In this document: one piece after another, positions 1-64,000 of the stretch | Layout of the letters: every line of letters begins with the position of its first letter | How positions within the stretch are numbered: position 1 is the stretch's first letter | NCBI GenBank assembly: GCA_038890745.1 | Contig: JAWAFD010000002.1 | Coordinates: 128,001 to 192,000 of the forward strand | Source of the DNA: Candidatus Anstonellales archaeon | Lineage (GTDB): Archaea > Micrarchaeota > Micrarchaeia > Anstonellales > J096 | Reading direction: 5' to 3' | Length of the DNA stretch: 64,000 nucleotides | The notes under the pieces: generated by a model | The model's database searches: none | What the model saw: the letters and a program-made list of their open reading frames with translations, nothing else | What the model was told of the DNA's origin: nothing | Translations under genes and position numbers: made by a program

Positions 1-2880
1 AAGGTTGTTGTAAGAAACATTATTCTCATTTGCATATATCTGTATCTCACCATCATATATTCTGTTTCCTTCAATCCTAGTGTATTTGGCATTAGCGATG
101 GTTATTCCCTTATCTCCTGAAGCTGTTCCATTTATATCATTCTTGATAACAATATTATTCTCTGCTAGGTAGCCAGCGCCAGAAATGTATAACGTTTGTC
201 CTGTGATGTTCAAACCTTCCACGATATTATTATCAGAATCCCTGTATATGTGAACTGAGCTACCGGTTGTCCCGGTTATTAAGGAGTTTTCAATTTTATT
301 ATTGGATGAGAAATCAACCATTACCCCAATCTGAGCATTGCTTATAGTATAGTTCGATATGTTGTTTTCATTGCTTCTCAAGAGATAGGTCATGCTGTAA
401 AGGTTGTTTCCGGTGTTTTCATAAAATTCGTTCCTGTTGCTCAGCACAGCAAGAATCCCCATTTCCCCTTCGTTCCCGTTCATCTCAACATTTCTTACTA
501 TAGAGTTATTCACGTCGCAGAGAATCAACTCAGATGCATCATTTATGTTTTCTATAATTATTCCCTCAACATTATAGTACCTCACCATCTCATCTTCATG
601 TGTGACATTGCTAAAGTTTATTCCTCCGCAAAGTGTTGGGTCTGTAAAATCCAAGAATGCCGGGAAGTTTAATAGATTGTGCATTTCTGAATCGCAGAAA
701 TAGAGCTCACCGCTGTTTACTACATATATCCCGTATGCTGAATTCTTTATTTCATTTCTGCAAACCGTCCCATTCTTTGCGTTCAGAAATCTTATCCCAT
801 ACATAACATCGGTTATGTTGTTGTCCAATATTTCGAACTTTGTAGTGCTTCCATATGCAGAAGCAGTTATGTACACTCCCGCCCTTTCCAGCAATCCGGT
901 TCCAAAAACCTCATTTTCATATACTGAAAATTCTGTTGAATAATCCGCGCTTCCGTATGCGGATGAAAAAATAATCCCGCTTCCTGGTGTACTTATTCTA
1001 TTTCTGTAAACAGAGATATCCTTTCCACCGTAAAAGTTTATTGCACCATTGTTTATGTCGTAGCCGGTATCTGTTAAGTTGTTATGTTTTACTTCTGTAT
1101 GGTTAGCATAGCTTACTGATATACCCTTCTGGGTGAAATCAGAGAGTAGGTTGCTTTCTATATTTCCATACAGAATGTTGTCTATCTGGACTCCGTCCCG
1201 CCCACTTCTGAAATCTGAGCCATAAATATCAACATTCTTAGAATAACCGCGCATCCATACCGAAGCACCGGCGTTCTCAACCCTGCTTTGATTCAAAACA
1301 AAGCCATCAACATTGGTTGTGTATATACCAGTACTGGTGTATGTCCAGTCAACAAGCTCGAATGTTGGAATGGAAGAATCGGGAATTGTTGTAATGTTTG
1401 CCTTATAAATATATATGCTGTTCGAGTTTTGAATGTTCATTCCTTCAATACGCGCATCCGTGATGGCAAAATCCTCAAAATAAACCCCATCACTTCCAAC
1501 AACTTTTACAGGAATGTATGCATTGGAAATGTTTATCCTTCTTCCATCCACGCTATCAGAGTAATAAGAGAAAAGCGCATGCTTAATCTCCATATCTGCA
1601 AGTGTTGCGGTTGAAACATCGCACATAAAAATCTGCGAGTATGTTCCGGAAGGAGGAGAGAATCCTCCGGATGTTGTGTAAACAACCTCATTTCCATCAA
1701 CAGTATAGTTTGAAACTGAGATTTCCCCGCATCCAGAACCAGAGACATCCAGCCCTATCGGATACCGGGCTATGTTACTTCCATTCAAATTCTCTACATA
1801 AACATCCCTGTCTAAAGTTCCGTAGAATCCGTATGTTGAATCAGTTATTTCCCCATTAAGAAAATCAATGCTTTCATATCTGGGAAGCATAAAGATCGCA
1901 GCGCCTGCATTCCTTATTTTAAATTCATCAAAAGTGATGTTTGCTGTTCCGTTTCCTAAGATGTTTATTCCTCCCTTGACCATCGTAATGTTCCTGAATC
2001 TTGCGTTGCTTACGTTGAACAAAACAATCTCGGAGGTTTTGTTGTTTTCAAAAAGAGTATCCTGCTGATCTATAAAAACTAAAATTGGGTCTCCATCCTC
2101 ATTCTCATTCCCCGCGTAGTCATTGTTTTTTCCGTTCGCTTCAAAGTAAATATGCACAAGCCCGGAATCAACAAAAGTATTTTCTGTAATACTGTTGTTT
2201 TCAGAATTGACCACGGCTATCCCATACCAATGGGAATGCTCTATGGTGTTTCCTGTAATCGTGTTGTTTGAGCTATCGTAGATAGCTATCCCATTTCTGT
2301 ATGCATTGTATAGATAATTATTTTTTATTTCATTGTTGTTCGAGTTAGAAAAAAGCACTACGCATGCAGAGCTTGCATCGTATTCACCATTATAGGCGCA
2401 GGAAATACTACATCTTGAGTTTTCTATCAGCGATTCTGTTGTGTTGATAAACATAATAGCTGTTCCTGCAGACCCGCATCCTCTACTGTAGTTCACTTCT
2501 ATAAAAGAGATATTCCGTGAATCCCTCACATATATCGCGTTCATTGAAACTGTTGATGTGGCTAGGTTTTTTATTTTTGAATTTTGCGAATTTACTATAT
2601 AAATTCCTCCATTAGTGCTATGCGTACTCCCATTTTCAACCAATACACCAGATGTATCTGTTATTACTATTCCCCATCCTCCGTACCCCTGAACATTGTA
2701 TCCATTGAGGTTGAATGTTATGTTTTCACCAGTAATCCTTATGCAGTTCCCACCGTATATGTTATTTTGAAGAACGTAGTATTCGTTTGGGATGTTCAGT
2801 TCCATGCAGCCTGTTACCGGTGTTAAAGAAAATACGATTCCGAACAGAATAGAGAATGTAAAAATGATTTTCGCATTCAT
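1..2880 (-). CDS. Large secreted right-handed beta-helix (NosD/CASH-like) surface protein, 3'-truncated by window edge
   Basis: Not in the ORF track. Manual translation from ATG 2880 (MNAKIIFTFSILFGIVFSLTPVTGCMELNIPNEYYVLQNNI...) stays open to base 1; signal peptide; repeated GIxIxxSxNNxIxxNxI motifs. Confidence 0.8.
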   Translation of the reverse strand, partial: MNAKIIFTFSILFGIVFSLTPVTGCMELNIPNEYYVLQNNIYGGNCIRITGENITFNLNGYNVQGYGGWGIVITDTSGVLVENGSTHSTNGGIYIVNSQNSKIKNLATSTVSMNAIYVRDSRNISFIEVNYSRGCGSAGTAIMFINTTESLIENSRCSISCAYNGEYDASSACVVLFSNSNNNEIKNNYLYNAYRNGIAIYDSSNNTITGNTIEHSHWYGIAVVNSENNSITENTFVDSGLVHIYFEANGKNNDYAGNENEDGDPILVFIDQQDTLFENNKTSEIVLFNVSNARFRNITMVKGGINILGNGTANITFDEFKIRNAGAAIFMLPRYESIDFLNGEITDSTYGFYGTLDRDVYVENLNGSNIARYPIGLDVSGSGCGEISVSNYTVDGNEVVYTTSGGFSPPSGTYSQIFMCDVSTATLADMEIKHALFSYYSDSVDGRRINISNAYIPVKVVGSDGVYFEDFAITDARIEGMNIQNSNSIYIYKANITTIPDSSIPTFELVDWTYTSTGIYTTNVDGFVLNQSRVENAGASVWMRGYSKNVDIYGSDFRSGRDGVQIDNILYGNIESNLLSDFTQKGISVSYANHTEVKHNNLTDTGYDINNGAINFYGGKDISVYRNRISTPGSGIIFSSAYGSADYSTEFSVYENEVFGTGLLERAGVYITASAYGSTTKFEILDNNITDVMYGIRFLNAKNGTVCRNEIKNSAYGIYVVNSGELYFCDSEMHNLLNFPAFLDFTDPTLCGGINFSNVTHEDEMVRYYNVEGIIIENINDASELILCDVNNSIVRNVEMNGNEGEMGILAVLSNRNEFYENTGNNLYSMTYLLRSNENNISNYTISNAQIGVMVDFSSNNKIENSLITGTTGSSVHIYRDSDNNIVEGLNITGQTLYISGAGYLAENNIVIKNDINGTASGDKGITIANAKYTRIEGNRIYDGEIQIYANENNVSYNNL

Positions 2881-2913
2881 GGAGACCACAGAAAAAATTA
2901 TACAAAAACCTTT

Positions 2914-3627
2914 TTAAACCAATTCAAAATACACCCGTCTATTATCCTTTCCTTTGTTCTCTAATTTTATTATTCTTATCTTTCCGACCTCCTTCAAATT
3001 TTTAACATGCGTTCCACCATCTGCTTGAATATCAACACCAGCGATCTCAACTATTCTAAGAGGGTCTATGTTTGGGGGGAGGGCGCCGGCAAGCTTTACC
3101 ATCTCAGGGTTTTTCATGGCTTCTGCTCTCGGCATATAGTATGTTTTAACTTCTATGTTTTTTCCTAAGATTTCGTTTGCTTCTGCAACTGCCCTTTCAA
3201 AAGTTTCCCTGTCAAAATTTTCAAGATTGAAATCAAACCTACTCTTATCAACATCCAACTGGTTTCCTGTTATTTTTGCATTATATTTTTTGTAAAGCAC
3301 ACCGCCGGCGAGAACGTGCGCTGCGGTATGCATCCTCATTAACTTATACCTTCTATCCCAATCCAAAATACATTTTACCTCCTCCCCTTCCTTCAGCCCT
3401 TCTCCATCAACCTCATGGCTTATTTTTCCTTCGAATTTTCCTACAAAAACTACCCTAAACTCCTTTCCATCACTTTTCCTTATTATTTTTCCAGTATCAT
3501 GCGGCTGCCCACCGCCATTCGGATAGAAGATTGTTCTGTTCAAAACAACATATTTCCCGTCCTTAACGCTCTCAACTTTCGCATCGCATTCTTTCAAATA
3601 ACTATCCTCTAAGTATAGAGCTTCCAT
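2914..3627 (-). CDS. alaX: Alanyl-tRNA editing protein AlaX (AlaXM-type)
   Basis: LYLEDSY, TIFYPNGGGQPHDTG, MRMHTAAH, ADGGTHV editing-domain motifs. Confidence 0.93.
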   Translation of the reverse strand: MEALYLEDSYLKECDAKVESVKDGKYVVLNRTIFYPNGGGQPHDTGKIIRKSDGKEFRVVFVGKFEGKISHEVDGEGLKEGEEVKCILDWDRRYKLMRMHTAAHVLAGGVLYKKYNAKITGNQLDVDKSRFDFNLENFDRETFERAVAEANEILGKNIEVKTYYMPRAEAMKNPEMVKLAGALPPNIDPLRIVEIAGVDIQADGGTHVKNLKEVGKIRIIKLENKGKDNRRVYFELV

Positions 3628-3696
3628 ACGATCACAGAATTCTGATTATGAATAGGTTTAAAAAAAGTTTCAGTTAGTTTAAGATGGGGTGAGAGG

Positions 3697-4002
3697 ATGG
3701 ATGTTTTGATAGCAACATTTGCGAGAATAGAAGAATCAACCGGAAGAAAAGAGGGAATCCTTGTTTTGACAAAAGAGGAAATAAGCTTCTTTGTAAAGGA
3801 TAAAAAAGACCTTGCAAGGGAAAGGGTAATCCCACTCAGGGCGATAAAAGAATACAAGATAGAAGAAAAAAGGCAGCTGCTTGGCAAGAAGCCAGTTCTT
3901 GTTCTTGAGTATGATGCGGATGAGATAGCAAAGATCGTTGCTATAGAAACATTACAGGTTTATGAGATTGCAAGCTATCTGAAGAAAAAGGCGAGAGGGT
4001 GA
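3697..4002 (+). CDS. Hypothetical protein, PH-like fold possible
   Basis: GAGAGG before ATG; GILVLTKEEISF...C-terminal helix pattern. Confidence 0.6.
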   Translation: MDVLIATFARIEESTGRKEGILVLTKEEISFFVKDKKDLARERVIPLRAIKEYKIEEKRQLLGKKPVLVLEYDADEIAKIVAIETLQVYEIASYLKKKARG

Positions 4003-4919
4003 GGGGATACTTAAGCTTTCTTCTTGTTGTAAGCTTCCTTACCATCTCCCTTAATTTTGTGCATTCCTTCCTTTATTACAAGGGGTTTTCTCAGGATAAA
4101 GCACTAATGATGGAGAGGGCATACCAGGCTGAGCTGGATTATAAAGCACTCACGAAAGCGTATGCTAGTGGTGCCACGATCGCGGCTACAAGTTTGTACA
4201 TCGTGCAGGTTACGGAAAAATCAGCATTAGAAGCAACCGAGGAGTCTTTGGAGTGCTTGGAGGGAGCCCCTGCCTGTTTTGCTGCAATCTTTCCTGTTAA
4301 GTTTGTGAGCAATTTCAAAATCGATGAGCTGAAATCCTACATAAAAAAATCCGTTGCGTTTTCAACAGCCCTTGTGTGGATTAATGCGATGGAGGGGTTG
4401 GAGGAAAGGGGGTTTAAGGTTTTTCCTTGGTGCGGGCAGGTGAGCAAATTCCAGCTTAAAGAAACAGCTAAGAATGCCGGAAATGCAAAAAGCCACCATC
4501 CATTTCCAGTACCAGCTGGCGCGGTAACTGGGTGGGGAAGCGATGCCCCCCATCTTACAAATTACTTGGAGTGCGAGGATGGGGTTGATGTTGAGGTAAG
4601 CTTTGACCCTGAAAAAGTAAAGAATCTTAAAATCAGCGGCAAAAACGATGTTGAGAGGTATGCAACAGATTTTACAAAGCTTCTCTCCATAGATGTTTAC
4701 TTAGGTTCTGGAGGATTTGGAGGGGGGAAGCTTTTTGGATATACCATATATGAGCCTTATTATAGTTATGGGAAAGCAACCTACTATCCTAGGGAGGATG
4801 TGATTCATATAGGGATGAAAGAGATTGTTGATAATAATATTGAATGGGGGGATGTTTTTGAGGAAGGGATTGGAAAGACCGGGGTTGATATGGAAAAGAT
4901 TGTAAATTCTACGAGGTGA
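3999..4919 (+). CDS. Pilin-like/membrane-anchored protein
   Basis: MRG/YLSFLLVV class III-like N-terminus; overlaps upstream stop (GTGA). Confidence 0.55.
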   Translation: MRGYLSFLLVVSFLTISLNFVHSFLYYKGFSQDKALMMERAYQAELDYKALTKAYASGATIAATSLYIVQVTEKSALEATEESLECLEGAPACFAAIFPVKFVSNFKIDELKSYIKKSVAFSTALVWINAMEGLEERGFKVFPWCGQVSKFQLKETAKNAGNAKSHHPFPVPAGAVTGWGSDAPHLTNYLECEDGVDVEVSFDPEKVKNLKISGKNDVERYATDFTKLLSIDVYLGSGGFGGGKLFGYTIYEPYYSYGKATYYPREDVIHIGMKEIVDNNIEWGDVFEEGIGKTGVDMEKIVNSTR

Positions 4920-4923
4920 GAGG

Positions 4924-5247
4924 ATGGGGCTTGTGAGCATTGAGTTTATGCTTGATTTTCTCATAATCCTCACCGTAATCGCCATGCTCCTCTCAACGGC
5001 TGTTTATTTTCAGGTAGCATCTGAAAAAACATTGCAATTCGCTATTCTTAAAGCAGAGAGCGAGAATAAAGCAAGATTAATAGATAGCTTTGTCCTTTCA
5101 GGATATTCTGGCGGAATATACGCGCAGGATAAACTCTTCGGTGAACCTTATTTTATCGAGCAGGGAAAGGTATACTCTTTCAGAAACGGAACAAAGGTTG
5201 AGATTCCGACAATTGTAAAGGGTGCTTGGAATGTCCAGCCGGTGTAG
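4924..5247 (+). CDS. Type IV pilin-like protein
   Basis: MG/LVSIEF followed by hydrophobic helix (E at +5). Confidence 0.65.
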   Translation: MGLVSIEFMLDFLIILTVIAMLLSTAVYFQVASEKTLQFAILKAESENKARLIDSFVLSGYSGGIYAQDKLFGEPYFIEQGKVYSFRNGTKVEIPTIVKGAWNVQPV

Positions 5248-5635
5248 AGGGTTTATTTCAATAGACCTCATGCTTTCGATTGTGCCAATAGTGCTCATGC
5301 TTCTTTTTTATGTTCAATATTCTGTGTACTATACGCATAGAACTGTTGAGGTTATGGAAAGGCAATCAACATTCAACAAGCTCGTAACCATTGCGGACTA
5401 TGTTGTAAAGATGAGGGCGAAAACAGTTTCAGATGAGGTTGGAAACCCACAGGCTGTTTATCCGAACTGGCTGGATGAGGATAGCTTGGGGTTTGATGTT
5501 AAAAAAATGCAGGAGGATGCAGGGCTGGATAAGCTTTCCATCGGGTTTAGCAAAGGGGACGGGATATGCATATACAGGATAGTTGTTTACGGAGAGGATA
5601 AGGAGATAAGAAGGTTGTTTGTTTGCGGTGAGTAG
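5231..5635 (+). CDS. Type IV pilin-like protein
   Basis: RG/FISID followed by hydrophobic helix (class III signal). Confidence 0.65.
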   Translation: MSSRCRGFISIDLMLSIVPIVLMLLFYVQYSVYYTHRTVEVMERQSTFNKLVTIADYVVKMRAKTVSDEVGNPQAVYPNWLDEDSLGFDVKKMQEDAGLDKLSIGFSKGDGICIYRIVVYGEDKEIRRLFVCGE

Positions 5636-5956
5636 ATGCATACGCTTGAAGCGGTTTTCTCTTTGATCGTGCTCGTTAGTTTTTCCATGATGCTTACGCT
5701 CGGTGCGGATGCACCCACAGACTACACTCTGTATCAGTATCAACTGGCTAACGATGTGTGGAGGGTTCTTTATCTTAAGCATGGGGTTGCCCTTCTTTAC
5801 AACCCTTCCATTGCTGCGGAGGACATGGAAAGGATAACGAGCGAGACAGGTTTGTGCATCCAATCTGATTTTTACACAACCTGCGAGGTTGAGGAAGGGA
5901 TAACGATTAAAAAACCAACCGTTCTTGGTAATGTTGAAATAAAGGTGGGTGTGTAG
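5636..5956 (+). CDS. Pilin-like protein
   Basis: MHTLEAVFSLIVLV: acidic residue at +5 then hydrophobic helix. Confidence 0.55.
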   Translation: MHTLEAVFSLIVLVSFSMMLTLGADAPTDYTLYQYQLANDVWRVLYLKHGVALLYNPSIAAEDMERITSETGLCIQSDFYTTCEVEEGITIKKPTVLGNVEIKVGV

Positions 5957-5957
5957 T

Positions 5958-7121
5958 ATGATTGCTAAAAGAACAGAATATGTTGAGTATGCAATAAGGG
6001 ATATAGTAATGGAGGCAAAGAAGCTTGAGAAAGAAGGAAAAAAGCTGCTGTACTTCAACATAGGCGACCCTGTCCCGTACGGTTTTTCTCCACCTGAGCA
6101 TGTCATGAAAGCCCTTTCCGAAGCAGCTTTAAATCCTAAAATAAAAGGGTATGCTCCCTCAAAAGGAGACCCAGAGCTTTTGAAAGCAGTTGCCGAGATG
6201 CACAAAACAGAGGAGGAGAATGTTTTCATAACAACAGGTTTAAGCGAGGCAATAGATTTCCTGTATTTTTCTCTAACAGAAAAAAGCGAGTACATCCTTC
6301 TTGAAGACCCGGCTTACCCGCTCTATCTTACAAAAGCAAGGGTTTACAGCAGGGGCCCTCTGCTCGCTGATTATACGAACGAGGATGATATTCGGAAAAA
6401 AATAAAAAACAAAAAAATAAAGGCAATTGTAATAATAAGCCCAAACAACCCAACGGGCCGGGTGTATACCGAGAAGGAGCTCAAAGTGTTGGTGGATATT
6501 GCGGGTGAGGTGAAGGCACCGATTTTTTACGATGGCGCTTATGATATGCTTTCCTTTGTCCCCCTTCCTGATTTCAAAAGGATTGCAAAGGATGTTCCGT
6601 TTATTTATGGGCAGAGCGTTTCAAAAAATTTCATCTTTCCAGGCGCGCGCGTTGGATGGGTTGTTTTTCACGGAGAACTTGGGAAGCTGAAAAACTCATT
6701 CGAAAAACTCTGCAACCAGAGACTTTCCATAAGCGCGGAAATGCAGAAGGCAGCTGTCGCAGCCGTAAGAGGGCCAAAGGACCATGTTGAAGAGTTTAAG
6801 AAGGAGCTTTTGAAAAGAAGGGATGCGATGGCAAGGGTTATTGAAGACAATCCGGTTCTTTCAGCAGAAAAACCAAACGGTGCATTTTATTATTGGATAA
6901 AGTTTGATGCAAAAATGGATGACTGGGAGTTTGTGAGAAAACTCATGAAAGAGGAGGGGATTGTTTCTGTTCCTGGCTCTGCGTTCGGCTCTTCAAAAAA
7001 GCATTTCCGTGTTGTTTATCTCCCAACGATGGAGCAGATAGAGGAGTTTGGAAGGAGGATGGAGAGGTTTGCTAACACGTTGGAACGACCCTCACCCAGA
7101 GGAGGCGAGAAAGTTGGGTGA
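5958..7121 (+). CDS. PLP-dependent aminotransferase class I/II
   Basis: FNIGDP, ISPNNPTG, DGAY, SVSKNF..PGARVGW, PNGAFY, VPGSAFG; the C-terminus and stop lie inside the 7073-7179 element. Confidence 0.92.
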   Translation: MIAKRTEYVEYAIRDIVMEAKKLEKEGKKLLYFNIGDPVPYGFSPPEHVMKALSEAALNPKIKGYAPSKGDPELLKAVAEMHKTEEENVFITTGLSEAIDFLYFSLTEKSEYILLEDPAYPLYLTKARVYSRGPLLADYTNEDDIRKKIKNKKIKAIVIISPNNPTGRVYTEKELKVLVDIAGEVKAPIFYDGAYDMLSFVPLPDFKRIAKDVPFIYGQSVSKNFIFPGARVGWVVFHGELGKLKNSFEKLCNQRLSISAEMQKAAVAAVRGPKDHVEEFKKELLKRRDAMARVIEDNPVLSAEKPNGAFYYWIKFDAKMDDWEFVRKLMKEEGIVSVPGSAFGSSKKHFRVVYLPTMEQIEEFGRRMERFANTLERPSPRGGEKVG

Positions 7122-7698
7122 GGGCTCTGGTGCGACCCGAAGATTAGATGGGTTGGGTCGCACTCGTTCCAACGTGTTACTCGTATTTAGGTTGGGCCAT
7201 CGGCTTCCTCGGGATGAAAGAATAAGCACGCATGTAGCCCTTGTTGCTCGCGCTTTCGGTGCTGATGGAATGTACTACTCAGGACAGGAGGATAAAGGGC
7301 TTGAGGAGAGCATTAGGAAAATTTGCGAAAAATGGGGAGGAAAATTTTTTGCAAAGTATGAGAAAAATCCAATTAAATTTTTGAAAAACGCAAAGAAAAA
7401 ATTTACTCTTGTTCATCTCACGATGTACGGAATGCCGGTGCAGAAAAAAATCGCAGAAATAAAAAAACAAAAAAACATAATGGTTATTGTTGGAAGCGAA
7501 AAGGTTCCATCCGAGATCTATACTATTGCGGATTATAATGTGGCGATAGGAAGCCAGCCGCATTCGGAAGTCGGAGCGCTTGCTGTTTTTTTGCATGAAT
7601 ACTTCGAGGGAAAGGAGCTGGAAAAAAATTTTGAGGGTGCGAAAATAGAAATAGAGCCGAGCGAAAGAGGGAAAAGGCTACGGAATTTTTTTGCCTAG
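7069..7698 (+). CDS. trm56: tRNA (cytidine56-2'-O)-methyltransferase aTrm56; start either TTG 7069 or GTG 7174
   Basis: FRLGHRLPRDERISTHVALVARAFGA, VHLTMYG, IVGSEKVP, GSQPHSEV. Confidence 0.92.
   Translation: MLTRWNDPHPEEARKLGEGSGATRRLDGLGRTRSNVLLVFRLGHRLPRDERISTHVALVARAFGADGMYYSGQEDKGLEESIRKICEKWGGKFFAKYEKNPIKFLKNAKKKFTLVHLTMYGMPVQKKIAEIKKQKNIMVIVGSEKVPSEIYTIADYNVAIGSQPHSEVGALAVFLHEYFEGKELEKNFEGAKIEIEPSERGKRLRNFFA
7073..7179. mobile_element. Palindromic MITE-like insertion (105 bp plus duplicated TA)
   Basis: Perfect 16-bp inverted repeat TAACACGTTGGAACGA (7073-7088)/TCGTTCCAACGTGTTA (7164-7179); inner hairpins CCCTCACCCA/TGGGTGAGGG and GTGCGACCC/GGGTCGCAC. Confidence 0.7.
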
Positions 7699-8940
7699 CA
7701 GCCATTTCCATAATGGGATAAAGGTTATTTTCCTTCTTGTTCCAAACCATTCGCTATCTTCTCTACCTTCGTAATCATCCGTAATGACGGTCAAGTTGTT
7801 GCATCTCGTTTCTTTGCTTGCTTTTACCAGCGCTCGAACCTCTCTCCTCTTAGTTTTAGCATCATCTATGCTGTAGCATACTTGTATCAATTGTCTAATC
7901 CTTGTTCCCTGCTTTAAAACGAAATCCACCTCCTCCTGCGAAGAGGATTTCCAGTAATACAAGTTGATTTTTCCGCTCAGCTCAAGTTTTTTCAGCTCAA
8001 TGGCTACAGCATTTTCGTAGAGCTTGCCCATATCCGGACTGAGCCTGAAGGCTTTGGCATGAATAAACCCGTTATCAACGCAATATATTTTTTTGTTTGA
8101 TCCAACCTGTTCTTTGACTTTAAATGAAAACCTTGGTATTTTGAACAAAACAAATGTCTCTTCAAGATAGTTTAGGTATTTTTCAACTGTATGAATACTT
8201 TTGCATCCTGTAACCTTTGCCAAAGTGCTGTATGAAAATTCATTGGCTATGTTTGAGATGAGATAAAGGGCAAGGTCGTCCATTCCTTCTATTGAGCGTA
8301 TCTTATATCTCTTTACCACATCTTTATATATTATAGAATCAAACAATGTGGAGAGATAGGTTTTGGTGTCAAGTTTATTTATGATGGGCTCTGGATAGCC
8401 GCCGTTTCTTATGTAAGAAAATAACCTTTCCTTGATTTCGCTTTTTGTCAACTCGCTCCTCTCCATTTTAATGTATTCATTAAAAGAGAACGGGAAAATA
8501 ACAAGCGCCAGATGCCTTCCGGTAAGATGGGTTGCTAGCTCTCTACTCAACAAGTTTGAGTTGCTCCCGGTGATCACCAGATTGTAACCCTGTCTTTGAA
8601 GCCTGTTGACAAACACCTCCCATCTATCTAGGTTTTGAATCTCATCAAAGAGTAGAAGGGTGGGGTTTTGGTATACTGTCTTCACTGCGTTTATTATATC
8701 ATCATAATTCTTAACATCCAAAAGCCTTTCATCATCAAAATTCACATACCCAAACCGCCCAAGCTTTGCGATACGATGGATGGCAAAGAATGATTTTCCT
8801 GCCCTTCGTGGGCCTATTATAACCTTTATCAGGTTGCTCGTCATTCCAGGTAGTTCTGTCTCTCTTTCAATATACCGTTCGGCAAGTTTGCTCTCAAGCT
8901 CTCTTTTTTGCAGCACCACGACATCCCGCAGATTTGGCAT
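7678..8940 (-). CDS. AAA+ ATP-binding protein (AAA_14 + DUF4143)
   Basis: GPRRAGKS, FDEIQN, ITGSNS, GGYP, KKIYCVDNG, EVDFV..QVC. Confidence 0.9.
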   Translation of the reverse strand: MPNLRDVVVLQKRELESKLAERYIERETELPGMTSNLIKVIIGPRRAGKSFFAIHRIAKLGRFGYVNFDDERLLDVKNYDDIINAVKTVYQNPTLLLFDEIQNLDRWEVFVNRLQRQGYNLVITGSNSNLLSRELATHLTGRHLALVIFPFSFNEYIKMERSELTKSEIKERLFSYIRNGGYPEPIINKLDTKTYLSTLFDSIIYKDVVKRYKIRSIEGMDDLALYLISNIANEFSYSTLAKVTGCKSIHTVEKYLNYLEETFVLFKIPRFSFKVKEQVGSNKKIYCVDNGFIHAKAFRLSPDMGKLYENAVAIELKKLELSGKINLYYWKSSSQEEVDFVLKQGTRIRQLIQVCYSIDDAKTKRREVRALVKASKETRCNNLTVITDDYEGREDSEWFGTRRKITFIPLWKWLLGKKIP

Positions 8941-9058
8941 ATTCCTATTTATAATGCACAAAAGTTTAAAAATTTTTGCATTTTAATGCAAAAATAACTG
9001 AAAAATCCCAATACCGGGCTACATTATTTAAAAACACTTTCCTTTTAACTTAGAGCGG

Positions 9059-10276
9059 GTGAGAACCATGCATGAAATAAGCCAGATGGTTTCTTCCTTG
9101 GAGCAGCAGCTCTTGTCTGAATTAAAGGATTTGGAGGAAAAAAACCTGTTGTGGAACCCGAGAACACTTGAGAGTGCCTCAACCCCTTGGAGCATCGTTG
9201 ATGGAAAAAAGGTTTTGATGTTCTGCTCAAACAATTATCTAGGGTTGAGCAACCATCCAAGAGTAAAGAGGGCTGCGAGGGAGGCGCTGAAAAAATACGG
9301 GGCAGGAAGCGGGTCTGTAAGGGCGATTGCCGGAAACATGGATTTGCATCTAAAACTTGAAGAAACGATCGCAAGGTTTAAGCACACAGAGGATGCAATA
9401 TATTACAATACTGGTTTTACTGCAAACTCAGGGGCCATTCCTGCGCTCGCAGGAGAAGGGGATTTGATAATTTCGGATGAGCTTAACCATGGTTCTATAA
9501 TTGATGGGGTAAGGTTGACAAAAGCAGAGAGGGCAATCTTCAAACACAGGAATATGGATGATTTGAAAAGGATTCTTGAGGAGAGTCAAGCAAAGAATTA
9601 CAGAAGGAAATGGATAATTACAGATGGCGTTTTCTCCATGGATGGGGATATTGCACCGTTGGACAAAATTTCCCGGCTTGCGAACGAATACGGTGCGCAT
9701 GTTTATGTTGATGATGCGCATGGAGATGGTGTTCTTGGAGACCATGGAAGAGGGATAGTAAGCCATTTTGGGCTGGAAGGAAAGATAGAAATAGAGATGG
9801 GAACTTTTTCAAAAGCATTTGGGGTAATGGGCGGGTTTATCGCGACAACAAAAACAATAAAGAAATATCTTCTGAACAAATCCAGAACATACTTGCTAAC
9901 AGCCTCCCATCCGCCAGCTGTCGTTGCTGCATGCATAGCTGCTTTGGAGGTTCTTGAAGAGAGCGATAAGCTGGTGAGGAAGTTGTGGAGAAACACAAAG
10001 TATTTCAAAAAGAAAGCAAAAAAATTGGGGTTTGATATAGGGGAGAGCGAAACGCCAATTACTCCAATAATGACTTATGATGAGGGAAAGGCTAGAGAGA
10101 TGAGCGCCAGGTTATGGGATGAAGGCGTGTATGCTCTTCCGATTGTCTATCCGATGGTTGCAAAGGGAAAGGCAAGGATAAGAACCATGGTGAGGGCTGA
10201 TTTCAAAAAAGCTGATTTGGATTTTGCTCTTGAAAAATTCGAGAAGGTTGGAAAGGAACTTAAAATTATCCAGTAG
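9059..10276 (+). CDS. kbl: Glycine C-acetyltransferase (AOS family)
   Basis: FCSNNYLGL, SDELNHGSIIDG, DGVFSMDGD, VDDAHG, GTFSKAFG; adjacent to Thr dehydrogenase. Confidence 0.88.
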   Translation: MRTMHEISQMVSSLEQQLLSELKDLEEKNLLWNPRTLESASTPWSIVDGKKVLMFCSNNYLGLSNHPRVKRAAREALKKYGAGSGSVRAIAGNMDLHLKLEETIARFKHTEDAIYYNTGFTANSGAIPALAGEGDLIISDELNHGSIIDGVRLTKAERAIFKHRNMDDLKRILEESQAKNYRRKWIITDGVFSMDGDIAPLDKISRLANEYGAHVYVDDAHGDGVLGDHGRGIVSHFGLEGKIEIEMGTFSKAFGVMGGFIATTKTIKKYLLNKSRTYLLTASHPPAVVAACIAALEVLEESDKLVRKLWRNTKYFKKKAKKLGFDIGESETPITPIMTYDEGKAREMSARLWDEGVYALPIVYPMVAKGKARIRTMVRADFKKADLDFALEKFEKVGKELKIIQ

Positions 10277-10284
10277 GTGAGAGA

Positions 10285-11244
10285 ATGGCGGATATGAAAA
10301 ACATACTGGTTATCGGCGCTACAGGTCAGATAGGGTCTGACCTTGTGCCGGAGTTAAGAAAAATCTACGGAAATGAGCACGTTGTTGCGGTTGGAAGCAA
10401 AACACCACCGAGCGAGGAGCTGAAAAAGGGACCTTTTGAGTTTGCAGATGCAACGGATAAAAAAGCATTGGAGGCGCTTGTGAAAAAATATGATATAGAT
10501 ACAATCTATCATTTGGCTTCGCTCCTATCTGCGAAAGGGGAGCAAAATCCGGATTTGGCATGGCATGTGAACATGCAGAGCTTGAAGAATGTTCTTGATC
10601 TGGCAAAGGAGTACAAGCTCACGAGGGTTTTCTGGCCAAGCTCTATTGCTGCCTTTGGGCCAACAACACCGCGTGACAAAACCCCGCAGAGAACGATTTT
10701 GGAGCCAACAACAATGTACGGTGTTACGAAGGTTTCGGGTGAGCTCCTCTGCCAATATTATTTCTATAAATATGGGGTGGATGTTAGAAGCCTAAGATAC
10801 CCGGGTTTGATAAGCTACAAGGCACTGCCGGGCGGAGGGACAACGGATTATGCTGTTGCAATCTACTATGAAGCATTGCAGCACAAAAAATATACTTGTT
10901 TTGTGAGGGAGGATACTGTCCTGCCGATGATGTACATGGATGATGCAATAAGGGGGACGATTCAGCTGATGAAAGCGCCGGCATCAAAAATAACGGTTAG
11001 AACAAGCTATAATTTTGCAGCCATAAGCTTTTCTGCAAAAGAGCTTGCCGAATCTGTTAAGAAATACATTCCGGAATTTAGATGCGAATACAAGCCGGAT
11101 TTCAGGCAGAAGATTGCTGATTCCTGGCCTAAAACAATAGACGATTCGCAGGCAAGAAAGGACTGGGGATGGAGGCATGAATACACGCTCGACAAGATGA
11201 CAAAAGTGATGCTGGAAAAATTAAGGGAAAAGCTTGGTGCGTGA
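10285..11244 (+). CDS. tdh: L-threonine 3-dehydrogenase (extended SDR type)
   Basis: GATGQIG, YHLASLLSA, PSSIAAFG, YGVTK, PGGGTTDYAV, RQKIADSWP. Confidence 0.88.
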   Translation: MADMKNILVIGATGQIGSDLVPELRKIYGNEHVVAVGSKTPPSEELKKGPFEFADATDKKALEALVKKYDIDTIYHLASLLSAKGEQNPDLAWHVNMQSLKNVLDLAKEYKLTRVFWPSSIAAFGPTTPRDKTPQRTILEPTTMYGVTKVSGELLCQYYFYKYGVDVRSLRYPGLISYKALPGGGTTDYAVAIYYEALQHKKYTCFVREDTVLPMMYMDDAIRGTIQLMKAPASKITVRTSYNFAAISFSAKELAESVKKYIPEFRCEYKPDFRQKIADSWPKTIDDSQARKDWGWRHEYTLDKMTKVMLEKLREKLGA

Positions 11245-11261
11245 GTAGCCGATTGCCCCAT

Positions 11262-11309
11262 TGTAACCATGGTTACACTGGAACCCAGGCCCCCAAACCT
11301 TTTTAAATA
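11262..11309 (+). promoter_or_regulatory. Palindromic operator TGTAACCATGGTTACA plus BRE/TATA (ACCTTTTTAAATA) of the DUF736-radA operon
   Basis: Perfect 16-bp palindrome 11262-11277; second copy with identical spacing at 17219. Confidence 0.7.
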
Positions 11310-11390
11310 CCCAAAACAATATCTTCTCAGAACGCCAAAAAATACCCGTTTTTTGGCGGGCGGCCGAGGGGAAGGCCGGAGGTAGAAAAA

Positions 11391-11645
11391 ATGGATGAAT
11401 TTGAGGAAATAGAAAGTAAGGAAGTGGATTTAGAGACCGCGAGTGAGCCAGCACCTGAAGAGAAAAAAGTCGCAAACCGCCCGGATTTTAGAATTCTGCA
11501 ACCGAGCACAGACAAAGATGGAAAGCCCATCCTAAAAAGCGTTGGAGCGATGTGGAAGGCTACGAGTAAGAGCGGGCAGGAGTTCTATGTAATGAAAATA
11601 GGCGAGCTGCGACTCCTTGTTTTCAAGAACGAGCCCAGAGAGTAG
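11391..11645 (+). CDS. DUF736-like small protein
   Basis: RPDFRI...[16 protein letters not shown] motif; GGAGG RBS; 8 bp before radA. Confidence 0.65.
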
Positions 11646-11653
11646 GTGGAAGC

Positions 11654-12619
11654 ATGGCAAAGGAAAAGGAGGATAAATACAAAGTAATAAGGGATTTGGA
11701 AGACCTTCCGGGAATAGGTGAAACAACAGCAGAAAGACTGAGGCAGGCAGGATACACAGAAATAGAACAGATCGCAACCGCAAACCCACACGAGCTTAGT
11801 GAGGTTGCAGAGCTCGGTGTTGAGGCTGCGAAGAAAGCGATCGAGGCAGCTAAAAAAGCGATAGAGGTTGAGTTCGAAACCGCCTTTAGTATGCTTGAGA
11901 GAAGGCAGAACATAGGAAGGATAACAACAGGCTCAAAAAAGCTTGATGAGCTGCTTGGAGGAGGGATTGAAACCCAATCCCTTACAGAGTTTTTTGGAAA
12001 GTTTGCGAGCGGAAAAAGTCAGATTGGGTTTCAGCTCTGCGTAAATGCGCAGCTTCCTCCTGATAAAGGAGGGCTTGGCGGGAAGGTGATTTTCATAGAT
12101 TCTGAAAGCACGTTTAGGCCTGATAGGGTAAAACAAATGGCAGAGGCAGCTGGCCTTGACCCAAAAACAGTTCTCGAAAACATATTTGTTCAAAAAGCAG
12201 AGAACAGCGACCATCAGATTCTCCTTGTTGAGAAAGCAGACCAGCTCATAAAAACCGAGAATGTCAAGCTCCTTATAATCGATTCCCTCACAAGCCATTT
12301 CAGGGCGGATTACATAGGAAGAGGGGCTTTGGGGGAGAGGCAGCAGAAGCTCAACCAGCATGTCCACAAACTCCAAAAGCTCGCGGATAAATATAATATC
12401 GCAGTGTATTTCACAAACCAAGTAATGGACAACCCAGCCATAATGTTCGGTGATCCAACCCAACCTATCGGCGGCCATGTGCTCGCGCATGCAGCAACAT
12501 ACCGGGTTTATCTCAGAAAGAGCAAGGACGATAAGAGGATCGCAAGGCTCGTAGATTCCCCGAACCTTCCGGAAAGAGAGGTTGTGTTCAGGGTAACCGC
12601 GGAGGGCATAAAAGACTGA
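11654..12619 (+). CDS. radA: DNA repair and recombination protein RadA
   Basis: Hh[66 protein letters not shown]. Confidence 0.97.
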
Positions 12620-12648
12620 TTTTTAAATCTTCTTTTTCTTTTTCTTTT

Positions 12649-13326
12649 ATGAAAATAAAAATACTTTTCAACAAAAAAAAGCCATGGGCAAGAATGCTTG
12701 CAAAAAAAATAAAACTCTTTCTCAAAGCAAAAGGGTGCAGGTTTGGAAAGGGTGCGGATGCAACCATCCTCATAGGTGGGGATGGAACTATTTTTTATAA
12801 TAAAAAAAATATAGAGGGAAAAGTTGTTGGGATAGGGAGCGAAAAAAGCAAGGTTTGTCAGTTGAGAAAAGAGGAGTGGGAAAGGGTTTATGGTTTGTTG
12901 AAAGGAAAAATAGAAGATAGGATAACGCTCGATGTTTTTCTGAATGGAAAAAAGGTTGGTTGGGCAATAAATGATGCTGTTCTTCGCACAAGAAATTTCA
13001 GAATATTAAAAATAGATGTTTCGGTGGATGGAACAGCATTCTCATTTCATGGTGATGGTTTGATAGTTTCAACCCCAACCGGCTCGACTGCTTATGCACT
13101 TTCAGAATACGGTGCAATTCTCCAACCTGGCCTGACTGCATACGAGCTCGTTCCTCTTGCTCCTTATATGCGTTCTGTTTTTCCATTTGTTACGGATAAA
13201 AAAACAAGAATCACATTTTCAGGAACAGCAAGCCTAGTTCTTGACGGGCAAGAGGTAATAAAACTAAAATCGAACGATGTAATAGAAATAAAAATCGGGA
13301 AGAAAATTCCGTTCGCTGTTTTTTAG
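12649..13326 (+). CDS. nadK: NAD(+) kinase
   Basis: IGGDGT, AIND, GDGLIVSTPTGSTAYALS, LDGQ. Confidence 0.9.
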   Translation: MKIKILFNKKKPWARMLAKKIKLFLKAKGCRFGKGADATILIGGDGTIFYNKKNIEGKVVGIGSEKSKVCQLRKEEWERVYGLLKGKIEDRITLDVFLNGKKVGWAINDAVLRTRNFRILKIDVSVDGTAFSFHGDGLIVSTPTGSTAYALSEYGAILQPGLTAYELVPLAPYMRSVFPFVTDKKTRITFSGTASLVLDGQEVIKLKSNDVIEIKIGKKIPFAVF

Positions 13327-13502
13327 TTTCCCTTCCACCCCCTATCTTATCAGGAGCCAAGGAGGGACTTAAGCATATTCTTATTCCCCCCTCACGCTTC
13401 TACCCCCCTATCTTATACTAGCAAAAATGAGGGGGGTTACGGAGGAGCCTCAAACCTAGGGGGGACACTTCCCCCCTGGGTTCGGGGGGTAGTAGAGTAA
13501 GG

Positions 13503-13583
13503 TGATGCGGTGAAACAAGTGCGACCCAAAAGTTTAGGTGGGTTGGGTCGCACCGAAGCCCTCTGGGTTGTTTCACCGCATCA
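13503..13583. mobile_element. 81-bp palindromic element, copy 1
   Basis: 16-bp IR TGATGCGGTGAAACAA/TTGTTTCACCGCATCA; inner GTGCGACCCAA/TTGGGTCGCAC hairpin; near-identical copy at 35260-35340. Confidence 0.8.
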
Positions 13584-13758
13584 GGGGGTCTGAGAAAAAG
13601 ATAAAGCACCCCCTAGTCTAGGGTTAGAAAAAGAAAGGGGGTAGTAGAGTAAGGGGGTCTGAGAAAAAGATAAAGCACCCCCTAGTCTAGGGTTAGAAAA
13701 AGAAAGGGGGTAGTAGAGTAAGGGGGTCTGAGAAAAAGATAAAGCACCCCCTAGTCTA
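13584..13758. repeat. 69-bp tandem repeat, about 2.5 copies
   Basis: GGGGGTCTGAGAAAAAGATAAAGCACCCC starts at 13584, 13653 and 13722. Confidence 0.9.
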
Positions 13759-13759
13759 A

Positions 13760-13882
13760 TGGACCCAGGGGGATTTCCAAACCCTTTTCCGCTAAAGCGC
13801 TTTTAGGCAGCCCAAAAAGGGCTTTTTGAACCCCCAGCCTCCCGAGTGCAAGTCGGGTGCTCTACCGTTGAGCTATAGGCCC
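13760..13882 (-). tRNA. tRNA-Ala(TGC) with 51-nt intron at position 59/60 (intron 13774-13824)
   Basis: GGGCCTA acceptor, GCTC/GAGC D arm, CCCGA-CTTGCAC-TCGGG anticodon arm; BHB GGGGG-TTCA-AAA / TGGA-AAT-CCCCC restores the T loop TTCAAAT. Confidence 0.93.
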
Positions 13883-13932
13883 ATCTAAATGTGAGTAATA
13901 TGAATAGAAAGAAATAAATAAAAATGTTTGAG

Positions 13933-16119
13933 TTATGCGATTCTATCTGGCAATGGCTCTACTCCTCTCCAAAACATGTTCGGGTTGCCAATTATAGCAG
14001 TGTATTTTGTCTCCCATGGCCATTTTTGTTCGAGCGGTATTCTCATTTTTTTGAAGTTCAGCTCAATTATTAATCTGTTTAGGAGCATCATTAGATGGTC
14101 TCTTTCCCCTCTTGCATCGGGCGTTGATGGTACACTCGCCAGTTTTTCTAATAGTTTGATTATTTTTTCTTCACTTGCCAGCCCACCGTTTATCTCTCCA
14201 CCGGATCTTACAAGGTCTGCTCTCAAGACTATGAGCACATACACGGCGACATCAGGATTTTTTGAATAGTTTTCTTCTAATATTTCTGCAACAATCCCTA
14301 CAAGACCTGTTTTGTTATAGTTTGTTCCGAGCGCAGAGCATAGGAACGCAACCTTTTTCATTAATTCGTAGTCTTTCTTCTCCTTTGCGTAATTATATAT
14401 TAAATTCACTGTTGAGACAAGATTATCCGCTTCTGCTTGTGTTAGGAGATTAGCTTTTGCAAGCCATGCGTAATATTCCGCTAAACCAGGATATGCCTTC
14501 TTTATTTCCTTATCCTCACTTTCCAACATTTTTTTGATCTCCTCAGGTACAACTGATGTTGTCGGTTTTTCATTTAGATTACCATTTTTATCAACTCCCA
14601 AGTTTGGTGAACGGTATTCGTTAGGTGTTGTACCGCTTTCTTTACCATACCTGTTTTTTCCTAGGATAATCAATAGATAGTTTAGAACACTTCCTGACCC
14701 ATTCCCCTCCTTTTTCCTATATTCTTCATCGGTTATTCTTTTTATCTCCTTTATAGTGACGCCCTCTATCCCACCTATATGATAGGTGAGGGGCTCTTTC
14801 TCATTGTAAAGATACAAGGCCTTTGCTGTCCCTTCTCTAAGTTCAACATTCTTGCTGTTTTCAAGTTGATCTATAAATACACCAACGGATTCATCAAAAA
14901 CATTTCTTCCGAGGGCTTCTGCTGCCGCGTTCCTTACATCTACTTTCTCCTTCTCGTTTTTGTATATATCAACCAGCTGCCTAAGATAGCTTGTTCTAGT
15001 ATTTTTATCCCCCACACACTCAAGAAGCCTTCCAAGAGCTTTTATCGCTCCTATCTTTTCCTCGTTATTGCTTGAACTTATTCTATCAGAAAATGTTTTA
15101 ACTGGAAGTTCCCCTCCTTTTACGATATATAATTCTGCAAGGACTTGATTCATAACTCCCTTTGTTTTTTCGTTAGCAGAGTTGTACTGGTTATTTATAT
15201 TAGTTATCATTGTATTAGCTTCATCAGGAGATATCCTGCCTTTTTTGATTGATTCTATAAGCACCTCTCCCATAAGCTCAGGGTAGTGTCCATTTACTAA
15301 TCTTGTGAGTGCTGCATCCCTTGTTTCTTTTGATTGTAGGATGTCTGTTTTTTCTATGGATTTTACAATACAAGTAATGATGTCCTTTCGGTGTTCATTC
15401 CTTAGCCTATTTAGAAGGATATCTCTCATTTCTGGATCCCCATTTATAAGATAGTAGTTCACTGCGATATCTAGATATGTTTTTATTTTTTCAACATTTC
15501 CTTCTCTGTCCATTACACCTGGGAGTGCATAAGGAGTTGACTTCATCATGTAGAGAGATTTATAGGCTTGGTTGACTACATCCTTATCTTCATCAAATAT
15601 CCTTTTGAGAATGTTTTCAGCAGCCGCTTTCGTATCAACGTAGATTGCTGCATCCATAGCACCTATTGCTATTATTTTGTCTTTGTCATTTATCGCATTC
15701 TCAACTTCCCTTGCTGCTTTTTTTGGGTCTACAAGAGCCATCCCTCTTAGAAATTCAACCCTACTCTCTTTTTGCAGTCCCCCGTTCTTCCATGCAGAGT
15801 AGAATATTGAATAAACATCATCAGCATTGCTTTTGTATTCATTGGAGTTTAGATCAAGATATCTTCCGCCCTTTGCATCCGCTGCAGTTTTTTCTATCGC
15901 TTTTCTTAACTCCTCTATCTTAACGCTTCCACCATCAATTGCTGTCTTAATAATTTTCCAGTAGTATTTTTGCTCGGTTTGTTCCTGGGTTTCGGTAGCT
16001 TGTTCGTTTGTCTCTGCGTGTAGTGGAGCTGGAGAAATTAGAGTAGAAGCAGTTAAAATAGAAATGAGAGCAAGCCTTGACCCACCTTTATTCCTAATTC
16101 TACCTAGATTTCCCCCCAT
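13933..16119 (-). CDS. Secreted HEAT/ARM-like repeat protein
   Basis: N-terminal hydrophobic segment ending PLHA; VRNAAAEALGR, LREGTAKAL, KIGAIKALGR. Confidence 0.7.
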   Translation of the reverse strand: MGGNLGRIRNKGGSRLALISILTASTLISPAPLHAETNEQATETQEQTEQKYYWKIIKTAIDGGSVKIEELRKAIEKTAADAKGGRYLDLNSNEYKSNADDVYSIFYSAWKNGGLQKESRVEFLRGMALVDPKKAAREVENAINDKDKIIAIGAMDAAIYVDTKAAAENILKRIFDEDKDVVNQAYKSLYMMKSTPYALPGVMDREGNVEKIKTYLDIAVNYYLINGDPEMRDILLNRLRNEHRKDIITCIVKSIEKTDILQSKETRDAALTRLVNGHYPELMGEVLIESIKKGRISPDEANTMITNINNQYNSANEKTKGVMNQVLAELYIVKGGELPVKTFSDRISSSNNEEKIGAIKALGRLLECVGDKNTRTSYLRQLVDIYKNEKEKVDVRNAAAEALGRNVFDESVGVFIDQLENSKNVELREGTAKALYLYNEKEPLTYHIGGIEGVTIKEIKRITDEEYRKKEGNGSGSVLNYLLIILGKNRYGKESGTTPNEYRSPNLGVDKNGNLNEKPTTSVVPEEIKKMLESEDKEIKKAYPGLAEYYAWLAKANLLTQAEADNLVSTVNLIYNYAKEKKDYELMKKVAFLCSALGTNYNKTGLVGIVAEILEENYSKNPDVAVYVLIVLRADLVRSGGEINGGLASEEKIIKLLEKLASVPSTPDARGERDHLMMLLNRLIIELNFKKMRIPLEQKWPWETKYTAIIGNPNMFWRGVEPLPDRIA

Positions 16120-16182
16120 GTTCTCACGTTTTATAGTTATGCTGTTTAGTGTTTAAAAATGTTTCTATTTTTACTTGGTTTT

Positions 16183-16752
16183 CTATTTTCTGCAAAAAAC
16201 AAGATATGCCGTATGGAACAACCCAAAGTGTTGTGGTCGTGTTCCTTTCTCTCTTACCTCATACTCCCTTACTATGTTTTCCAGCATAAAAACCTCTTCA
16301 AAAATTTTTTCAGCAGCAAGATAGAACTCTTTTGCCTGTTCTATGTTTGGCAGATAGGCAACAGCGTATCCGCATTTTTTTAGAGAAGAGTAAACATTTT
16401 CCAAAAGCAAAACTGCTTCTGGCGTATCCAACGTAATCAAATCAACTTCTTTTTCCTCTATTCCCTCCTTTGCATCCTTTATCTTTATTTCAACATTCTC
16501 CAAACCAACCTTTTCGCAGTTTTTCTTAATTATCTCTGCGAACTCCCGCCTTCTTTCGTATGTAACTACTTTTTTTGCTATCCTGGCCAAACTTAAAGCA
16601 AGAAATCCGCTTCCCCCGCCGATATCTACAACAAAGCTCTCCCTATTCACGCCGGCATACGCTGCGATCATCCCAAAATCCTTTGGCAGGACAACAGCCG
16701 GACCTCTCTTAAGCTTTTTCAGAAAATCGTTAAGCCTTGGTTTTACTCTCAT
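16183..16752 (-). CDS. trmI: tRNA (adenine-N1)-methyltransferase TrmI/GCD14, short form
   Basis: KRGPAVVLPKD, VDIGGGSG, YERR, LDTP, YLPNIEQ, TRPQ...HTAYLVF. Confidence 0.85.
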   Translation of the reverse strand: MRVKPRLNDFLKKLKRGPAVVLPKDFGMIAAYAGVNRESFVVDIGGGSGFLALSLARIAKKVVTYERRREFAEIIKKNCEKVGLENVEIKIKDAKEGIEEKEVDLITLDTPEAVLLLENVYSSLKKCGYAVAYLPNIEQAKEFYLAAEKIFEEVFMLENIVREYEVREKGTRPQHFGLFHTAYLVFCRK

Positions 16753-17180
16753 TTTTTCCCGTACTCAATAAGCTTTTTTTCAAGTTTTTTATCCGATAGG
16801 GCAAGGATTCTTGCTGCTAAAAGGGCAGCGTTTTTTCCATTGTCTATTCCAACCGAAGCAACGGGCACTCCCGGCGGCATCTGTACTATGCTTAGAAGGG
16901 CATCCATGCCCATAAGTTTTGCGCTCACCGGCACACCTATCACAGGAACTTTTGTTTTGCTTGCGATAAAACCAGGAAGTGCAGCGCTCAATCCAGCAAC
17001 AGCAATTATTACATCCGCAAATGTTGTTTTTACAATTTTATCAACCCTCTCCGGCTCACGATGTGCAGATGCATACTCAACCTTGTACTCTATCCCAAGC
17101 TCATCAAGAACCTCTTCTATTTTTTTCACTATTTCTCCATCACTCTTGCTTCCTGCAACGATAAGAATTTTCTCTGCCAT
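16749..17180 (-). CDS. purE: N5-CAIR mutase / AIR carboxylase PurE
   Basis: GSKSD, SAHREP, AGLSAALPG, PVIGVPV, QMPPGVPVASVG, NAALLA. Confidence 0.95.
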   Translation of the reverse strand: MAEKILIVAGSKSDGEIVKKIEEVLDELGIEYKVEYASAHREPERVDKIVKTTFADVIIAVAGLSAALPGFIASKTKVPVIGVPVSAKLMGMDALLSIVQMPPGVPVASVGIDNGKNAALLAARILALSDKKLEKKLIEYGKK

Positions 17181-17218
17181 AAGAATATCTTCCGTGTTGT
17201 TCTTTTAAACTTTTGTTT

Positions 17219-17266
17219 TGTAACTATAGTTACATTGGAACCGAAGTCTCCCCACCTTTTTAAATA
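17219..17266 (+). promoter_or_regulatory. Palindromic operator TGTAACTATAGTTACA plus BRE/TATA
   Basis: Palindrome 17219-17234; ACCTTTTTAAATA starts 35 bp after the palindrome start, same as at 11262. Confidence 0.7.
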
Positions 17267-17294
17267 GAGGAAAGCTCACCACTCTGGTGAAAGC

Positions 17295-17402
17295 ATGAAG
17301 ATAGATGTCTCAAACCTCACCCCCCAAGAGCTTTATTCCCTTTTTGAAGGGGTTGAGCTGGAAATAGAGAATTTCGGAGGGAAGGTTATCCTTTCCCTCT
17401 GA
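17295..17402 (+). CDS. Small 35-aa protein MKIDVSNLTPQELYSLFEGVELEIENFGGKVILSL
   Basis: GGTGA RBS, upstream TATA, T-rich tract after stop; below the ORF-track cutoff. Confidence 0.6.
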   Translation: MKIDVSNLTPQELYSLFEGVELEIENFGGKVILSL

Positions 17403-17413
17403 CCTTTTATTTT

Positions 17414-17917
17414 TTAACCTCCTTCTTCTGTTAGTTTTTTATTCAACTTATACACAAACTCCTCAAAATCTATCTTTGCCTGTTTGCATGCTTCGGCTAT
17501 AGTTGTCCTCTTTCCAAATGCCTTCCTTACAACCGGGTTCTGCACTCCTTTTATTCCTGCCTCAACAAAGTCTTCAAGCAGCTGAGGATATTTTTCCAAA
17601 ACATCATAAAGTTTGTCGCTCGGCTTTATGTATTCCTTAACTTCAACGCGTGGCTCATGTATTCTCTCTCTTTCTCCGTATTCCGGCTTCTCGAAAACAA
17701 CCCTATGTCTTCCCTTCCCCATTTTTTTGATTGTTTCGCTTACCTCCTCTATTGATTCCTCTTCACCGAATTCATGGTACTCCGGTATTTTGTATTCTTC
17801 AGTTTTTGTTTTCCTGAACAAAATTCTGTACAGTACATATGCAATCAGGAGCACACCAAGAGCAAACGATATTACCGCTATCTCGCTTGCCACATAACCA
17901 CCGCTAAATTTAGACAA
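17414..17917 (-). CDS. Membrane-anchored protein with C-terminal DUF1858-like domain
   Basis: TM helix; LYDVLEKYPQL..F...G...NP..R...TIAEAC. Confidence 0.65.
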   Translation of the reverse strand: MSKFSGGYVASEIAVISFALGVLLIAYVLYRILFRKTKTEEYKIPEYHEFGEEESIEEVSETIKKMGKGRHRVVFEKPEYGERERIHEPRVEVKEYIKPSDKLYDVLEKYPQLLEDFVEAGIKGVQNPVVRKAFGKRTTIAEACKQAKIDFEEFVYKLNKKLTEEGG

Positions 17918-17952
17918 ACAACATTTATAAACTTTATATATAACTCTTGATT

Positions 17953-19272
17953 ATGTTCAAAAAAATTTTTTTTGCTCTGTTTGTCCTTTACATTCTAGTT
18001 TTTGCTTACTCTTTTATGACAAAAGACCTTCTCAGATCTCTTCCTGACTTTCCGGACACTGCGACAAGCATAAAGGTAGTTCGCGACTATGGTATTTTTG
18101 GAAATGTCCCAAATCTTCAATTCGGCGATTATCGTTTGTTTGGCTCAACTCCACCCGTGGTTCCTTTCTTAGGTTCACTCATTCCACTCCAGCCTCTCTA
18201 CTCGGCCGCTCTTCTTTCTATTCTGGCGGAATGCATAATCGCTTTTTTCATTCTCAAAAAATATCCAAACCTGTTTGGCTTCGCGCTTATTGCCATTCTC
18301 CTGATAAACCCATTTACCTCCTCATTATTCCCTCTTATGTGGAGGACAAGACAGGCATGGGCTCTAGTGTTTGCCATTTCAACATTTTTTTTCCAAAAAC
18401 CATGGCAGCAGTTTCTCCTTTCTTTCCTCGCTTTTCTCTCTCAGCCCATGACCGCCCTACTCTGCCTAGGTTTCAATTCTTTAAAATATTTTCTTAACAA
18501 GGAGTATGTGAAAGTTTTTATTTTCCTCTCAGCCCTTTTCCTCTCCATCCCGTTTATGTTCAAGCTTTTTACAACCATGCCGCTCCCCCCACACTACTAT
18601 GGCTGCCAGGGGTATTTCCTTTTTTCTCCGCCCCTTATTCTTTTCTACTCATTCATTCTTTTTCTTTCTCTCCATTCAATAGAATTTAGCCCGGTGCAAA
18701 AAGTTATTTTCATTTTCGCTCTTTTCCCTATTATTAACGCAATCCTTTTCTATTCCTCCCCGACACTCTGGCAGGTATTTCAGCTCCCGCTTTTTGCAGA
18801 CATGTGCATTGATGTTATAATCGTTCCTTTCATAGTTTTTAGCATATTCTCAAACAGTATAAAAAAACCATTCCACCTTGCCTGCCTGTTTCTCATCCTC
18901 TCCATCGCAGCCCTTCTCCTCCTTCCACCGGTAGCAGAGCTGAGCCTCCCGGATATAAACAACGCAAAGGTCGGAACGGTTGAATTTTTATCTTCGGACG
19001 CCTCCTTCTATCCTATCCACTCCTCCTTCCGCTACCCTTCTCTCCAATACCTTGCTTCAAAAAACATAACTTTTGCATGCACCCCCATTCCGCCGCAAAT
19101 AAGCAAAGGACCTGTTATGGAAAAGCTCGCCAGACTTGAATGCCCGGAGGAGCTAGACTATGCTTTTTTTGCTTTCTACGGTAGCGCTCCTCGGCCGAAC
19201 TATTCCTGCTCTACCGCTTCTGATGGAATAAGGACTATTTTCCTCTGCTCCTGTCGTTATGTTTTTAAATAG
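17953..19272 (+). CDS. Polytopic membrane protein, possibly GT-C glycosyltransferase-like
   Basis: Many TM segments; DFPD after TM1; C-terminal soluble domain. Confidence 0.55.
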   Translation: MFKKIFFALFVLYILVFAYSFMTKDLLRSLPDFPDTATSIKVVRDYGIFGNVPNLQFGDYRLFGSTPPVVPFLGSLIPLQPLYSAALLSILAECIIAFFILKKYPNLFGFALIAILLINPFTSSLFPLMWRTRQAWALVFAISTFFFQKPWQQFLLSFLAFLSQPMTALLCLGFNSLKYFLNKEYVKVFIFLSALFLSIPFMFKLFTTMPLPPHYYGCQGYFLFSPPLILFYSFILFLSLHSIEFSPVQKVIFIFALFPIINAILFYSSPTLWQVFQLPLFADMCIDVIIVPFIVFSIFSNSIKKPFHLACLFLILSIAALLLLPPVAELSLPDINNAKVGTVEFLSSDASFYPIHSSFRYPSLQYLASKNITFACTPIPPQISKGPVMEKLARLECPEELDYAFFAFYGSAPRPNYSCSTASDGIRTIFLCSCRYVFK

Positions 19273-19293
19273 TTTGTTGTAAAAATTAGTTGT

Positions 19294-20532
19294 ATGGGTA
19301 ATAAAGTGATTGATGTATGGAGGCGCACCTGTAGGTTTTTTGGAGAACTTCCGCACTCAATTAAAATAGGAGCAGTTGGTGGTACCATCGCTGCTTTTTC
19401 TATGTTCAGTCCACTTGAGAGTAGGCTTCATGCCCAACCCGTACCAGAGGATAGCCTAAGGACGTACACCATGCCGGTCATAGAGGTAGTGGCCAGTAAG
19501 AAATTTGTTCCAGATACTCTATATGAATATAAGTATGATGCTGTAAAAGGTCCAATTACTATTCCCCGTACATTTCCGGATGTTCAGAAAACGGCGACCG
19601 TATTGTTGTACATCCGCGAAGATGTACGTCTACTTCTATCAGACCCGGCCTGTGTTGATAAGGAATATCTACAGAATGACCTTAAGTCATTGGATACTAC
19701 TATTACCCGTCTTTTGGATTTCGGATACATTGGAGAGGATGGAGTATATCATTTCAAAGGTGAGAATGACTCTGTAAGATTAGCAAATGCTCTACTTGCT
19801 CAGGAATATCTTAATAAAGATAAAAAACAATTTGTTCAGAATGCCCTCTCCGCCATGCCAACCCATCCACCAGGTATTAGGATTGTTCCAGAGGGAGATA
19901 ATGTTCCATATATTGTTAGAATCCCATTCCCGCACTATGTATCCACAAAATATCCAGAAAGTTGGGAGAGGCTTAATAGGGTTGCCGGTTTTTTTAATGT
20001 AAAGATGCCTCAACCTACTGAAGGAAAAGAAATAGACCAGCAACTAACTGATGTTCTTCATGCGTGGGAGAGAATACAAGAAATTGTAGATCCAATGAGG
20101 CCAAAGATTGACAGTAGTATTACTACTCCCCAGGAGTCCAGCAACTCTACCCTGTTTCTTTGTAATTTTTATAGGCGTCTTTATTATCCTGCTGGAATCC
20201 CAGCGAACATTCAACTTGTACTTGCTATAGATTCTGTGCGTTCCATCTATGAGGCAGGAAATGTTGATATAGAATGCGACCCGGAAGGAAATAAAAAAGA
20301 CAACCTAGAGGCTGTTCTCAAAAGAGAACTTGGGGATTCTGCTATCGTTAAGAGGGTTGTTGCTGCCTATGATTTTTTAAAACATAGCACTCAACAAAGG
20401 AACAGAAACGGAGAGTGGGTAAATGTTCCAAATGAAACGCTGGCGATATTTTATGCCCCAGAGGTTTACTCTCTTCTTACAGAAATAATTTTTCCTTATT
20501 ACAAAAAACGCTATCCAAATAGATTTAAATGA
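19294..20532 (+). CDS. Secreted hypothetical protein
   Basis: 412-aa ORF; hydrophobic segment followed by RLHAQ. Confidence 0.6.
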   Translation: MGNKVIDVWRRTCRFFGELPHSIKIGAVGGTIAAFSMFSPLESRLHAQPVPEDSLRTYTMPVIEVVASKKFVPDTLYEYKYDAVKGPITIPRTFPDVQKTATVLLYIREDVRLLLSDPACVDKEYLQNDLKSLDTTITRLLDFGYIGEDGVYHFKGENDSVRLANALLAQEYLNKDKKQFVQNALSAMPTHPPGIRIVPEGDNVPYIVRIPFPHYVSTKYPESWERLNRVAGFFNVKMPQPTEGKEIDQQLTDVLHAWERIQEIVDPMRPKIDSSITTPQESSNSTLFLCNFYRRLYYPAGIPANIQLVLAIDSVRSIYEAGNVDIECDPEGNKKDNLEAVLKRELGDSAIVKRVVAAYDFLKHSTQQRNRNGEWVNVPNETLAIFYAPEVYSLLTEIIFPYYKKRYPNRFK

Positions 20533-20543
20533 TAAAAAATGAT

Positions 20544-21977
20544 TTATTTTTGTTCCTTTTTTTCCAGATGCGCGTTTATTACCGTTAAAACATTGTCATC
20601 AGTTGGCTCTATTTCGTATCCGCCCATAACATCAAAATACCTGGATAACTTTTCTAAGACTTCTTTCTTTTTTGATATCTCTGTTATTTCATTTAATCTT
20701 GAATATGATTTGGGATAGTATAACTTTAGATTTTTTAGAGTTTTCCAGGCAGGACCGACCTCTGCCAACTCTATATTTTCTCTTTCATCAGCTCCAAATT
20801 TTTCAGCGTTTTGGAAGCATCTGAGTGCTTCTTCGTACTCCCCACTTTCCAATGCTTGTGTACCTTTTTCGTGATAGTATGTTGTCGCCGCTGTTATTAC
20901 TATACTTTCTTCGCATCCTTCCTCATCAGTGTTTCTACTACCTATCCTATTTATTATATCATTTATTTCATTCTCTAAGGATATTTTTTCCTTTAAGTAT
21001 TCTTTAACAGTTTTTCCAGTTCCTTTTACAGGTCTTTCCCCAACAGGGATTTTTAGATTTTCTATTCTCTTTAAATCCTTTTCAACATTTTTACCGTACT
21101 CACCTGCTCTTTTGTAATTTTTCTCTGCTTCCTCATAATTTCCTTCTTCTTCGGCTTTTTTCCCTTTCCCATAATATTCCTCTGCAAGTTTTTCACGTAT
21201 TCTTTTAATATTATCCTTTTCCTTGTTTCCATATTTTTCTGATTTCTCTAGGAATTTCAATGCCAATTCGTACTCCCCCTGACTTTCATAGTTTATCCCG
21301 GCATTATGATAGGCTCTTCCGATATATATTGCGATATCATATTCACTTACTGTATCTTTTTTAACTTCTTCTTGCATCCAGCTTAAAATTGCTTTTCTTA
21401 CTGTAGTGTCTTTTTTGGTTTCTTCTCCAAAAGGACCTTTTTCCACCCTATCAAATAAAGGGATGTATGCAGAATCAAGGAATTCACCGACAGTTGTAAT
21501 CCTAATTTTCTTTGCCCACTCCGAGACCGGAATTATTGGTCTTTCCCCAACTAATAATGGGCGCTGGGTTTTTTCCACCTGCGGCGCAGTTTGCTGGTTT
21601 TGTTTCTGTCCATCTCTTTTTTCACTTCCTTCAGGCCTTGCTTCAGGTTCTCCTGGTTTTATCTGGCATTCAGTTTGTGTCTTACCACTTCCCGTACCTC
21701 CGCTCTGTCCTAAAATAGTGACTTTAAAACCATCTGCGGCTAGGTATGGACCACCATACTTTACTGCGGCTTCATTGTATCTATACACGTAGGGATAGGT
21801 GCTCCTGCCGTCATACAATGCAGCCATTATACTATCAACAAGTGGAACAAGCGAATCAGGAAGGTTCTGCCTGAGGGTGTAAAGCCTTTCCACGCTCCCA
21901 TACCTAGTCACATACTCGCTCTCTCCTGAACTGGCACCTGCAGCTAAAATCCCCCCCAGAATCAAAAGTTTTCTCAT
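20544..21977 (-). CDS. Secreted TPR-repeat protein
   Basis: Signal peptide; three YHNAG..E..GEYE.AL..F..A..YG TPR-like units. Confidence 0.75.
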   Translation of the reverse strand: MRKLLILGGILAAGASSGESEYVTRYGSVERLYTLRQNLPDSLVPLVDSIMAALYDGRSTYPYVYRYNEAAVKYGGPYLAADGFKVTILGQSGGTGSGKTQTECQIKPGEPEARPEGSEKRDGQKQNQQTAPQVEKTQRPLLVGERPIIPVSEWAKKIRITTVGEFLDSAYIPLFDRVEKGPFGEETKKDTTVRKAILSWMQEEVKKDTVSEYDIAIYIGRAYHNAGINYESQGEYELALKFLEKSEKYGNKEKDNIKRIREKLAEEYYGKGKKAEEEGNYEEAEKNYKRAGEYGKNVEKDLKRIENLKIPVGERPVKGTGKTVKEYLKEKISLENEINDIINRIGSRNTDEEGCEESIVITAATTYYHEKGTQALESGEYEEALRCFQNAEKFGADERENIELAEVGPAWKTLKNLKLYYPKSYSRLNEITEISKKKEVLEKLSRYFDVMGGYEIEPTDDNVLTVINAHLEKKEQK

Positions 21978-22048
21978 AATGTTTACTTTTTTGTTATAAA
22001 GTGTTTTTAAACCTTAAGGTTTTTAACTTTTGGCTAAAAAAAACAACC

Positions 22049-22936
22049 ATGCTCCAAACAACCCTGTTTGGAAAAAAGCTGAAAAACCCATTCATTCTAG
22101 CATCCGGAATCCTTGGTTCAGCAGCATCCACTTTAATAGAAATTTCAAAGCAGGCAGGAGCGGTTACATGCAAATCCGTAAGCAAAGATCCTATAAAAGG
22201 GCATGAAAACCCAACCGTTCTTGCAGAAGAGTATGTAATAAATGCAGTTGGTTTGAGCAACCCAGGGGTGCATGATTTTGAGGAGGAGCTTGAGAAGGCA
22301 ATAAAGAATGCACACTCACCGGTGATAGTAAGCATAGTTGGAAAAACAAAAGAAGAGTTTGTGTATGTTGCAGAGCGCCTGAACAAACTAAAACCATTTG
22401 CGTTTGAGCTGAACCTCTCCTGTCCAAATGTTGGAGGAAAGATAATCTCAACAGACCCAAACCAAACAGCAGAGATAGTTCGCGCAGTAAAAGAGGTTTC
22501 AAGGGTTCCTGTTCTTGCAAAACTAACCCCAAACGTTTCAGAAATTTCTGAGATTGCAAAAGCAGCAGAGGATGCGGGTGCAGATGGCATCACTGCTATA
22601 AACACACCAAAAGCGATGATAATAGATGCAAGGGCAAGGATGCCCATCCTCACAAACAAATTCGGCGGGCTCTCTGGAAAATACATAAAACCCATCGCTC
22701 TTGCAAAGGTTTATGAGATAAGAAGAGCAGTAAGGATTCCGATAATTGGGGTTGGTGGGATTACAACCGGAATGGATGCAGCAGAGATGCTCATGGCAGG
22801 AGCGAATGCAGTTGGAATCGGCTCAGCATTCTACTACCGTGGATATAATGCAATCTCCCAGATAGCAAAGGAGCTTGAGGAGTTTATGAAAAGGGAAGGG
22901 TACAAAAAAATTGAGGATATAAAGATGAAAACATGA
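22049..22936 (+). CDS. pyrD: Dihydroorotate dehydrogenase family 1B, catalytic subunit
   Basis: KNPFILASG, NAVGLSNPG, ELNLSCPN, KLTPN, INT, GGLSG, IIGVGGI. Confidence 0.95.
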   Translation: MLQTTLFGKKLKNPFILASGILGSAASTLIEISKQAGAVTCKSVSKDPIKGHENPTVLAEEYVINAVGLSNPGVHDFEEELEKAIKNAHSPVIVSIVGKTKEEFVYVAERLNKLKPFAFELNLSCPNVGGKIISTDPNQTAEIVRAVKEVSRVPVLAKLTPNVSEISEIAKAAEDAGADGITAINTPKAMIIDARARMPILTNKFGGLSGKYIKPIALAKVYEIRRAVRIPIIGVGGITTGMDAAEMLMAGANAVGIGSAFYYRGYNAISQIAKELEEFMKREGYKKIEDIKMKT

Positions 22937-23640
22937 TGTATGAAGTTTTTACTCTAAAAAATAAAGTCATGCTGAACGAAAACACAGCGAGGCTTGTTTT
23001 TGATAGAAAAATAAAGGCAGAGCCAGGCCAATTTGTCCTCGTTTGGCTTCCTGGCGTGGGAGAGAAACCATACGGCGTTGCGGATGATTCCCCGTTCACA
23101 CTCATAGTAAAGGATGTAGGGAAGGTAAGCCATTCTCTTGTTTCCTTAAAAAAAGGACAAAGGGTGTTTGTCCGAGGCCCTTTTGGGAGAGGGTTTGAGA
23201 TTAAAAAAGGAAACGGAATAGGGGTTGTTGGTGGATACGGGCTTGCACCGGTTGGTTTCTTGGCAAAGAAAACAAAGATAAAGCTCCTCATCGGTGCGAA
23301 AACAAAGGAGGATTTGATTTTTGTAAAAGAAAAAAGCGCGGAGTATTCAACGAATGATGGGACATACGGCCACAGGGGGTTTGTCACAGACCTTCTTGAA
23401 AAGGAGCTTAAAACAAGAAAGTACAGGAATGTTTATGCGTGCGGTCCAGAGCCCATGCTCGTCGGAGTTGGAAAGCTTTCAGAAAAGTATGGAATAAACG
23501 CCCAGCTTCTTACAGAAAGGCATATGAAATGCGGGATAGGGATATGTGGAAGCTGCGCTCTTGGTGGAAAGCTAGTGTGCAAGCATGGGCCGATGTTCTA
23601 CTGGAGCGAGTTGAAAAACAAAGAGGATTTTGGGAAATAA
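22933..23640 (+). CDS. pyrK: Dihydroorotate dehydrogenase electron transfer subunit
   Basis: PGQF, RGPFGRGF, GGYGLAP, ACGPEPM, MKCGIGICGSC..VC. Confidence 0.93.
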   Translation: MMYEVFTLKNKVMLNENTARLVFDRKIKAEPGQFVLVWLPGVGEKPYGVADDSPFTLIVKDVGKVSHSLVSLKKGQRVFVRGPFGRGFEIKKGNGIGVVGGYGLAPVGFLAKKTKIKLLIGAKTKEDLIFVKEKSAEYSTNDGTYGHRGFVTDLLEKELKTRKYRNVYACGPEPMLVGVGKLSEKYGINAQLLTERHMKCGIGICGSCALGGKLVCKHGPMFYWSELKNKEDFGK

Positions 23641-23641
23641 A

Positions 23642-24415
23642 CTATTTTTCTGGAATGTATATTACGGAGTATCTTCCATCGTTGATCATTATTGTATCCC
23701 TGATTTCCAAAGCAGAGGCTGCCCTGTAGAAGAGATCCACGCTGTCTGCGGATGAAAAAGTTGCGAATCTGCTGCTCAGCAAAATGTTCGCAAGCCCGTA
23801 GTGCATCGCCCCAACTAAAACTATTGGTTTTTCGCTGTTTCTCATAATTTTTTTTACCATTTCTGCCATGTATTCCTCTCTTTTGTCTATAAGCCAAAAC
23901 GGATAGTTATAAGGAGTCGGTATTTCGTTTGATGGAACATCTATTGCGTAAACCTCCATACCAACAGAGTAAGCGGCGTCTATGAGCACATACATACTTT
24001 CCGCGGTTTTGTCTGGATAATGAGACCTTAAAAAGTTTAGAAACATCTCCTCCCCTTGACTTACCTCTCCCCCCATATTCCTAAGCTTTACTATCATTCT
24101 CATAAAATGGAGATATTCTTGCCAGTCTGATGGCATCTCTAAGCACAGGCAGGAGTAACCTTTCTCGTGGAATTCCTGCATTTTAGAAGCAAGAAAATAC
24201 CTTTGGAAGTTTTTCTCATGGTTCTCGCCGAATATCAAAACGTTCGCTCCGGCTGTTAGCGAATCTATGCTTACTTTCCTGCTTTTGTTGGCTATTTCTT
24301 TTTTCCACTCCTCAACGATGAGAGAGTCTTGGGCAGTTAGTTGAGTAAAATTTCTGTTCAGAGTAGGCTTCACAACCGGTAAAAACACGAGCATACCTGT
24401 TACCAAAACCCCCAT
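23642..24415 (-). CDS. ChaN/EreA/TraB-Tiki superfamily protein with N-terminal hydrophobic anchor
   Basis: IFGENH, CLEMP, AID, REEYM, LVGAMH motifs. Confidence 0.65.
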   Translation of the reverse strand: MGVLVTGMLVFLPVVKPTLNRNFTQLTAQDSLIVEEWKKEIANKSRKVSIDSLTAGANVLIFGENHEKNFQRYFLASKMQEFHEKGYSCLCLEMPSDWQEYLHFMRMIVKLRNMGGEVSQGEEMFLNFLRSHYPDKTAESMYVLIDAAYSVGMEVYAIDVPSNEIPTPYNYPFWLIDKREEYMAEMVKKIMRNSEKPIVLVGAMHYGLANILLSSRFATFSSADSVDLFYRAASALEIRDTIMINDGRYSVIYIPEK

Positions 24416-24541
24416 GTTTATCTTTATGTAAATAAATGAATTTAAACCTTTGCCCCCTCATTTTCACATAAAACCATTAATATAAACATTTAAAAATCTT
24501 TCTCTACATAATAGTTATTAAAAAGGGTTAAAGGTGTAAAT

Positions 24542-24949
24542 ATGAAAACAAAAAACCTGTACGCGGTTGAAAGGGGTGAAAACCTGCTCATAGGTGCTGT
24601 GCGTGCAGGGGATATACCACAGATAAAAGTTTTAATAAAAAAACAGAAAAACCTGGAAGTAAGGGATATGTACGGAATGACCCCACTCATAGGTGCCGCT
24701 CTTGATGGGAATACAGAAGCGGTATCCCTTCTTCTTGAAGCTGGCGCAGATGTAAACGCTCAGGATAATTATGGCAGAACAGCCCTGATATACGCTGCGA
24801 TATGGGGGCATGCAGAGATTGCAAAAATTCTCCTTGAGCATGGTGCAAACACAAAAATAATGGATGAGTATGGAATGAATGCAGAGATGTGGGCCGTGCA
24901 TCAGGGAAACATGCTCATAGCGAATCTAATACGGTGGCGAGAGAGATAA
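24542..24949 (+). CDS. Ankyrin repeat protein
   Basis: GMTPLIGAA, GADVNAQDNYGRTALIYAA, LLEHGA. Confidence 0.92.
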   Translation: MKTKNLYAVERGENLLIGAVRAGDIPQIKVLIKKQKNLEVRDMYGMTPLIGAALDGNTEAVSLLLEAGADVNAQDNYGRTALIYAAIWGHAEIAKILLEHGANTKIMDEYGMNAEMWAVHQGNMLIANLIRWRER

Positions 24950-25027
24950 AAAATAAAAATAGCTTTCGCCTTTTGCCGATTTGATTTTCGCTAATTTTAA
25001 AAACATTCCCTCTAAATACGAGAGCAC

Positions 25028-26854
25028 ATGGACTTTTCATTCAAAATAGGAGGGGCTGCTGGAGAAGGAGTAATGGTGATGGGAAGGACAGCCGGAAAAC
25101 TTTTTACACGAGGAGGGTATTATGTTTTTGGGTATCCAGAGTATCCTTCCCTCATCCGCGGCGGCCATAACTCCTATCAGGTAAGAATAAGCGATGAGAA
25201 AATTCTTTCACCCTCAAAATACACAAACATCGTTGTTGCGCTGAACAAAAACGGGGTTAAATTCCACAAGGATTCTCTTGCAAAAGATGGTATTCTTCTT
25301 TACGATTCTTTGATAGACATTTCAGGAACAGAGGTTAGGGAGGATATTATAAAATGTCCCCTCCCTGTCCTGGATTTGTTAAAGGAGGCAAACGCGGAAC
25401 CGAGGATGGCAAACGTTCTTTTTCTTGGTGCGATGATCGCCCTTGTGAAATACCCCATAGAGATGCTCAACGAGATAATCCGGCAGGAGTTTTCAAGAAA
25501 GGGAGAGGAGATAGTTAACAAAAATATTTCTGCTGCAAGGGTAGCTTATGAGTATGTAATAAAAAACTTCAAGACCCCAATAGACATAAAACCGATTGGT
25601 CAGCCAAAGGTTTACATCTCAGGAAACGAGGCTGTTGGTGTTGGGGCTATAGCAGCAGGGATGAGATTTTTTGCTTCCTATCCCATGACCCCGGCAACAA
25701 ACCTCCTTCACTTTCTTGTTCAGAAGCAAAAGGATGAAAAAATAGTTCTTGTTCAAACAGAGGACGAGATCACAGCAGCGCAGATGATGATAGGTGCTTT
25801 CTATGCAGGTGCGAGAGGGATGGTAGGCACAAGCGGAGGAGGGTTTGCTCTTATGACAGAAAGCGTTGGGATGTCTGCTCTTGCAGAAACCCCATCAGTT
25901 TTCTACATTGCTCAGCGGGTTGGCCCGAGCACAGGCATGCCTACATGGACAGAGCAAGGAGATATTTTCCAGGTTCTTGGCGCAGGCCAGGGTGAGTTTC
26001 TGCGCATAATCCTTGCACCCGGCGATGTTGAGGAATGCTTCTACCAAACAGCAGAGGCGTTCAACCTTGCAGAAAGATATCAGCTCCCTGTTTTTATTCT
26101 TTCAGATAAGTTTTTGGCAGAGAGCCATTACACTGCTGATGCTGATTCCCTGAATGCTGAAAAAATAAAAATAGATAGAGGAAAGGTTGCAAGCAACCTT
26201 GCTCCACTTGCAGAAGGCGAAAGGTTTCATCGCTACATGATTACAGAGGATGGGATCTCGCCGAGGACTTTTCCGGGAATGGAAAACGGCGAGCATGTTG
26301 CATCGAGCTATGAGCACAGGGAGGATTCTTTCACAACAGAGGACTTTGACATGCGTGCAGAGCAGGTTAATAAAAGGGCAAAAAAACTCGAGAGGATTTT
26401 AGAAGAGAGCTGGGAGCCGAATGTTTATGGAGACGGAAGTTTTACCCTTGTTGTTTGGGGGAGCCAGAAGGGACCTGCATTAGAAGCTCAAAAGCTTCTT
26501 AAAACCGAGGGAATAGATTTCCGCGTTGTTCATTTCTCCTGGCTCTATCCGCTAAATAAGGATAAGGTTTCAAAAATTCTTGGAAACGGGAAAAAAATAA
26601 TCGCAGAAAACAATTCAACCGCAATGTTCGCGAAACTTCTAAAGATGGAAACAGGAATTGAATTTGATACAACCATTCTCAAATACACCGGAAGGCAATT
26701 CTTCCCCGAGCAGCTTGCCATGGCTATAAAAGAGGGTATGAATGGAAGAAGAAAAATAGTAATAAAGGAAGGGTTTGACAATTTTGAGTTTTACTACCCA
26801 TGGAAATACGAAGTTGCTGAAAAGAAGGAGGAGAAGAGCGAGGTGAGCGTATGA
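25028..26854 (+). CDS. 2-oxoacid:ferredoxin oxidoreductase, alpha(-gamma) subunit
   Basis: GGAAGEGV, YPSLIRGGH, SGNEA, YPMTPAT, QTEDE, TSGGGF, QRVGPSTGMPT. Confidence 0.93.
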   Translation: MDFSFKIGGAAGEGVMVMGRTAGKLFTRGGYYVFGYPEYPSLIRGGHNSYQVRISDEKILSPSKYTNIVVALNKNGVKFHKDSLAKDGILLYDSLIDISGTEVREDIIKCPLPVLDLLKEANAEPRMANVLFLGAMIALVKYPIEMLNEIIRQEFSRKGEEIVNKNISAARVAYEYVIKNFKTPIDIKPIGQPKVYISGNEAVGVGAIAAGMRFFASYPMTPATNLLHFLVQKQKDEKIVLVQTEDEITAAQMMIGAFYAGARGMVGTSGGGFALMTESVGMSALAETPSVFYIAQRVGPSTGMPTWTEQGDIFQVLGAGQGEFLRIILAPGDVEECFYQTAEAFNLAERYQLPVFILSDKFLAESHYTADADSLNAEKIKIDRGKVASNLAPLAEGERFHRYMITEDGISPRTFPGMENGEHVASSYEHREDSFTTEDFDMRAEQVNKRAKKLERILEESWEPNVYGDGSFTLVVWGSQKGPALEAQKLLKTEGIDFRVVHFSWLYPLNKDKVSKILGNGKKIIAENNSTAMFAKLLKMETGIEFDTTILKYTGRQFFPEQLAMAIKEGMNGRRKIVIKEGFDNFEFYYPWKYEVAEKKEEKSEVSV

Positions 26855-27702
26855 GTTTTGATGTTCCAGAAAAACCTCAATGGTGTCCTGGATGCGGGAA
26901 CTATCCCATCCTAACCGCACTTAAACAGGCACTTACAGAGCTGGATAAAAAAACGAGCGAAACGGTTATATGCTCAGGGGTTGGATGCGGAAGCAAAATC
27001 CCTCACTATTTAAGATGCTATGGGTATGAGGGTTTGCACGGCAGACCCCTTCCCTTAGCAGAAGGAATAAAGCTCGCTAACCCAAACCTTCTTGTGATTA
27101 CGATAGCCGGGGATGGGGATGGCTTAAGCGAGGGAACCCAGCACTTTGTGCATTCCGCAAGAAGAAACCATGATGTTAACTATTTTATTCAGGATAACCA
27201 ACTGTATGCCCTGACAACAGGTCAGGTTTCTCCGACAAGTTTGAAGGGGCTTAAAACAAAAACAACACCCGCAGGGAATACAGTTGAGCCAATAAAGACC
27301 ATCCCTCTGATGCTTTTGGTTGGTGCTTCCTTTGTTGCTACTGCCTTTGCAGGAGATATCCATCACATGAAAGAGGTTTTCAAAAAAGCAATTCAACATA
27401 AAGGCTTTTCTTTTGTAAATATCTACCAGCCATGCGTTACCTGGAACTCAATGAACACCTATGATTGGTGGAGGGAAAGGGTTTACAAACTGGAGGACGC
27501 GCATCATGATGTTAGTGATTGGGATGCTGCATTCAAAAAAGCAATGGAACCATACGAAAGCAATTTTACAAAATTTCCGATAGGTGTTTTCTACCAGGTT
27601 GAAAAACCACCTCTATACGACCGGGAAAAATGGGCGAGGGAAAATCCTCCAGTACAAGTTGAGAAAAGAGACGTATCCCATCTGATTAAAGAGTTTATGT
27701 AA
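26851..27702 (+). CDS. 2-oxoacid:ferredoxin oxidoreductase, beta subunit
   Basis: WCPGCGN, SGVGC, LHGR, GDGD, DNQLYALTTGQVSPT, QPCVTWN. Confidence 0.93.
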   Translation: MSFDVPEKPQWCPGCGNYPILTALKQALTELDKKTSETVICSGVGCGSKIPHYLRCYGYEGLHGRPLPLAEGIKLANPNLLVITIAGDGDGLSEGTQHFVHSARRNHDVNYFIQDNQLYALTTGQVSPTSLKGLKTKTTPAGNTVEPIKTIPLMLLVGASFVATAFAGDIHHMKEVFKKAIQHKGFSFVNIYQPCVTWNSMNTYDWWRERVYKLEDAHHDVSDWDAAFKKAMEPYESNFTKFPIGVFYQVEKPPLYDREKWARENPPVQVEKRDVSHLIKEFM

Positions 27703-27734
27703 AAACAGAAAAACAATAAAAAACAAAAGAAAAA

Positions 27735-30700
27735 CTATTTTTTCTGCCCTGTGCCAGCCCCCTCTGGGTTCACCTGCTCAGGTGGCGGAAGCTGTATTCT
27801 CTTTCCTTTTCCACCGCTTCCAGCCTCATTCGGCTCCACCTCTTCCGGCGGGGGTAGCAGTATAGATTTTGATACACTTACCTCATTCGTAGTTAGCGAC
27901 TCGCCTGCGTGGTTGTACATGTCCCATGCAGTTATCCTGTATCTGTATGTGTTTCCGCCGCTTACTGTGTCATCCTGGTACGGCCCGCTTGATACGTCAT
28001 CCAAGAATTCCCAAGGTCCTCCATTCGTGCTCCTTTCTATTCTGTAGAATTGAACAGAGCTTGCGCAATCATACGCTCCAGCGAATGTAACATTTACAAC
28101 CCCGAGTAGACTATCATAAACCGCCTCTCTGTAAGGGATCACAAACTTTGGCCCAGCCACATCAACCTTTATCTCATCATACCTTATCTCTCCTTCTCCC
28201 CCAAGGTTTCTGCACTGCGCAGCAACCCTAGCCGACCCTTCCTCGCACTGGAATGGGCCTATGTTTGAATATAATGTTAACATCCAATTGTTTACTATCC
28301 ATGGGTTTGTTGTAACTGTCTGCCAGTTGTCCCAATTTATATTATTCGGTATCTTTACATTCCCAACCCTGCACTCGCAGGCTACTCTAACCGCCTGATC
28401 CAGGTCGCTGTAAACTTTGAGGTTAGAATCCCATGTATCCGCTATTATGCTAGCCCCATCGTTTATCACCACATTTCTTAGAGGAGGCAATGGTTTTGGA
28501 ATACTGCTATCACTCGTATAATAGCTGTACCATGCCATCCCAGCATTTCCTGCTACATCAAAAGGAACTGCCCTGTACCTGTACACAACACCCGGTTGAA
28601 CATTCGTATCTACATACTTTCTTTCAAGCGCTGCGCTTCTGTTTTCGAGGAAGGTCCATGCTCCGGTTTGGTCATCCCATCTTGAAATCTCGTAAACATT
28701 CATCCCGCTTCCTCCATCCAAAGAATTTGGCCAGCTGAACTCTATATAGCACGGATACATTTTTATCATTGGGTCGATGGTTGGCATCCCACTCGGCTTC
28801 TCATCATCAAAGTTTATACTGTCGCTTACTATCTCACTCTCTCCGAATGCATTCCTGCATTGATAGTACACAGGAACGTTGTACTCATATCCGTAAACAT
28901 TCGGGTCAAGCGCGGGATAGCCGTCCATTACAAACGTTCTGCTTGCTGTATACCCCTCCCAATCAACGCTCCACACAACAATCTGTTGCTCGCTGTCCCA
29001 GTACCCATACCTGCATTCCTGGGCCGAATCAGCATGAAGCGTAAGCTGAACTGTTTCATAGTTTGTCCACACCGTATCCCCGCTATCCAAATCGCTTATG
29101 AGGATGCTTAAATTCGTTGGTGTTTGGTTTGTAACATTCACTATGTTTGTGTATGTTGAGTTTGAGTTCAAAACATTATCATACGCAACTATCAAATACT
29201 GGTATGTTGTGTTCCATGAGATGTTCATATCGGTTAAATTGCTATCTGCTGTTGTTGCTATCTGAGAGTACGCAGAGCCGTTCACAGACCTGAGCACAGC
29301 ATATCTCATCATTCCGCTGTGTGCATCGCTTCCATCCCAATCTACATCTATTCTCAATGGGTTTATGTTGAATATCGCAGCCGCATTCTCAACTGCAGGT
29401 GGAATCCCATCAAAGTTTATTGTGTCGTTTACTATTTCGCTTTCCCCAGCCATATTCCTGCACTGATAGAATACGAAAACATCTGATTGGTTCATCCCAG
29501 CCCCTACACTCTCCCCCATCAGAATAACCTGATAAGTTGTTGTGTACGGAACCCATCCAAAACCATACCCACCATACCATGTAATATCCCCTGCGTTCCA
29601 ATCCCAGTACCCATACCTGCACTCCTCTGCCAAATCAGCATGGAGAGTAAGGTTTACTGTTTGGTCGGTCCCATTCCCAGCCCAAACAACATTTCCAGTA
29701 TTCCTATCGCTTATCAATATTGTTAAGTTTTCCGGCGTAATGTTGTACGTAATATTATTAACAACAACTAAATTTGTCCATCCATCCTCTTGATTGAATG
29801 CATCATCCCAAACACTAATATAATAACGGTAAGTAGTATTTGTTGTGATGTTTAAGTCGGTCAGATTATTATCATAAGTATAGAATAGCTCAGCAGCAGA
29901 CCCATTAGTGTATTTTTGTATTCTATACATATAATAGCTGATGCCGCTTTCCAAATCATATGCATCCCATCTTACGTCTATCCAGTTGAATGTTTGGTTT
30001 GCGGTTGCGTTCTCAAGAACCGGGTCAATTCCATCATAGTTTATAGTATCGTTCACGATTGTTGAGTTTCCATAAGGATTGCTGCACTGATAGAAAACAG
30101 GAACATCTAACTGATACCTTCCTGTGCTTACATTCTCTCCCCTAAGCAATGTTTGGTCAGATGGTGTGTAATCCACCCACGCACCCCATACTATCTCTCC
30201 AGATGTCCAGTTCCACCATCCATACCTACAGTACTGCGCCAAGTCCGCATACAAAGTGAGATTTACGATTCTGCTCTGCGCATTTCCTGCCCATACCAAA
30301 TTCCCATTGTTCCTATCGCTTATTTCTATCGTTAAATTCTCGGGTGGGATTGTATTACTAACGTTCTCAACATAAACAGTGTTGCTTATTGTATAGTTTG
30401 AATTCTGCGCGAGGTCTACAGCATAAATTAGATAGGTGTAGTTTGTATCGTTCGTAAGATTCCAGTCAACATAGCCTGTTCCTGTTGTCCAGTCCACCAA
30501 ATCAAATGTTCCGCTTTCATTTACATCCCTATAAATTCCATAAAGCGCGATTCCAGACCCAACATCCCCACCATTCCAGTTTACATTTATCACAGGGTCG
30601 TTGTATACCGCGACCGCATTCTCAACCCACGGCGGAATTCCATCATAGTTTATAACATCGCTAATAATCCCGCTCGTTCCATAGGAATTTCTACATTGAT

Positions 30701-32234
30701 AATAAACAGCCACATTATAGTCATATCCTTGGCCATTGCTTATGTTTTGAGAAACAAGAGTAAATGCTCTTGTTGTTGCATAGTTCTCCCAACCGCTCCA
30801 CTGCACCTGCGCGCTTGTCCAGTTCCAATAACCATACCTGCATTGCTCAGCATTTGTCGCAGAAAGCTGGAGCATCACGTTTGTTGAATTTGTCCATTGG
30901 TCATCATTGTTTATTCTAATAAAGTTCACATTGGGCGGATTTCCTCCTCCTCCACCGCCCCCTCCGCCTCCTCCTCCGCCTCCTCCTCCACCCCCTCCAC
31001 CACCTCCGCCACCCTGGGTGGCGTTTCTATACTCTATGGAGTCAGAGGCGGTTCCTATACTTTCAGAGTTTTTATCAATACATTCATAATAAACTGTTTT
31101 CATTCCAAACCCATCGCTCAGAGTCCATCCCCTTTCTGTTCTGTATGTTTCCCATCCAGTCCATGGAGAATTCTCATTCTTATATCTGCAAAGATGCGCG
31201 TCTGTTGCATAAAGATAAAGGGTAACATACTGGGATGTTGTGTAAGGATCATTATTGTTTATCGTTATTCTTATTATCCTCTCCTTCTCTTTCTCTTCTT
31301 CCTTTTCCTTTTCCTCTTTTCCCCCTGCTCCTGCATCATACCCAACGCTAGCCTCGTTCCCGGCAGAGTCAACACACCTAACAAGAACATACCCGGTTAT
31401 TGCATAGGATTTTCCGTTGCTTCCTATCTCCTCATTTTTGTAAACAATCTGGTCATTAGAATAAATATCGCATTTTGTTGGCGTCATATCCTCAACAAAA
31501 ACCTTTACTCCATTTGTTTCAGGCTCGAGTGTGATTGCTGGTGGGGTTCCATCATAAATAATACTATCGCTAACAACCTCGCTTTCAGATTCATTGTTCC
31601 TGCATTTTGCAAAAACAGTTTTTTCTCCATCCCCTTCTGAAAGCACCCAGTACATCATGCTGGAATATCTGTCCCATCCCCACCCTCCCTTTTCATTCCT
31701 GAATGCGCACTCACTAGCCTTTGTTGCACTTATGTACAGCACGACATTTCTATTGTTTGTGTACTCTCCATCCCCAATTTTGAAGCTCAGGATTTTTGGC
31801 GGGGATACGAAAATAACCTCAACCTTATTGCTCGGTCCGCTCTCCCTTTCTCCGATTACAGCAGTAACCCAGAATGTATAATTTCCATCCTCTTTTAGGC
31901 TATAGGTGTATGTTGTTCCTTCAACAAGAATTGGATTAACCTTCGCGCCGTTCATGTATACATTGTACCCTTCAACACCAGCAGTGGGAGAAGGCTCCCA
32001 TGAAAGAAGGATGTTCGTTCCTTCAGCAACAGCGGTTAGGTTTTTTGGCGGCTCTATCCCTACCAAGGTTGATGCAACAACAGCGCTTATCCCCCCAATA
32101 ATAAGCAAAATTGCAATCGCAGCCAAAATCAAAAGTATTCTATTGTCTTCTCCTAAATCCGGCCTAGCCGCAGGCCCTTCTCTAATAGGTGCGCTATACT
32201 CTGGCGCACTAGGAACTATATCCATAATGCTCAC
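27735..32234 (-). CDS. Large membrane-anchored fibronectin type III surface protein with poly-Gly linker
   Basis: N-terminal TM; PPKNLTA..LSW..GYNVY; repeated YRYRITAWD-type FN3 units alternating with C-R-Y...Y-Q-C-R-N units. Confidence 0.85.
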   Translation of the reverse strand: MSIMDIVPSAPEYSAPIREGPAARPDLGEDNRILLILAAIAILLIIGGISAVVASTLVGIEPPKNLTAVAEGTNILLSWEPSPTAGVEGYNVYMNGAKVNPILVEGTTYTYSLKEDGNYTFWVTAVIGERESGPSNKVEVIFVSPPKILSFKIGDGEYTNNRNVVLYISATKASECAFRNEKGGWGWDRYSSMMYWVLSEGDGEKTVFAKCRNNESESEVVSDSIIYDGTPPAITLEPETNGVKVFVEDMTPTKCDIYSNDQIVYKNEEIGSNGKSYAITGYVLVRCVDSAGNEASVGYDAGAGGKEEKEKEEEKEKERIIRITINNNDPYTTSQYVTLYLYATDAHLCRYKNENSPWTGWETYRTERGWTLSDGFGMKTVYYECIDKNSESIGTASDSIEYRNATQGGGGGGGGGGGGGGGGGGGGGGGGNPPNVNFIRINNDDQWTNSTNVMLQLSATNAEQCRYGYWNWTSAQVQWSGWENYATTRAFTLVSQNISNGQGYDYNVAVYYQCRNSYGTSGIISDVINYDGIPPWVENAVAVYNDPVINVNWNGGDVGSGIALYGIYRDVNESGTFDLVDWTTGTGYVDWNLTNDTNYTYLIYAVDLAQNSNYTISNTVYVENVSNTIPPENLTIEISDRNNGNLVWAGNAQSRIVNLTLYADLAQYCRYGWWNWTSGEIVWGAWVDYTPSDQTLLRGENVSTGRYQLDVPVFYQCSNPYGNSTIVNDTINYDGIDPVLENATANQTFNWIDVRWDAYDLESGISYYMYRIQKYTNGSAAELFYTYDNNLTDLNITTNTTYRYYISVWDDAFNQEDGWTNLVVVNNITYNITPENLTILISDRNTGNVVWAGNGTDQTVNLTLHADLAEECRYGYWDWNAGDITWYGGYGFGWVPYTTTYQVILMGESVGAGMNQSDVFVFYQCRNMAGESEIVNDTINFDGIPPAVENAAAIFNINPLRIDVDWDGSDAHSGMMRYAVLRSVNGSAYSQIATTADSNLTDMNISWNTTYQYLIVAYDNVLNSNSTYTNIVNVTNQTPTNLSILISDLDSGDTVWTNYETVQLTLHADSAQECRYGYWDSEQQIVVWSVDWEGYTASRTFVMDGYPALDPNVYGYEYNVPVYYQCRNAFGESEIVSDSINFDDEKPSGMPTIDPMIKMYPCYIEFSWPNSLDGGSGMNVYEISRWDDQTGAWTFLENRSAALERKYVDTNVQPGVVYRYRAVPFDVAGNAGMAWYSYYTSDSSIPKPLPPLRNVVINDGASIIADTWDSNLKVYSDLDQAVRVACECRVGNVKIPNNINWDNWQTVTTNPWIVNNWMLTLYSNIGPFQCEEGSARVAAQCRNLGGEGEIRYDEIKVDVAGPKFVIPYREAVYDSLLGVVNVTFAGAYDCASSVQFYRIERSTNGGPWEFLDDVSSGPYQDDTVSGGNTYRYRITAWDMYNHAGESLTTNEVSVSKSILLPPPEEVEPNEAGSGGKGKRIQLPPPEQVNPEGAGTGQKK
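30942..31013 (-). repeat. 24-codon poly-glycine tract
   Basis: GGN x24 with mixed third positions. Confidence 0.9.
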
Positions 32235-32351
32235 CCCAAAAACTTATCATGTTATTCAATTAGTTTATGTATGGTAACATTTAAAAATCCTTCTTTTACC
32301 GCTGATCGCCATAACAAAAGCTTATTAAATTGTTTTTCCCATCTCATGCAT

Positions 32352-33083
32352 ATGAAAGCAGAAATAAGAGATATTGAAGGGAAAAAATACCTTCTCCTTC
32401 CCAGTGAAATCTCATCGCAAGAGCTAGAAATATTCAAATTAAAAGATGGTTTCTACCTCCTTACATTTCCTCTTGAACAGCCGAAGAAAGAGCCGGAAGA
32501 AAAACTCTCAGAAGAGGAAAAACAGCTTCTCATAGACATATCCATGATAAGGTTTGAGCAGAGAACACTTGCGAATGTAAAGAAGATGCTTTCTAAGAAA
32601 CAGCTTGACCTGCTCAAGAGTCTGATAAAAAGAGGGTACGTAAGCATTTTTAAAAAGGGGAAGTACAAGGATGTTGGCGTGCTCAATTTTACTGATGAGG
32701 TTTTTGCAATGCTGAAAGAGGAGAAAAAGAAAATGCGGGAGAGCGCGGAAGCAAAAAAAGAAGAGAAGGAAAAGGCGCCGTACTCAGAAAAGCCGTTCTT
32801 TATTCTTAGCAAAGATAGGCAGAATGAGATTGGCGAATTCGTCGCTAAGGGATACTTAGCAGTTATCGGAATGGACAACAAAATATATGTTGCAAGGGCA
32901 AAGAATTTTTTGGCGCTTTCAAGCAAGATAAAAGAAGCGCTTAAACATGAGGAAAAAACCGTTGGTGAGATAGCAAGGGAGCTGGGCGAAGACAGCGAGG
33001 CAGTTGATGTTGTGCTGAAAATACTTTGGGCGCAAGGAGAGGTAATGGAAGCGAGAAAGGATGTTTTTGCATTGGTGGAATGA
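32352..33083 (+). CDS. Hypothetical protein with winged-helix-like segments
   Basis: LKSLIKRGYV; KTVGEIARELG...VLKILWAQGEV. Confidence 0.6.
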   Translation: MKAEIRDIEGKKYLLLPSEISSQELEIFKLKDGFYLLTFPLEQPKKEPEEKLSEEEKQLLIDISMIRFEQRTLANVKKMLSKKQLDLLKSLIKRGYVSIFKKGKYKDVGVLNFTDEVFAMLKEEKKKMRESAEAKKEEKEKAPYSEKPFFILSKDRQNEIGEFVAKGYLAVIGMDNKIYVARAKNFLALSSKIKEALKHEEKTVGEIARELGEDSEAVDVVLKILWAQGEVMEARKDVFALVE

Positions 33084-34150
33084 TGATAAAGGACAGCATA
33101 CATGGTTTTATAGAGATCAGCGATGAGGAAGAAAAAATAATAGACGTGCCGGAATTCCAGAGATTAAGGCATGTGAGGCAGCTCGCGCTGGCGCATCTTG
33201 TATACCCGGGCGCAAACCACACGCGGTTTGAGCATTCGCTCGGAACGATGCATATCGCAGGAAAGATTGCGGAAAACCTTGGTTTAGATGTGAGAAAGGC
33301 TCGTCTCCTTGGGCTCCTGCATGATCTAGGCCATGTTGCTTTCTCGCACGAGTCCGAGCGGGTTCTTTTGAAATACCTTGGCTCGCATGAGGAGATTGGA
33401 AGAAAAATAATAGAAAGCAGCGAGATTGGCGAGGTTGTTTTTTCAAACTACTCAAAAAAAGAATTTTTCTCGGGGCCAGAGATGGAAATAATAGACCATG
33501 ATCTAGGTGCTGATAGGTTGGATTATCTTAACAGGGACTCATACTATACTGGTGTAGCATACGGTGTTATAGACGAGGGAAGGATAGTTTCCATGCTTTC
33601 TCTTGATAAAAAAAACAAAAAAATTTATTTGGAGAGGGGAGGGCTTGAGGCAGCGGAATCCATGCTGATAGCAAGGTTCATGATGTTTTTCACTGTGTAT
33701 TTTCACAAAACAGTTAGGATTGCTTCCGCGATGCTCCAGAGAGCAATAGAGCAGTCCATCTCATCCGGCGAGGTTGAGCCGAAAGATTTTATGTACTGTT
33801 TTGATGATGAGATGCTTTTCCGGCTATCGCAAAAAAACGAGTTTGCTAAGCGCATCCTCCAAAGGAAGCTGTATAAACTTGCCTATGAACTTCCATTTTC
33901 AGAAGAAAACATAAAGTTCGCGGAGCAATTTGAATCTAAAACTATAATCATAGATCTCCCCTACTCAGTTTATAAACTAAAAGGATTTGATGTAGATTTC
34001 GAAGGTAAGAAAAAGAAGATTGATGAGTGTTCGGTTCTTGTAAAAGACCTGAAAGAGGCCGAGAAATCAAAGCTCAAAATTTTTATTATATGTGAAGAAA
34101 GCAAAAGAAAAAAGGTTGCGGAAGAAATCGAGAAAGCTCTTAGAAAATAA
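33080..34150 (+). CDS. HD-domain phosphohydrolase (dNTPase/SAMHD1-like)
   Basis: IKDSIHG, FQRLR..QL, HTRFEHSLG, LLHDLGH..FSH, ADRLDYL.RD, VYFHK. Confidence 0.92.
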   Translation: MMIKDSIHGFIEISDEEEKIIDVPEFQRLRHVRQLALAHLVYPGANHTRFEHSLGTMHIAGKIAENLGLDVRKARLLGLLHDLGHVAFSHESERVLLKYLGSHEEIGRKIIESSEIGEVVFSNYSKKEFFSGPEMEIIDHDLGADRLDYLNRDSYYTGVAYGVIDEGRIVSMLSLDKKNKKIYLERGGLEAAESMLIARFMMFFTVYFHKTVRIASAMLQRAIEQSISSGEVEPKDFMYCFDDEMLFRLSQKNEFAKRILQRKLYKLAYELPFSEENIKFAEQFESKTIIIDLPYSVYKLKGFDVDFEGKKKKIDECSVLVKDLKEAEKSKLKIFIICEESKRKKVAEEIEKALRK

Positions 34151-34166
34151 TATACAAAATAAATAC

Positions 34167-34334
34167 TTATCCGATAATATAGTGCGCAACCTGTACAATA
34201 ACTATGAGCGCTACTGTAAAAATAACAACCATCTGCGGAGTAATGTCTATTCCGCCGGTCCTCGAAGTCGGGCTTGTACCTATTATTCCCGCCATTGTTG
34301 TTGGCATCTGGATGCTCTGTCTCTTCCAGCTCAT
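34167..34334 (-). CDS. secG: Preprotein translocase subunit Sec61beta/SecG
   Basis: MPTTMAGII...GIDITPQMVVIF plus TM helix ending in H; 55 aa at the 3' end of ORF 34167-34799. Confidence 0.75.
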   Translation of the reverse strand: MSWKRQSIQMPTTMAGIIGTSPTSRTGGIDITPQMVVIFTVALIVIVQVAHYIIG

Positions 34335-34386
34335 GCTTTCATTTTGGAGCAAAAACATTAAAAAGGTTAGCGGGCAAAAATTCTTT

Positions 34387-35106
34387 ATGGATGTTGAGCT
34401 TGTTTTTTTAAAAGATCCTTCCAGATTGGGGCTAAAAAACCCAGTTCTTATCACAGGTTTTCCGGGTGCAGGACTTGTTGGAAGCATAGCAACAACCTTC
34501 CTTACTATGGGAAATGGGTTTGAGCTTATCGGGTATGGAAAAAGCGAAGGGTTTGCCCCTATCGCGGCTATACACGAATACAGGCCTTTACCTCCATTGA
34601 GAATCCTTGCATCAAAACAGCTAAACGCGGTTGTTCTTCTTTCAGAAATGACTATTCCGGTTTCCCTTAATTCAGCGATTGCAGAGAGAATAATGGAGCT
34701 CGCTGATAGAATAAAAGCAGGAATGGTGGTTTCGCTCGGTGGAATAACCTTAGGCGAGAAAGAGGATGTTGTGTATTTCATCGCCTCAACACCATCCATG
34801 GCAAGGCTTGCCCTTTCAAAAAAAGTTGGTGAGCCGATAAAGGAAGGCGCAACAACCGGTGTAACCGGTGTTCTTCTTTACTCCTCCTTTATAAAGGAGG
34901 TCGATACGATTGCGCTTCTTGCAGAGGCAAACCCAGACCTTAGCGATCCTAAAGCAAGCAGCAATGTTCTTAAGGCCCTTCAAAAGCTTCTTGGTGTGGA
35001 GATAGACACACGGGCACTTGATAAAGAGGCTAAAGAGATTGCAGAAGCGCTAAAAGAAAAGATTGTGAAATCCAAGGTCCCGGTAAAATCTTCAATGTAC
35101 GGATAG
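34387..35106 (+). CDS. Proteasome assembly chaperone PAC2 family
   Basis: LITGFPGAGLVGSIA, SLGGI, GVTGVLL, DPKAS, C-terminal MYG (HbYX). Confidence 0.9.
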   Translation: MDVELVFLKDPSRLGLKNPVLITGFPGAGLVGSIATTFLTMGNGFELIGYGKSEGFAPIAAIHEYRPLPPLRILASKQLNAVVLLSEMTIPVSLNSAIAERIMELADRIKAGMVVSLGGITLGEKEDVVYFIASTPSMARLALSKKVGEPIKEGATTGVTGVLLYSSFIKEVDTIALLAEANPDLSDPKASSNVLKALQKLLGVEIDTRALDKEAKEIAEALKEKIVKSKVPVKSSMYG

Positions 35107-35152
35107 GGTAGATTTTTAATCTGTTTTGTTTTCTAATTAAATTTGTTTACTC

Positions 35153-35407
35153 GCAGGGGTCGCCAAGCCCGGTCAAAGGCGCACGGTTGAGGGCCGTGTC
35201 TCTTAGTGGGTTCGTGGGTTCAAAAGCCCAGGGGGGCTTTAACTCTTTGTCATCCCCCCTGATGCGGTGAAACAAGTGCGACCCAAAAGTTTAGGAGGGT
35301 TGGGTCGCACCGAAGCCCTCCGGGTTGTTTCACCGCATCACGCTTCCACCCCCTATCTGTTTAGGATGTTTTGGAGGGTGGTTTGGCTGAAAATCCCACC
35401 CCCTGCA
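35153..35407 (+). tRNA. tRNA-Leu(GAG) with 169-nt intron at position 59/60 (intron 35225-35393)
   Basis: GCAGGGG/CCCCTGC acceptor, CACGG-TTGAGGG-CCGTG anticodon arm, long variable arm; canonical BHB GTGGG-TTCA-AAA-GCC / GGC-TGAA-AAT-CCCAC. Confidence 0.93.
35260..35340. mobile_element. 81-bp palindromic element, copy 2, inside the tRNA-Leu intron
   Basis: Matches 13503-13583 with 2 substitutions. Confidence 0.8.
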
Positions 35408-35760
35408 TTAGACTAGGGGGTACTATTGCTTATCGCAGACCCCCTTACTCTACTACCCCCTTTCTTTTTCTAACCTCCTTGCTCCTAATAAGATAGGGGG
35501 TGGAAGAGGCAGGGGGTTTTAGAAATGCTTAAGTACCCCCTGGTCTCCCTTACTCTACTACCCCCCGAACCCAGGGGGGAAGTGTCCCCCCTAGGTTTGA
35601 GGCTCCTCCGTAACCCCCCTCATTTTTGCTCGTATAAGATAGGGGGGTAGAAGCGTGAGGGGGGAATAAGAATATGCTTAAGTCCCCCCTTGGCTCCTGA
35701 TAAGATAGGGGGTGGAAGAGGCAGGGGGTCTAAGAAATAGTTTAAGTACCCCCTGGTCTC
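35408..35760 (+). repeat. tRNA-Leu 3' trailer of G/C-run modules, with internal direct repeat (about 35481-35547 and 35693-35760)
   Basis: Same modules as the tRNA-Ala trailer. Confidence 0.85.
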
Positions 35761-35805
35761 ATGCAAATTTAAAAATCCTTTATACCATATTTTTTTGGTG
35801 GTTTG

Positions 35806-36111
35806 ATGAAAATAGTTTTTGAGATAAGCAAGGAAAGGTTTAAGGATGCGAAGAAAATATTAGAGGAAAACCCATATGCCGAGGATAGTTTTGCGAAAGC
35901 CGGATATATCCTAAAGGAAGGAAAAGCACTTGGCGAAGATGAGAATTATTATGTTTACATTGATGCGAGCGAGGATTTCGTGGAGAAAGCAAAGGAAAAG
36001 CTAAAGGGTGTTGCGAAGCCAGCGGATAATAAAAAAGCAGAGAGAATAATAAAAAAGGTTGAGGATGAACAGAATTCAGCGGTGAGCGGATTCGGCTCCC
36101 TTTTCGGGTAA
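35806..36111 (+). CDS. Hypothetical protein
   Basis: GGTGG RBS; ENPYAEDSF...GFGSLFG. Confidence 0.7.
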   Translation: MKIVFEISKERFKDAKKILEENPYAEDSFAKAGYILKEGKALGEDENYYVYIDASEDFVEKAKEKLKGVAKPADNKKAERIIKKVEDEQNSAVSGFGSLFG

Positions 36112-36115
36112 TCGT

Positions 36116-36613
36116 ATGGATGGTGTGGAAAAAGAAAACAAAAAAATAGCGAGCCGAGGTATTCCATCCGAACTATCTTTCTACCTTCCTCCATACAACA
36201 GCCCTGAGCTCAGAAAGTTTGAGGATGAAAACGAAGCTCCTACCCGTAACTTATGGCATCTTGATGAGATTGTTAATTTTATTTTTCCAAAAAAATACCA
36301 GCAGACATATAACGAGGTCGCGCTTAAATTTCTCGAGCTGCTTGCAAGTAAGGTTGAGGTTGAGGGAAAGGATATCTCAGAATTTTTGAGGCAGAACAGC
36401 ATTTCAAAAGCAACATTCTACAATCGAGTTTTTCCAAAACTTAGAAAGTCAGGTTTGATAAAAGTTAGAAGGGAGACGATAACTGCAATAGAGAGCAAAA
36501 GGAAATACCGGCCTATGCATGTTTCACTCAGCAAAACATTCGGAAATTATCTTAATAAAATAGGTGAGAGCTGGCTCGCAATAGTGGATGATGCAAGAAC
36601 AAGAAAAAAATAG
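36116..36613 (+). CDS. Hypothetical winged-helix-like protein
   Basis: ISKATFYNRVFPKLRKSGLI. Confidence 0.65.
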   Translation: MDGVEKENKKIASRGIPSELSFYLPPYNSPELRKFEDENEAPTRNLWHLDEIVNFIFPKKYQQTYNEVALKFLELLASKVEVEGKDISEFLRQNSISKATFYNRVFPKLRKSGLIKVRRETITAIESKRKYRPMHVSLSKTFGNYLNKIGESWLAIVDDARTRKK

Positions 36614-36637
36614 GAGTAAGATAAATACTAACTATAA

Positions 36638-38245
36638 TTATTCAAAATCAAAAATTTTTTCCCTTTCCTCTTCTTTCTCCCTTATGCTTTTCGCAATCCT
36701 TTTCACTTTCCTTTCTGCATTTTCCTTAGCTGCCTTCAAGCCCTTTGTTTTCTCCTTCTCCCTTAGCTTCGCTGCGAGCTGTTTACTTTCTTTTATCAGC
36801 TCCCTTATGCGTGCCTTTGATGCGGCTATTCTTTCATCAATGTCCTGCTCAACCATCGTTGCCTGCTCCATCTCTGTTTCAAGCTTTTCAGCCATCCTGT
36901 CCAGCTCTTCAAGATATTTCTGTAGATACTCAACTTCTGCGGCTTTTTTCACTTTCAGCATATCTGCCTCAGCACTTTTTATACTTGCCTCTATATCGCC
37001 CATCTTTGTTTCATAATCTTTTATATAATCATGTATAACCTTCTCAACATTTTTAAGCTTCTCAAGGTCTGCAACGAGCGATCCGACCTCCATCATCCTT
37101 TTGTCAATAACAACCTTTGCCCCTTCTATCTTTTCGCTTAGGACATACCTTATCTCATTCAATTTTACAAGAAGCTCATTTGCAGCATCCATCTCCATCA
37201 GTATTTGCGCTTCCCGCTCTTTAAGAGCCTCCAGGCTTTTTTCAAGTTCTTTTTGTTTGTCCTCTATTTTTTTCGTTTTCTTCTCCAAATCCAGAACAAT
37301 ATCCATCTGGCTTTCAAGTTCCTCTTTGGCTGCCTTAAGGTCTTTTTCAAGCGCCATCTCTACCTCCTTTATCTCATTTTTTATTTTAGTTATCTCTGCT
37401 TCTATCATCTTTACAACTGCCTTCCCCTCCTTCTTTATTCCTACAATCGCTTTTACATAAGCATCAGCTTCGCTCACCTTTTCTGGTATTGAGATGAGCT
37501 TTTCTTTGAGCGATATTATCTCCTCCTCTATTGCCATTACTTTATCTGATATGTTCTCATAAAGCGCTTCTGCTTCCTTCTGACTTTTCAGGAGCCTTGT
37601 TCGGTATATCCCCTCCTTTTCTTCTTTAAGTTTTGCAATCTCAGTTCTAAGTTTTTCAATTTCTTTGAGATAGACATCGAGCTCCTCCCTCAGAGCTTTT
37701 ATTTCCTTTTCTTCTTCAGTAGGCTCCCTCTCTACCTTTTCCTCCTCAATTTTTTCCTCCGCCTTTTCCTCCTCCACAACCTCTGGTTCAGTTGGCTCGG
37801 TTGGTGGTGCTGGCACAACAATTTTTTCTGGTTCTATTTTTGGAACAACTATCCTAACCGGTTCGATCCTTTCTACTTTCTTTTCCTCCTCTATTTTTTC
37901 TTCCTCGACTTTCTCAGCTGGCTTTGTTATTCCTTTGGCGATTTCCTCCTTTGGAACAACAATCTTTTCCTTTTTCTCTTCCATCTCAGCCATTTCAGGT
38001 TTTTCTTCAACCCTTTCCTCTGCTGTTTCAAGAAGCCATACCACATACACTTTTGTAAGTTTGTACTCGAGCTTCACAAATCCCTCTTCCTCAAGTACAT
38101 GCACCCATTTTTTCAGAGTTCTTTTATCCACGCCGGCTTCTGCTGCAAGCTCTTCCATCTCAACCCTTTTTTTCTTTGAAAGTATATTTACTATTTTATC
38201 CATTTCTGTACTTATAAGCGCATCATCAGATGGCAAATTTATCAC
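36638..38245 (-). CDS. Long coiled-coil protein with N-terminal winged helix
   Basis: ELAAEAGVDKRTLKKWVHVLEEEGFV; Glu/Pro linker; extended heptads. Confidence 0.75.
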   Translation of the reverse strand: MINLPSDDALISTEMDKIVNILSKKKRVEMEELAAEAGVDKRTLKKWVHVLEEEGFVKLEYKLTKVYVVWLLETAEERVEEKPEMAEMEEKKEKIVVPKEEIAKGITKPAEKVEEEKIEEEKKVERIEPVRIVVPKIEPEKIVVPAPPTEPTEPEVVEEEKAEEKIEEEKVEREPTEEEKEIKALREELDVYLKEIEKLRTEIAKLKEEKEGIYRTRLLKSQKEAEALYENISDKVMAIEEEIISLKEKLISIPEKVSEADAYVKAIVGIKKEGKAVVKMIEAEITKIKNEIKEVEMALEKDLKAAKEELESQMDIVLDLEKKTKKIEDKQKELEKSLEALKEREAQILMEMDAANELLVKLNEIRYVLSEKIEGAKVVIDKRMMEVGSLVADLEKLKNVEKVIHDYIKDYETKMGDIEASIKSAEADMLKVKKAAEVEYLQKYLEELDRMAEKLETEMEQATMVEQDIDERIAASKARIRELIKESKQLAAKLREKEKTKGLKAAKENAERKVKRIAKSIREKEEEREKIFDFE

Positions 38246-38759
38246 CTTCTTTCACAACTATTTTGAAAGTTCCGGTGAGCTTCCTGCTCGCCCTTTTCAG
38301 TGCCTCTTTTATGAGCGGAATGTTCTCTTTGTAAGAGTACACGGTCATTATCGGCTGGCCTTTCTTAACTTTCGCAGCTTTATCCACAGGCCTTCCAAAA
38401 GAGTTTCTCATTCCCTGCTGAATTCTGTCAGCTCCTGCGCCCGCAACCATTTTGTTCTCTCTTATTATATGATGCGGGAAAACCCTTACTCTGAAGAAAT
38501 ACCTCTCCGGGATTTTTTTCTCAAGATACCCATTCGAGCTTTTCCTTGCGGCTTCGAGTGCGTTATCCCTATGGTAATACTCTTGCTCTGCTACGAGGTC
38601 TACCTGTACGTTGAAGTCATTCTGCCTTTTTCCCATCACAAAAGTGTGAATATCCTGGTGCGGAATGGCCTTTATGAAATTTTTCTTTTTTACTTTACTA
38701 TGCCTTGTCCATGGCACTTTATCTGGATCCCGTATTGTTCTTGCCGGTCTTATTCCCAT
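38226..38759 (-). CDS. rpl10e: 50S ribosomal protein uL16 (L10e)
   Basis: LEAAR, RVFPHHIIRENKM..GAGADRIQQGMRNSFGRP. Confidence 0.96.
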   Translation of the reverse strand: MGIRPARTIRDPDKVPWTRHSKVKKKNFIKAIPHQDIHTFVMGKRQNDFNVQVDLVAEQEYYHRDNALEAARKSSNGYLEKKIPERYFFRVRVFPHHIIRENKMVAGAGADRIQQGMRNSFGRPVDKAAKVKKGQPIMTVYSYKENIPLIKEALKRASRKLTGTFKIVVKEGDKFAI

Positions 38760-38820
38760 ACTAGCACCTTTTTATCCATCGCCTTCCTTCTTTATTTTGT
38801 ATCAATATAATATTTAAACC

Positions 38821-39192
38821 TTACTCTGTTTCGCAGATAACAAATCCCTCAGATGTTTTCTTTATCGTAATGTTCTCTCCTTCAGCAAACGCGTTCTTTT
38901 CCATCACAACTATTCCCTTTACTGGCCTACATTCTTCTATTACAACTGCGTTCTCAAAATCAAATATACTGAAACCTTTTGATGATGCGTTGTAAACACA
39001 ATCGCCTTCGGCTTTTTCTATAGCTTTTATTTCATTTGCTCCGACGCTCGCGAAATAGCACATACCACCTCCTCCAGTATTTTCGGTTTCAACCTCGGCA
39101 CCCTTCGCAACCTTCTCAACTATCGCAACTCCTATGAGAAGAAGGACAATCGCAAAAAAAATCAAAGCAACCTGCTCGTACGCAATCTCCAT
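38821..39192 (-). CDS. Pilin-like protein
   Basis: N-terminal E-containing hydrophobic helix; in T4P operon. Confidence 0.55.
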   Translation of the reverse strand: MEIAYEQVALIFFAIVLLLIGVAIVEKVAKGAEVETENTGGGGMCYFASVGANEIKAIEKAEGDCVYNASSKGFSIFDFENAVVIEECRPVKGIVVMEKNAFAEGENITIKKTSEGFVICETE

Positions 39193-39201
39193 ACAACTCC
39201 C

Positions 39202-39585
39202 TTACCGTATGATCACAGTATCATCGCTCACCCTGTACCCTATTACAATCGTTCCGCTTATCTCCCTCTCAACTTCAGTAAAGTTGAGCTTGCCGGCAGC
39301 CCTCTTTACATCGTTCACATCCGCGCCAACAACAACATAACACTCTTCAACCTCTTTTTCCGGTGTGAGCTGATGCCACCGGTTGTAGCAGCTCTGCATC
39401 AGGCCGGAAAGCCCCTCCTCCCCTATATTTCCATGTATTATTTCTACTCCTTCTTTGGTTTTGTTCTGCTCGAACTGCTCGAAGGATATTTTCGAGAAAA
39501 GGGTGTTTATCACCCCTATTATCATCGCAAGAACTATAAGCGCAATCGCAAGCCTGATTAGGCTCTCAAAAGCAAGCTCAGCCAA
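39202..39585 (-). CDS. Pilin-like protein
   Basis: ELAFESLIRLAIAL; C-terminal C..CYV motif shared with neighbours. Confidence 0.6.
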   Translation of the reverse strand: MAELAFESLIRLAIALIVLAMIIGVINTLFSKISFEQFEQNKTKEGVEIIHGNIGEEGLSGLMQSCYNRWHQLTPEKEVEECYVVVGADVNDVKRAAGKLNFTEVEREISGTIVIGYRVSDDTVIIR

Positions 39586-39979
39586 CTATCCTCACCCCTC
39601 CCTCCACCTTCTCTACTTTTATAACGCTCTTTCCATCAACGCTCGTAACATTCACCTGAAAGTTCAATCCAGCGCTTTCCAGCGCAGATCTTAGCGTTGC
39701 TTCGCTGAACCCATTTTCCTTATAAGCGACAAAACAAAGCCCGATTTCTTTTGAGTTGCAGCTTATGGCCATTGCGACAACATCCCCCTCTCCATTAACC
39801 TTTATGCTTTCCTGCTTCGGCTGGCAGGATGTTTCCCCTCCAAAAAGCCCGGCGAAAGAGGATGCCTCGCAGTACTGCTCCTCGCCCGCGCTTATTATTT
39901 TAGGTATGATGAGCAGCAGCGCCGCTAGGCTCAAAAGCGCAATCGTAATATACACAACACTCCTCAGCGCTATCTCCAT
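39578..39979 (-). CDS. Pilin-like protein
   Basis: MEIALRSVVYITIAL; C..CFV motif. Confidence 0.6.
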   Translation of the reverse strand: MEIALRSVVYITIALLSLAALLLIIPKIISAGEEQYCEASSFAGLFGGETSCQPKQESIKVNGEGDVVAMAISCNSKEIGLCFVAYKENGFSEATLRSALESAGLNFQVNVTSVDGKSVIKVEKVEGGVRIVG

Positions 39980-40036
39980 GCTCCCACAGAATTCTTATTT
40001 TCTTTTCATTTTTAATTACAAACTTTATATTTATAT

Positions 40037-40447
40037 TCATTTTGTTTTTGTTAGCTTCTCTTTTATTTTTTCCGCGACTTTGAGAATATGGTTTAAATCC
40101 TTATACACCCTCTCAAGAATTTCTTCATCGAGCGCATGATAGCGATGTGCAACCATATTCCTAAACCCAACTGCGTTTATCATTATTTTTAAGTCTCTAT
40201 CATCAATTACCCCGATCCTTCTCATGCTCTCAAATACTTCAAAGTATGTTGAAGCATATTGAGATGGGGTTTTTGCTAAGAAGAGTTCTGCAAGTTCTAT
40301 TGTATAATTTACAACCTGAAATAATTCCATAGTTAACGCGGACGTTAAAATCTGATCAAACCTATTCTCTTTCCATTTACCATATACCTTTTTTGAGATT
40401 TCGGCGTGATATTTTATATCTTTCATTATCATATCTATTTTACTCAT
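40037..40447 (-). CDS. HEPN (DUF86/HepT-like) toxin
   Basis: GFRNMVAHRY RxxxxH motif. Confidence 0.88.
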   Translation of the reverse strand: MSKIDMIMKDIKYHAEISKKVYGKWKENRFDQILTSALTMELFQVVNYTIELAELFLAKTPSQYASTYFEVFESMRRIGVIDDRDLKIMINAVGFRNMVAHRYHALDEEILERVYKDLNHILKVAEKIKEKLTKTK

Positions 40448-40812
40448 TCTTTGGCCCCCTGAACCCGGTATAATCTTTCCATATCATGATACTCCATCAT
40501 GCTTTTTGCTATAATCTCCTGAAGTTTTTTCATGTTTCTAACAAAAACAAGCCTACCTTCTTTTATCACACTAAACTTTATCTGTGGTGGGAATTTGTTA
40601 AAGACACCAACATCGATCGTTTCATTCTTATACCCATATATTTCCAAAACATGTTCTGGGTCTGTTTTTTTAAGCACAACGGCGACGTCAACATCCGATA
40701 GAGGATGCATTTTTTTTGTTTCATATGAGCCAAAAACAAAAATGGCGAGAACATTATTTATTTTTTTGAGCCTGCTTATAATGTTTGCCAATTTTTCATC
40801 CAGCTTTTTCAT
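40444..40812 (-). CDS. Minimal nucleotidyltransferase (MNT) antitoxin
   Basis: FVFGS...SDVDVAV. Confidence 0.88.
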   Translation of the reverse strand: MKKLDEKLANIISRLKKINNVLAIFVFGSYETKKMHPLSDVDVAVVLKKTDPEHVLEIYGYKNETIDVGVFNKFPPQIKFSVIKEGRLVFVRNMKKLQEIIAKSMMEYHDMERLYRVQGAKE

Positions 40813-40846
40813 ACCATCACATCTCTCTTATGCTTTGAAAAGTTTA

Positions 40847-41167
40847 TTAGCTTTTCCACGCGGTCACAACAATTGTTCCGTTTTCTCTCGCTATCTTTAT
40901 ATCTGTCGCTCCATCCTCCCAGTATTTTATGCTTATTCCATTCAATTCCAAAACGGTTTTGTTCACATTACCCATTTTCCCAACATAACATTCCTTCCAT
41001 TCCCCGCTGCATTCCCTCGCAATTCTTAACACATCATCAGTGTTTACGTACTCTGTTGTCTGCAAAATTCCACCAGCTTTTGCGATAACAACAAAAATTA
41101 AAATTAGCACCGCGATCACAGCAATTGCTTCTATGAACAATGCCTCTCCGCCACCCTTTTTTGCCAT
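40847..41167 (-). CDS. Type IV pilin-like protein
   Basis: MAKKG leader then hydrophobic helix; C..CYV motif. Confidence 0.65.
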   Translation of the reverse strand: MAKKGGGEALFIEAIAVIAVLILIFVVIAKAGGILQTTEYVNTDDVLRIARECSGEWKECYVGKMGNVNKTVLELNGISIKYWEDGATDIKIARENGTIVVTAWKS

Positions 41168-41197
41168 AGCAGCAATTTGTTCCTATCTCCTTAAAAA

Positions 41198-43021
41198 CTA
41201 TATTGCAATCCCGGAGATCAGCAGATTGAGTAAAGCCCATGAGGCAATGAGCGAAACAATATACACGGTGAAGCCCACAAAGATGTTTTTTGCAATAGTG
41301 TAAGCCCTTCCAACCTCATCATACCCCTGTTTTATTCCGCTCTCAAACATCCCCAGTATTATGAGCATCTCCAAAACATAAAATCCAATGATAAACTGCA
41401 TATCAACAGATGAGAAAGCAGCACCCCCAAAGGAGAATATTCCAAACCCCTCAGCCCCGTGCGCCTTTTTGCTCATCACAATTATGAATTTTGCGATCAG
41501 GTCCCCAAATGCGACAGCCACGCCTCCTACAAGCGGCATGATGAATGTGCTCATCATGGAAACAGTGTTCGTTATTTCAGAAAGCATTTCGTTTACCCGC
41601 GCGTTGATTTCAAAGGTTCTGTCCAAATACTCTGCTGCTTTTATTGTTGATGCTGCTGTCTGCCTTGGACCTTTCTCTGCACTTTCCGAAATCACGTAAA
41701 GAATGTCCGAGATCATCACGCTAGGGTACTCCTTTATTACACCCTCCCTTCCGAATATCGCTCCCTTCAAGGTTTTTCCTTCAATCTTAATTTTCTCTAA
41801 AATTTTCCCCCACAGATCCACAGCACCCTTCCTTACTGTTCCTATCTTCCTTCCTTCCTCAACCATCATAGCGATTGCATTCTCTATCGGAATGTTCTGC
41901 CTTAGCACAACAGCCAGCTCCTTCAAGCTTGCCCTGAAATCCTTCTCCATCTCTGAGATTTTGCTCCTTATGTCCATAAGCCCATACGACCTTCCGAAAT
42001 AATATATCCCTATTGCTATCGCGGCGATGTACACGATAAATGCGCTTTCAAAAAGCCCAAAATTTAAGGCAATAACACCTAGCAAAAATGGAACAGAAAT
42101 AATGAGAAATATTGCTGTCGCCGCAATCGGGCTGAAAACATTTTCCCCAATCCTTATCCCTCCATACTTTTCCCTAATTTCTGGTGTGATATGAACGGCA
42201 AGCGTTCCTGGTCTTTTTGCCAAAACAGTAGTGACATAATAGTATGCAACAAGCGGGATGGCTAAGTTAAAAACTATGAACAAAAGCGAGGGAGGAATCT
42301 CTCTCCCAAGGAATATCCCGATAATTGGAATCATTATCAGAAGCATCATCGGAAATAGCATAAGAAAAGAGAAGATAAGCTTGACCGGGTTGGATATTGC
42401 TTCAACATACCTCTGCATCTTTTCATTCGTAGCTGAAAGCTGCAGACTTAGTCCTTTGTCTATTATATCCTCAAACCTAGCGCTCTGCTTTTCGCTTATG
42501 CTCATCTTCAAAAGCTCCAGCACTTTTATAAAAGTTTCATCTAGTTCTCTCAAAATTGAGGCGTGTTTGTCCAGCGCTCTCTCAACATTACTCTCCTCCC
42601 TCATCTCCACAGACCAGCTCACCTTCCTTAAGATATCACCCACGATTCCTTTTGCACTCTTTCCAGCAAACTTTACAGCGCCCTCTAAATTTCTGTTTAT
42701 CCTGATGTATATTGCTAAAAGTAATGATGCAAAAATTATTTCGTTCTGCGCTTCCATCACTACCTGCGTCGCTTCAACGCTTGCCTGGTTATATTTGTAA
42801 TAAAATCCAAAAACAGCAATGAGAATGGAAAGGAACGGAAACCCAAGGATGAGAAAAACAGGAAAAGAAACCACAAACGAAAATATCGCAAAAAGAACCG
42901 CTCCGTTCACAACCGCTTTAGGTTTTTTACCAATAATCCTGCACTCCCTTTCTATATTCTCTTCAAAAATAGTAAGCATCGGAGGAAGTTTTTCCCCAAT
43001 AGCATAGAAAACATCCATCAA
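41198..43021 (-). CDS. Type IV pilus platform membrane protein (TadC/ArlJ-like, duplicated)
   Basis: Two T2SSF-like units (RNLEGAV; NIPIENAI); directly downstream of the ATPase. Confidence 0.8.
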   Translation of the reverse strand: MMDVFYAIGEKLPPMLTIFEENIERECRIIGKKPKAVVNGAVLFAIFSFVVSFPVFLILGFPFLSILIAVFGFYYKYNQASVEATQVVMEAQNEIIFASLLLAIYIRINRNLEGAVKFAGKSAKGIVGDILRKVSWSVEMREESNVERALDKHASILRELDETFIKVLELLKMSISEKQSARFEDIIDKGLSLQLSATNEKMQRYVEAISNPVKLIFSFLMLFPMMLLIMIPIIGIFLGREIPPSLLFIVFNLAIPLVAYYYVTTVLAKRPGTLAVHITPEIREKYGGIRIGENVFSPIAATAIFLIISVPFLLGVIALNFGLFESAFIVYIAAIAIGIYYFGRSYGLMDIRSKISEMEKDFRASLKELAVVLRQNIPIENAIAMMVEEGRKIGTVRKGAVDLWGKILEKIKIEGKTLKGAIFGREGVIKEYPSVMISDILYVISESAEKGPRQTAASTIKAAEYLDRTFEINARVNEMLSEITNTVSMMSTFIMPLVGGVAVAFGDLIAKFIIVMSKKAHGAEGFGIFSFGGAAFSSVDMQFIIGFYVLEMLIILGMFESGIKQGYDEVGRAYTIAKNIFVGFTVYIVSLIASWALLNLLISGIAI

Positions 43022-45174
43022 TACACCCTCTTCATTTCTTCAAGGCACCATGCCTTCCATCTCTCAAATACCCTAGTTGCATCAACGCTTCCATGCTCCA
43101 CTCTTTCTTCCTCCATTATTTTGTGCAGCGCAGAATTGCTCGCTACAACAAAAGGCGCTTCGAGGATCTTTTCGTTTTTATAGCTAGCCGCAAAATCAAC
43201 AAGCGCTCTTTTAACCTTTGCCCTAAGTTTTATGTTGTCCATGATTTTTGAATAATCCGTCCACCCAGCAACCCTTTCGCCTATTGCTTTCAAAACCTCA
43301 CTCTCTCCATTCAGCAGCACGTCCGTTGGTACAAGACTGTCCTTGTCTGCATCATAAACCATTAAATCCGCAAACCCCATCTCCTCAATCGGGTCCGATT
43401 TCCAGTGCTTCCTTACCTCAGTAATTCTCGTCACCCTTCTGAGTTTTTCCAATCCATCTGGTGTTTTTATCGGATTCGCGATCACGATCAAATCTATTGC
43501 TTTAAATGATGTTGGCGGGACTTCCAGATCATTTACAACCCTGTCAAAAATCCCATATGGGCTTTCACCATGTATGGTTCCTGCAACAACATTCGCAAGC
43601 GCACCTACTCTCATAGCCTCATAAAGCGCCTTTGCTTCTTTGCTTCTCACCTCACCAACAATCAGGCATGAATCTCCGAGCCTCAACGCTGCTTTAATCC
43701 CATCCTCAGCGCTCATCTCACTTCCTTCAACGCTCAGCGCGCTCTTTACTTTGAGCGATAGGATGTCATACCCGAGCTCCTCCATTACCTTTACAGGAAG
43801 CTCGAGCGTGTCTTCTATTGTTACTATCCTGTATTTTTTCATTATCTCAAGCATGCTCGCTCCAAGGAGGGAGGTTTTTCCTGCGCTTCTAGACCCTCCA
43901 AAAAGAATGCACCTTCCATTATCTATCGCGAAGCTGAGAAGGCCTGCGGCCATTTCGTTCATCATCCCTTCCCTTACAAAAAGCGGAAATGTCCATGGTT
44001 TTTCTCTATGTTTTCTTATTGCAAACGCAAGCCCACCGGTGCTAAGCGGTTTATGAACAGAAGCAATCCTTGCACTCAGGCCCGGAATGTTTATAGTTGT
44101 ATCGAGAACAGGGTTTGCCTGGTCCAGAGGTCTACCACTCTCCAACTTAAGCTTTGTCGCCCAGTTCACAACCTCCTCAACATTCGGAATGATATTGCTG
44201 TCGCACTCCTCCCATTTCTCATGGAATATTGCTATTCCCCTTTCACCTGGATTTATGTTTACATCCTGAACATATGGGTCGTGCAGAATAGATTCTATAA
44301 CACCAAACCCGATCGTCGCCCTTGTGATAATGCTCGCTAATTTATCCGCATCCTCAACCTTCAAATTCAATTTCAGCTCCTCTATTTTTGCTATCACCCT
44401 ATCCCTTACATACTCATATATCGCTTCCCTTGCTTCTGTGCTTTCAAGTATCTCAGCTCTTGGGTCCTTTATAACCTCTTCCCTTATTTCACTCACAAGC
44501 CTGTGCTCCATGTCCCCAAGCATGATCTCCGGCGGAGTCAGGTGATAATAATATTTTATTTCATTCCCCATTTTGAATATCCTAACCTTTGCCCCATCCC
44601 TCAGCTCATACTCATCCACAAGCTTTCCATTCGCTGGAAATGTTGTTCTGAACCTAGTTAGAGAAAAAGAAGGCCTTTCTGTTGGCGAGAAAATTTGCAG
44701 GTATATCCCTCGGTCCCCTGCTTTGTATCCAACGAGCTCCTTCTGCACTTTCTTTATTATGTCTGTCTCTTCCAATCTTTGCAGGGTTGGGTCTATGAGC
44801 TCATCAATAATCCATTTTTTGCAGGAGCAGTTTCCTATCACAACCCTTTGCTTAAGCCTCTTCATGAAAACATAAACCCCTACTGGGTCGTCTGCAATCT
44901 CCCTTATTTTATTGAAAAATACTCTTATATCTTCACATGAGCAGTCCTTTGGTGGTGTCTTTCCCTTCAGCTCTGCTGAAAGAGTCTTTATCTTCCTTGC
45001 TAAGTCCTTTATCAACCGTGTATCCTCCAAACCATACTCCACAATCGTTTTTCCTTCTATGATTATTTTTGTTGCCCCAAAATCCTTTGCAATCCTATCT
45101 ACAACCTCTCCGAACAATCTGGCGTCCTTTTCTATGGTTTTTCCGCTTTCCGTTGCTTTTATTACTATCTCCAT
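43018..45174 (-). CDS. Type II/IV secretion system ATPase (VirB11/TadA-like)
   Basis: GGSRSAGKTS, IEDTLEL, LRLGDSCLIVGEVR, GTIHG. Confidence 0.93.
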   Translation of the reverse strand: MEIVIKATESGKTIEKDARLFGEVVDRIAKDFGATKIIIEGKTIVEYGLEDTRLIKDLARKIKTLSAELKGKTPPKDCSCEDIRVFFNKIREIADDPVGVYVFMKRLKQRVVIGNCSCKKWIIDELIDPTLQRLEETDIIKKVQKELVGYKAGDRGIYLQIFSPTERPSFSLTRFRTTFPANGKLVDEYELRDGAKVRIFKMGNEIKYYYHLTPPEIMLGDMEHRLVSEIREEVIKDPRAEILESTEAREAIYEYVRDRVIAKIEELKLNLKVEDADKLASIITRATIGFGVIESILHDPYVQDVNINPGERGIAIFHEKWEECDSNIIPNVEEVVNWATKLKLESGRPLDQANPVLDTTINIPGLSARIASVHKPLSTGGLAFAIRKHREKPWTFPLFVREGMMNEMAAGLLSFAIDNGRCILFGGSRSAGKTSLLGASMLEIMKKYRIVTIEDTLELPVKVMEELGYDILSLKVKSALSVEGSEMSAEDGIKAALRLGDSCLIVGEVRSKEAKALYEAMRVGALANVVAGTIHGESPYGIFDRVVNDLEVPPTSFKAIDLIVIANPIKTPDGLEKLRRVTRITEVRKHWKSDPIEEMGFADLMVYDADKDSLVPTDVLLNGESEVLKAIGERVAGWTDYSKIMDNIKLRAKVKRALVDFAASYKNEKILEAPFVVASNSALHKIMEEERVEHGSVDATRVFERWKAWCLEEMKRVY

Positions 45175-45235
45175 TCCCCCACCTTTTCAAAACCACATTG
45201 TTTTAGCTATTGCAATATTTTGATGCCAACTTAAT

Positions 45236-46741
45236 TTAAATGTTTCTAAGTAAAGACAGGGCATCATTGATGTCATTCAATAAGTTTCCGTTGCTTTCTC
45301 TTGATGCGATTTCAAGAAGAGTAATGATGCGTTCTTTGGTATTTTCATCCATCTCTGAAACTTCTGTTGAGAATACATACCCGCACAGGATTCTTGGATA
45401 ATGGATGCTCGATAGTGGCACATTTTCCATAAGATTTTCAAAGAGCTTTTTTGCTTCCTTCCTTCTTTCCATATCTTTTAAAGCATACGCCATTATAGTA
45501 TTTGCCAGGACATATGTTTCATCTGTGTATACTTTGAATGGATAGGTCTCTAAGAATTTTGAGATTTCTTGGACTACAGCCCATCTTTTTTCCTTCTGTT
45601 TTCTTAGAGCCTCCATTTTGATCAAAAATATTTTGGGATTTGTTTTTATATGGTGCGGTGCTTTAGATACTACATCCTCAACATCCTTGAACCTGTTTAG
45701 CAAGTAATAAAGCGAGCAGATCGTAGTGTAAGTTACAACATCAGCAATCCTATTCTTCACAGCTTCCTCAAACACCTCCCTAGCCTCCTCTACCATTCCC
45801 CTCTTCCCATACGCATCAATCATAGTGTTATAGGTTACAACATTAGCAATCCCCTTCTTCACAGCTTCCTCAAACACCTCCCTAGCCTCCTCTACTCTTC
45901 CATTCTTCCCATACGCATCAATCATAGCAGTGTAAGTTACAACATCAGCAATCCTATTCTTCACAGCTTCCTCAAACACCTCCCTAGCCTCTTCTACTCT
46001 TCCATTCTTCCCATACGCATCAATCATAGCAGTGTAAGTTACAACATCAGCAATCCTATTCTTCACAGCTTCCTCAAACACCTCCCTAGCCTCCTCTACT
46101 CTTCCATTCTTCCCATACGCATCAATCATAGTGTTATAAGTTACAACATCAGCAATCCTATTCTTCACAGCTTCCTCAAACACCTCCCTAGCCTCCTCTA
46201 CTCTTCCATTCTTCCCATACGCATCAATCATAGCAGTGTAAGTTACAACATCAGCAATCCTATTCTTCACAGCTTCCTCAAACACCTCCCTAGCCTCCTC
46301 TACCATTCCCCTCTTCCCATACGCATCAATCATAGAATTATAGGTTACAACATCAGCAATCCTATTCTTCACAGCTTCCTCAAACACCTCCCTAGCCTCC
46401 TCTACCATTCCCCTCTTCCCATACGCATCAATCATAGAATTATAGGTTACAACATTAGCAATCCTATTCTCCACAGCTTCCTCAAACACCTCCCTAGCCA
46501 AGTCGATGTTGATTTTGCCTAAGAGTTTTATTTTGTAGGTTATTGCAAAAACATTGTTTGGATTTGATTTGAGAATCTCATCAATTTTATTCAATGCTTC
46601 ATAGATTCTGCCCTGTTTTTCAAGGTTCTTCGCTTCTCGCATGAGTCGTTTTGGGTTTTTGTTTTCATCGAGCGGGTCAGGCCACTGACCCCGACCGTGA
46701 TGGCTATGCCTTGCATTTCCTGGCTTTCTGAATCCCCTCAT
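45236..46741 (-). CDS. Pentatricopeptide-repeat (PPR) protein with 34-aa repeats
   Basis: 7 full copies of VVTY(N/T)xMIDAYGKxGxVEEAREVFEEAVKNRIA(D/N), matching the P-class PPR consensus. Confidence 0.9.
   Translation of the reverse strand: MRGFRKPGNARHSHHGRGQWPDPLDENKNPKRLMREAKNLEKQGRIYEALNKIDEILKSNPNNVFAITYKIKLLGKINIDLAREVFEEAVENRIANVVTYNSMIDAYGKRGMVEEAREVFEEAVKNRIADVVTYNSMIDAYGKRGMVEEAREVFEEAVKNRIADVVTYTAMIDAYGKNGRVEEAREVFEEAVKNRIADVVTYNTMIDAYGKNGRVEEAREVFEEAVKNRIADVVTYTAMIDAYGKNGRVEEAREVFEEAVKNRIADVVTYTAMIDAYGKNGRVEEAREVFEEAVKKGIANVVTYNTMIDAYGKRGMVEEAREVFEEAVKNRIADVVTYTTICSLYYLLNRFKDVEDVVSKAPHHIKTNPKIFLIKMEALRKQKEKRWAVVQEISKFLETYPFKVYTDETYVLANTIMAYALKDMERRKEAKKLFENLMENVPLSSIHYPRILCGYVFSTEVSEMDENTKERIITLLEIASRESNGNLLNDINDALSLLRNI
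45725..46499 (-). repeat. 102-bp near-identical tandem repeat, about 7.5 copies
   Basis: GTTACAACAT(C/T)AGCAATCC recurs every 102 bp. Confidence 0.92.
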
Positions 46742-46836
46742 GATTTTATTGTGTATAAAAATGTTTAAAAATATATATACTTTTTTCCCATTAAAAAGAT
46801 TTTTAAACACTTTCTACTACAGCAATAGGGGGAGAG

Positions 46837-47889
46837 ATGAAAATAATAAAAAACAATGTGGTTCCGTACTATTCTTCTTACGATCAGGATAGAGTACCCA
46901 TCAGCGCATGTATTGCTATGATCAGAGAAATAAGAAAAAGAGGGTATGATGTTGAGATAAGCGAAATAAGCAAAAAAGCGGTCGAGAGGATAGCATCGTG
47001 GGATAGATGGAAGTGGTACGAAGAAGCGGCCGCGTTAGGTTTTTTTTATATTCAGAAAAAAGGAGTTTTTCAAATTTACGACGAGATTTATAAGAAAATA
47101 AAAGAGCGATATAAAGAAAAAAGAAAATTTATGAATATAGTAGGTTTGTATTGGTTAAAATATTTTTATTCCAAGTCTGAGGATGGCTATATTCTAAAAC
47201 CAAGAGAGGAGGTAATCGAGATCCTGAGGTCTTTACCATGCAATGTTTATGATGATATAACAAAAAGAGTCTTTCCAGAAACAGAGAAGCAAAAAAAACT
47301 GAGAGAAATCATTGCAGAGTATCTGGCTTTGGGAAACCGATACATTCCTTTACACAAGCTTTTTGAGATGTTTGAAGCAGCTGGTTATTCTGGTTCCACC
47401 AATTCCCGTCTCCATATCCGCAAGGTTATACGCGGTATTAGTAGTAGAATTGGCACGGAAATTTTGATACTTAACAAAAATGAAGAGTTAAGGTTCTTAC
47501 TTGAAAGGGAGCTTGCTGAATACTCAAAAAAATTTGGCGCGAAAATTACAAAGAGAGAACTTATGAAGCTTTCCGAGAGAGTAGGATACTCAAGGTATAC
47601 CTTTCAAAAGGCGTCCTATACCCAGCTTAAAGCCCTCTGCCCCATGATCGGTGAAAAAATAATCCTTGTCAGCCCGGAGGTAAGACGAAAAGAAATCATC
47701 CATCTTTTTGAAACCGGGAAAATCACTCCTCAGGAAGCTGCAGAGATTCTGTCCACAATATTCCTATTCAATGAAAATAGAATGAAAATTCTTGAGTATC
47801 TGCTTGAGTATAAAAGGTTAAACCGTGCGTTTCCCCGTCATCCCACATCAATGGAAAGAAAAATAATTCATTCTGTTTTGGTGTCATAA
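46837..47889 (+). CDS. Hypothetical basic protein
   Basis: 350-aa ORF, GGGGGAG RBS, divergent from the PPR gene. Confidence 0.6.
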   Translation: MKIIKNNVVPYYSSYDQDRVPISACIAMIREIRKRGYDVEISEISKKAVERIASWDRWKWYEEAAALGFFYIQKKGVFQIYDEIYKKIKERYKEKRKFMNIVGLYWLKYFYSKSEDGYILKPREEVIEILRSLPCNVYDDITKRVFPETEKQKKLREIIAEYLALGNRYIPLHKLFEMFEAAGYSGSTNSRLHIRKVIRGISSRIGTEILILNKNEELRFLLERELAEYSKKFGAKITKRELMKLSERVGYSRYTFQKASYTQLKALCPMIGEKIILVSPEVRRKEIIHLFETGKITPQEAAEILSTIFLFNENRMKILEYLLEYKRLNRAFPRHPTSMERKIIHSVLVS

Positions 47890-47943
47890 TCGGATAAGAT
47901 ATGTTTTAATATCTTTCTGCGCATAATATTGTTCGGTGAGCAA

Positions 47944-48312
47944 ATGGCCGATCTGTTTTCATCTTCGAAGAAATCAAAGTATGAAGACCCATACCTTAGT
48001 TTGAAAACAACTGTTGAACTTCTACTCGACAGGATAGCAAGCTGCGAAAAAAGGATAGAGGCGATAGATGAGAAGCAGGAGCTTGTCTTCCGTGAGCTTT
48101 CAAGGCTTTCAGAAGAAGTTGATGCTTCAAAGAGGCAGAGCGCAAGCAAGCATGATGAGCTAAACGGGAAGTTAAAAACGCTCGGCCTGGAATACGCAAA
48201 CCTAAAATCCACGATTCTGGAGCTTAAAAGGGAGCTTAACGAGAAAGCGAAAATAGATGACCTTGCGGAGATAAAAAACTATATAAGTATAAAAAAGGGT
48301 GAGAGAGAATGA
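47944..48312 (+). CDS. Coiled-coil hypothetical protein
   Basis: GGTGA RBS; heptad pattern. Confidence 0.6.
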   Translation: MADLFSSSKKSKYEDPYLSLKTTVELLLDRIASCEKRIEAIDEKQELVFRELSRLSEEVDASKRQSASKHDELNGKLKTLGLEYANLKSTILELKRELNEKAKIDDLAEIKNYISIKKGERE

Positions 48313-49349
48313 TAGAATTAATTCTTGCAGGTGTTGCGGTTATAGGTGTTGGGTATGCGCTTTATAAAATATCAGAAATAGATGCAGTTACAAAAAAGAT
48401 TGCCATGCCTGTAAATGAAATGGAGCAACTTGAAAAAAGGCTCATAAAATTAAGGGAGGACTTCAACAACCTTCTTGCTGAATACGGGGATGTAGGCCAG
48501 GTTTCCGTGAGGCTCAAGCGTCTTGAGGATAAGCAGCTGGAGATAAGCGCGGAGTTTAAGGAGTTTGATGGAAAGCTGAACTCTTTTGGGGATGAGTTTT
48601 CAAAAGTTGAGAAGATGTTCGAGAATTTTGGTGATAGGCAGGGCGAGGCAGAGGGAAGGCTCTCTGAGCTTGAGGCTGACATCGCTCAGCTCAGCCAGAT
48701 AGCAAAAAGACTCACTGCATTTGAGGAAAGCGTGATGAGGCTTGAGGCTTTCAACGCTCAGCTTTCGGACGAAGCGAAAAGAATAGACTCGGATATGAGA
48801 AACATGAAGGACAAGCTGGAAGAGATGAAATTTATAGTTGGCAGCTTGCAATCCTTTAAGAAAGAGCTGAGCGAATCCACAACAGCAATCGGGAACAAAA
48901 CCGGTGAGCTTGAGAGAAGGATGCAGAAAATAGAAGCATTCTTTGAATACGCAAAGGATATCGAGAGAAGCGTCCGGGCTATGAGTGCGAAGTTTGATGC
49001 ATTCGACAAATCAAAGAGTTTGATGTTTGACCTTCTCACAAAAACAAGGGAGGAGGTAAAGGAGATAAGCGAGCAGATGAAATCCGTGCGCGCCCCGGTT
49101 GTTTACAAGATTCTGAAAAACATAGAAAGCGATGTTTCAAAACACGAGAGGTCTGTCAATGACCTCTCCTATGAAGTTTCCCTCCTAAGGGCAAGGCTTC
49201 AGGAGATGCAGGCAAAATACTCAGAACTCGTGAGCCCTGATGCATTCCAACTGCTCACATACGAAAAAGACATCCAGCGCCTAAACAGCAGGCTTGATGA
49301 AATCCAGCAGACGCTCGCCAATATAGAAGAGGATGCGAAAGAGCTGTAA
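48309..49349 (+). CDS. Membrane-anchored long coiled-coil protein
   Basis: N-terminal TM then about 300 aa of heptads. Confidence 0.7.
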   Translation: MIELILAGVAVIGVGYALYKISEIDAVTKKIAMPVNEMEQLEKRLIKLREDFNNLLAEYGDVGQVSVRLKRLEDKQLEISAEFKEFDGKLNSFGDEFSKVEKMFENFGDRQGEAEGRLSELEADIAQLSQIAKRLTAFEESVMRLEAFNAQLSDEAKRIDSDMRNMKDKLEEMKFIVGSLQSFKKELSESTTAIGNKTGELERRMQKIEAFFEYAKDIERSVRAMSAKFDAFDKSKSLMFDLLTKTREEVKEISEQMKSVRAPVVYKILKNIESDVSKHERSVNDLSYEVSLLRARLQEMQAKYSELVSPDAFQLLTYEKDIQRLNSRLDEIQQTLANIEEDAKEL

Positions 49350-49364
49350 AACAAAAATAAAACA

Positions 49365-49490
49365 CTATCTCCAATTTTTTTCCTTCAGAATTTCCACAGC
49401 TCTCTTTATCTCCAAGAGCTCCTTTCTTGTGCTCTCAAGCTCTGCTTTTAATTCTTCTATCTTTTTGTTTAGGTCTTTTTTCTCCACCAT
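49365..49490 (-). CDS. Small coiled-coil protein (41 aa, MVEKKDLNKKIEELKAELESTRKELLEIKRAVEILKEKNWR)
   Basis: Manual translation; follows 49508-49834 on the same strand. Confidence 0.55.
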   Translation of the reverse strand: MVEKKDLNKKIEELKAELESTRKELLEIKRAVEILKEKNWR

Positions 49491-49507
49491 TCTCTCGCCT
49501 TACGTTG

Positions 49508-49834
49508 CTATTTCTTTCCTCTTTTTTTCTCAAGTTTTTCAGAGAGGATTTTGCTCACGCTTTTTAACTGGCCGTTTATCTCGCCCAACCTTTTGTTTAT
49601 CTCACTCAGCTGCTCTGCAGAGCCAATCTTCTGTTTGTCCATGAGCCTTTTTAACTCAGCCATATCTGCTTTCAGCTCGTTCTGCGTTTCTATGAGTTCT
49701 GCTTTCAGCATCTCCAGCTCACTTATTCTCTTATCATACTCCTTGAGCTTCTCAACGATCGCAAGCTCTGTAATCCTGTATATCTCATCCTTAAGCTCCT
49801 CCCCTATAAGTTTCTGTAAATCCTTGTCTGCCAT
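49508..49834 (-). CDS. Coiled-coil hypothetical protein
   Basis: GGGGTG RBS; heptads. Confidence 0.6.
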   Translation of the reverse strand: MADKDLQKLIGEELKDEIYRITELAIVEKLKEYDKRISELEMLKAELIETQNELKADMAELKRLMDKQKIGSAEQLSEINKRLGEINGQLKSVSKILSEKLEKKRGKK

Positions 49835-49939
49835 ATTTACACCCCGTGTTAAGTTTTATAACAAAACTAATTTAAACCCTTTCCTTTGCTCTAATAGAAA
49901 AATTTATAAATCTTCAATGTAAGTTTAAAAACGATCCCC

Positions 49940-50479
49940 ATGCCAGAAGCCGGAAAGGAGTGCGAGTTATACCGGCTAATTGTTATGCGGTATAAGGAGC
50001 TAATAGAAAAAAGCGAGGATAAAACGATAACTGAAGTACGTGCTATGATTTCGCCGTACAATGAATTTATACAGAAAAAGAAAGCTGAACTTCTTTCAGA
50101 TTTCCCTTCGTATGATCCAGAAAAGGACTTTTTCTCAATTGCGCAGAAAGCAATAGAATACATAAAAGGTATAGAAAATATAGAAATGCCGGTGAAATTC
50201 TGGTTGAGTTTTGAGGAGTTGGATAGGCTTAGGGCCGGTAATGTTTACAACCAATCCATCCTTCTTGCATCCCTTTTCCGCGCTCTTGATGGAAAGGATG
50301 TTCTTGTGTACGCAACAGAAAAAGGGAATTTCTATGTTGGCTTTTCCTGGCAGGGATTAAGGTATGCCGTCAACCCGGAAAACGGAGCGATGTTCATAGG
50401 TGAGGATGTCTCAAAACTTTTTCAGGAAGACAGGCCGATGTATGCATTTTCTGATTTGGTTTTTGAATCATTTGATTAA
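49940..50479 (+). CDS. Hypothetical protein, degenerate transglutaminase-like fold
   Basis: FWLSFEE....AGN....ILLASLFRAL; Cys of the usual GDC motif absent. Confidence 0.55.
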   Translation: MPEAGKECELYRLIVMRYKELIEKSEDKTITEVRAMISPYNEFIQKKKAELLSDFPSYDPEKDFFSIAQKAIEYIKGIENIEMPVKFWLSFEELDRLRAGNVYNQSILLASLFRALDGKDVLVYATEKGNFYVGFSWQGLRYAVNPENGAMFIGEDVSKLFQEDRPMYAFSDLVFESFD

Positions 50480-50901
50480 AGATCTGAAAATATCTCTTCG
50501 GGCTCTTTTCTGAATTTTATTCCTTTATCGATTATGATATCTTTCCTTTTTACCGCCCTCTCAAATACTTTTTTGTATTTCTCGAAATTGTTTTTTCCTA
50601 CTAGTACAACGCCATCCTTTAAGCATTCCCAAACAATCGGGTTGTACTGCTTGAGTAAGGATTCAAATTCTTTTGTGGTGTAGCAAATCGGCTCGATAGA
50701 AGTTTTTCCCTTCCAAAAGTCCATTACAGAAGCTATTCTTTCAAAGAAATTCTGCCCAAAATCATCCGAAACGAAGAGAATGTCATAATCGCTTGAGATA
50801 AGATTGTCCCCCCTTGCCCTAGACCCAAACAAAACAGCAAAATTCAGTTTATATTTTTTATCAACTTTGTTTACGAACTCTATAATTTTTCTTTCGACCA
50901 T
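50476..50901 (-). CDS. MNT nucleotidyltransferase
   Basis: LFGSRARGD...SDYDILFVSDDF. Confidence 0.9.
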   Translation of the reverse strand: MVERKIIEFVNKVDKKYKLNFAVLFGSRARGDNLISSDYDILFVSDDFGQNFFERIASVMDFWKGKTSIEPICYTTKEFESLLKQYNPIVWECLKDGVVLVGKNNFEKYKKVFERAVKRKDIIIDKGIKFRKEPEEIFSDL

Positions 50902-51257
50902 TCAAGCACCTTTTTTGCTTTTTTCAACAAATTTTTTGCGGTTTCTTCTGTGTATATCTCAAAGGGTGCCCCTCCGATCGCATCCGGGTAGCGGGATGTT
51001 ATGTAATGCGGGGTTAGGTCTCTGCATGCAAGCGATATATCCAATGGCGCATTCAATAGTTCAGCATACTCGCGGAGGTTGTGGGTCTTTGGAGGCATCT
51101 CTTTTAGTTTTTCGTATGCAACTGCTTTGAGTGCTTTTTCAGCAACCTGATGGGAAAGGAAAGAAACAAGGTCATATGCCTCCTCCTTCAAAAGTTTTTC
51201 AGCATTATGTAAATCAACCTCGGCCTGCTTTATCAGGTATTCGCTCTCCTTTCTCAT
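50880..51257 (-). CDS. HEPN domain protein
   Basis: FLSHQVAEKALKA, KTHNL, YITSRYPD. Confidence 0.9.
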   Translation of the reverse strand: MRKESEYLIKQAEVDLHNAEKLLKEEAYDLVSFLSHQVAEKALKAVAYEKLKEMPPKTHNLREYAELLNAPLDISLACRDLTPHYITSRYPDAIGGAPFEIYTEETAKNLLKKAKKVLEWSKEKL

Positions 51258-51308
51258 ACTCCTTTTTCACAAAAAACAAATATAAACTTTTCCTTCGAAT
51301 TTTTGGTG

Positions 51309-52871
51309 ATGAAAAGCCTACCTCTTTTCTTGATCGGCTTTATGTTTCTTCTCCCCTCCCTGTCTGCTCAGGTTATTACAGAAGGCGGAAATGTAACAGA
51401 GGTTAATCTGAATGTTACAGAATTCCCCACGAGCCGATGGGCTGGGATTGTTGGGTGGATGAACCATTCCGCAACCCCTAATCCTGACCTTTCCATATAT
51501 GATATAAACATCCCATCATCCGGTATATACACCGCCTGGCCAGAGGGAAACTACTATGACATGCCCCTCATTGTTACACGGCTTTCTGTGAAACCAGACC
51601 CCGCGTATTTTCAAACTCCGGTTCTGAGCGATTTTCTTGAATACGGGATGTTCTGGAACTTTACTGTTTTTAACGGGTGGAGCTTTTCCATCGCAGACAG
51701 CCCGAACGCAACCCTCTGCAACCCATGTACGTATACAACATGCGAAATCCTATACCTCTCAATCCCGTGCGTATACATAAACCTTGCGCAGGATTTTCAG
51801 ATGAAGGTTTTGAAATTTAGCAATGGAACGGATGTTGAGCCAATATTCATATGCAACATCTCAAACGGAACCGGTTACAATGGAACGGTTTATGAGTTTG
51901 AGTACCTTGTTCCTGCAAAAGAGGTTTACTCATTCTACATCTATCCGCAGGAATGCAACATCACTGTTTACATAGATGGTGTGCAGACAACCGTTTTCCC
52001 AAATACAGCTAATGTTTATGACCTCCGTGCGGTTGTAAGGCACAGAAACCTTTCAATTGCCCAGAACGCAACCGTTTATTTGGTTGAAGAGAACGGGAGG
52101 AACATTCTCCTCCCCATCCTCGGTTTAGGAAAAGAATACAAAGAGGTCTCTGCGATGAAAACAAACTCAACCGGAGAGGTTAGGTACGCGGCAGCACCAA
52201 CAAGATACAACATTCCAGATTCCTATGGCTACCGAATCTATCTTCTCTCCCTAGACCCCTACTGCATCCAAAACCTCTCGATTGCCGATTACTCCTCAAT
52301 CTCTCCCCGCTACCGTTCTTCCCTCATAGACAATTCCTACTCCAGCCAAGTAAAAAGCTCTGTTCAGAATATGAACGCGCTTGCCTCCACAACAACAAAA
52401 TGGATAACCCAGCAGAAAACAAAGGAGCATTACATAAACGCAACAACCTCTGGCTATGCAAATACAAGCACCCTAAAAGTTGGTGCGCCGAACAAAATAA
52501 ACATAACCCTCCGCGATGGAGGAAATATTGTAGAAGGCGAGCTTAGGATAAGCGATAGCGATGGTTACATAATTGTTGCCCCCCTCCAGCCAGAGAAAAT
52601 TTTCTACTCAAACAACGCAACCTTCTCAACATACGAAGAGTTCACCATCATCCCTACACGCTACAACAATAACGCAAATTTCACGATAAAAGTTTTTTAC
52701 AACTACATGAATGTTGCAAATGTTACATTCACATACGATGAGCTTCTTGAAGACCCGCAGCCATCAGACCCTACCATGGACCCAGCAACCCACTCCGCTT
52801 TTTCAGCCGGCATCCAGAACATAAACATCGTTCTTATAAACATGGGACGGAGCATCTCAACCGTTCCATGA
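51309..52871 (+). CDS. Secreted multidomain surface protein
   Basis: Signal peptide; N-terminal domain paralogous to 63018; two IIPT/AAPT domains. Confidence 0.75.
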   Translation: MKSLPLFLIGFMFLLPSLSAQVITEGGNVTEVNLNVTEFPTSRWAGIVGWMNHSATPNPDLSIYDINIPSSGIYTAWPEGNYYDMPLIVTRLSVKPDPAYFQTPVLSDFLEYGMFWNFTVFNGWSFSIADSPNATLCNPCTYTTCEILYLSIPCVYINLAQDFQMKVLKFSNGTDVEPIFICNISNGTGYNGTVYEFEYLVPAKEVYSFYIYPQECNITVYIDGVQTTVFPNTANVYDLRAVVRHRNLSIAQNATVYLVEENGRNILLPILGLGKEYKEVSAMKTNSTGEVRYAAAPTRYNIPDSYGYRIYLLSLDPYCIQNLSIADYSSISPRYRSSLIDNSYSSQVKSSVQNMNALASTTTKWITQQKTKEHYINATTSGYANTSTLKVGAPNKINITLRDGGNIVEGELRISDSDGYIIVAPLQPEKIFYSNNATFSTYEEFTIIPTRYNNNANFTIKVFYNYMNVANVTFTYDELLEDPQPSDPTMDPATHSAFSAGIQNINIVLINMGRSISTVP

Positions 52872-52884
52872 GCAAGGTGATAAA

Positions 52885-54630
52885 ATGAAAAAATTAATTT
52901 TGTTTTTTGTTTTTCTTCTAATCACAGCCACCGCGTCTTCAAAATATTATCTTTTAGACGGTGCGGACCTTACATACACAATAAATAATGATGGAACAGT
53001 CCATGTTACAGAAAGAATAACGTATGAGCTTAATGGATGTTTCAAAGAGTTGTATCTGGAAAAACCAACCGACCTTATAATTACAAACGCGCGCGGGTAC
53101 TGCGAAAATGCGAAATGCACATTCAGAATAGATGAGCCAAGTGTCTCTATTTCCGGCTACAGAGAGCTGATTCTTTCGCTGGATTCCGGCGGATGCGACA
53201 ACAGGGTAACCGCTGTTTTTGATTACGATATCTATGCCATAAAAATTTACAAAGACACTGCTCAGTTTTACTATAAACTTTGGGGCGACCATTGGGATTC
53301 TCCAACCCCTCTAATCGCAACAATAAACCTTCCAGGACCCACCGCCCAAACAAAATATTTCGTTCATTCTTTTTCGGATTACGGTGTGGATTCCGCAGGA
53401 AGTTCTATTCAAATCTCTGCGTATCAACCCGCAAATCAATACCTTGAAATAAACCTTCTCATGCCATTGGAATGGTTTGAAGACCGCGAAAGCAGTATCT
53501 ACTACCATGATTACAAACATTCAAAATCAGATATACTAAAAATAGAGGAACAGCAAATGAATGAGCAGAAATTCTGGAAATCCATTGCTTGTTTTGTCTT
53601 TTTCTTTTCCATTCTACTTGTGCTCGTTCCGTTTTTCACCTTCCCACTCCTTTACTATTTTTTCGGAACAGAGTACTCACCGGAGCAGGTTGGGTATTCT
53701 GGGGAGTATGAGCGCGAGCCTCCCTCTCCCAATCCACCAGCAGAAGCACCGTTTTTTATAGAAGCCCAATTCTCTTCAGCATCCCTGCCCGCAACCATCA
53801 TGCACCTGATTTACAAAGGATATTTGGATATTATAGAAGATAAGACAAAAAACGATATTCTTCTTGTTCCTGGCAAAGGAAAAGGCGAACTTAAAGAGTA
53901 CGAGAAATCCCTTCTTGATTACATGCTATCAAAGATGGAAAACAAAAAGCTCAGCATGAAAAAGTTCCGCGATAGCGTTACCTCTTCCTATGCTTTTTAC
54001 GCATGGTTTGAAAAATGGAAGAGCAATGTTGAGAGAACCGTTGATATTGAAAAATACGCCGAGTACAAAGGGTATAACATTGCGAAATGGGTTTTCGGTA
54101 CATTTATTTTAATAGATATAGTTATTTTCTTTATTTCCACTTTCGTCCTTTCATCAAATCCGTTTGCGGTTGAAGCATCCATATTCCTTTCTTTTGGAGC
54201 AATGTTTGGTGGTATAGTATCATTCTTACTTGCTGCCGTCGCCGGAGGAAAGAAAATATGGTTTGGAAGATGGAAAAAGGAAGGAAGAGTTCTTAATCTG
54301 AAATGGAGCAATTTCAAAAAATATCTTAGCGATTTCACGCTGCTTAAAGAGCATCCTCCGAGTTCGGTTAAACTATGGGACTATTACATGAGCTATGCTG
54401 TTGCTTTTGGTGTTGCTGAAAAAACGCTTAAAGCAATGAAGGTTTCTGTTCCAGAAAGAGAGCTTCGCACGAGCCGGCTCTATCCACTCTACCATCAACC
54501 GGTTTATTTCAGCACCATGAGAAGCTCTTTCATACCTTCCTACTCCCCTCCCTCCCGCTCCTCAGGTGGATATGGAAGCATAGGTGGGTTTGGGGGAGGT
54601 TTTGGTGGCGGAGGCGGTGGTGCGCGGTAA
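52885..54630 (+). CDS. DUF2207 family membrane protein
   Basis: DGTVHVTERITY, YEREPP, ATIMHLIYKGY, FKKYLSDF, WDYYMSYAVAFGV, GGGFGGGGGGAR. Confidence 0.92.
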   Translation: MKKLILFFVFLLITATASSKYYLLDGADLTYTINNDGTVHVTERITYELNGCFKELYLEKPTDLIITNARGYCENAKCTFRIDEPSVSISGYRELILSLDSGGCDNRVTAVFDYDIYAIKIYKDTAQFYYKLWGDHWDSPTPLIATINLPGPTAQTKYFVHSFSDYGVDSAGSSIQISAYQPANQYLEINLLMPLEWFEDRESSIYYHDYKHSKSDILKIEEQQMNEQKFWKSIACFVFFFSILLVLVPFFTFPLLYYFFGTEYSPEQVGYSGEYEREPPSPNPPAEAPFFIEAQFSSASLPATIMHLIYKGYLDIIEDKTKNDILLVPGKGKGELKEYEKSLLDYMLSKMENKKLSMKKFRDSVTSSYAFYAWFEKWKSNVERTVDIEKYAEYKGYNIAKWVFGTFILIDIVIFFISTFVLSSNPFAVEASIFLSFGAMFGGIVSFLLAAVAGGKKIWFGRWKKEGRVLNLKWSNFKKYLSDFTLLKEHPPSSVKLWDYYMSYAVAFGVAEKTLKAMKVSVPERELRTSRLYPLYHQPVYFSTMRSSFIPSYSPPSRSSGGYGSIGGFGGGFGGGGGGAR

Positions 54631-54685
54631 GCGAAAGGTTTAAATCCATTTCTTTTCAATTCCCGCTAGAAATGGGGGAGAAAAT

Positions 54686-55057
54686 ATGATGAAGAAAGTA
54701 CAGTCGTTTGGACCTTTAGCATACATTGTGGGATTGGTGATAGCAATAATTGCAGGAGTAGTGCCTCTTGGTGCGAACCTTGTTGTGTGGGTAAGCCTGC
54801 TGCTTGGTTTGATCGGTATCTTTGTCGGACTGATGAACATAAGGGACAAAGAAGTGCTTCTGTTCCTTGTTGCGGCAATAGCGTTCATGATATCAGCATC
54901 GAGCCTTGCTTCAGTATTCTCAACACTTGGCGCTCAGTTCGGTGTAGACTTCCTCGGGCAAGCGATATCCCAGATACTCGCAAATGTTGTTGTGCTTACA
55001 GCACCGGCAGCAGCAGTCGTTGCGATAAAGGCACTCTACGACATTTCGAGAGAATAA
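54686..55057 (+). CDS. Small 4-TM membrane protein
   Basis: GLMNIRDKEVLLFL; hydrophobic throughout. Confidence 0.75.
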   Translation: MMKKVQSFGPLAYIVGLVIAIIAGVVPLGANLVVWVSLLLGLIGIFVGLMNIRDKEVLLFLVAAIAFMISASSLASVFSTLGAQFGVDFLGQAISQILANVVVLTAPAAAVVAIKALYDISRE

Positions 55058-55154
55058 TCTCCAATCCGTTTGTTTTTCTTTTTTATTTTGATCTCTTTTT
55101 CTTTTCAAAAAACAAAAACCAATTTTTATAAACTTTCCCTTCAAATTGTTAGCG

Positions 55155-56840
55155 ATGAAAAGATTGATCTTGCTTTTGTTTCTCTCATCCATAGTTTTTT
55201 CTGCTTATGGAAATATAGTTGACAATTCAAACATAATCCGCAATGTTACCTCTTCAATCTCATACAAGGTTTATGCTGATACATTTGGCGTTAACCCTGA
55301 TTTTGCGCTCATGCTCTGTGGGGCAAGCGGGTATGCGGGTGCTGTGTATTCCGCGAATGTTTCGGGCGCTCCTGTTTACATAACCATAAGCAAAAACCTG
55401 AGTGCAGGGGCAAACTCAACACTAGTCTACACCTCTCAAAATGTTAACTCAACATGCAACCGCACACCGGTTGATCAGTTTGCATTTTCTCAGTTTCAAG
55501 ACATCACCCGAACCCCAAGGGTGTATGTTTCTGCCTTTCCCGGCAGAATTCACATTCTTTACTCTTCAAGCGTAGATGGCTCAAACCCTGAATTTGCAAA
55601 GGTTAATTATTCAAACGGCTGGCTGAAGGGCGACTACTCTGTTACAAGAATTTTTGATGAGAACATCGCCCGAGTAAACGCAACGGTGAGTACGATTACT
55701 TTTGAAACAGATATGGGAACAATTACTCAGAGCGCAAGCGACCCGGAGTGGGGTCTAAACTCCTCAACCGGAAGGAGCATGTTGATTGCTTTGTGCGAGG
55801 ATGACTACGGTGATGTGTGCAGCGATGCAGTGGTAATAAACTCTTCCTCTCAATTCCCAGCACGCTTAAACCTCAACCAGCCCATAGGGGATACCTCTCA
55901 CTATGACAGATATGTTGTTGTGGATGGCTTAGGCTATCCCATATGCATCGGTGCAGACCTTTATGTTTCCATCTCCACCCCAGGCTCTCTTGGATATGGA
56001 GAATCCGGAAATGTAAGTATTACGATTACAAACATCGGAAATGTCCGGGTTACAACAGATTTCGTGATCAACCTTTCTGTTTCAGGGCCCGGAGGGCACT
56101 ACAATTATACCGAATGGACAATTACAGAAACCCTACTTCCAGGCCAGAGCACAACAAGAAACTATACTTTCTTTGCAACCGGCCAGAGTGGAACATATAC
56201 ATTTAGAACTTTTGTTGATACGACGAATGTAATAAGCGAGTGCAACGAAGGGAACAACAACGCAACCGGGACAATTACCGTTGTTCCGAGAAGAGTTCTT
56301 CATGTTAAAATAGATGACAACGAAACATACTATTTCCCTCAATGGGGATATCCTTACAATGTAACCATGTGGGTTACGGACAGCGACAACAACACCCTTA
56401 CCGGATTAACCTTCAAAATTACAGAAACAAACGGCTTAAATCCATTTGTCCCAACTCAACTCTGGAACAGCTCCGGAACAGTGGTTGGGCTTAAGAGCTA
56501 TTCCATAGGGGAATTCGGTTCAAACTCTTCTGGTTATGCCATGTTCACAATCATCCCAACCTGCAACAAGCTCTACACAACCTACATAAGCGAAAATGTG
56601 GATGTTTATGTAGGCAACTATTCCATTACTGTGAATGTATACCAAGGCGGCTCTCCTGTTCCGCTCTATTTCAACGGCTCAACAGTGTATGACCACCCAC
56701 TCTTTGTTTCAAACACCTCGTGCTCTGTTCCTCCATGGACAAACAACAAGGAGCTGGTGAATAAAGACAGGTACGTTCTTCCAATATACGACTGGCTGTA
56801 TGAAGTTTATTCAATAATGAAAAGAATAGCAAACCCGTGA
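55155..56840 (+). CDS. Secreted CARDB-domain surface protein
   Basis: Signal peptide; ITNIGN, LLPGQS, VDTTNVISECNEGNN. Confidence 0.8.
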   Translation: MKRLILLLFLSSIVFSAYGNIVDNSNIIRNVTSSISYKVYADTFGVNPDFALMLCGASGYAGAVYSANVSGAPVYITISKNLSAGANSTLVYTSQNVNSTCNRTPVDQFAFSQFQDITRTPRVYVSAFPGRIHILYSSSVDGSNPEFAKVNYSNGWLKGDYSVTRIFDENIARVNATVSTITFETDMGTITQSASDPEWGLNSSTGRSMLIALCEDDYGDVCSDAVVINSSSQFPARLNLNQPIGDTSHYDRYVVVDGLGYPICIGADLYVSISTPGSLGYGESGNVSITITNIGNVRVTTDFVINLSVSGPGGHYNYTEWTITETLLPGQSTTRNYTFFATGQSGTYTFRTFVDTTNVISECNEGNNNATGTITVVPRRVLHVKIDDNETYYFPQWGYPYNVTMWVTDSDNNTLTGLTFKITETNGLNPFVPTQLWNSSGTVVGLKSYSIGEFGSNSSGYAMFTIIPTCNKLYTTYISENVDVYVGNYSITVNVYQGGSPVPLYFNGSTVYDHPLFVSNTSCSVPPWTNNKELVNKDRYVLPIYDWLYEVYSIMKRIANP

Positions 56841-56844
56841 TAGG

Positions 56845-58719
56845 ATGAAAAAAATTTTTATCCTTGCCTTGCTTTTCTGCCTTACTTTTGCCCAGTACTA
56901 CCAAGTCTATCTTGTTCTTGAGAATGAAACCATCCACTCCCTTGTTTATGATAACCCATCATTTTCTTATGCAGATAACTCCATGGAAAACCCGAACATC
57001 TATGTCCGCGTTTGCGCCCTTAATGCGAGCGAGCTTCAGAACAAATGGGTCGCGCTTGTTTACGCAGACGGAACAAACGGCCAGTACATTGAAATAGACA
57101 ACGGGCCCGTGCAAATAACCTCTGTTCCTCCAAGCTTGTGCGTTAATCTAGATGTGGACATTTCTTCTTTCAAAGCATGGTACCCATCCATCCCATTTGT
57201 GATAATTGCAGATAACAAAGCCCTTACCTCCTCGCCTACTCGATGGAAGCTTTCCCAATCTCGCGGATGGCTTGTTGGCAATTATACCATGAACGCAACC
57301 AGAATAGGAAATACTGTTTATGTTAATGTTACCGGCGCTGTTGATGATTCTTTTGCAACCTACATTGTTCCTGTTGTTGACTATCTTGTTGTTGGGACCG
57401 TTCAGAGCGATGGACTTACAACAACAGATACAAAAATAGTTAGGTTCAACCAAACAGCAACCCTTTCGCTCGGGGCTTACACAGGGAATTACACAATAAT
57501 GATAAACGGGATAGGAGGAGAATTTCCACCTTATGTAAGAATAATTTCCCCACAGCCAACAACCTACCCACCCGGCGATATTCCTTTTATTTTTACAATA
57601 ATAGAATTCGAGCCTTTGGATTCCTGCTGGTATGTTTTAGATAGCCGCGCCTACACCCTTCCTGATTGCCATGCTTCCTACATCCTTTCCGGCCTTTCTG
57701 CCGGCTCCCATTCCCTTTGCCTGTATGCAAACGACACCTCGAACAGGATAGGAAGCGACTGCGTTTCCTTCTCAATCTCAGCTCCTCCTCCTCCTCCACC
57801 ACCAGGTCCAGGAGGAATCGGAAAGCCACCCAAGCCACCTCCTCCACCCATCCCTCCTGCACCAACATTCAGAATAATTCCTGAGGAGCTTTTCCTCTAC
57901 CTTGAGCTCATCTATCCTTATGAAGCTTCGGACACTTTCTCCCTTTGCGCCGATTATGCTCTCTCCAATATTGAATGCGAAATTTCCGGTCCATACGCAG
58001 AGTATTACTCCGTGGAACTCTCATCACATTCCCTTAACAACTCCTGCATTAATGGGACTGTTTCTGTAAAATTTCCAGTTTCGATTGCGCTTGATATTGA
58101 TGAAAACGAAAACCTCCTATACTGCTATGCACAGTACGACAGCATTTCCTCTCTTGTTGCAAAGGGAAATGTGTATACTATTGTTCTAAAACCAGAGCTT
58201 GAATCCACAAACCTCTCATACTCTCTTTACATAGGTCAGGAGATAAACGCAACCCTCCCCATCACAAACATAGGAAAGGCAAACGCAACAAACATCACGG
58301 TTGAAACCTCTCCAAAATATGAAGAGTGGCTTGGTGCCTACACGATAGGGAATATAGGGGTTGGAGAAACCCATTTCCTCTCCATCCATATTAAAGTTCC
58401 AGATGACGCCCAGCCAGGAAAATACAGAATTCCGATTACTATTTCTGCAGAGAACGCGCGCGCAAAAACATATTATATAGAAATAACAGTAAAGCCAAAA
58501 CCAGAGCTTATTACTTGCGCATTTGATTTCAATCTTCTCGCTACTATCTGGCCATTAATCCTAGCAATGCTCCAGCCCATTGCTGTTTTTGAGTATTACC
58601 GGGAAGATAAAAAATGGAAGGAAAAATCCCTCCGCCTCTCCTCCCTGAATGCCCTCATCCTTCTCATTGTTTGGCTGGTTATTTTCTACTTCATTGCCTC
58701 AAAATGCCTCCCTCTCTAA
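56845..58719 (+). CDS. Cell-surface protein with Ig-like domains, poly-Pro linker and C-terminal TM anchor
   Basis: Signal peptide; GSHSLCLYANDT; PPPPPPPGPGG; TNIG..VPDDAQPGKY; two C-terminal TM helices. Confidence 0.8.
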   Translation: MKKIFILALLFCLTFAQYYQVYLVLENETIHSLVYDNPSFSYADNSMENPNIYVRVCALNASELQNKWVALVYADGTNGQYIEIDNGPVQITSVPPSLCVNLDVDISSFKAWYPSIPFVIIADNKALTSSPTRWKLSQSRGWLVGNYTMNATRIGNTVYVNVTGAVDDSFATYIVPVVDYLVVGTVQSDGLTTTDTKIVRFNQTATLSLGAYTGNYTIMINGIGGEFPPYVRIISPQPTTYPPGDIPFIFTIIEFEPLDSCWYVLDSRAYTLPDCHASYILSGLSAGSHSLCLYANDTSNRIGSDCVSFSISAPPPPPPPGPGGIGKPPKPPPPPIPPAPTFRIIPEELFLYLELIYPYEASDTFSLCADYALSNIECEISGPYAEYYSVELSSHSLNNSCINGTVSVKFPVSIALDIDENENLLYCYAQYDSISSLVAKGNVYTIVLKPELESTNLSYSLYIGQEINATLPITNIGKANATNITVETSPKYEEWLGAYTIGNIGVGETHFLSIHIKVPDDAQPGKYRIPITISAENARAKTYYIEITVKPKPELITCAFDFNLLATIWPLILAMLQPIAVFEYYREDKKWKEKSLRLSSLNALILLIVWLVIFYFIASKCLPL

Positions 58720-58770
58720 AGTTCTGCTAAAAGGGAAAGATTTTTATATTTTTTTCCCTATTAATTGTAC

Positions 58771-60069
58771 ATGAATTTTGAGGAGGTGAAGGAGTATCTT
58801 CTGGATTTTCAGAAAAGAGAAATGCCTGAGATGGTGGAGAGAGAGCTTAGGGTCGATGGTTCCGGAAGGATAGTTTCAATAATAGGACCAAGAAGGGCCG
58901 GTAAAACATTTTTTATGTACCAGAAAATGAAGGAGCTTATAAATTCCGGAAAGAAAAAAAGCTCCATACTTTACCTAAACTTTGAAGACCCGCGGCTTGT
59001 TGGAGTGAGTTTCAAAGACATCAAAGAGATAGTTAAATTACACTGGCAGCTTTATCCGGATTCGACGAATGAGCAATTATACATTTTTGTAGATGAACCG
59101 CAAAATGTTGAAGGATGGGAGGTTGCAGTAAGGGGGCTGCATGATGATGGTTTTGTTGTTTTTCTGAGCGGCTCAAGTTCTAAACTATTAAGCAGAGAAA
59201 TAGCAACCTCTCTACGCGGCCGGACGATCTCTTATACTCTCCTCCCATTTTCTTTTAGAGAGTTTATGAGAATGAAAAAAGTTTCTTTTGATACCAGTAG
59301 ACTTGGCTCTAAAGAAAAGGCACTGCTAAATTCCCTCTTCGAGGAATATGTCGTGTTTGGCGGGTTTCCTGAGGTTATAAAAGCAGAAAAGAAAGAAGAA
59401 AAGGAAAGAGTACTGAGCGAATACTTCGATCTGGTTGTTTACCGCGATATTGTTGAACGATACAAGGTGAAAAACACCGCGCTCGTTAAATGGTTGATAA
59501 AGTCAACTCTTTCTTCTTTTTCAAAGGAGCTTAGTATCCATAAACTTTATCTCAATTTGAGATCTCAGGGGCTAAGCTTAAGCAAGAATACGCTGTATTC
59601 ATATTTTTCGATGCTTGTAGACTCTCTTTTTGTTTTTCCAGTTTTCAGGTTTTCTTATTCAATAAGAAAAAGAGAGCTTTCTAAAGCAAAGGTTTATGCA
59701 TGCGATGTTGGGTTCACAAAGCTTGTTGAGATCTCTCCAGAAAGAGGAAGGAAAATGGAGAATATTGTTTTCTTGGAACTTATGCGAAGAAAAAAACCTT
59801 TGGAAGAGATTTTTTATTGGAAAAATCCTCAGAATAAAGAAGTCGATTTTGTCGTTAGAGAAGGAAGTAGGACAAAAAAACTCATTCAGGTTTGTTCTAA
59901 CATTAGTGATATGGAAGTGAAAAAAAGAGAGGTGGGTGCTTTAATAAAGGCATCTGAAGAGTTGAGATGCAGTGATCTATCCATCATAACCGATAGATAT
60001 ACAGGGCAAGAGAGAGTAAAAAGAAAAAAAATAAGTTTTGTTTCCCTGCCGGAGTGGTTGCTTTCATAG
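58771..60069 (+). CDS. AAA+ ATP-binding protein (AAA_14 + DUF4143)
   Basis: GPRRAGKT, VDEPQN, SGSSS, GGFP, KVYACDVG, EVDFV..QVC. Confidence 0.9.
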   Translation: MNFEEVKEYLLDFQKREMPEMVERELRVDGSGRIVSIIGPRRAGKTFFMYQKMKELINSGKKKSSILYLNFEDPRLVGVSFKDIKEIVKLHWQLYPDSTNEQLYIFVDEPQNVEGWEVAVRGLHDDGFVVFLSGSSSKLLSREIATSLRGRTISYTLLPFSFREFMRMKKVSFDTSRLGSKEKALLNSLFEEYVVFGGFPEVIKAEKKEEKERVLSEYFDLVVYRDIVERYKVKNTALVKWLIKSTLSSFSKELSIHKLYLNLRSQGLSLSKNTLYSYFSMLVDSLFVFPVFRFSYSIRKRELSKAKVYACDVGFTKLVEISPERGRKMENIVFLELMRRKKPLEEIFYWKNPQNKEVDFVVREGSRTKKLIQVCSNISDMEVKKREVGALIKASEELRCSDLSIITDRYTGQERVKRKKISFVSLPEWLLS

Positions 60070-60115
60070 TTAATCTTTTAAACAGTTCTGTACATACTTG
60101 GTTATGCGGGTGGGC

Positions 60116-62923
60116 ATGAGAATAGAATTCATCGTCCTGTCTTTACTTGTTCTTTTAGCCAGTACGTATGCTATCTCAGACTGTCAACAAATAACCGGAG
60201 AAAACCTTTCTCTTACTCTGGATAACAACATAGACGCACAGGGGAATGATTGTTTTTACATACAAGGAATAAACATAACCCTGGATTGCAGAAACTACCT
60301 TATTTATAACGCTTCCACTGCAATTTTAGTAAACAACTCCCACATGATAAATATATCCAGGTGTAAAATAGAAAATTCAACAAATGGTATCATTCTTCAA
60401 GTCCAGACCCCAACAGGCTATCCCGAATACCAAGATCAGTTAGTAAGAAGAAATACTTCGGCCATTCTAACCAGCATTACAATAAACAATGTAACAAATG
60501 GAATTCTCATGAACAGAACCCATCAGAATACGATAAGGTTCGCAAACATAAGAAATTCCCAGAATGCCATTTCCTTATTCTATTCTTATGCAAACATTAT
60601 AGAAAATTCAACAATTCAAAACAACCAGCTTGGTATTTTCATATATGATGCTGCCGCCAACGGCTCGCAGGCAAACGCAACCCCAATACTCGCAAAAGCA
60701 AAAGGTAAAGGAGTTAAAAGCGTGGACCCAGAGCCAGTAAACGACACTACTGTAATCCGAGGAAAGTACGGAAGCATAGTAAGGCACTGTACTTTTCAGA
60801 ACAATTCTATAGGAATAGTTTTGAATCAAACAGCAAACAATTCATTCTACAACAATCTATTCAACAACACCCAAAATGTTCTTTCAGATTCGTCTTCCAG
60901 CAATTTTGTTAATTACTGGAACTCTTCCTATGACTGCTCTCAAAGAAGCATAATAAACGGAATGTGCAGAGGAGGGAACTATTGGAATGATTATTATGGG
61001 TATGATGATGGAACTGGTTCTCCTCCTCATGATGTTTATTTTGATGATATTGGCGATACCCTTCTTCCATACATTCCAAACGGAGAAATTTCTGGGGATG
61101 AGCTTCCACTAACAAAAAACCTCCCACCAGATTGGGTTGCGTATTGTAGACAGATTACCCAGCCAGGAACATATACACAAAAAAGAAACATCTATGGTGT
61201 TATCTCATCCTCAAACAAGAAGTGCATAGAGGTTTTGGCTGACAACGTTACCCTCAACTGCGCCGGCTTCAACATCACAGATAACACGACCTATACAGAT
61301 AGTTATGGAATTTACATTTCAAACTACAACAATTTAACAGTTGCAAACTGTACTGTCCTTAATTACACAACCGGCTATTATGACAGAAATTCTTTCTATG
61401 GTGCCCTTTACAGAAATAACTTCTCAAACGACAGATACAATCTTTATTTTGATGTGGACACCTCGCCCTACCCAAACCAAACAGAACCATTCCTTAAAAC
61501 GATCACAACAGACAACTATGTTTATGGAAGAAAAGTATATTACTTCATCAACGGCCGAACTCCTGATGGCTACACTTGGCCTCCTCCTTATGATGCAGGA
61601 TTTGTTGCACTGGTTAATGGCCAGAATATTGTTGCAACCGGCTACGATCTATACAACAACAGTCCAGAGATGATTTTTGTAAATATCTCCAACCTTGAAA
61701 TAAAAGAGAACAAAATATGGAAATCCGGCGTTGGTGCATACGTTCTTTTCAGCGAGAATGTTTATGTAAAAAACAACAATTTCACAAACAACAGCCTATA
61801 CGAGATTTTCATTACCTACTCAAATTACACAAACATAACCAAAAACCTTTTCTACAACACTTCAGGATATTCAATACTACTTTACAGATGCGACAATAAC
61901 GATATTTTCCTAAACAATGGAACAAACTCAGGGTATCTAATTTCAGTTGCGTATGCAAACAACAGTTTAGCTCACGATAATTATGCAAACTATACGTCAG
62001 GCGGAATATGGTTCTCATATTCTACGTACAACAAAATATATTCAAATGAGCTCTGGCTTGTGTGCGGAGGGCAGGCAGTAATAGGAAGCTCAAACGTTAA
62101 TTACACTTTTGTCTTTTCTAATACCGGAAGCAGCCGATGCACATCCACACATCAATTTATATATATAGTTGGCACCAACCCGTCCCCTTCATGGGCGTAC
62201 TACGGTGAGGTATATAACAATACAATCAAAAGATATCCCGGCGGAGTTACGTGGAATTCTGGGATTCATATAAACCGGGCGGGGTATTTAGTTGTCCATG
62301 ATAATTACATTGAGGATGTACGGTATAGTGGTAATAGCGTTGGCATTCAGTTTCCATACGGAGCCGGTCATATTACTTATAACAACACAGTGATAAATGC
62401 CAGCAAATGTATGAGGGCGTTCATCTCAAATTCCGAAACATCAAACAATACGTTCCGATACTGCGATATTGGTATAACGCTTGAATTTGCTACAGGCAAT
62501 AGAATATACAATAACATGATACTGGATAGCATTACATATGGTTATGATGATTATATCAATGGCAATTGGTGGAGCCTTGGTCATATAAACTGCTCCCGTG
62601 GGCCGAATATAATCGGTGGTCCATGTTGGGGAGGAAACTTTTATGGAAACTATTCCGGATGCGATTCTAATGGCGATGGGATAGGAGAGACGTCCTATCC
62701 AATAAATGGTAGTGCTTATGCCGTAGACCCATACCCTCTTACAAACACCCCATGCAAATCTCAACCTCCACCCATTAAAGAACCAACCGAAATCAAACCC
62801 ATTCAACCATCCCCAAAGCCTCTTCCCGCTCCGTCTGAGAAGAAAGACAGAAAACAGAACTCAACCTCTATTTCTGTAAATTCTACTGAAATTTCTTTAC
62901 CAAGTTCCATCCCCATACACTAA
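60116..62923 (+). CDS. Secreted NosD/CASH beta-helix surface protein
   Basis: Signal peptide; ITLDC; GGNYWNDY..DDIGD.PY and GGNFYGNY..GDGIGE motifs. Confidence 0.85.
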   Translation: MRIEFIVLSLLVLLASTYAISDCQQITGENLSLTLDNNIDAQGNDCFYIQGINITLDCRNYLIYNASTAILVNNSHMINISRCKIENSTNGIILQVQTPTGYPEYQDQLVRRNTSAILTSITINNVTNGILMNRTHQNTIRFANIRNSQNAISLFYSYANIIENSTIQNNQLGIFIYDAAANGSQANATPILAKAKGKGVKSVDPEPVNDTTVIRGKYGSIVRHCTFQNNSIGIVLNQTANNSFYNNLFNNTQNVLSDSSSSNFVNYWNSSYDCSQRSIINGMCRGGNYWNDYYGYDDGTGSPPHDVYFDDIGDTLLPYIPNGEISGDELPLTKNLPPDWVAYCRQITQPGTYTQKRNIYGVISSSNKKCIEVLADNVTLNCAGFNITDNTTYTDSYGIYISNYNNLTVANCTVLNYTTGYYDRNSFYGALYRNNFSNDRYNLYFDVDTSPYPNQTEPFLKTITTDNYVYGRKVYYFINGRTPDGYTWPPPYDAGFVALVNGQNIVATGYDLYNNSPEMIFVNISNLEIKENKIWKSGVGAYVLFSENVYVKNNNFTNNSLYEIFITYSNYTNITKNLFYNTSGYSILLYRCDNNDIFLNNGTNSGYLISVAYANNSLAHDNYANYTSGGIWFSYSTYNKIYSNELWLVCGGQAVIGSSNVNYTFVFSNTGSSRCTSTHQFIYIVGTNPSPSWAYYGEVYNNTIKRYPGGVTWNSGIHINRAGYLVVHDNYIEDVRYSGNSVGIQFPYGAGHITYNNTVINASKCMRAFISNSETSNNTFRYCDIGITLEFATGNRIYNNMILDSITYGYDDYINGNWWSLGHINCSRGPNIIGGPCWGGNFYGNYSGCDSNGDGIGETSYPINGSAYAVDPYPLTNTPCKSQPPPIKEPTEIKPIQPSPKPLPAPSEKKDRKQNSTSISVNSTEISLPSSIPIH

Positions 62924-63017
62924 AATAGTTCATATTTATGTTTTTTTGTATTTTTTCGAGAGAGATTGCGCGAAACCTTTTTAAACTTTATGGTAGACAT
63001 TTCAGCAGGTGAAAAGG

Positions 63018-63722
63018 ATGAATGGAAAATATCTCTTGATAGGCTTTATGGCTCTCTTAGTCCTAGCAGGAATAGTGGCGGCCAGTACACCAATAAACGC
63101 AAGCGTTTCGGCAGGACCGCAGCAAAGATACGCAATACCACATGGTGCAGCAGGTTCTGTTACGACTGAAGGTGGAAACGTAACACAAGTAAACCTTACG
63201 GGTACGAACTCCTCTACAGAAAGATGGGCTGGCTTCTACGGAAACCTTACGGGTTCCAACTTGGTACTCGGTGACAGCTCCGGCAATGCATTCTACGCAT
63301 GGGCAGTTGGTAATCCAAACGAACTTTGGAAGGTCTACGCTTCTACCCAGAATGATGTTAACTGGGCAAACCTTGCTGCTGGTCAATGCGAAGCGGGTAC
63401 GAATGTGTACAATTGGGTGTTCAATGGTGCCTGGGCAGACAACTATACAAATACATTCACACATTCAGGAGCAGACACATTTGCAGATGCTACAATAACT
63501 GCAAACTATACATTGACCTATGAGCATAACGGTGCTGAAACTTGGCCGACATACCATCTCCAGGATGGTACAGGAACTGATGATGATGTGTGGGCAGCAA
63601 AAGTTTTAACCACTGCAACTGCATTCAATGACGCAGCAGGTGTTGTGTACCAGCTCATGGTTCCTGCAAACCCAGCGGATAACACTTACGTGACCTATTA
63701 CTTCTTCCTAGAAATAAACTAA
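63018..63722 (+). CDS. Secreted single-domain protein, candidate major structural subunit
   Basis: Signal peptide; TEGGNVTQVNL, RWAGFYGN, YQLMVPA, C-terminal YYFFLEIN; AGGTG RBS; T-rich terminator. Confidence 0.75.
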   Translation: MNGKYLLIGFMALLVLAGIVAASTPINASVSAGPQQRYAIPHGAAGSVTTEGGNVTQVNLTGTNSSTERWAGFYGNLTGSNLVLGDSSGNAFYAWAVGNPNELWKVYASTQNDVNWANLAAGQCEAGTNVYNWVFNGAWADNYTNTFTHSGADTFADATITANYTLTYEHNGAETWPTYHLQDGTGTDDDVWAAKVLTTATAFNDAAGVVYQLMVPANPADNTYVTYYFFLEIN

Positions 63723-63855
63723 TCCGAGAGCCATTCTTCCTCTTTTTTCTTTTTTTCCTTCTTGATGCTGCATTTGTCGAAAAAATGAACAAAAATATTT
63801 GAATTCTGTCCAAAATTTCGACAACTTTTTAAACCTTTCCCCATCCAAATCTCTC

Positions 63856-64000
63856 ATGGAAAACGAACGTATTTTTGAAAAATTATCGCTTGTCTTCACA
63901 ACAAACCTTAGGATGGCAGAAAGTTTAGAGTACAAGAGATTTCTCTACCCTGTTTTAAAAAGCAAGATAGTAAAGAATAAGCTTATTCTACTTTATGGAG
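63856..64000 (+). CDS. 5' fragment of a probable AAA+ ATPase, truncated by window edge
   Basis: MENERIFEKL...KRFLYP..K....KLILLYG resembles the lead-in to a Walker A motif. Confidence 0.45.
   Translation, partial: MENERIFEKLSLVFTTNLRMAESLEYKRFLYPVLKSKIVKNKLILLYG

Follow-up and report, generated by a model that had tools for sequence, protein, structure and literature searches.

The 64,000-nt stretch of DNA analyzed here (the window) carries three members of a dispersed, gene-less family of small palindromic elements found in Micrarchaeota of the order Anstonellales. The family has a conserved pairing scheme, has been gained at a new site, occurs in frame within genes and nested within itself, sits in both orientations, and shows an excess of short direct repeats at its borders. 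Every copy follows the same predicted Y-shaped plan, in which a 16-bp arm, hairpin A, a 5-nt linker, hairpin B, and the returning arm form a three-way junction. The hairpin loops are approximately 17–19 nt, conserved in length and free in sequence, and most copies are 81–110 nt long. The source genome (Ca. Anstonellales, Micrarchaeota; 990 kb in 5 contigs, 94% complete) is designated G000, its congeners are G001 and G002, and other G numbers denote further genomes of the order.

The longest window element is a full-length copy of 107 nt (7073–7179, plus strand) with arm strands at 7073–7088 and 7164–7179, hairpin A at 7089–7124 with an 18-nt loop, the 5-nt linker at 7125–7129, and hairpin B at 7130–7163 with a 16-nt loop that is inverted relative to the 81-bp copies; these sub-coordinates were assigned by eye. 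The other two are 81 nt long and lie on the minus strand. One (13503–13583) has arm strands at 13503–13518 and 13568–13583, hairpin B at 13519–13553, the linker at 13554–13558, and a hairpin A reduced to a 3-bp stub (13559–13567), and it is bordered by a 2-nt GG/CC direct repeat. The other (35260–35340) has the opposite orientation to the copies that occupy the sister introns of tRNA-Arg(TCT), -Leu(TAG), and -Ser(GCT). Each is bounded by a perfect terminal inverted repeat of 16 bp, and the positions and lengths are those given in the first-pass annotation. All six strands of the three elements have folding z-scores between −8 and −10, and the core pattern proposed in that annotation matches three times in the window and not once in 100 shuffles.

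The genomic contexts are likewise as annotated: an overlap of two genes, a tRNA trailer, and a tRNA intron. A class I/II aminotransferase gene (5949–7121, plus strand), whose stop codon now falls within the 7073 element, overlaps trm56 (7069–7698, plus strand), which encodes the tRNA C56 2′-O-methyltransferase. The 13503 copy lies in the trailer (13340–13759, minus strand) of tRNA-Ala(TGC) (13760–13882, minus strand), a gene with a 51-nt bulge–helix–bulge (BHB) intron at 59/60 (approximately 13774–13824, limits by eye). The 35260 copy resides in the 169-nt intron (35225–35393, also at 59/60, BHB by eye) of a tRNA-Leu(GAG) gene that ARAGORN and Rfam missed (35153–35407, plus strand); in congener G002, the same tRNA has a different intron at the same position. 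The tRNA-Ala trailer is composed of repeated G-run/C-run hairpin modules, and the tRNA-Leu trailer (35408–35765, plus strand) has the same modules without an element, that is, empty sites. These modules, with loops of approximately 20 nt, are a second repeat system that builds tRNA trailers and intron bodies in both G000 and G002.

The clearest gain of a copy is that at 7073. In each of the two congeners, the aminotransferase gene directly overlaps trm56 in an arrangement 105 nt shorter than in G000, and a contig from the conspecific sequencing run X4, which differs from the window at 33 positions over approximately 1,590 nt, skips exactly 7070–7174, again 105 nt. Runs X1–X3 of the same study span the stretch without such a joint; X1 and X2 may be where the window DNA comes from. 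On this comparison of alleles, the 7073 copy is identified as a true insertion, and the existence of empty sites that had been anticipated is thereby confirmed. The X4 allele may be a pre-insertion state or the product of a later slippage deletion, as two letters fit on either side; its length is ancestral either way. The insertion replaces two bases (by eye), adds a net 105 nt, and keeps the trm56 frame; six or seven bases at the site are those at which the 105-nt type of the element sits in G002. The aminotransferase C-terminus acquires 15 new residues in place of the last 3 residues of the congeners. For trm56, initiation at the ancestral TTG (7069) would lengthen the gene by 35 codons, while a candidate GTG at 7174, within the right arm, would restore the ancestral length. 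Adjoining trm56 is an AAA_14 + DUF4143 ATPase gene (7678–8961), inside which runs X3 and X4 depart from the window at 7998, and thus the locus differs between strains.

Insertion into coding sequence recurs elsewhere in the order. G060 carries an 86-nt copy in frame inside its adenylate kinase gene, and a 29-residue element-encoded peptide is present in 3 of 11 aligned adenylate kinases (drawn from at least 120) and absent from the other 8. Two of these proteins have the peptide three codons upstream of its position in the third, which suggests that in-frame insertion took place twice independently, as judged for the two relatives at the protein level. Copies also overlap the 5′ ends of predicted open reading frames for topoisomerase I, Nre, and a VTT protein. 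In G028, the linkers and arms of older elements have taken in younger ones, with up to three levels of nesting. Copies of either orientation are found at one and the same host site in G000 (35260 versus the sister introns), G002, and G028. At one G002 locus (L233, contig C37, 1501–2066), an element lies at the center of an inverted duplication of the start of a transporter gene; the duplication is likely a two-strain assembly chimera, since its arms are 94% identical and differ mostly at third positions.

The suggestion of one dispersed, non-autonomous family with further copies is borne out by 15 full copies in G000, fourteen of 81 nt and one of 107 nt, plus a degenerate copy on contig 3. Thirteen of the 81-bp copies, all of which have hairpin A shrunk to a stub, are associated with tRNA genes and have two or three types of junction: seven are distributed over five T-loop introns of tRNAs, five over four tRNA trailers, and one lies upstream of a tRNA. 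The fourteenth is at a contig end. Three pairs form tandem dimers, and the dimer-junction pattern matches 4 times. The 7073 copy is a mosaic whose arms and hairpin A stem resemble the 105-nt type, of which G002 has six copies, and whose hairpin B resembles the 81-nt type. A solo arm of the 81-nt type ends one tRNA trailer (contig C1 of G000, approximately 142110–142127). The anticodon intron of tRNA-Leu(TAG) on the same contig (approximately 313765–313880) has two hairpins with element-like loops and neither arms nor linker. Contig C3 also holds a 4.7-kb highly repetitive block (30867–35532) with a self-match depth of up to 60.

Two covariance models delimit the family across the order. Model 1, built from 18 copies, has matches in 6 of 141 genomes, and model 2, built from 15 more diverse copies, in at least 9 of 141 (G000, G002, G028, G040, G058, G060, G106, G125, and G140). 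G002 harbors 8 full and 2 truncated copies. G028 has at least 25 matches, often nested, with 28 of 313 first-look candidates scored, and it is dense in further, unrelated palindromic repeat families that host Y elements (L355, L376, L379, L387, and L403). The G058 copy, on a 2.3-kb contig, differs very little from one in G002 and could be a binning error. The model found no element in congener G001 (82% complete). A phylum-wide sample gave matches in 5 of 151 genomes, all already known, and in 0 of 101 genomes of families f13–f24; 61 haloarchaeal genomes, possibly not including Haloquadratum, gave none. The Rfam scan returned no covariance-model match at gathering score, in line with the expectation of an undescribed family. 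In a metagenome scan with the left half of one subtype, the 49 loci are made up of small elements and truncated copies together with one hybrid and one probable chance match, and none is a copy enclosing a gene. Two whole-element patterns had no match in viral sequences. Ten arms without a near partner, followed up as possible ends of an autonomous copy, can each be traced to a contig end, to nesting, or to a 1-nt deletion. One loop of the G002 elements matches 11–13 nt around the start codon of a small family of hypothetical genes (L261, L265, and L308; contig C3 of G000, 150–300), which lie beside the repeats.

What is conserved in these elements is pairing rather than sequence. Double-sided changes occur in 22 of 32 pairs and cover all three helices, and 95% of alignment cells are paired compared with 35–42% in slid controls, counts to which the model-building sequences contribute matches by construction and which kinship inflates. 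RNAalifold recovers the same Y fold unaided, and the invariant letters (29 rows) concentrate at the junction. The terminal repeats had been called unrelated between the two lengths; they are in fact homologous, being identical at 10 of 16 positions, five of the six differences are transitions, and 8 of 16 arm pairs have changed on both sides in an 18-row alignment. Of the 768 arm pairs in 48 distinct but related, non-independent elements, 719 are Watson–Crick; wobbles number 25 on one strand and 18 on the opposite one, and 6 pairs are mismatched in other ways. An A-to-G change that keeps pairing only as G–U had been taken as a sign of an RNA strand, an argument that fails because wobbles are about equally frequent on both strands. 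A resemblance to hammerhead ribozymes or attC sites was dropped by eye, as there is no catalytic core geometry and the end words vary.

The first-pass annotation had also aligned a shared core on the same strand of all three elements and read the inner hairpin as a recognition signal. The core is indeed present at 7130–7163, 13519–13553, and 35276–35310, while its same-strand alignment does not hold: by architecture, the 81-bp copies match the 7073 copy in reverse, and the latter bears the same loop inverted. The loop alignment scores 16.7 reversed versus 6.5 forward, with 99.9% of shuffles below 11.7. The sequence of the inner hairpin is not the signal, as its stem and its loop are both free to vary across the family and subtypes have exchanged arms and hairpins. 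The related view that this is not a plain terminal-inverted-repeat site survives in part, in that inner structure matters more than in such an element, although the inner hairpin is not the constant part. Nor does the core mark the family. At least 115 genome loci and 7 viral loci match it, including unrelated bacteria without the fold, and the model applied to 87 of these 122 loci gives weak matches in 3, all without the architecture; the core is thus not diagnostic. In one Patescibacteria genome (L135 and L152), a different short palindromic repeat shares the core by chance or distant kinship.

The junctions with host DNA carry short repeats of more than one size. In G000, 9 + 8 occurrences of the trailer host module are empty and 4 + 2 contain an 81-nt element, and filling adds two bases that make a CC/GG repeat. 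A 2-nt direct repeat is present at 10 of 26 junction sites, against a permuted mean of 2.7 and with none of 20,000 permutations as high; seven of the ten are GG/CC. These 26 rows hold one entry per subtype and site, with near-duplicates dropped by hand, and 15 of them, likewise chosen by hand, come from the G028 population. A 1-nt direct repeat occurs at 17 of the 26 sites, a raw count outside the permutation test. The junctions fall into a +2 class (the 81-bp type), a +1 class (adenylate kinase and the tandem dimers), a −1 class, and a −2 class (7073). The −1 class, comprising five nested G028 sites and the G002 intron type, has one base replaced, as judged by eye against intact partner arms and linkers. 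To go by these border letters, most unstructured sites look like short staggered cuts that obey no single rule.

No mobilizing gene has emerged from profile searches in which all positive controls matched. G000–G002 have no match to Y1_Tnp, DDE_3, IS110 DEDD, tyrosine recombinase, reverse transcriptase (RT), resolvase, or rve profiles. Y1, IS110, and tyrosine recombinase profiles also have no match in G003 and G004, nor RT in G003, and DDE_Tnp_1 is absent from all five genomes tested, G000 and G002 among them. The lack of any Pfam Phage_integrase match in G000–G004 extends even to Xer-like proteins, although all 14 controls matched. Y1 genes occur in 3 of 9 element genomes versus 38 of 141 overall and rve genes in 3 of 9 versus 22 of 141, so there is no clear link between either and the element, and the related genomes are not independent. 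Tyrosine recombinases are present in 4 of 5 tested element genomes and in neither G028 nor G000–G004. IS607 serine transposases use a GG core, an idea raised by the GG repeats and set aside because the resolvase family is found in 0 of 9 element genomes (7 of 141 overall) and because the elements have terminal inverted repeats. Among 41 transposase, recombinase, or RT loci and ten Y1 and IS630 loci (best loci only), there is no model match, and the scanned ends of IS630, IS110, rve, Y1, and serine and tyrosine recombinase loci lack the arm motif. A search for a mobilizer gene flanked by the same hairpin had been proposed, and the nearest approach among the transposase loci examined is a nested element cluster in G028 approximately 100 bp beyond an rve gene and not at that gene's ends. 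G028 also has 14 Y1 matches, a multi-copy IS200-type gene, and an intact 400-aa IS110 recombinase gene without element arms (L462, contig C63). The loops, considered as guides or captured spacers, match their own flanks or end junction no better than swapped ones (lowest p 0.013 in 56 uncorrected tests).

The reading favored here, with slightly less than even confidence, is that the Y element is a gene-less insert mobilized in trans by an enzyme that comes from outside, reads the arms and the three-way junction, and makes a short-stagger cut. An enzyme supplied from elsewhere would recognize both 16-bp arms together with the junction and cut the target with a 1–2-base stagger; given that none of the families tested is present in G000, it would arrive with a virus or some other mobile element. 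This enzyme is postulated, since neither a mobilizer nor a gene-carrying copy was found. Most of the 14 81-bp copies in G000 would descend from one or two insertions and have subsequently been copied with tRNA introns and trailer modules, and loop flips and hybrids would arise by recombination or template switching between palindromic stems. The exact empty modules of the 81-bp type within the same genome support this scheme. Palindrome-perfecting template switches can, for their part, yield Watson–Crick covariation without selection on the fold. One DDE transposase normally leaves one duplication size, and the varying junction size counts against a mechanism with one such enzyme; the patchy distribution of the element, with no copy in the 82%-complete G001, also weighs against the scheme. 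A broader and rather doubtful version holds that the Y element represents a class of minimal mobile DNA defined by shape, whose three-way junction would be read by a host- or virus-encoded enzyme outside the known transposase families, and which would form nested arrays, add peptides to core enzymes, and provide the bulk of lineage-specific DPANN tRNA introns.

The first-pass annotation had named REP/HUH-like or RNA-based mobilizers, for which there is little support: Y1/RAYT, IS630, IS110, and RT genes were not found in G000. Movement as REP/PATE-like single-stranded DNA by an IS200/IS605-type (HUH, Y1) enzyme, with hairpin binding and a four-base guide, is unlikely. The guide–target pairing rule of IS608 underlies a predicted C at −3, which is present at 5 of 5 independent G028 sites with a known empty state and fits the guide before hairpin B (by eye), and the nested G028 inserts lack duplications, as such a mechanism would have it. 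The same rule fails at most sites outside G028. G028 does combine the most elements with 14 Y1 matches, and in the 81/103-nt subtype of G000 and G002 (other subtypes differ), the linker, hairpin A, and following bases resemble by eye the right ends of IS200-type genes in G028 and G106; against this stand the Y1 distribution given above, with none in G000–G002, and the excess of 1–2-nt direct repeats, as IS200/IS605 elements are described as lacking terminal repeats and larger duplications in the part of PMC2817692 drawn on here. No examined Y1 locus is flanked by an element, whereas RAYT genes always are, according to the same part of that source (PMC2817692). Host processes with no dedicated enzyme (replication slippage, template switching, gene conversion, and microhomology repair acting on hairpin DNA) could account for the ragged junction sizes, the loop inversion, flips, hybrids, and tandem dimers, the lack of a mobilizer in G000, and the fact that most local copies ride in repeated tRNA modules. 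Such an origin is nevertheless quite unlikely, given the insertions into unique coding DNA without flanking homology (7073 and, twice, adenylate kinase); in addition, three families of the order share an arm of exactly 16 bp, a linker of 5 nt, and invariant letters at the junction, which would be hard to keep without a reading partner.

Two further rivals assign the structure an RNA role. The bridge RNA of IS110 elements has guide loops for target and donor. Two loops of fixed length and free sequence, 2-nt junction repeats, a preference for palindromic targets, and inversion in place would suit a mini-element of the IS110/IS1111 kind, its loops guiding a 2-bp-core recombinase to target and donor, and G028 does encode one IS110 protein. 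That gene lacks element arms, however, and none was found in G000–G004; with the loops failing to prefer their own flanks and loop A deleted in the most numerous G000 subtype, the proposal is improbable. Still less probable is a structured RNA that moves via splicing or reverse transcription, like the host tRNA introns. Half of the 81-bp copies (7 of 14) do sit in T-loop BHB introns, and such introns are gained, lost, and swapped between congeners. Against an RNA carrier, both orientations occur within transcripts and there is no wobble bias, and the fact that both strands fold alike counts the same way. Moreover, no BHB can be drawn (by eye) around the 7073 copy, the coding insertions are in frame as if translated, and G000–G003 lack RT.

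Compared with described systems, Y elements are most like small mobile repeats (SMRs), MITEs, and Rickettsia palindromic elements (RPEs), yet differ in a defining feature from each family that permits a test. The SMR-A repeats of Haloquadratum are also archaeal, approximately 110 (or 80) bp long, with terminal inverted repeats unrelated to known transposons; they likewise insert into other palindromic elements and have no assigned mobilizer (sections of PMC3119063). According to the same sections, SMRs differ in having no target duplication, which Y elements lack at nested sites only, and in being >95% identical within a type, and no three-way junction like that of the Y element is described there for them (PMC3119063). 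The comparison with SMR-A, including HqIRS42/43/55, is by description. Classical MITEs (ERIC, RUP, Correia, and Sulfolobus SM1–4) are similarly short and gene-less, with terminal repeats, short flanking repeats, a stable fold, and nesting (as covered in the relevant part of PMC10969869). Y elements have the terminal inverted repeats of at least 10 bp and the lack of transposase coding capacity by which MITEs are defined. They depart from MITEs in that the duplication has no fixed size or word, the arms change in sequence but stay paired, no cognate transposon sharing their ends was found, and the interior geometry is conserved across highly diverged subtypes. RPEs share the addition of in-frame peptides to housekeeping proteins by palindromic inserts; by comparison with their description in that part of PMC10969869, Y elements are shorter (mostly 81–110 nt), archaeal, and mostly located in intergenic or tRNA loci. 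REP/BIME/REPIN sequences with RAYT, and PATEs, are also modular palindromes with compensatory changes and clusters (portions of PMC2817692 and PMC3119063). The GT(A/G)G head of REPs precedes hairpin B in 1 of 60 rows of Y elements, and no Y1 gene is flanked. PATEs lack the true 16-bp terminal repeats of Y elements, which also have the short-repeat excess, insofar as these portions of PMC2817692 and PMC3119063 describe them. An archaeal IS survey set MITE-like elements aside (in the part of PMC13343696 used here). No description of the family was found in the open-access literature, while the supplementary sets of the Haloquadratum paper and of a MITE census (PMC11602168; 18,091 archaeal MITEs) may hold some members.

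Palindromic repeats that lack a transposase, SMRs and RPEs for example, have for many years posed the question of how they move. The family described here has a defined fold, alleles with and without the insert in a single species, junctions by the dozen, and nested series that preserve the sequence of events, which makes the question testable by breaking and restoring stems. Short of an enzyme, it is a well-described repeat family rather than a new mechanism. It is also a source of new protein segments in streamlined genomes and supplies some of the sequence in the rapidly changing tRNA introns of Micrarchaeota. Those host introns, located at 59/60, belong to a known kind, the non-canonical BHB introns of ARMAN-2 (in the portion of PMC3239211 consulted), and the Y element is cargo inside them rather than the intron, with no BHB at its own ends (by eye). 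The route by which such tRNA introns arrive is still called open for Asgard archaea (in the part of 10.64898/2026.10.13.758758 drawn on here). Throughout G000, many tRNA genes have T-loop (59/60) BHB introns that fall into approximately three sequence families across isotypes, and the orthologous tRNAs of G002 lack those introns or have a different intron family. In addition, tRNA 3′ halves are tandemly repeated downstream of tRNA genes in G000 (contig C1, approximately 179300–179800 and 252088–252550; contig C2, 313720–314089), separated by hairpin modules, an arrangement reminiscent of the remains of small integrated elements.

Follow-up and report, generated by a model that had tools for sequence, protein, structure and literature searches.

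The window analysed here, a stretch of 64,000 nucleotides, is part of contig C2 of genome G000 (likely Micrarchaeota; 990 kb, 93.8% complete), and is present in four runs, all of them hot-spring metagenomes from a single study. It carries a tRNA-Leu(GAG) gene that is interrupted in the T-loop by a 169-nt intron and followed directly by a block of repeats. The intron consists of one repeat unit of about 70-90 nt (U) and a second element (E). The same repeat family lies behind a tRNA-Ala(TGC) gene in the window. The features are:

35153-35407, plus strand: tRNA-Leu(GAG), whole locus
35153..35224, plus strand: 5' exon (nt 1-59), 95% match to genome G002
35225..35393, plus strand: intron of 169 nt at site 59/60 (T-loop), with a strict hBHBh' motif
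35225..35259, plus strand: left part of U, a G-run/C-run hairpin whose first bases form the intron-side BHB helix
35260..35340, no strand assigned: element E, a three-way palindrome of 81 bp, its terminal inverted repeats perfect over 16 bp; inverted relative to 13 other copies and missing from this intron in strain X4
35341..35393, plus strand: right part of U and the BHB 3' strand
35394..35407, plus strand: 3' exon; its last base is the discriminator A73 and CCA is not encoded
35408..35761, no strand assigned: trailer block beginning at base 73+1 and followed by a second TGCA (35762-35765); missing in the syntenic sister locus L027, arranged otherwise in X4
35408..35478, plus strand: trailer unit 1, a sense member of the U superfamily with predicted pairing to unit 2
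35480..35547, minus strand: trailer unit 2, antisense U, complementary to the intron over 16 nt but sequestered by unit 1 in the predicted fold
35565..35695, plus strand: copy, in sense, of the body found in a different T-loop intron family; identity to the Gly(CCC) intron is 91.7% over 132 nt
35637..35694, minus strand: antisense TCA-type module singled out by the preliminary description, inside the Gly(CCC)-intron-like copy 35565..35695
35696..35761, minus strand: trailer unit 5, antisense U; closer to the intron than the TCA-type module (score 49 vs 37)
13760..13882, minus strand: tRNA-Ala(TGC) with a 51-nt mini-intron at 59/60 (13774-13824)
13325..13759, minus strand: trailer array of Ala(TGC), same repeat family, including a module at 13356-13413 and a copy of E at 13503-13583

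Deleting the 169 nt after position 59 in silico restores a complete tRNA-Leu(GAG), and the joined exon form is found in intron-less Leu(GAG) orthologs. The splice motif comprises a central helix with 4 of 4 pairs, an intron-side helix of 3 pairs, the 5-bp T-stem and two 3-nt bulges; on its 3' strand the helix occupies 35388-35391 and the bulge 35392-35394. Folding with ViennaRNA gave the central helix a probability of 0.03-0.21 and the outer helices 0.5-0.7. Genes for EndA and RtcB are both present in G000. The RtcB frame is 533 aa long here and 936 aa in G002; in G001 and G002 the RtcB matches are split near profile position 45-50 within long frames (G001:C35:23181-25869; G002:C38:26765-29437), which we take to be possible inteins. 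Neither ARAGORN nor Rfam called tRNA-Leu(GAG) in the window, where the Ala tRNA was the sole Rfam match, and a promoter and terminator scan with a bacterial model returned nothing beyond chance. The T-rich tract that ends trailer unit 1, near 35460-35472, might possibly act as a terminator. Relatives of the gene downstream of tRNA-Leu(GAG) are named Micrarchaeales or Micrarchaeota, and this gene is relocated in loci L022 and L026. Elsewhere in the window, a 1499-aa open reading frame with a long poly-glycine run and repeated domains (27735-32234, minus strand) is probably a surface protein.

By hand curation of a T-arm scan we arrived at 44 tRNA loci in G000, against 20 genes called by ARAGORN. 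Introns at 59/60 interrupt 26 of the 44 and belong to three families: 15 mini-introns, 7 members of a second family and 4 of a third (family-3). The highly similar family-3 introns sit in several isotypes, namely Leu(GAG), Leu(TAG), Ser(GCT) and Arg(TCT). All 25 T-loop introns checked by script have 4 of 4 pairs in the central BHB helix; Leu(CAA) was inspected visually. tRNAs with such introns are overlooked or cut short by standard tools; for tRNA-Ala(TGC) (13760-13882, minus strand), ARAGORN and Rfam place a false 3' end inside the intron (13806/13808). In tRNA-Trp(CCA) (C4:58127-58533) the T-loop intron is 407 nt long and equals a whole trailer-like array, including a copy of Leu(GAG) trailer unit 1 and an E identical to the Leu(GAG) one.

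Repeat trailers start from base 73 or just after it in 14 of the 44 loci; some arrays are not next to a tRNA 3' end, and several of these sit where a contig ends. Introns and trailers alike are mosaics of common modules, and antisense modules occur within introns as well. We count about 25-36 units of U, and a rough pattern count over 11 trailer regions, one of them without units, gave 26 units in sense and 10 in antisense. Duplications of the tRNA 3' end, 25-45 bp long, accompany Ala(CGC), Ala(GGC), Thr(GGT) and Ser(TGA), compared with only 4 bp at Leu(GAG), and one occurs in G004 as well. Trailers closed by such a duplicated 3' end lie at C1:179340-179737, C2:313777-313905, C1 near 252301 and C3 near 77245, with further cases at L060, L062, L055, L056 and L059. 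They are often preceded by an inverted T-arm copy, and the repeat at L056 apparently stems from a different tRNA. As a pattern, an inverted T-arm copy before the T-arm word is found in 5 of 19 genomes of the family, with 0 control matches; in its surroundings, the match in G001 proves to be an ordinary tRNA, and those in G000, G002, G004 and G013 are trailers closed by a repeated 3' end. Such trailers could be intermediates, in either direction. The Thr(GGT) trailer (C1 near 252301, minus strand; compared by eye with L002) contains an antisense copy of the 5' part of the G002 Leu(GAG) intron, which abuts the duplicated T-arm.

U is older than G000. It makes up 59/60 introns of Thr(CGT) and Gly(CCC) in G001 and of Leu(CAA) in G002, and in G000 it opens the 37/38 intron of Met(CAT), so that related introns sit at different positions. 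A strict U pattern matched 2 of the 151 genomes of the order, both within the genus, and the G000 variant falls outside that strict pattern. In about ten tRNAs of G001 and G002 U begins at base 73+1. When the element-less Leu(GAG) intron was aligned end to end with trailer units of these two genomes, none of 500 shuffles did as well, for 7 of 7 units. The two states are reciprocal at orthologous loci: U is the trailer of Arg(TCT) in G002 and its intron in G000, and it is the trailer of Gly(CCC) in G002 and its intron in G001. The trailer units of G002 keep BHB-like ends and form head-to-tail tandems.

The preliminary description had read the intron as a nested composite, antisense-homologous to the trailer of its own tRNA. 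The nested structure is borne out, and an 88-nt allele without E exists in run X4. The kinship of intron and trailer also withstood a shuffle test, set beforehand, that preserved homopolymer runs: the element-less core scored 52 against the reverse complement of 35630-35700, with a shuffled mean of 17.6 and a maximum of 32 (0/1000 reaching 52). With homopolymers collapsed the result was again 0/1000, which excludes a run artefact. The module at 13350-13420 scored 47 (0/1000 run-preserving, 1/1000 collapsed). These figures hold for the whole match; the left flank alone is marginal, at 51/1000 for the own-trailer module and 261/1000 for 13350-13420.

The own trailer is not special, however. The text that had been quoted for it is in fact the Ala(TGC) copy and not the Leu copy. 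We ranked 589 windows with the element-less intron as a neutral query from which no TCA was kept, and the antisense module scored 37, tied at ranks 23-27. The top-scoring empty copy is a sense unit in the Ala(CGC) trailer (score 70), directly after a duplicated tRNA 3' end. The antisense module of the own trailer is a distant family member. We therefore rejected the own trailer as donor or empty site, since it is outranked and since the X4 allele differs: the true empty allele reads GG instead of TCA and in this resembles the Ala(CGC) copy, which reads TGG. The net gain of 78 nt claimed for the intron is correct geometry for the Ala(TGC) pair, and fails as a description of the empty allele of Leu(GAG). 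Exactly this geometry, TCA against the element, recurs when the trailer of Gly(GCC) is compared with the intron of Trp(CCA), a pair that could represent a pre-insertion site or an excision scar. Thus the structure had been described correctly, and the interpretation is partly supported.

E is non-coding and present in 14 full copies in G000, all 14 at one homologous position of U; a second insertion site is seen only in G002 (its E1). It is single in the introns of Leu(GAG) and Ser(GCT), doubled in those of Leu(TAG) and Arg(TCT), and in tandem at 3 places. Its orientation is flipped in 1 of the 14 copies, that of the Leu(GAG) intron. An X2 contig carries the flipped junction too, although X1-X3 may include the source sample and are hence not independent. 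G002 has a paralogous element with 3 copies, 1 of them flipped. The bases flanking E show a CC/CCT duplication at some sites, none at others, and TA around the G002 paralog. Longer homologs of E occur in G002, and in a comparison of three variants pairing persists in 97.7% of cells; both partners have changed in 8 pairs, and 38 of 500 shuffles reached this number. Such compensatory changes can be obtained by arm-to-arm conversion within the palindrome, without any RNA function. Among 301 genomes of the class, E matched 4: G000, G002, G058 (at a contig end) and one weak match. The G058 homolog (L084, G058:C37:1-260; another family) lies in a Met T-loop intron at the contig start, head-to-head with a Val-like 3' exon, and this contig is likely misbinned or chimeric. 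A viral donor was considered and rejected: the 5 IMG/VR matches (four scans with 3, 0, 0 and 2) lack the remainder of E and look like chance hits in coding DNA.

What can be said of the history of the site comes from its alleles. One X4 contig (4356 bp, depth 11; a single contig from one study) spans the gene without E, leaving an intron of 88 nt. It has 4 differences in the first 359 bases and skips 35259-35349, with 10 other letters instead. The GG at this empty site resembles the U copies that are free of E, which have TGG in G000 Ala(CGC) and TAG in G001 and G002. As excision would not regenerate this state, the empty state is likely ancestral. At the syntenic locus L027, whose upstream protein is 87% identical, the gene has a 38-nt mini-intron and no trailer; the Leu(GAG) gene of G002, whose context is not syntenic, contains an unrelated intron about 142 nt long, and in other genera of the family 4 of 4 Leu(GAG) genes seen are intron-less. 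The preliminary description had called the locus a snapshot of intron birth or growth. Growth is upheld by the 88-nt allele, but birth finds no support, given the other introns at this site in sister lineages, and what the sequences display is thus intron growth and replacement. The locus combines two alleles from the same population (88 and 169 nt) with paralogs measuring 247 and 253 nt, with a single site that holds three unrelated introns within the genus, and with reciprocal intron and trailer states. X4 contigs do not bridge the Arg(TCT) intron. An X2 contig that joins the 5' halves of Arg(TCT) and Leu(GAG) via E was taken as a graph artefact.

How did the modules reach so many tRNA loci? 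Judging from sequence comparison, we consider it probable (roughly 0.6) that U and E modules moved between tRNA introns and 3' trailers by DNA copying at short homology, filtered by spliceability. Copying would proceed by gene conversion or template switching at short shared sequence, and inside a gene probably only spliceable outcomes would survive. At Leu(GAG) the 88-nt form would be the ancestral one and E a later insertion that entered by conversion, one candidate donor being the copy in the Trp(CCA) intron (100% identity and the same right flank), and was flipped between its 16-bp repeats. Splicing by EndA and RtcB would be unaffected since E folds on itself within the intron, where it is predicted to be closed with a probability of 0.85. 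In this scheme the excised circle would arise as a by-product, and the antisense similarity of the intron to its own trailer would be incidental. Several kinds of event at the DNA level are evident: inverted and tandemly doubled elements, modules in antisense, copies remote from tRNAs, and rearrangements at arrays. The T-stem GTGGG is common to 4 of 4 family-3 recipients and occurs in 7 of the 26 intron genes (P=0.002, post hoc and overstated owing to Leu paralogs); the U-intron of G001 Gly(CCC), with a different T-stem, is an exception. Trailer units have extra bases ahead of the intron start. We searched the 93.8% complete genome for five enzyme families (reverse transcriptase, Y1, IS4/5-type and IS630-type transposases, tyrosine integrase) and found none; PF00589, not found in G000, is present in all 14 control genomes. 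It is these DNA-type events, the shared T-stem, the lack of circle junctions (see below) and the lack of a reverse transcriptase, transposase or integrase that favour DNA copying. Against it stand the inverted-repeat ends of E and the TA duplication at the G002 paralog, as in transposase substrates. The precision at base 73+1 (14 of 44 loci with unrelated acceptor stems and 1-4 nt shared) could moreover point to targeting by an enzyme or at the RNA level.

These last traits invite a different explanation, in which E, and possibly whole U blocks, are MITE-like and depend for their movement on an enzyme provided in trans, either a transposase or an integrase that targets tRNAs, with the 3'-end duplications as attachment-site scars. 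E is indeed short, non-coding and multicopy, its 16-bp terminal inverted repeats occur in 14 copies with pairing kept across three variants, and G002 has both the TA duplication and a different insertion site for its E1. The Leu(GAG) trailer block is framed by inverted U starts and a 4-bp repeat, tRNA 3' ends are duplicated at four loci of G000 and in G004, and Caldiarchaeum offers a precedent in the part of the report available to us (PMC3293823). Nevertheless, we regard this explanation as rather unlikely. Dispersed independent insertion sites, as expected of a MITE, are lacking in G000, where 14 of 14 full copies share one homologous position of U. Duplications beside E differ between sites (CC/CCT, none or TA), conversion between the arms alone would give the compensatory changes, and IMG/VR yielded no real viral match. 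As to a cognate enzyme, PF01609 and PF13358 were not found in G000-G002, nor PF01797 in G000, all of them incomplete genomes, and no integrase gene (PF00589) was found in G000. A TnpB-type domain gave one weak match in G000 and one strong match in G002.

Mobile RNA deserves attention too, as the preliminary description had suggested the excised circle as a mobile intermediate. Excised introns, linear or circular, would be ligated again, either into tRNA precursors or to the 3' ends of tRNAs, and after reverse transcription would return by recombination. U does sit at three RNA-processing positions (37/38, 59/60 and 73+1), sense units prevail 26 to 10, G002 trailer units combine BHB-like ends with head-to-tail tandems, and archaeal tRNA introns are described to circularise in the accessible portion of PMC3326292. 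The DNA, on the other hand, holds no trace of such a circle: with two word lengths and 1 mismatch allowed, no circle or multimer junction was found for 4 introns in G000 and in a set of further loci. Bulge bases are missing at the tandem junctions of G002, G000 gave no reverse transcriptase, and antisense modules, flips and copies away from tRNAs would require DNA events regardless, all of which makes this route quite improbable. Less credible still is a regulatory role, with pairing between intron and antisense trailer in the precursor as a control on splicing or on the supply of tRNA-Leu. With the whole trailer, about 41 intron-trailer pairs are predicted at 70 C, against at most 20 in shuffled trailers (0/25), and the T-stem probability drops to 0.01; yet shuffled trailers bring about this collapse as well, in 5 of 25 cases. 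Such pairs do not form if the transcript stops at 35550 or earlier, and the nearer antisense unit is locked by unit 1. The pairing proposed earlier is thus thermodynamically possible only for transcripts that pass about 35600, in which the splice motif is predicted to be destroyed, so that pairing would block splicing in the folding model. Furthermore, the trailer is missing in L027 and different in X4 and G002, Ser(GCT) and Arg(TCT) have no trailer, and that of Leu(TAG) has sense units only. A pairing function is unlikely for a trailer that is not conserved.

Food for further thought, though doubtful at present, is that tRNA 3' trailers could be the nursery of T-loop introns in this genus. 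RNase Z cuts after base 73. A module with ready-made BHB ends would be placed at base 73+1 of any tRNA, the placement being directed by the tRNA end, for instance if DNA synthesis were primed at the precursor that RNase Z has cut. Behind the module a duplicate of the tRNA 3' end would arise, a state that several loci show, with an inverted T-arm copy able to provide the helix strand, and loss of the first 3' end would turn the trailer into an intron. If true, this would amount to a direct and repeatable route of archaeal intron gain with intermediates in living populations.

Related systems are known from other archaea. Families of tRNA introns are shared in Thermoproteales (Fujishima et al., 2010, via PMC4090602 and bioRxiv 10.64898/2026.10.13.758758), where near-identical introns occur across isotypes and positions under the constraint of the BHB motif, and where movement at the DNA level has been proposed. 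In contrast to what the available parts of these sources describe, the intron module is here also found outside genes at base 73+1, reciprocally at orthologous loci, and the introns are nested mosaics of up to 407 nt with presence or absence, inversion and duplication at strain level, in another lineage. ARMAN-2 (Ca. Micrarchaeum acidiphilum) also has introns at 59/60 in the T-loop (PMC3239211); position and motif agree, and the EndA frame of G000 is 383 aa long compared with the 387-aa three-unit enzyme described there. In the portion of that report at hand the introns are single cases, whereas here they form repeat-built families in 26 of 44 loci. Caldiarchaeum tRNA-Thr provides a case of intron gain at the population level (PMC3293823), similar to ours in its polymorphism within a population and its duplicated tRNA fragments. 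As far as the available text goes, that case concerns one locus, with an element of 1.8 kb that carries a putative recombinase; ours involves many loci and non-coding modules for which no enzyme was found in G000. Intron circles are known from Sulfolobus (PMC3326292), and the accessible text of the Asgard preprint (10.64898/2026.10.13.758758) leaves the route of intron arrival open.

Prokaryotic repeats form another comparison, by the definitions in the available parts of PMC3184786 and PMC2817692 and the Pyrobaculum MITE-like sRNA element in PMC6009581. Our modules resemble MITEs, REPs and BIMEs in being short non-coding palindromes with terminal inverted repeats, and U shares the mixed-orientation mosaic clusters of palindromic units. 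They differ in being tied to tRNA genes, where they are tolerated as introns, in numbering tens of copies rather than hundreds, and in a target duplication that varies from site to site; neither a Y1 (RAYT, PF01797) transposase nor a DDE enzyme was found in G000. In a literature search with subscription journals mostly outside its reach, we found no description of one module as both a tRNA intron and a 3' trailer.

Two further observations concern the surroundings of other tRNA genes in the genus. In G002 the Ala(CGC) trailer is followed by an end that we presume to be of IS605 type (L048 about 1120-1201; L078), and this genome encodes a TnpB-like protein. The gene that adjoins Leu(CAG) in G001 and G002 (L036, L046) is separated from it by about 5.7 kb in G000, where repeat arrays mark each of the two breakpoints (C1:15600-15650 and 21300-21680), which suggests a repeat-mediated rearrangement.
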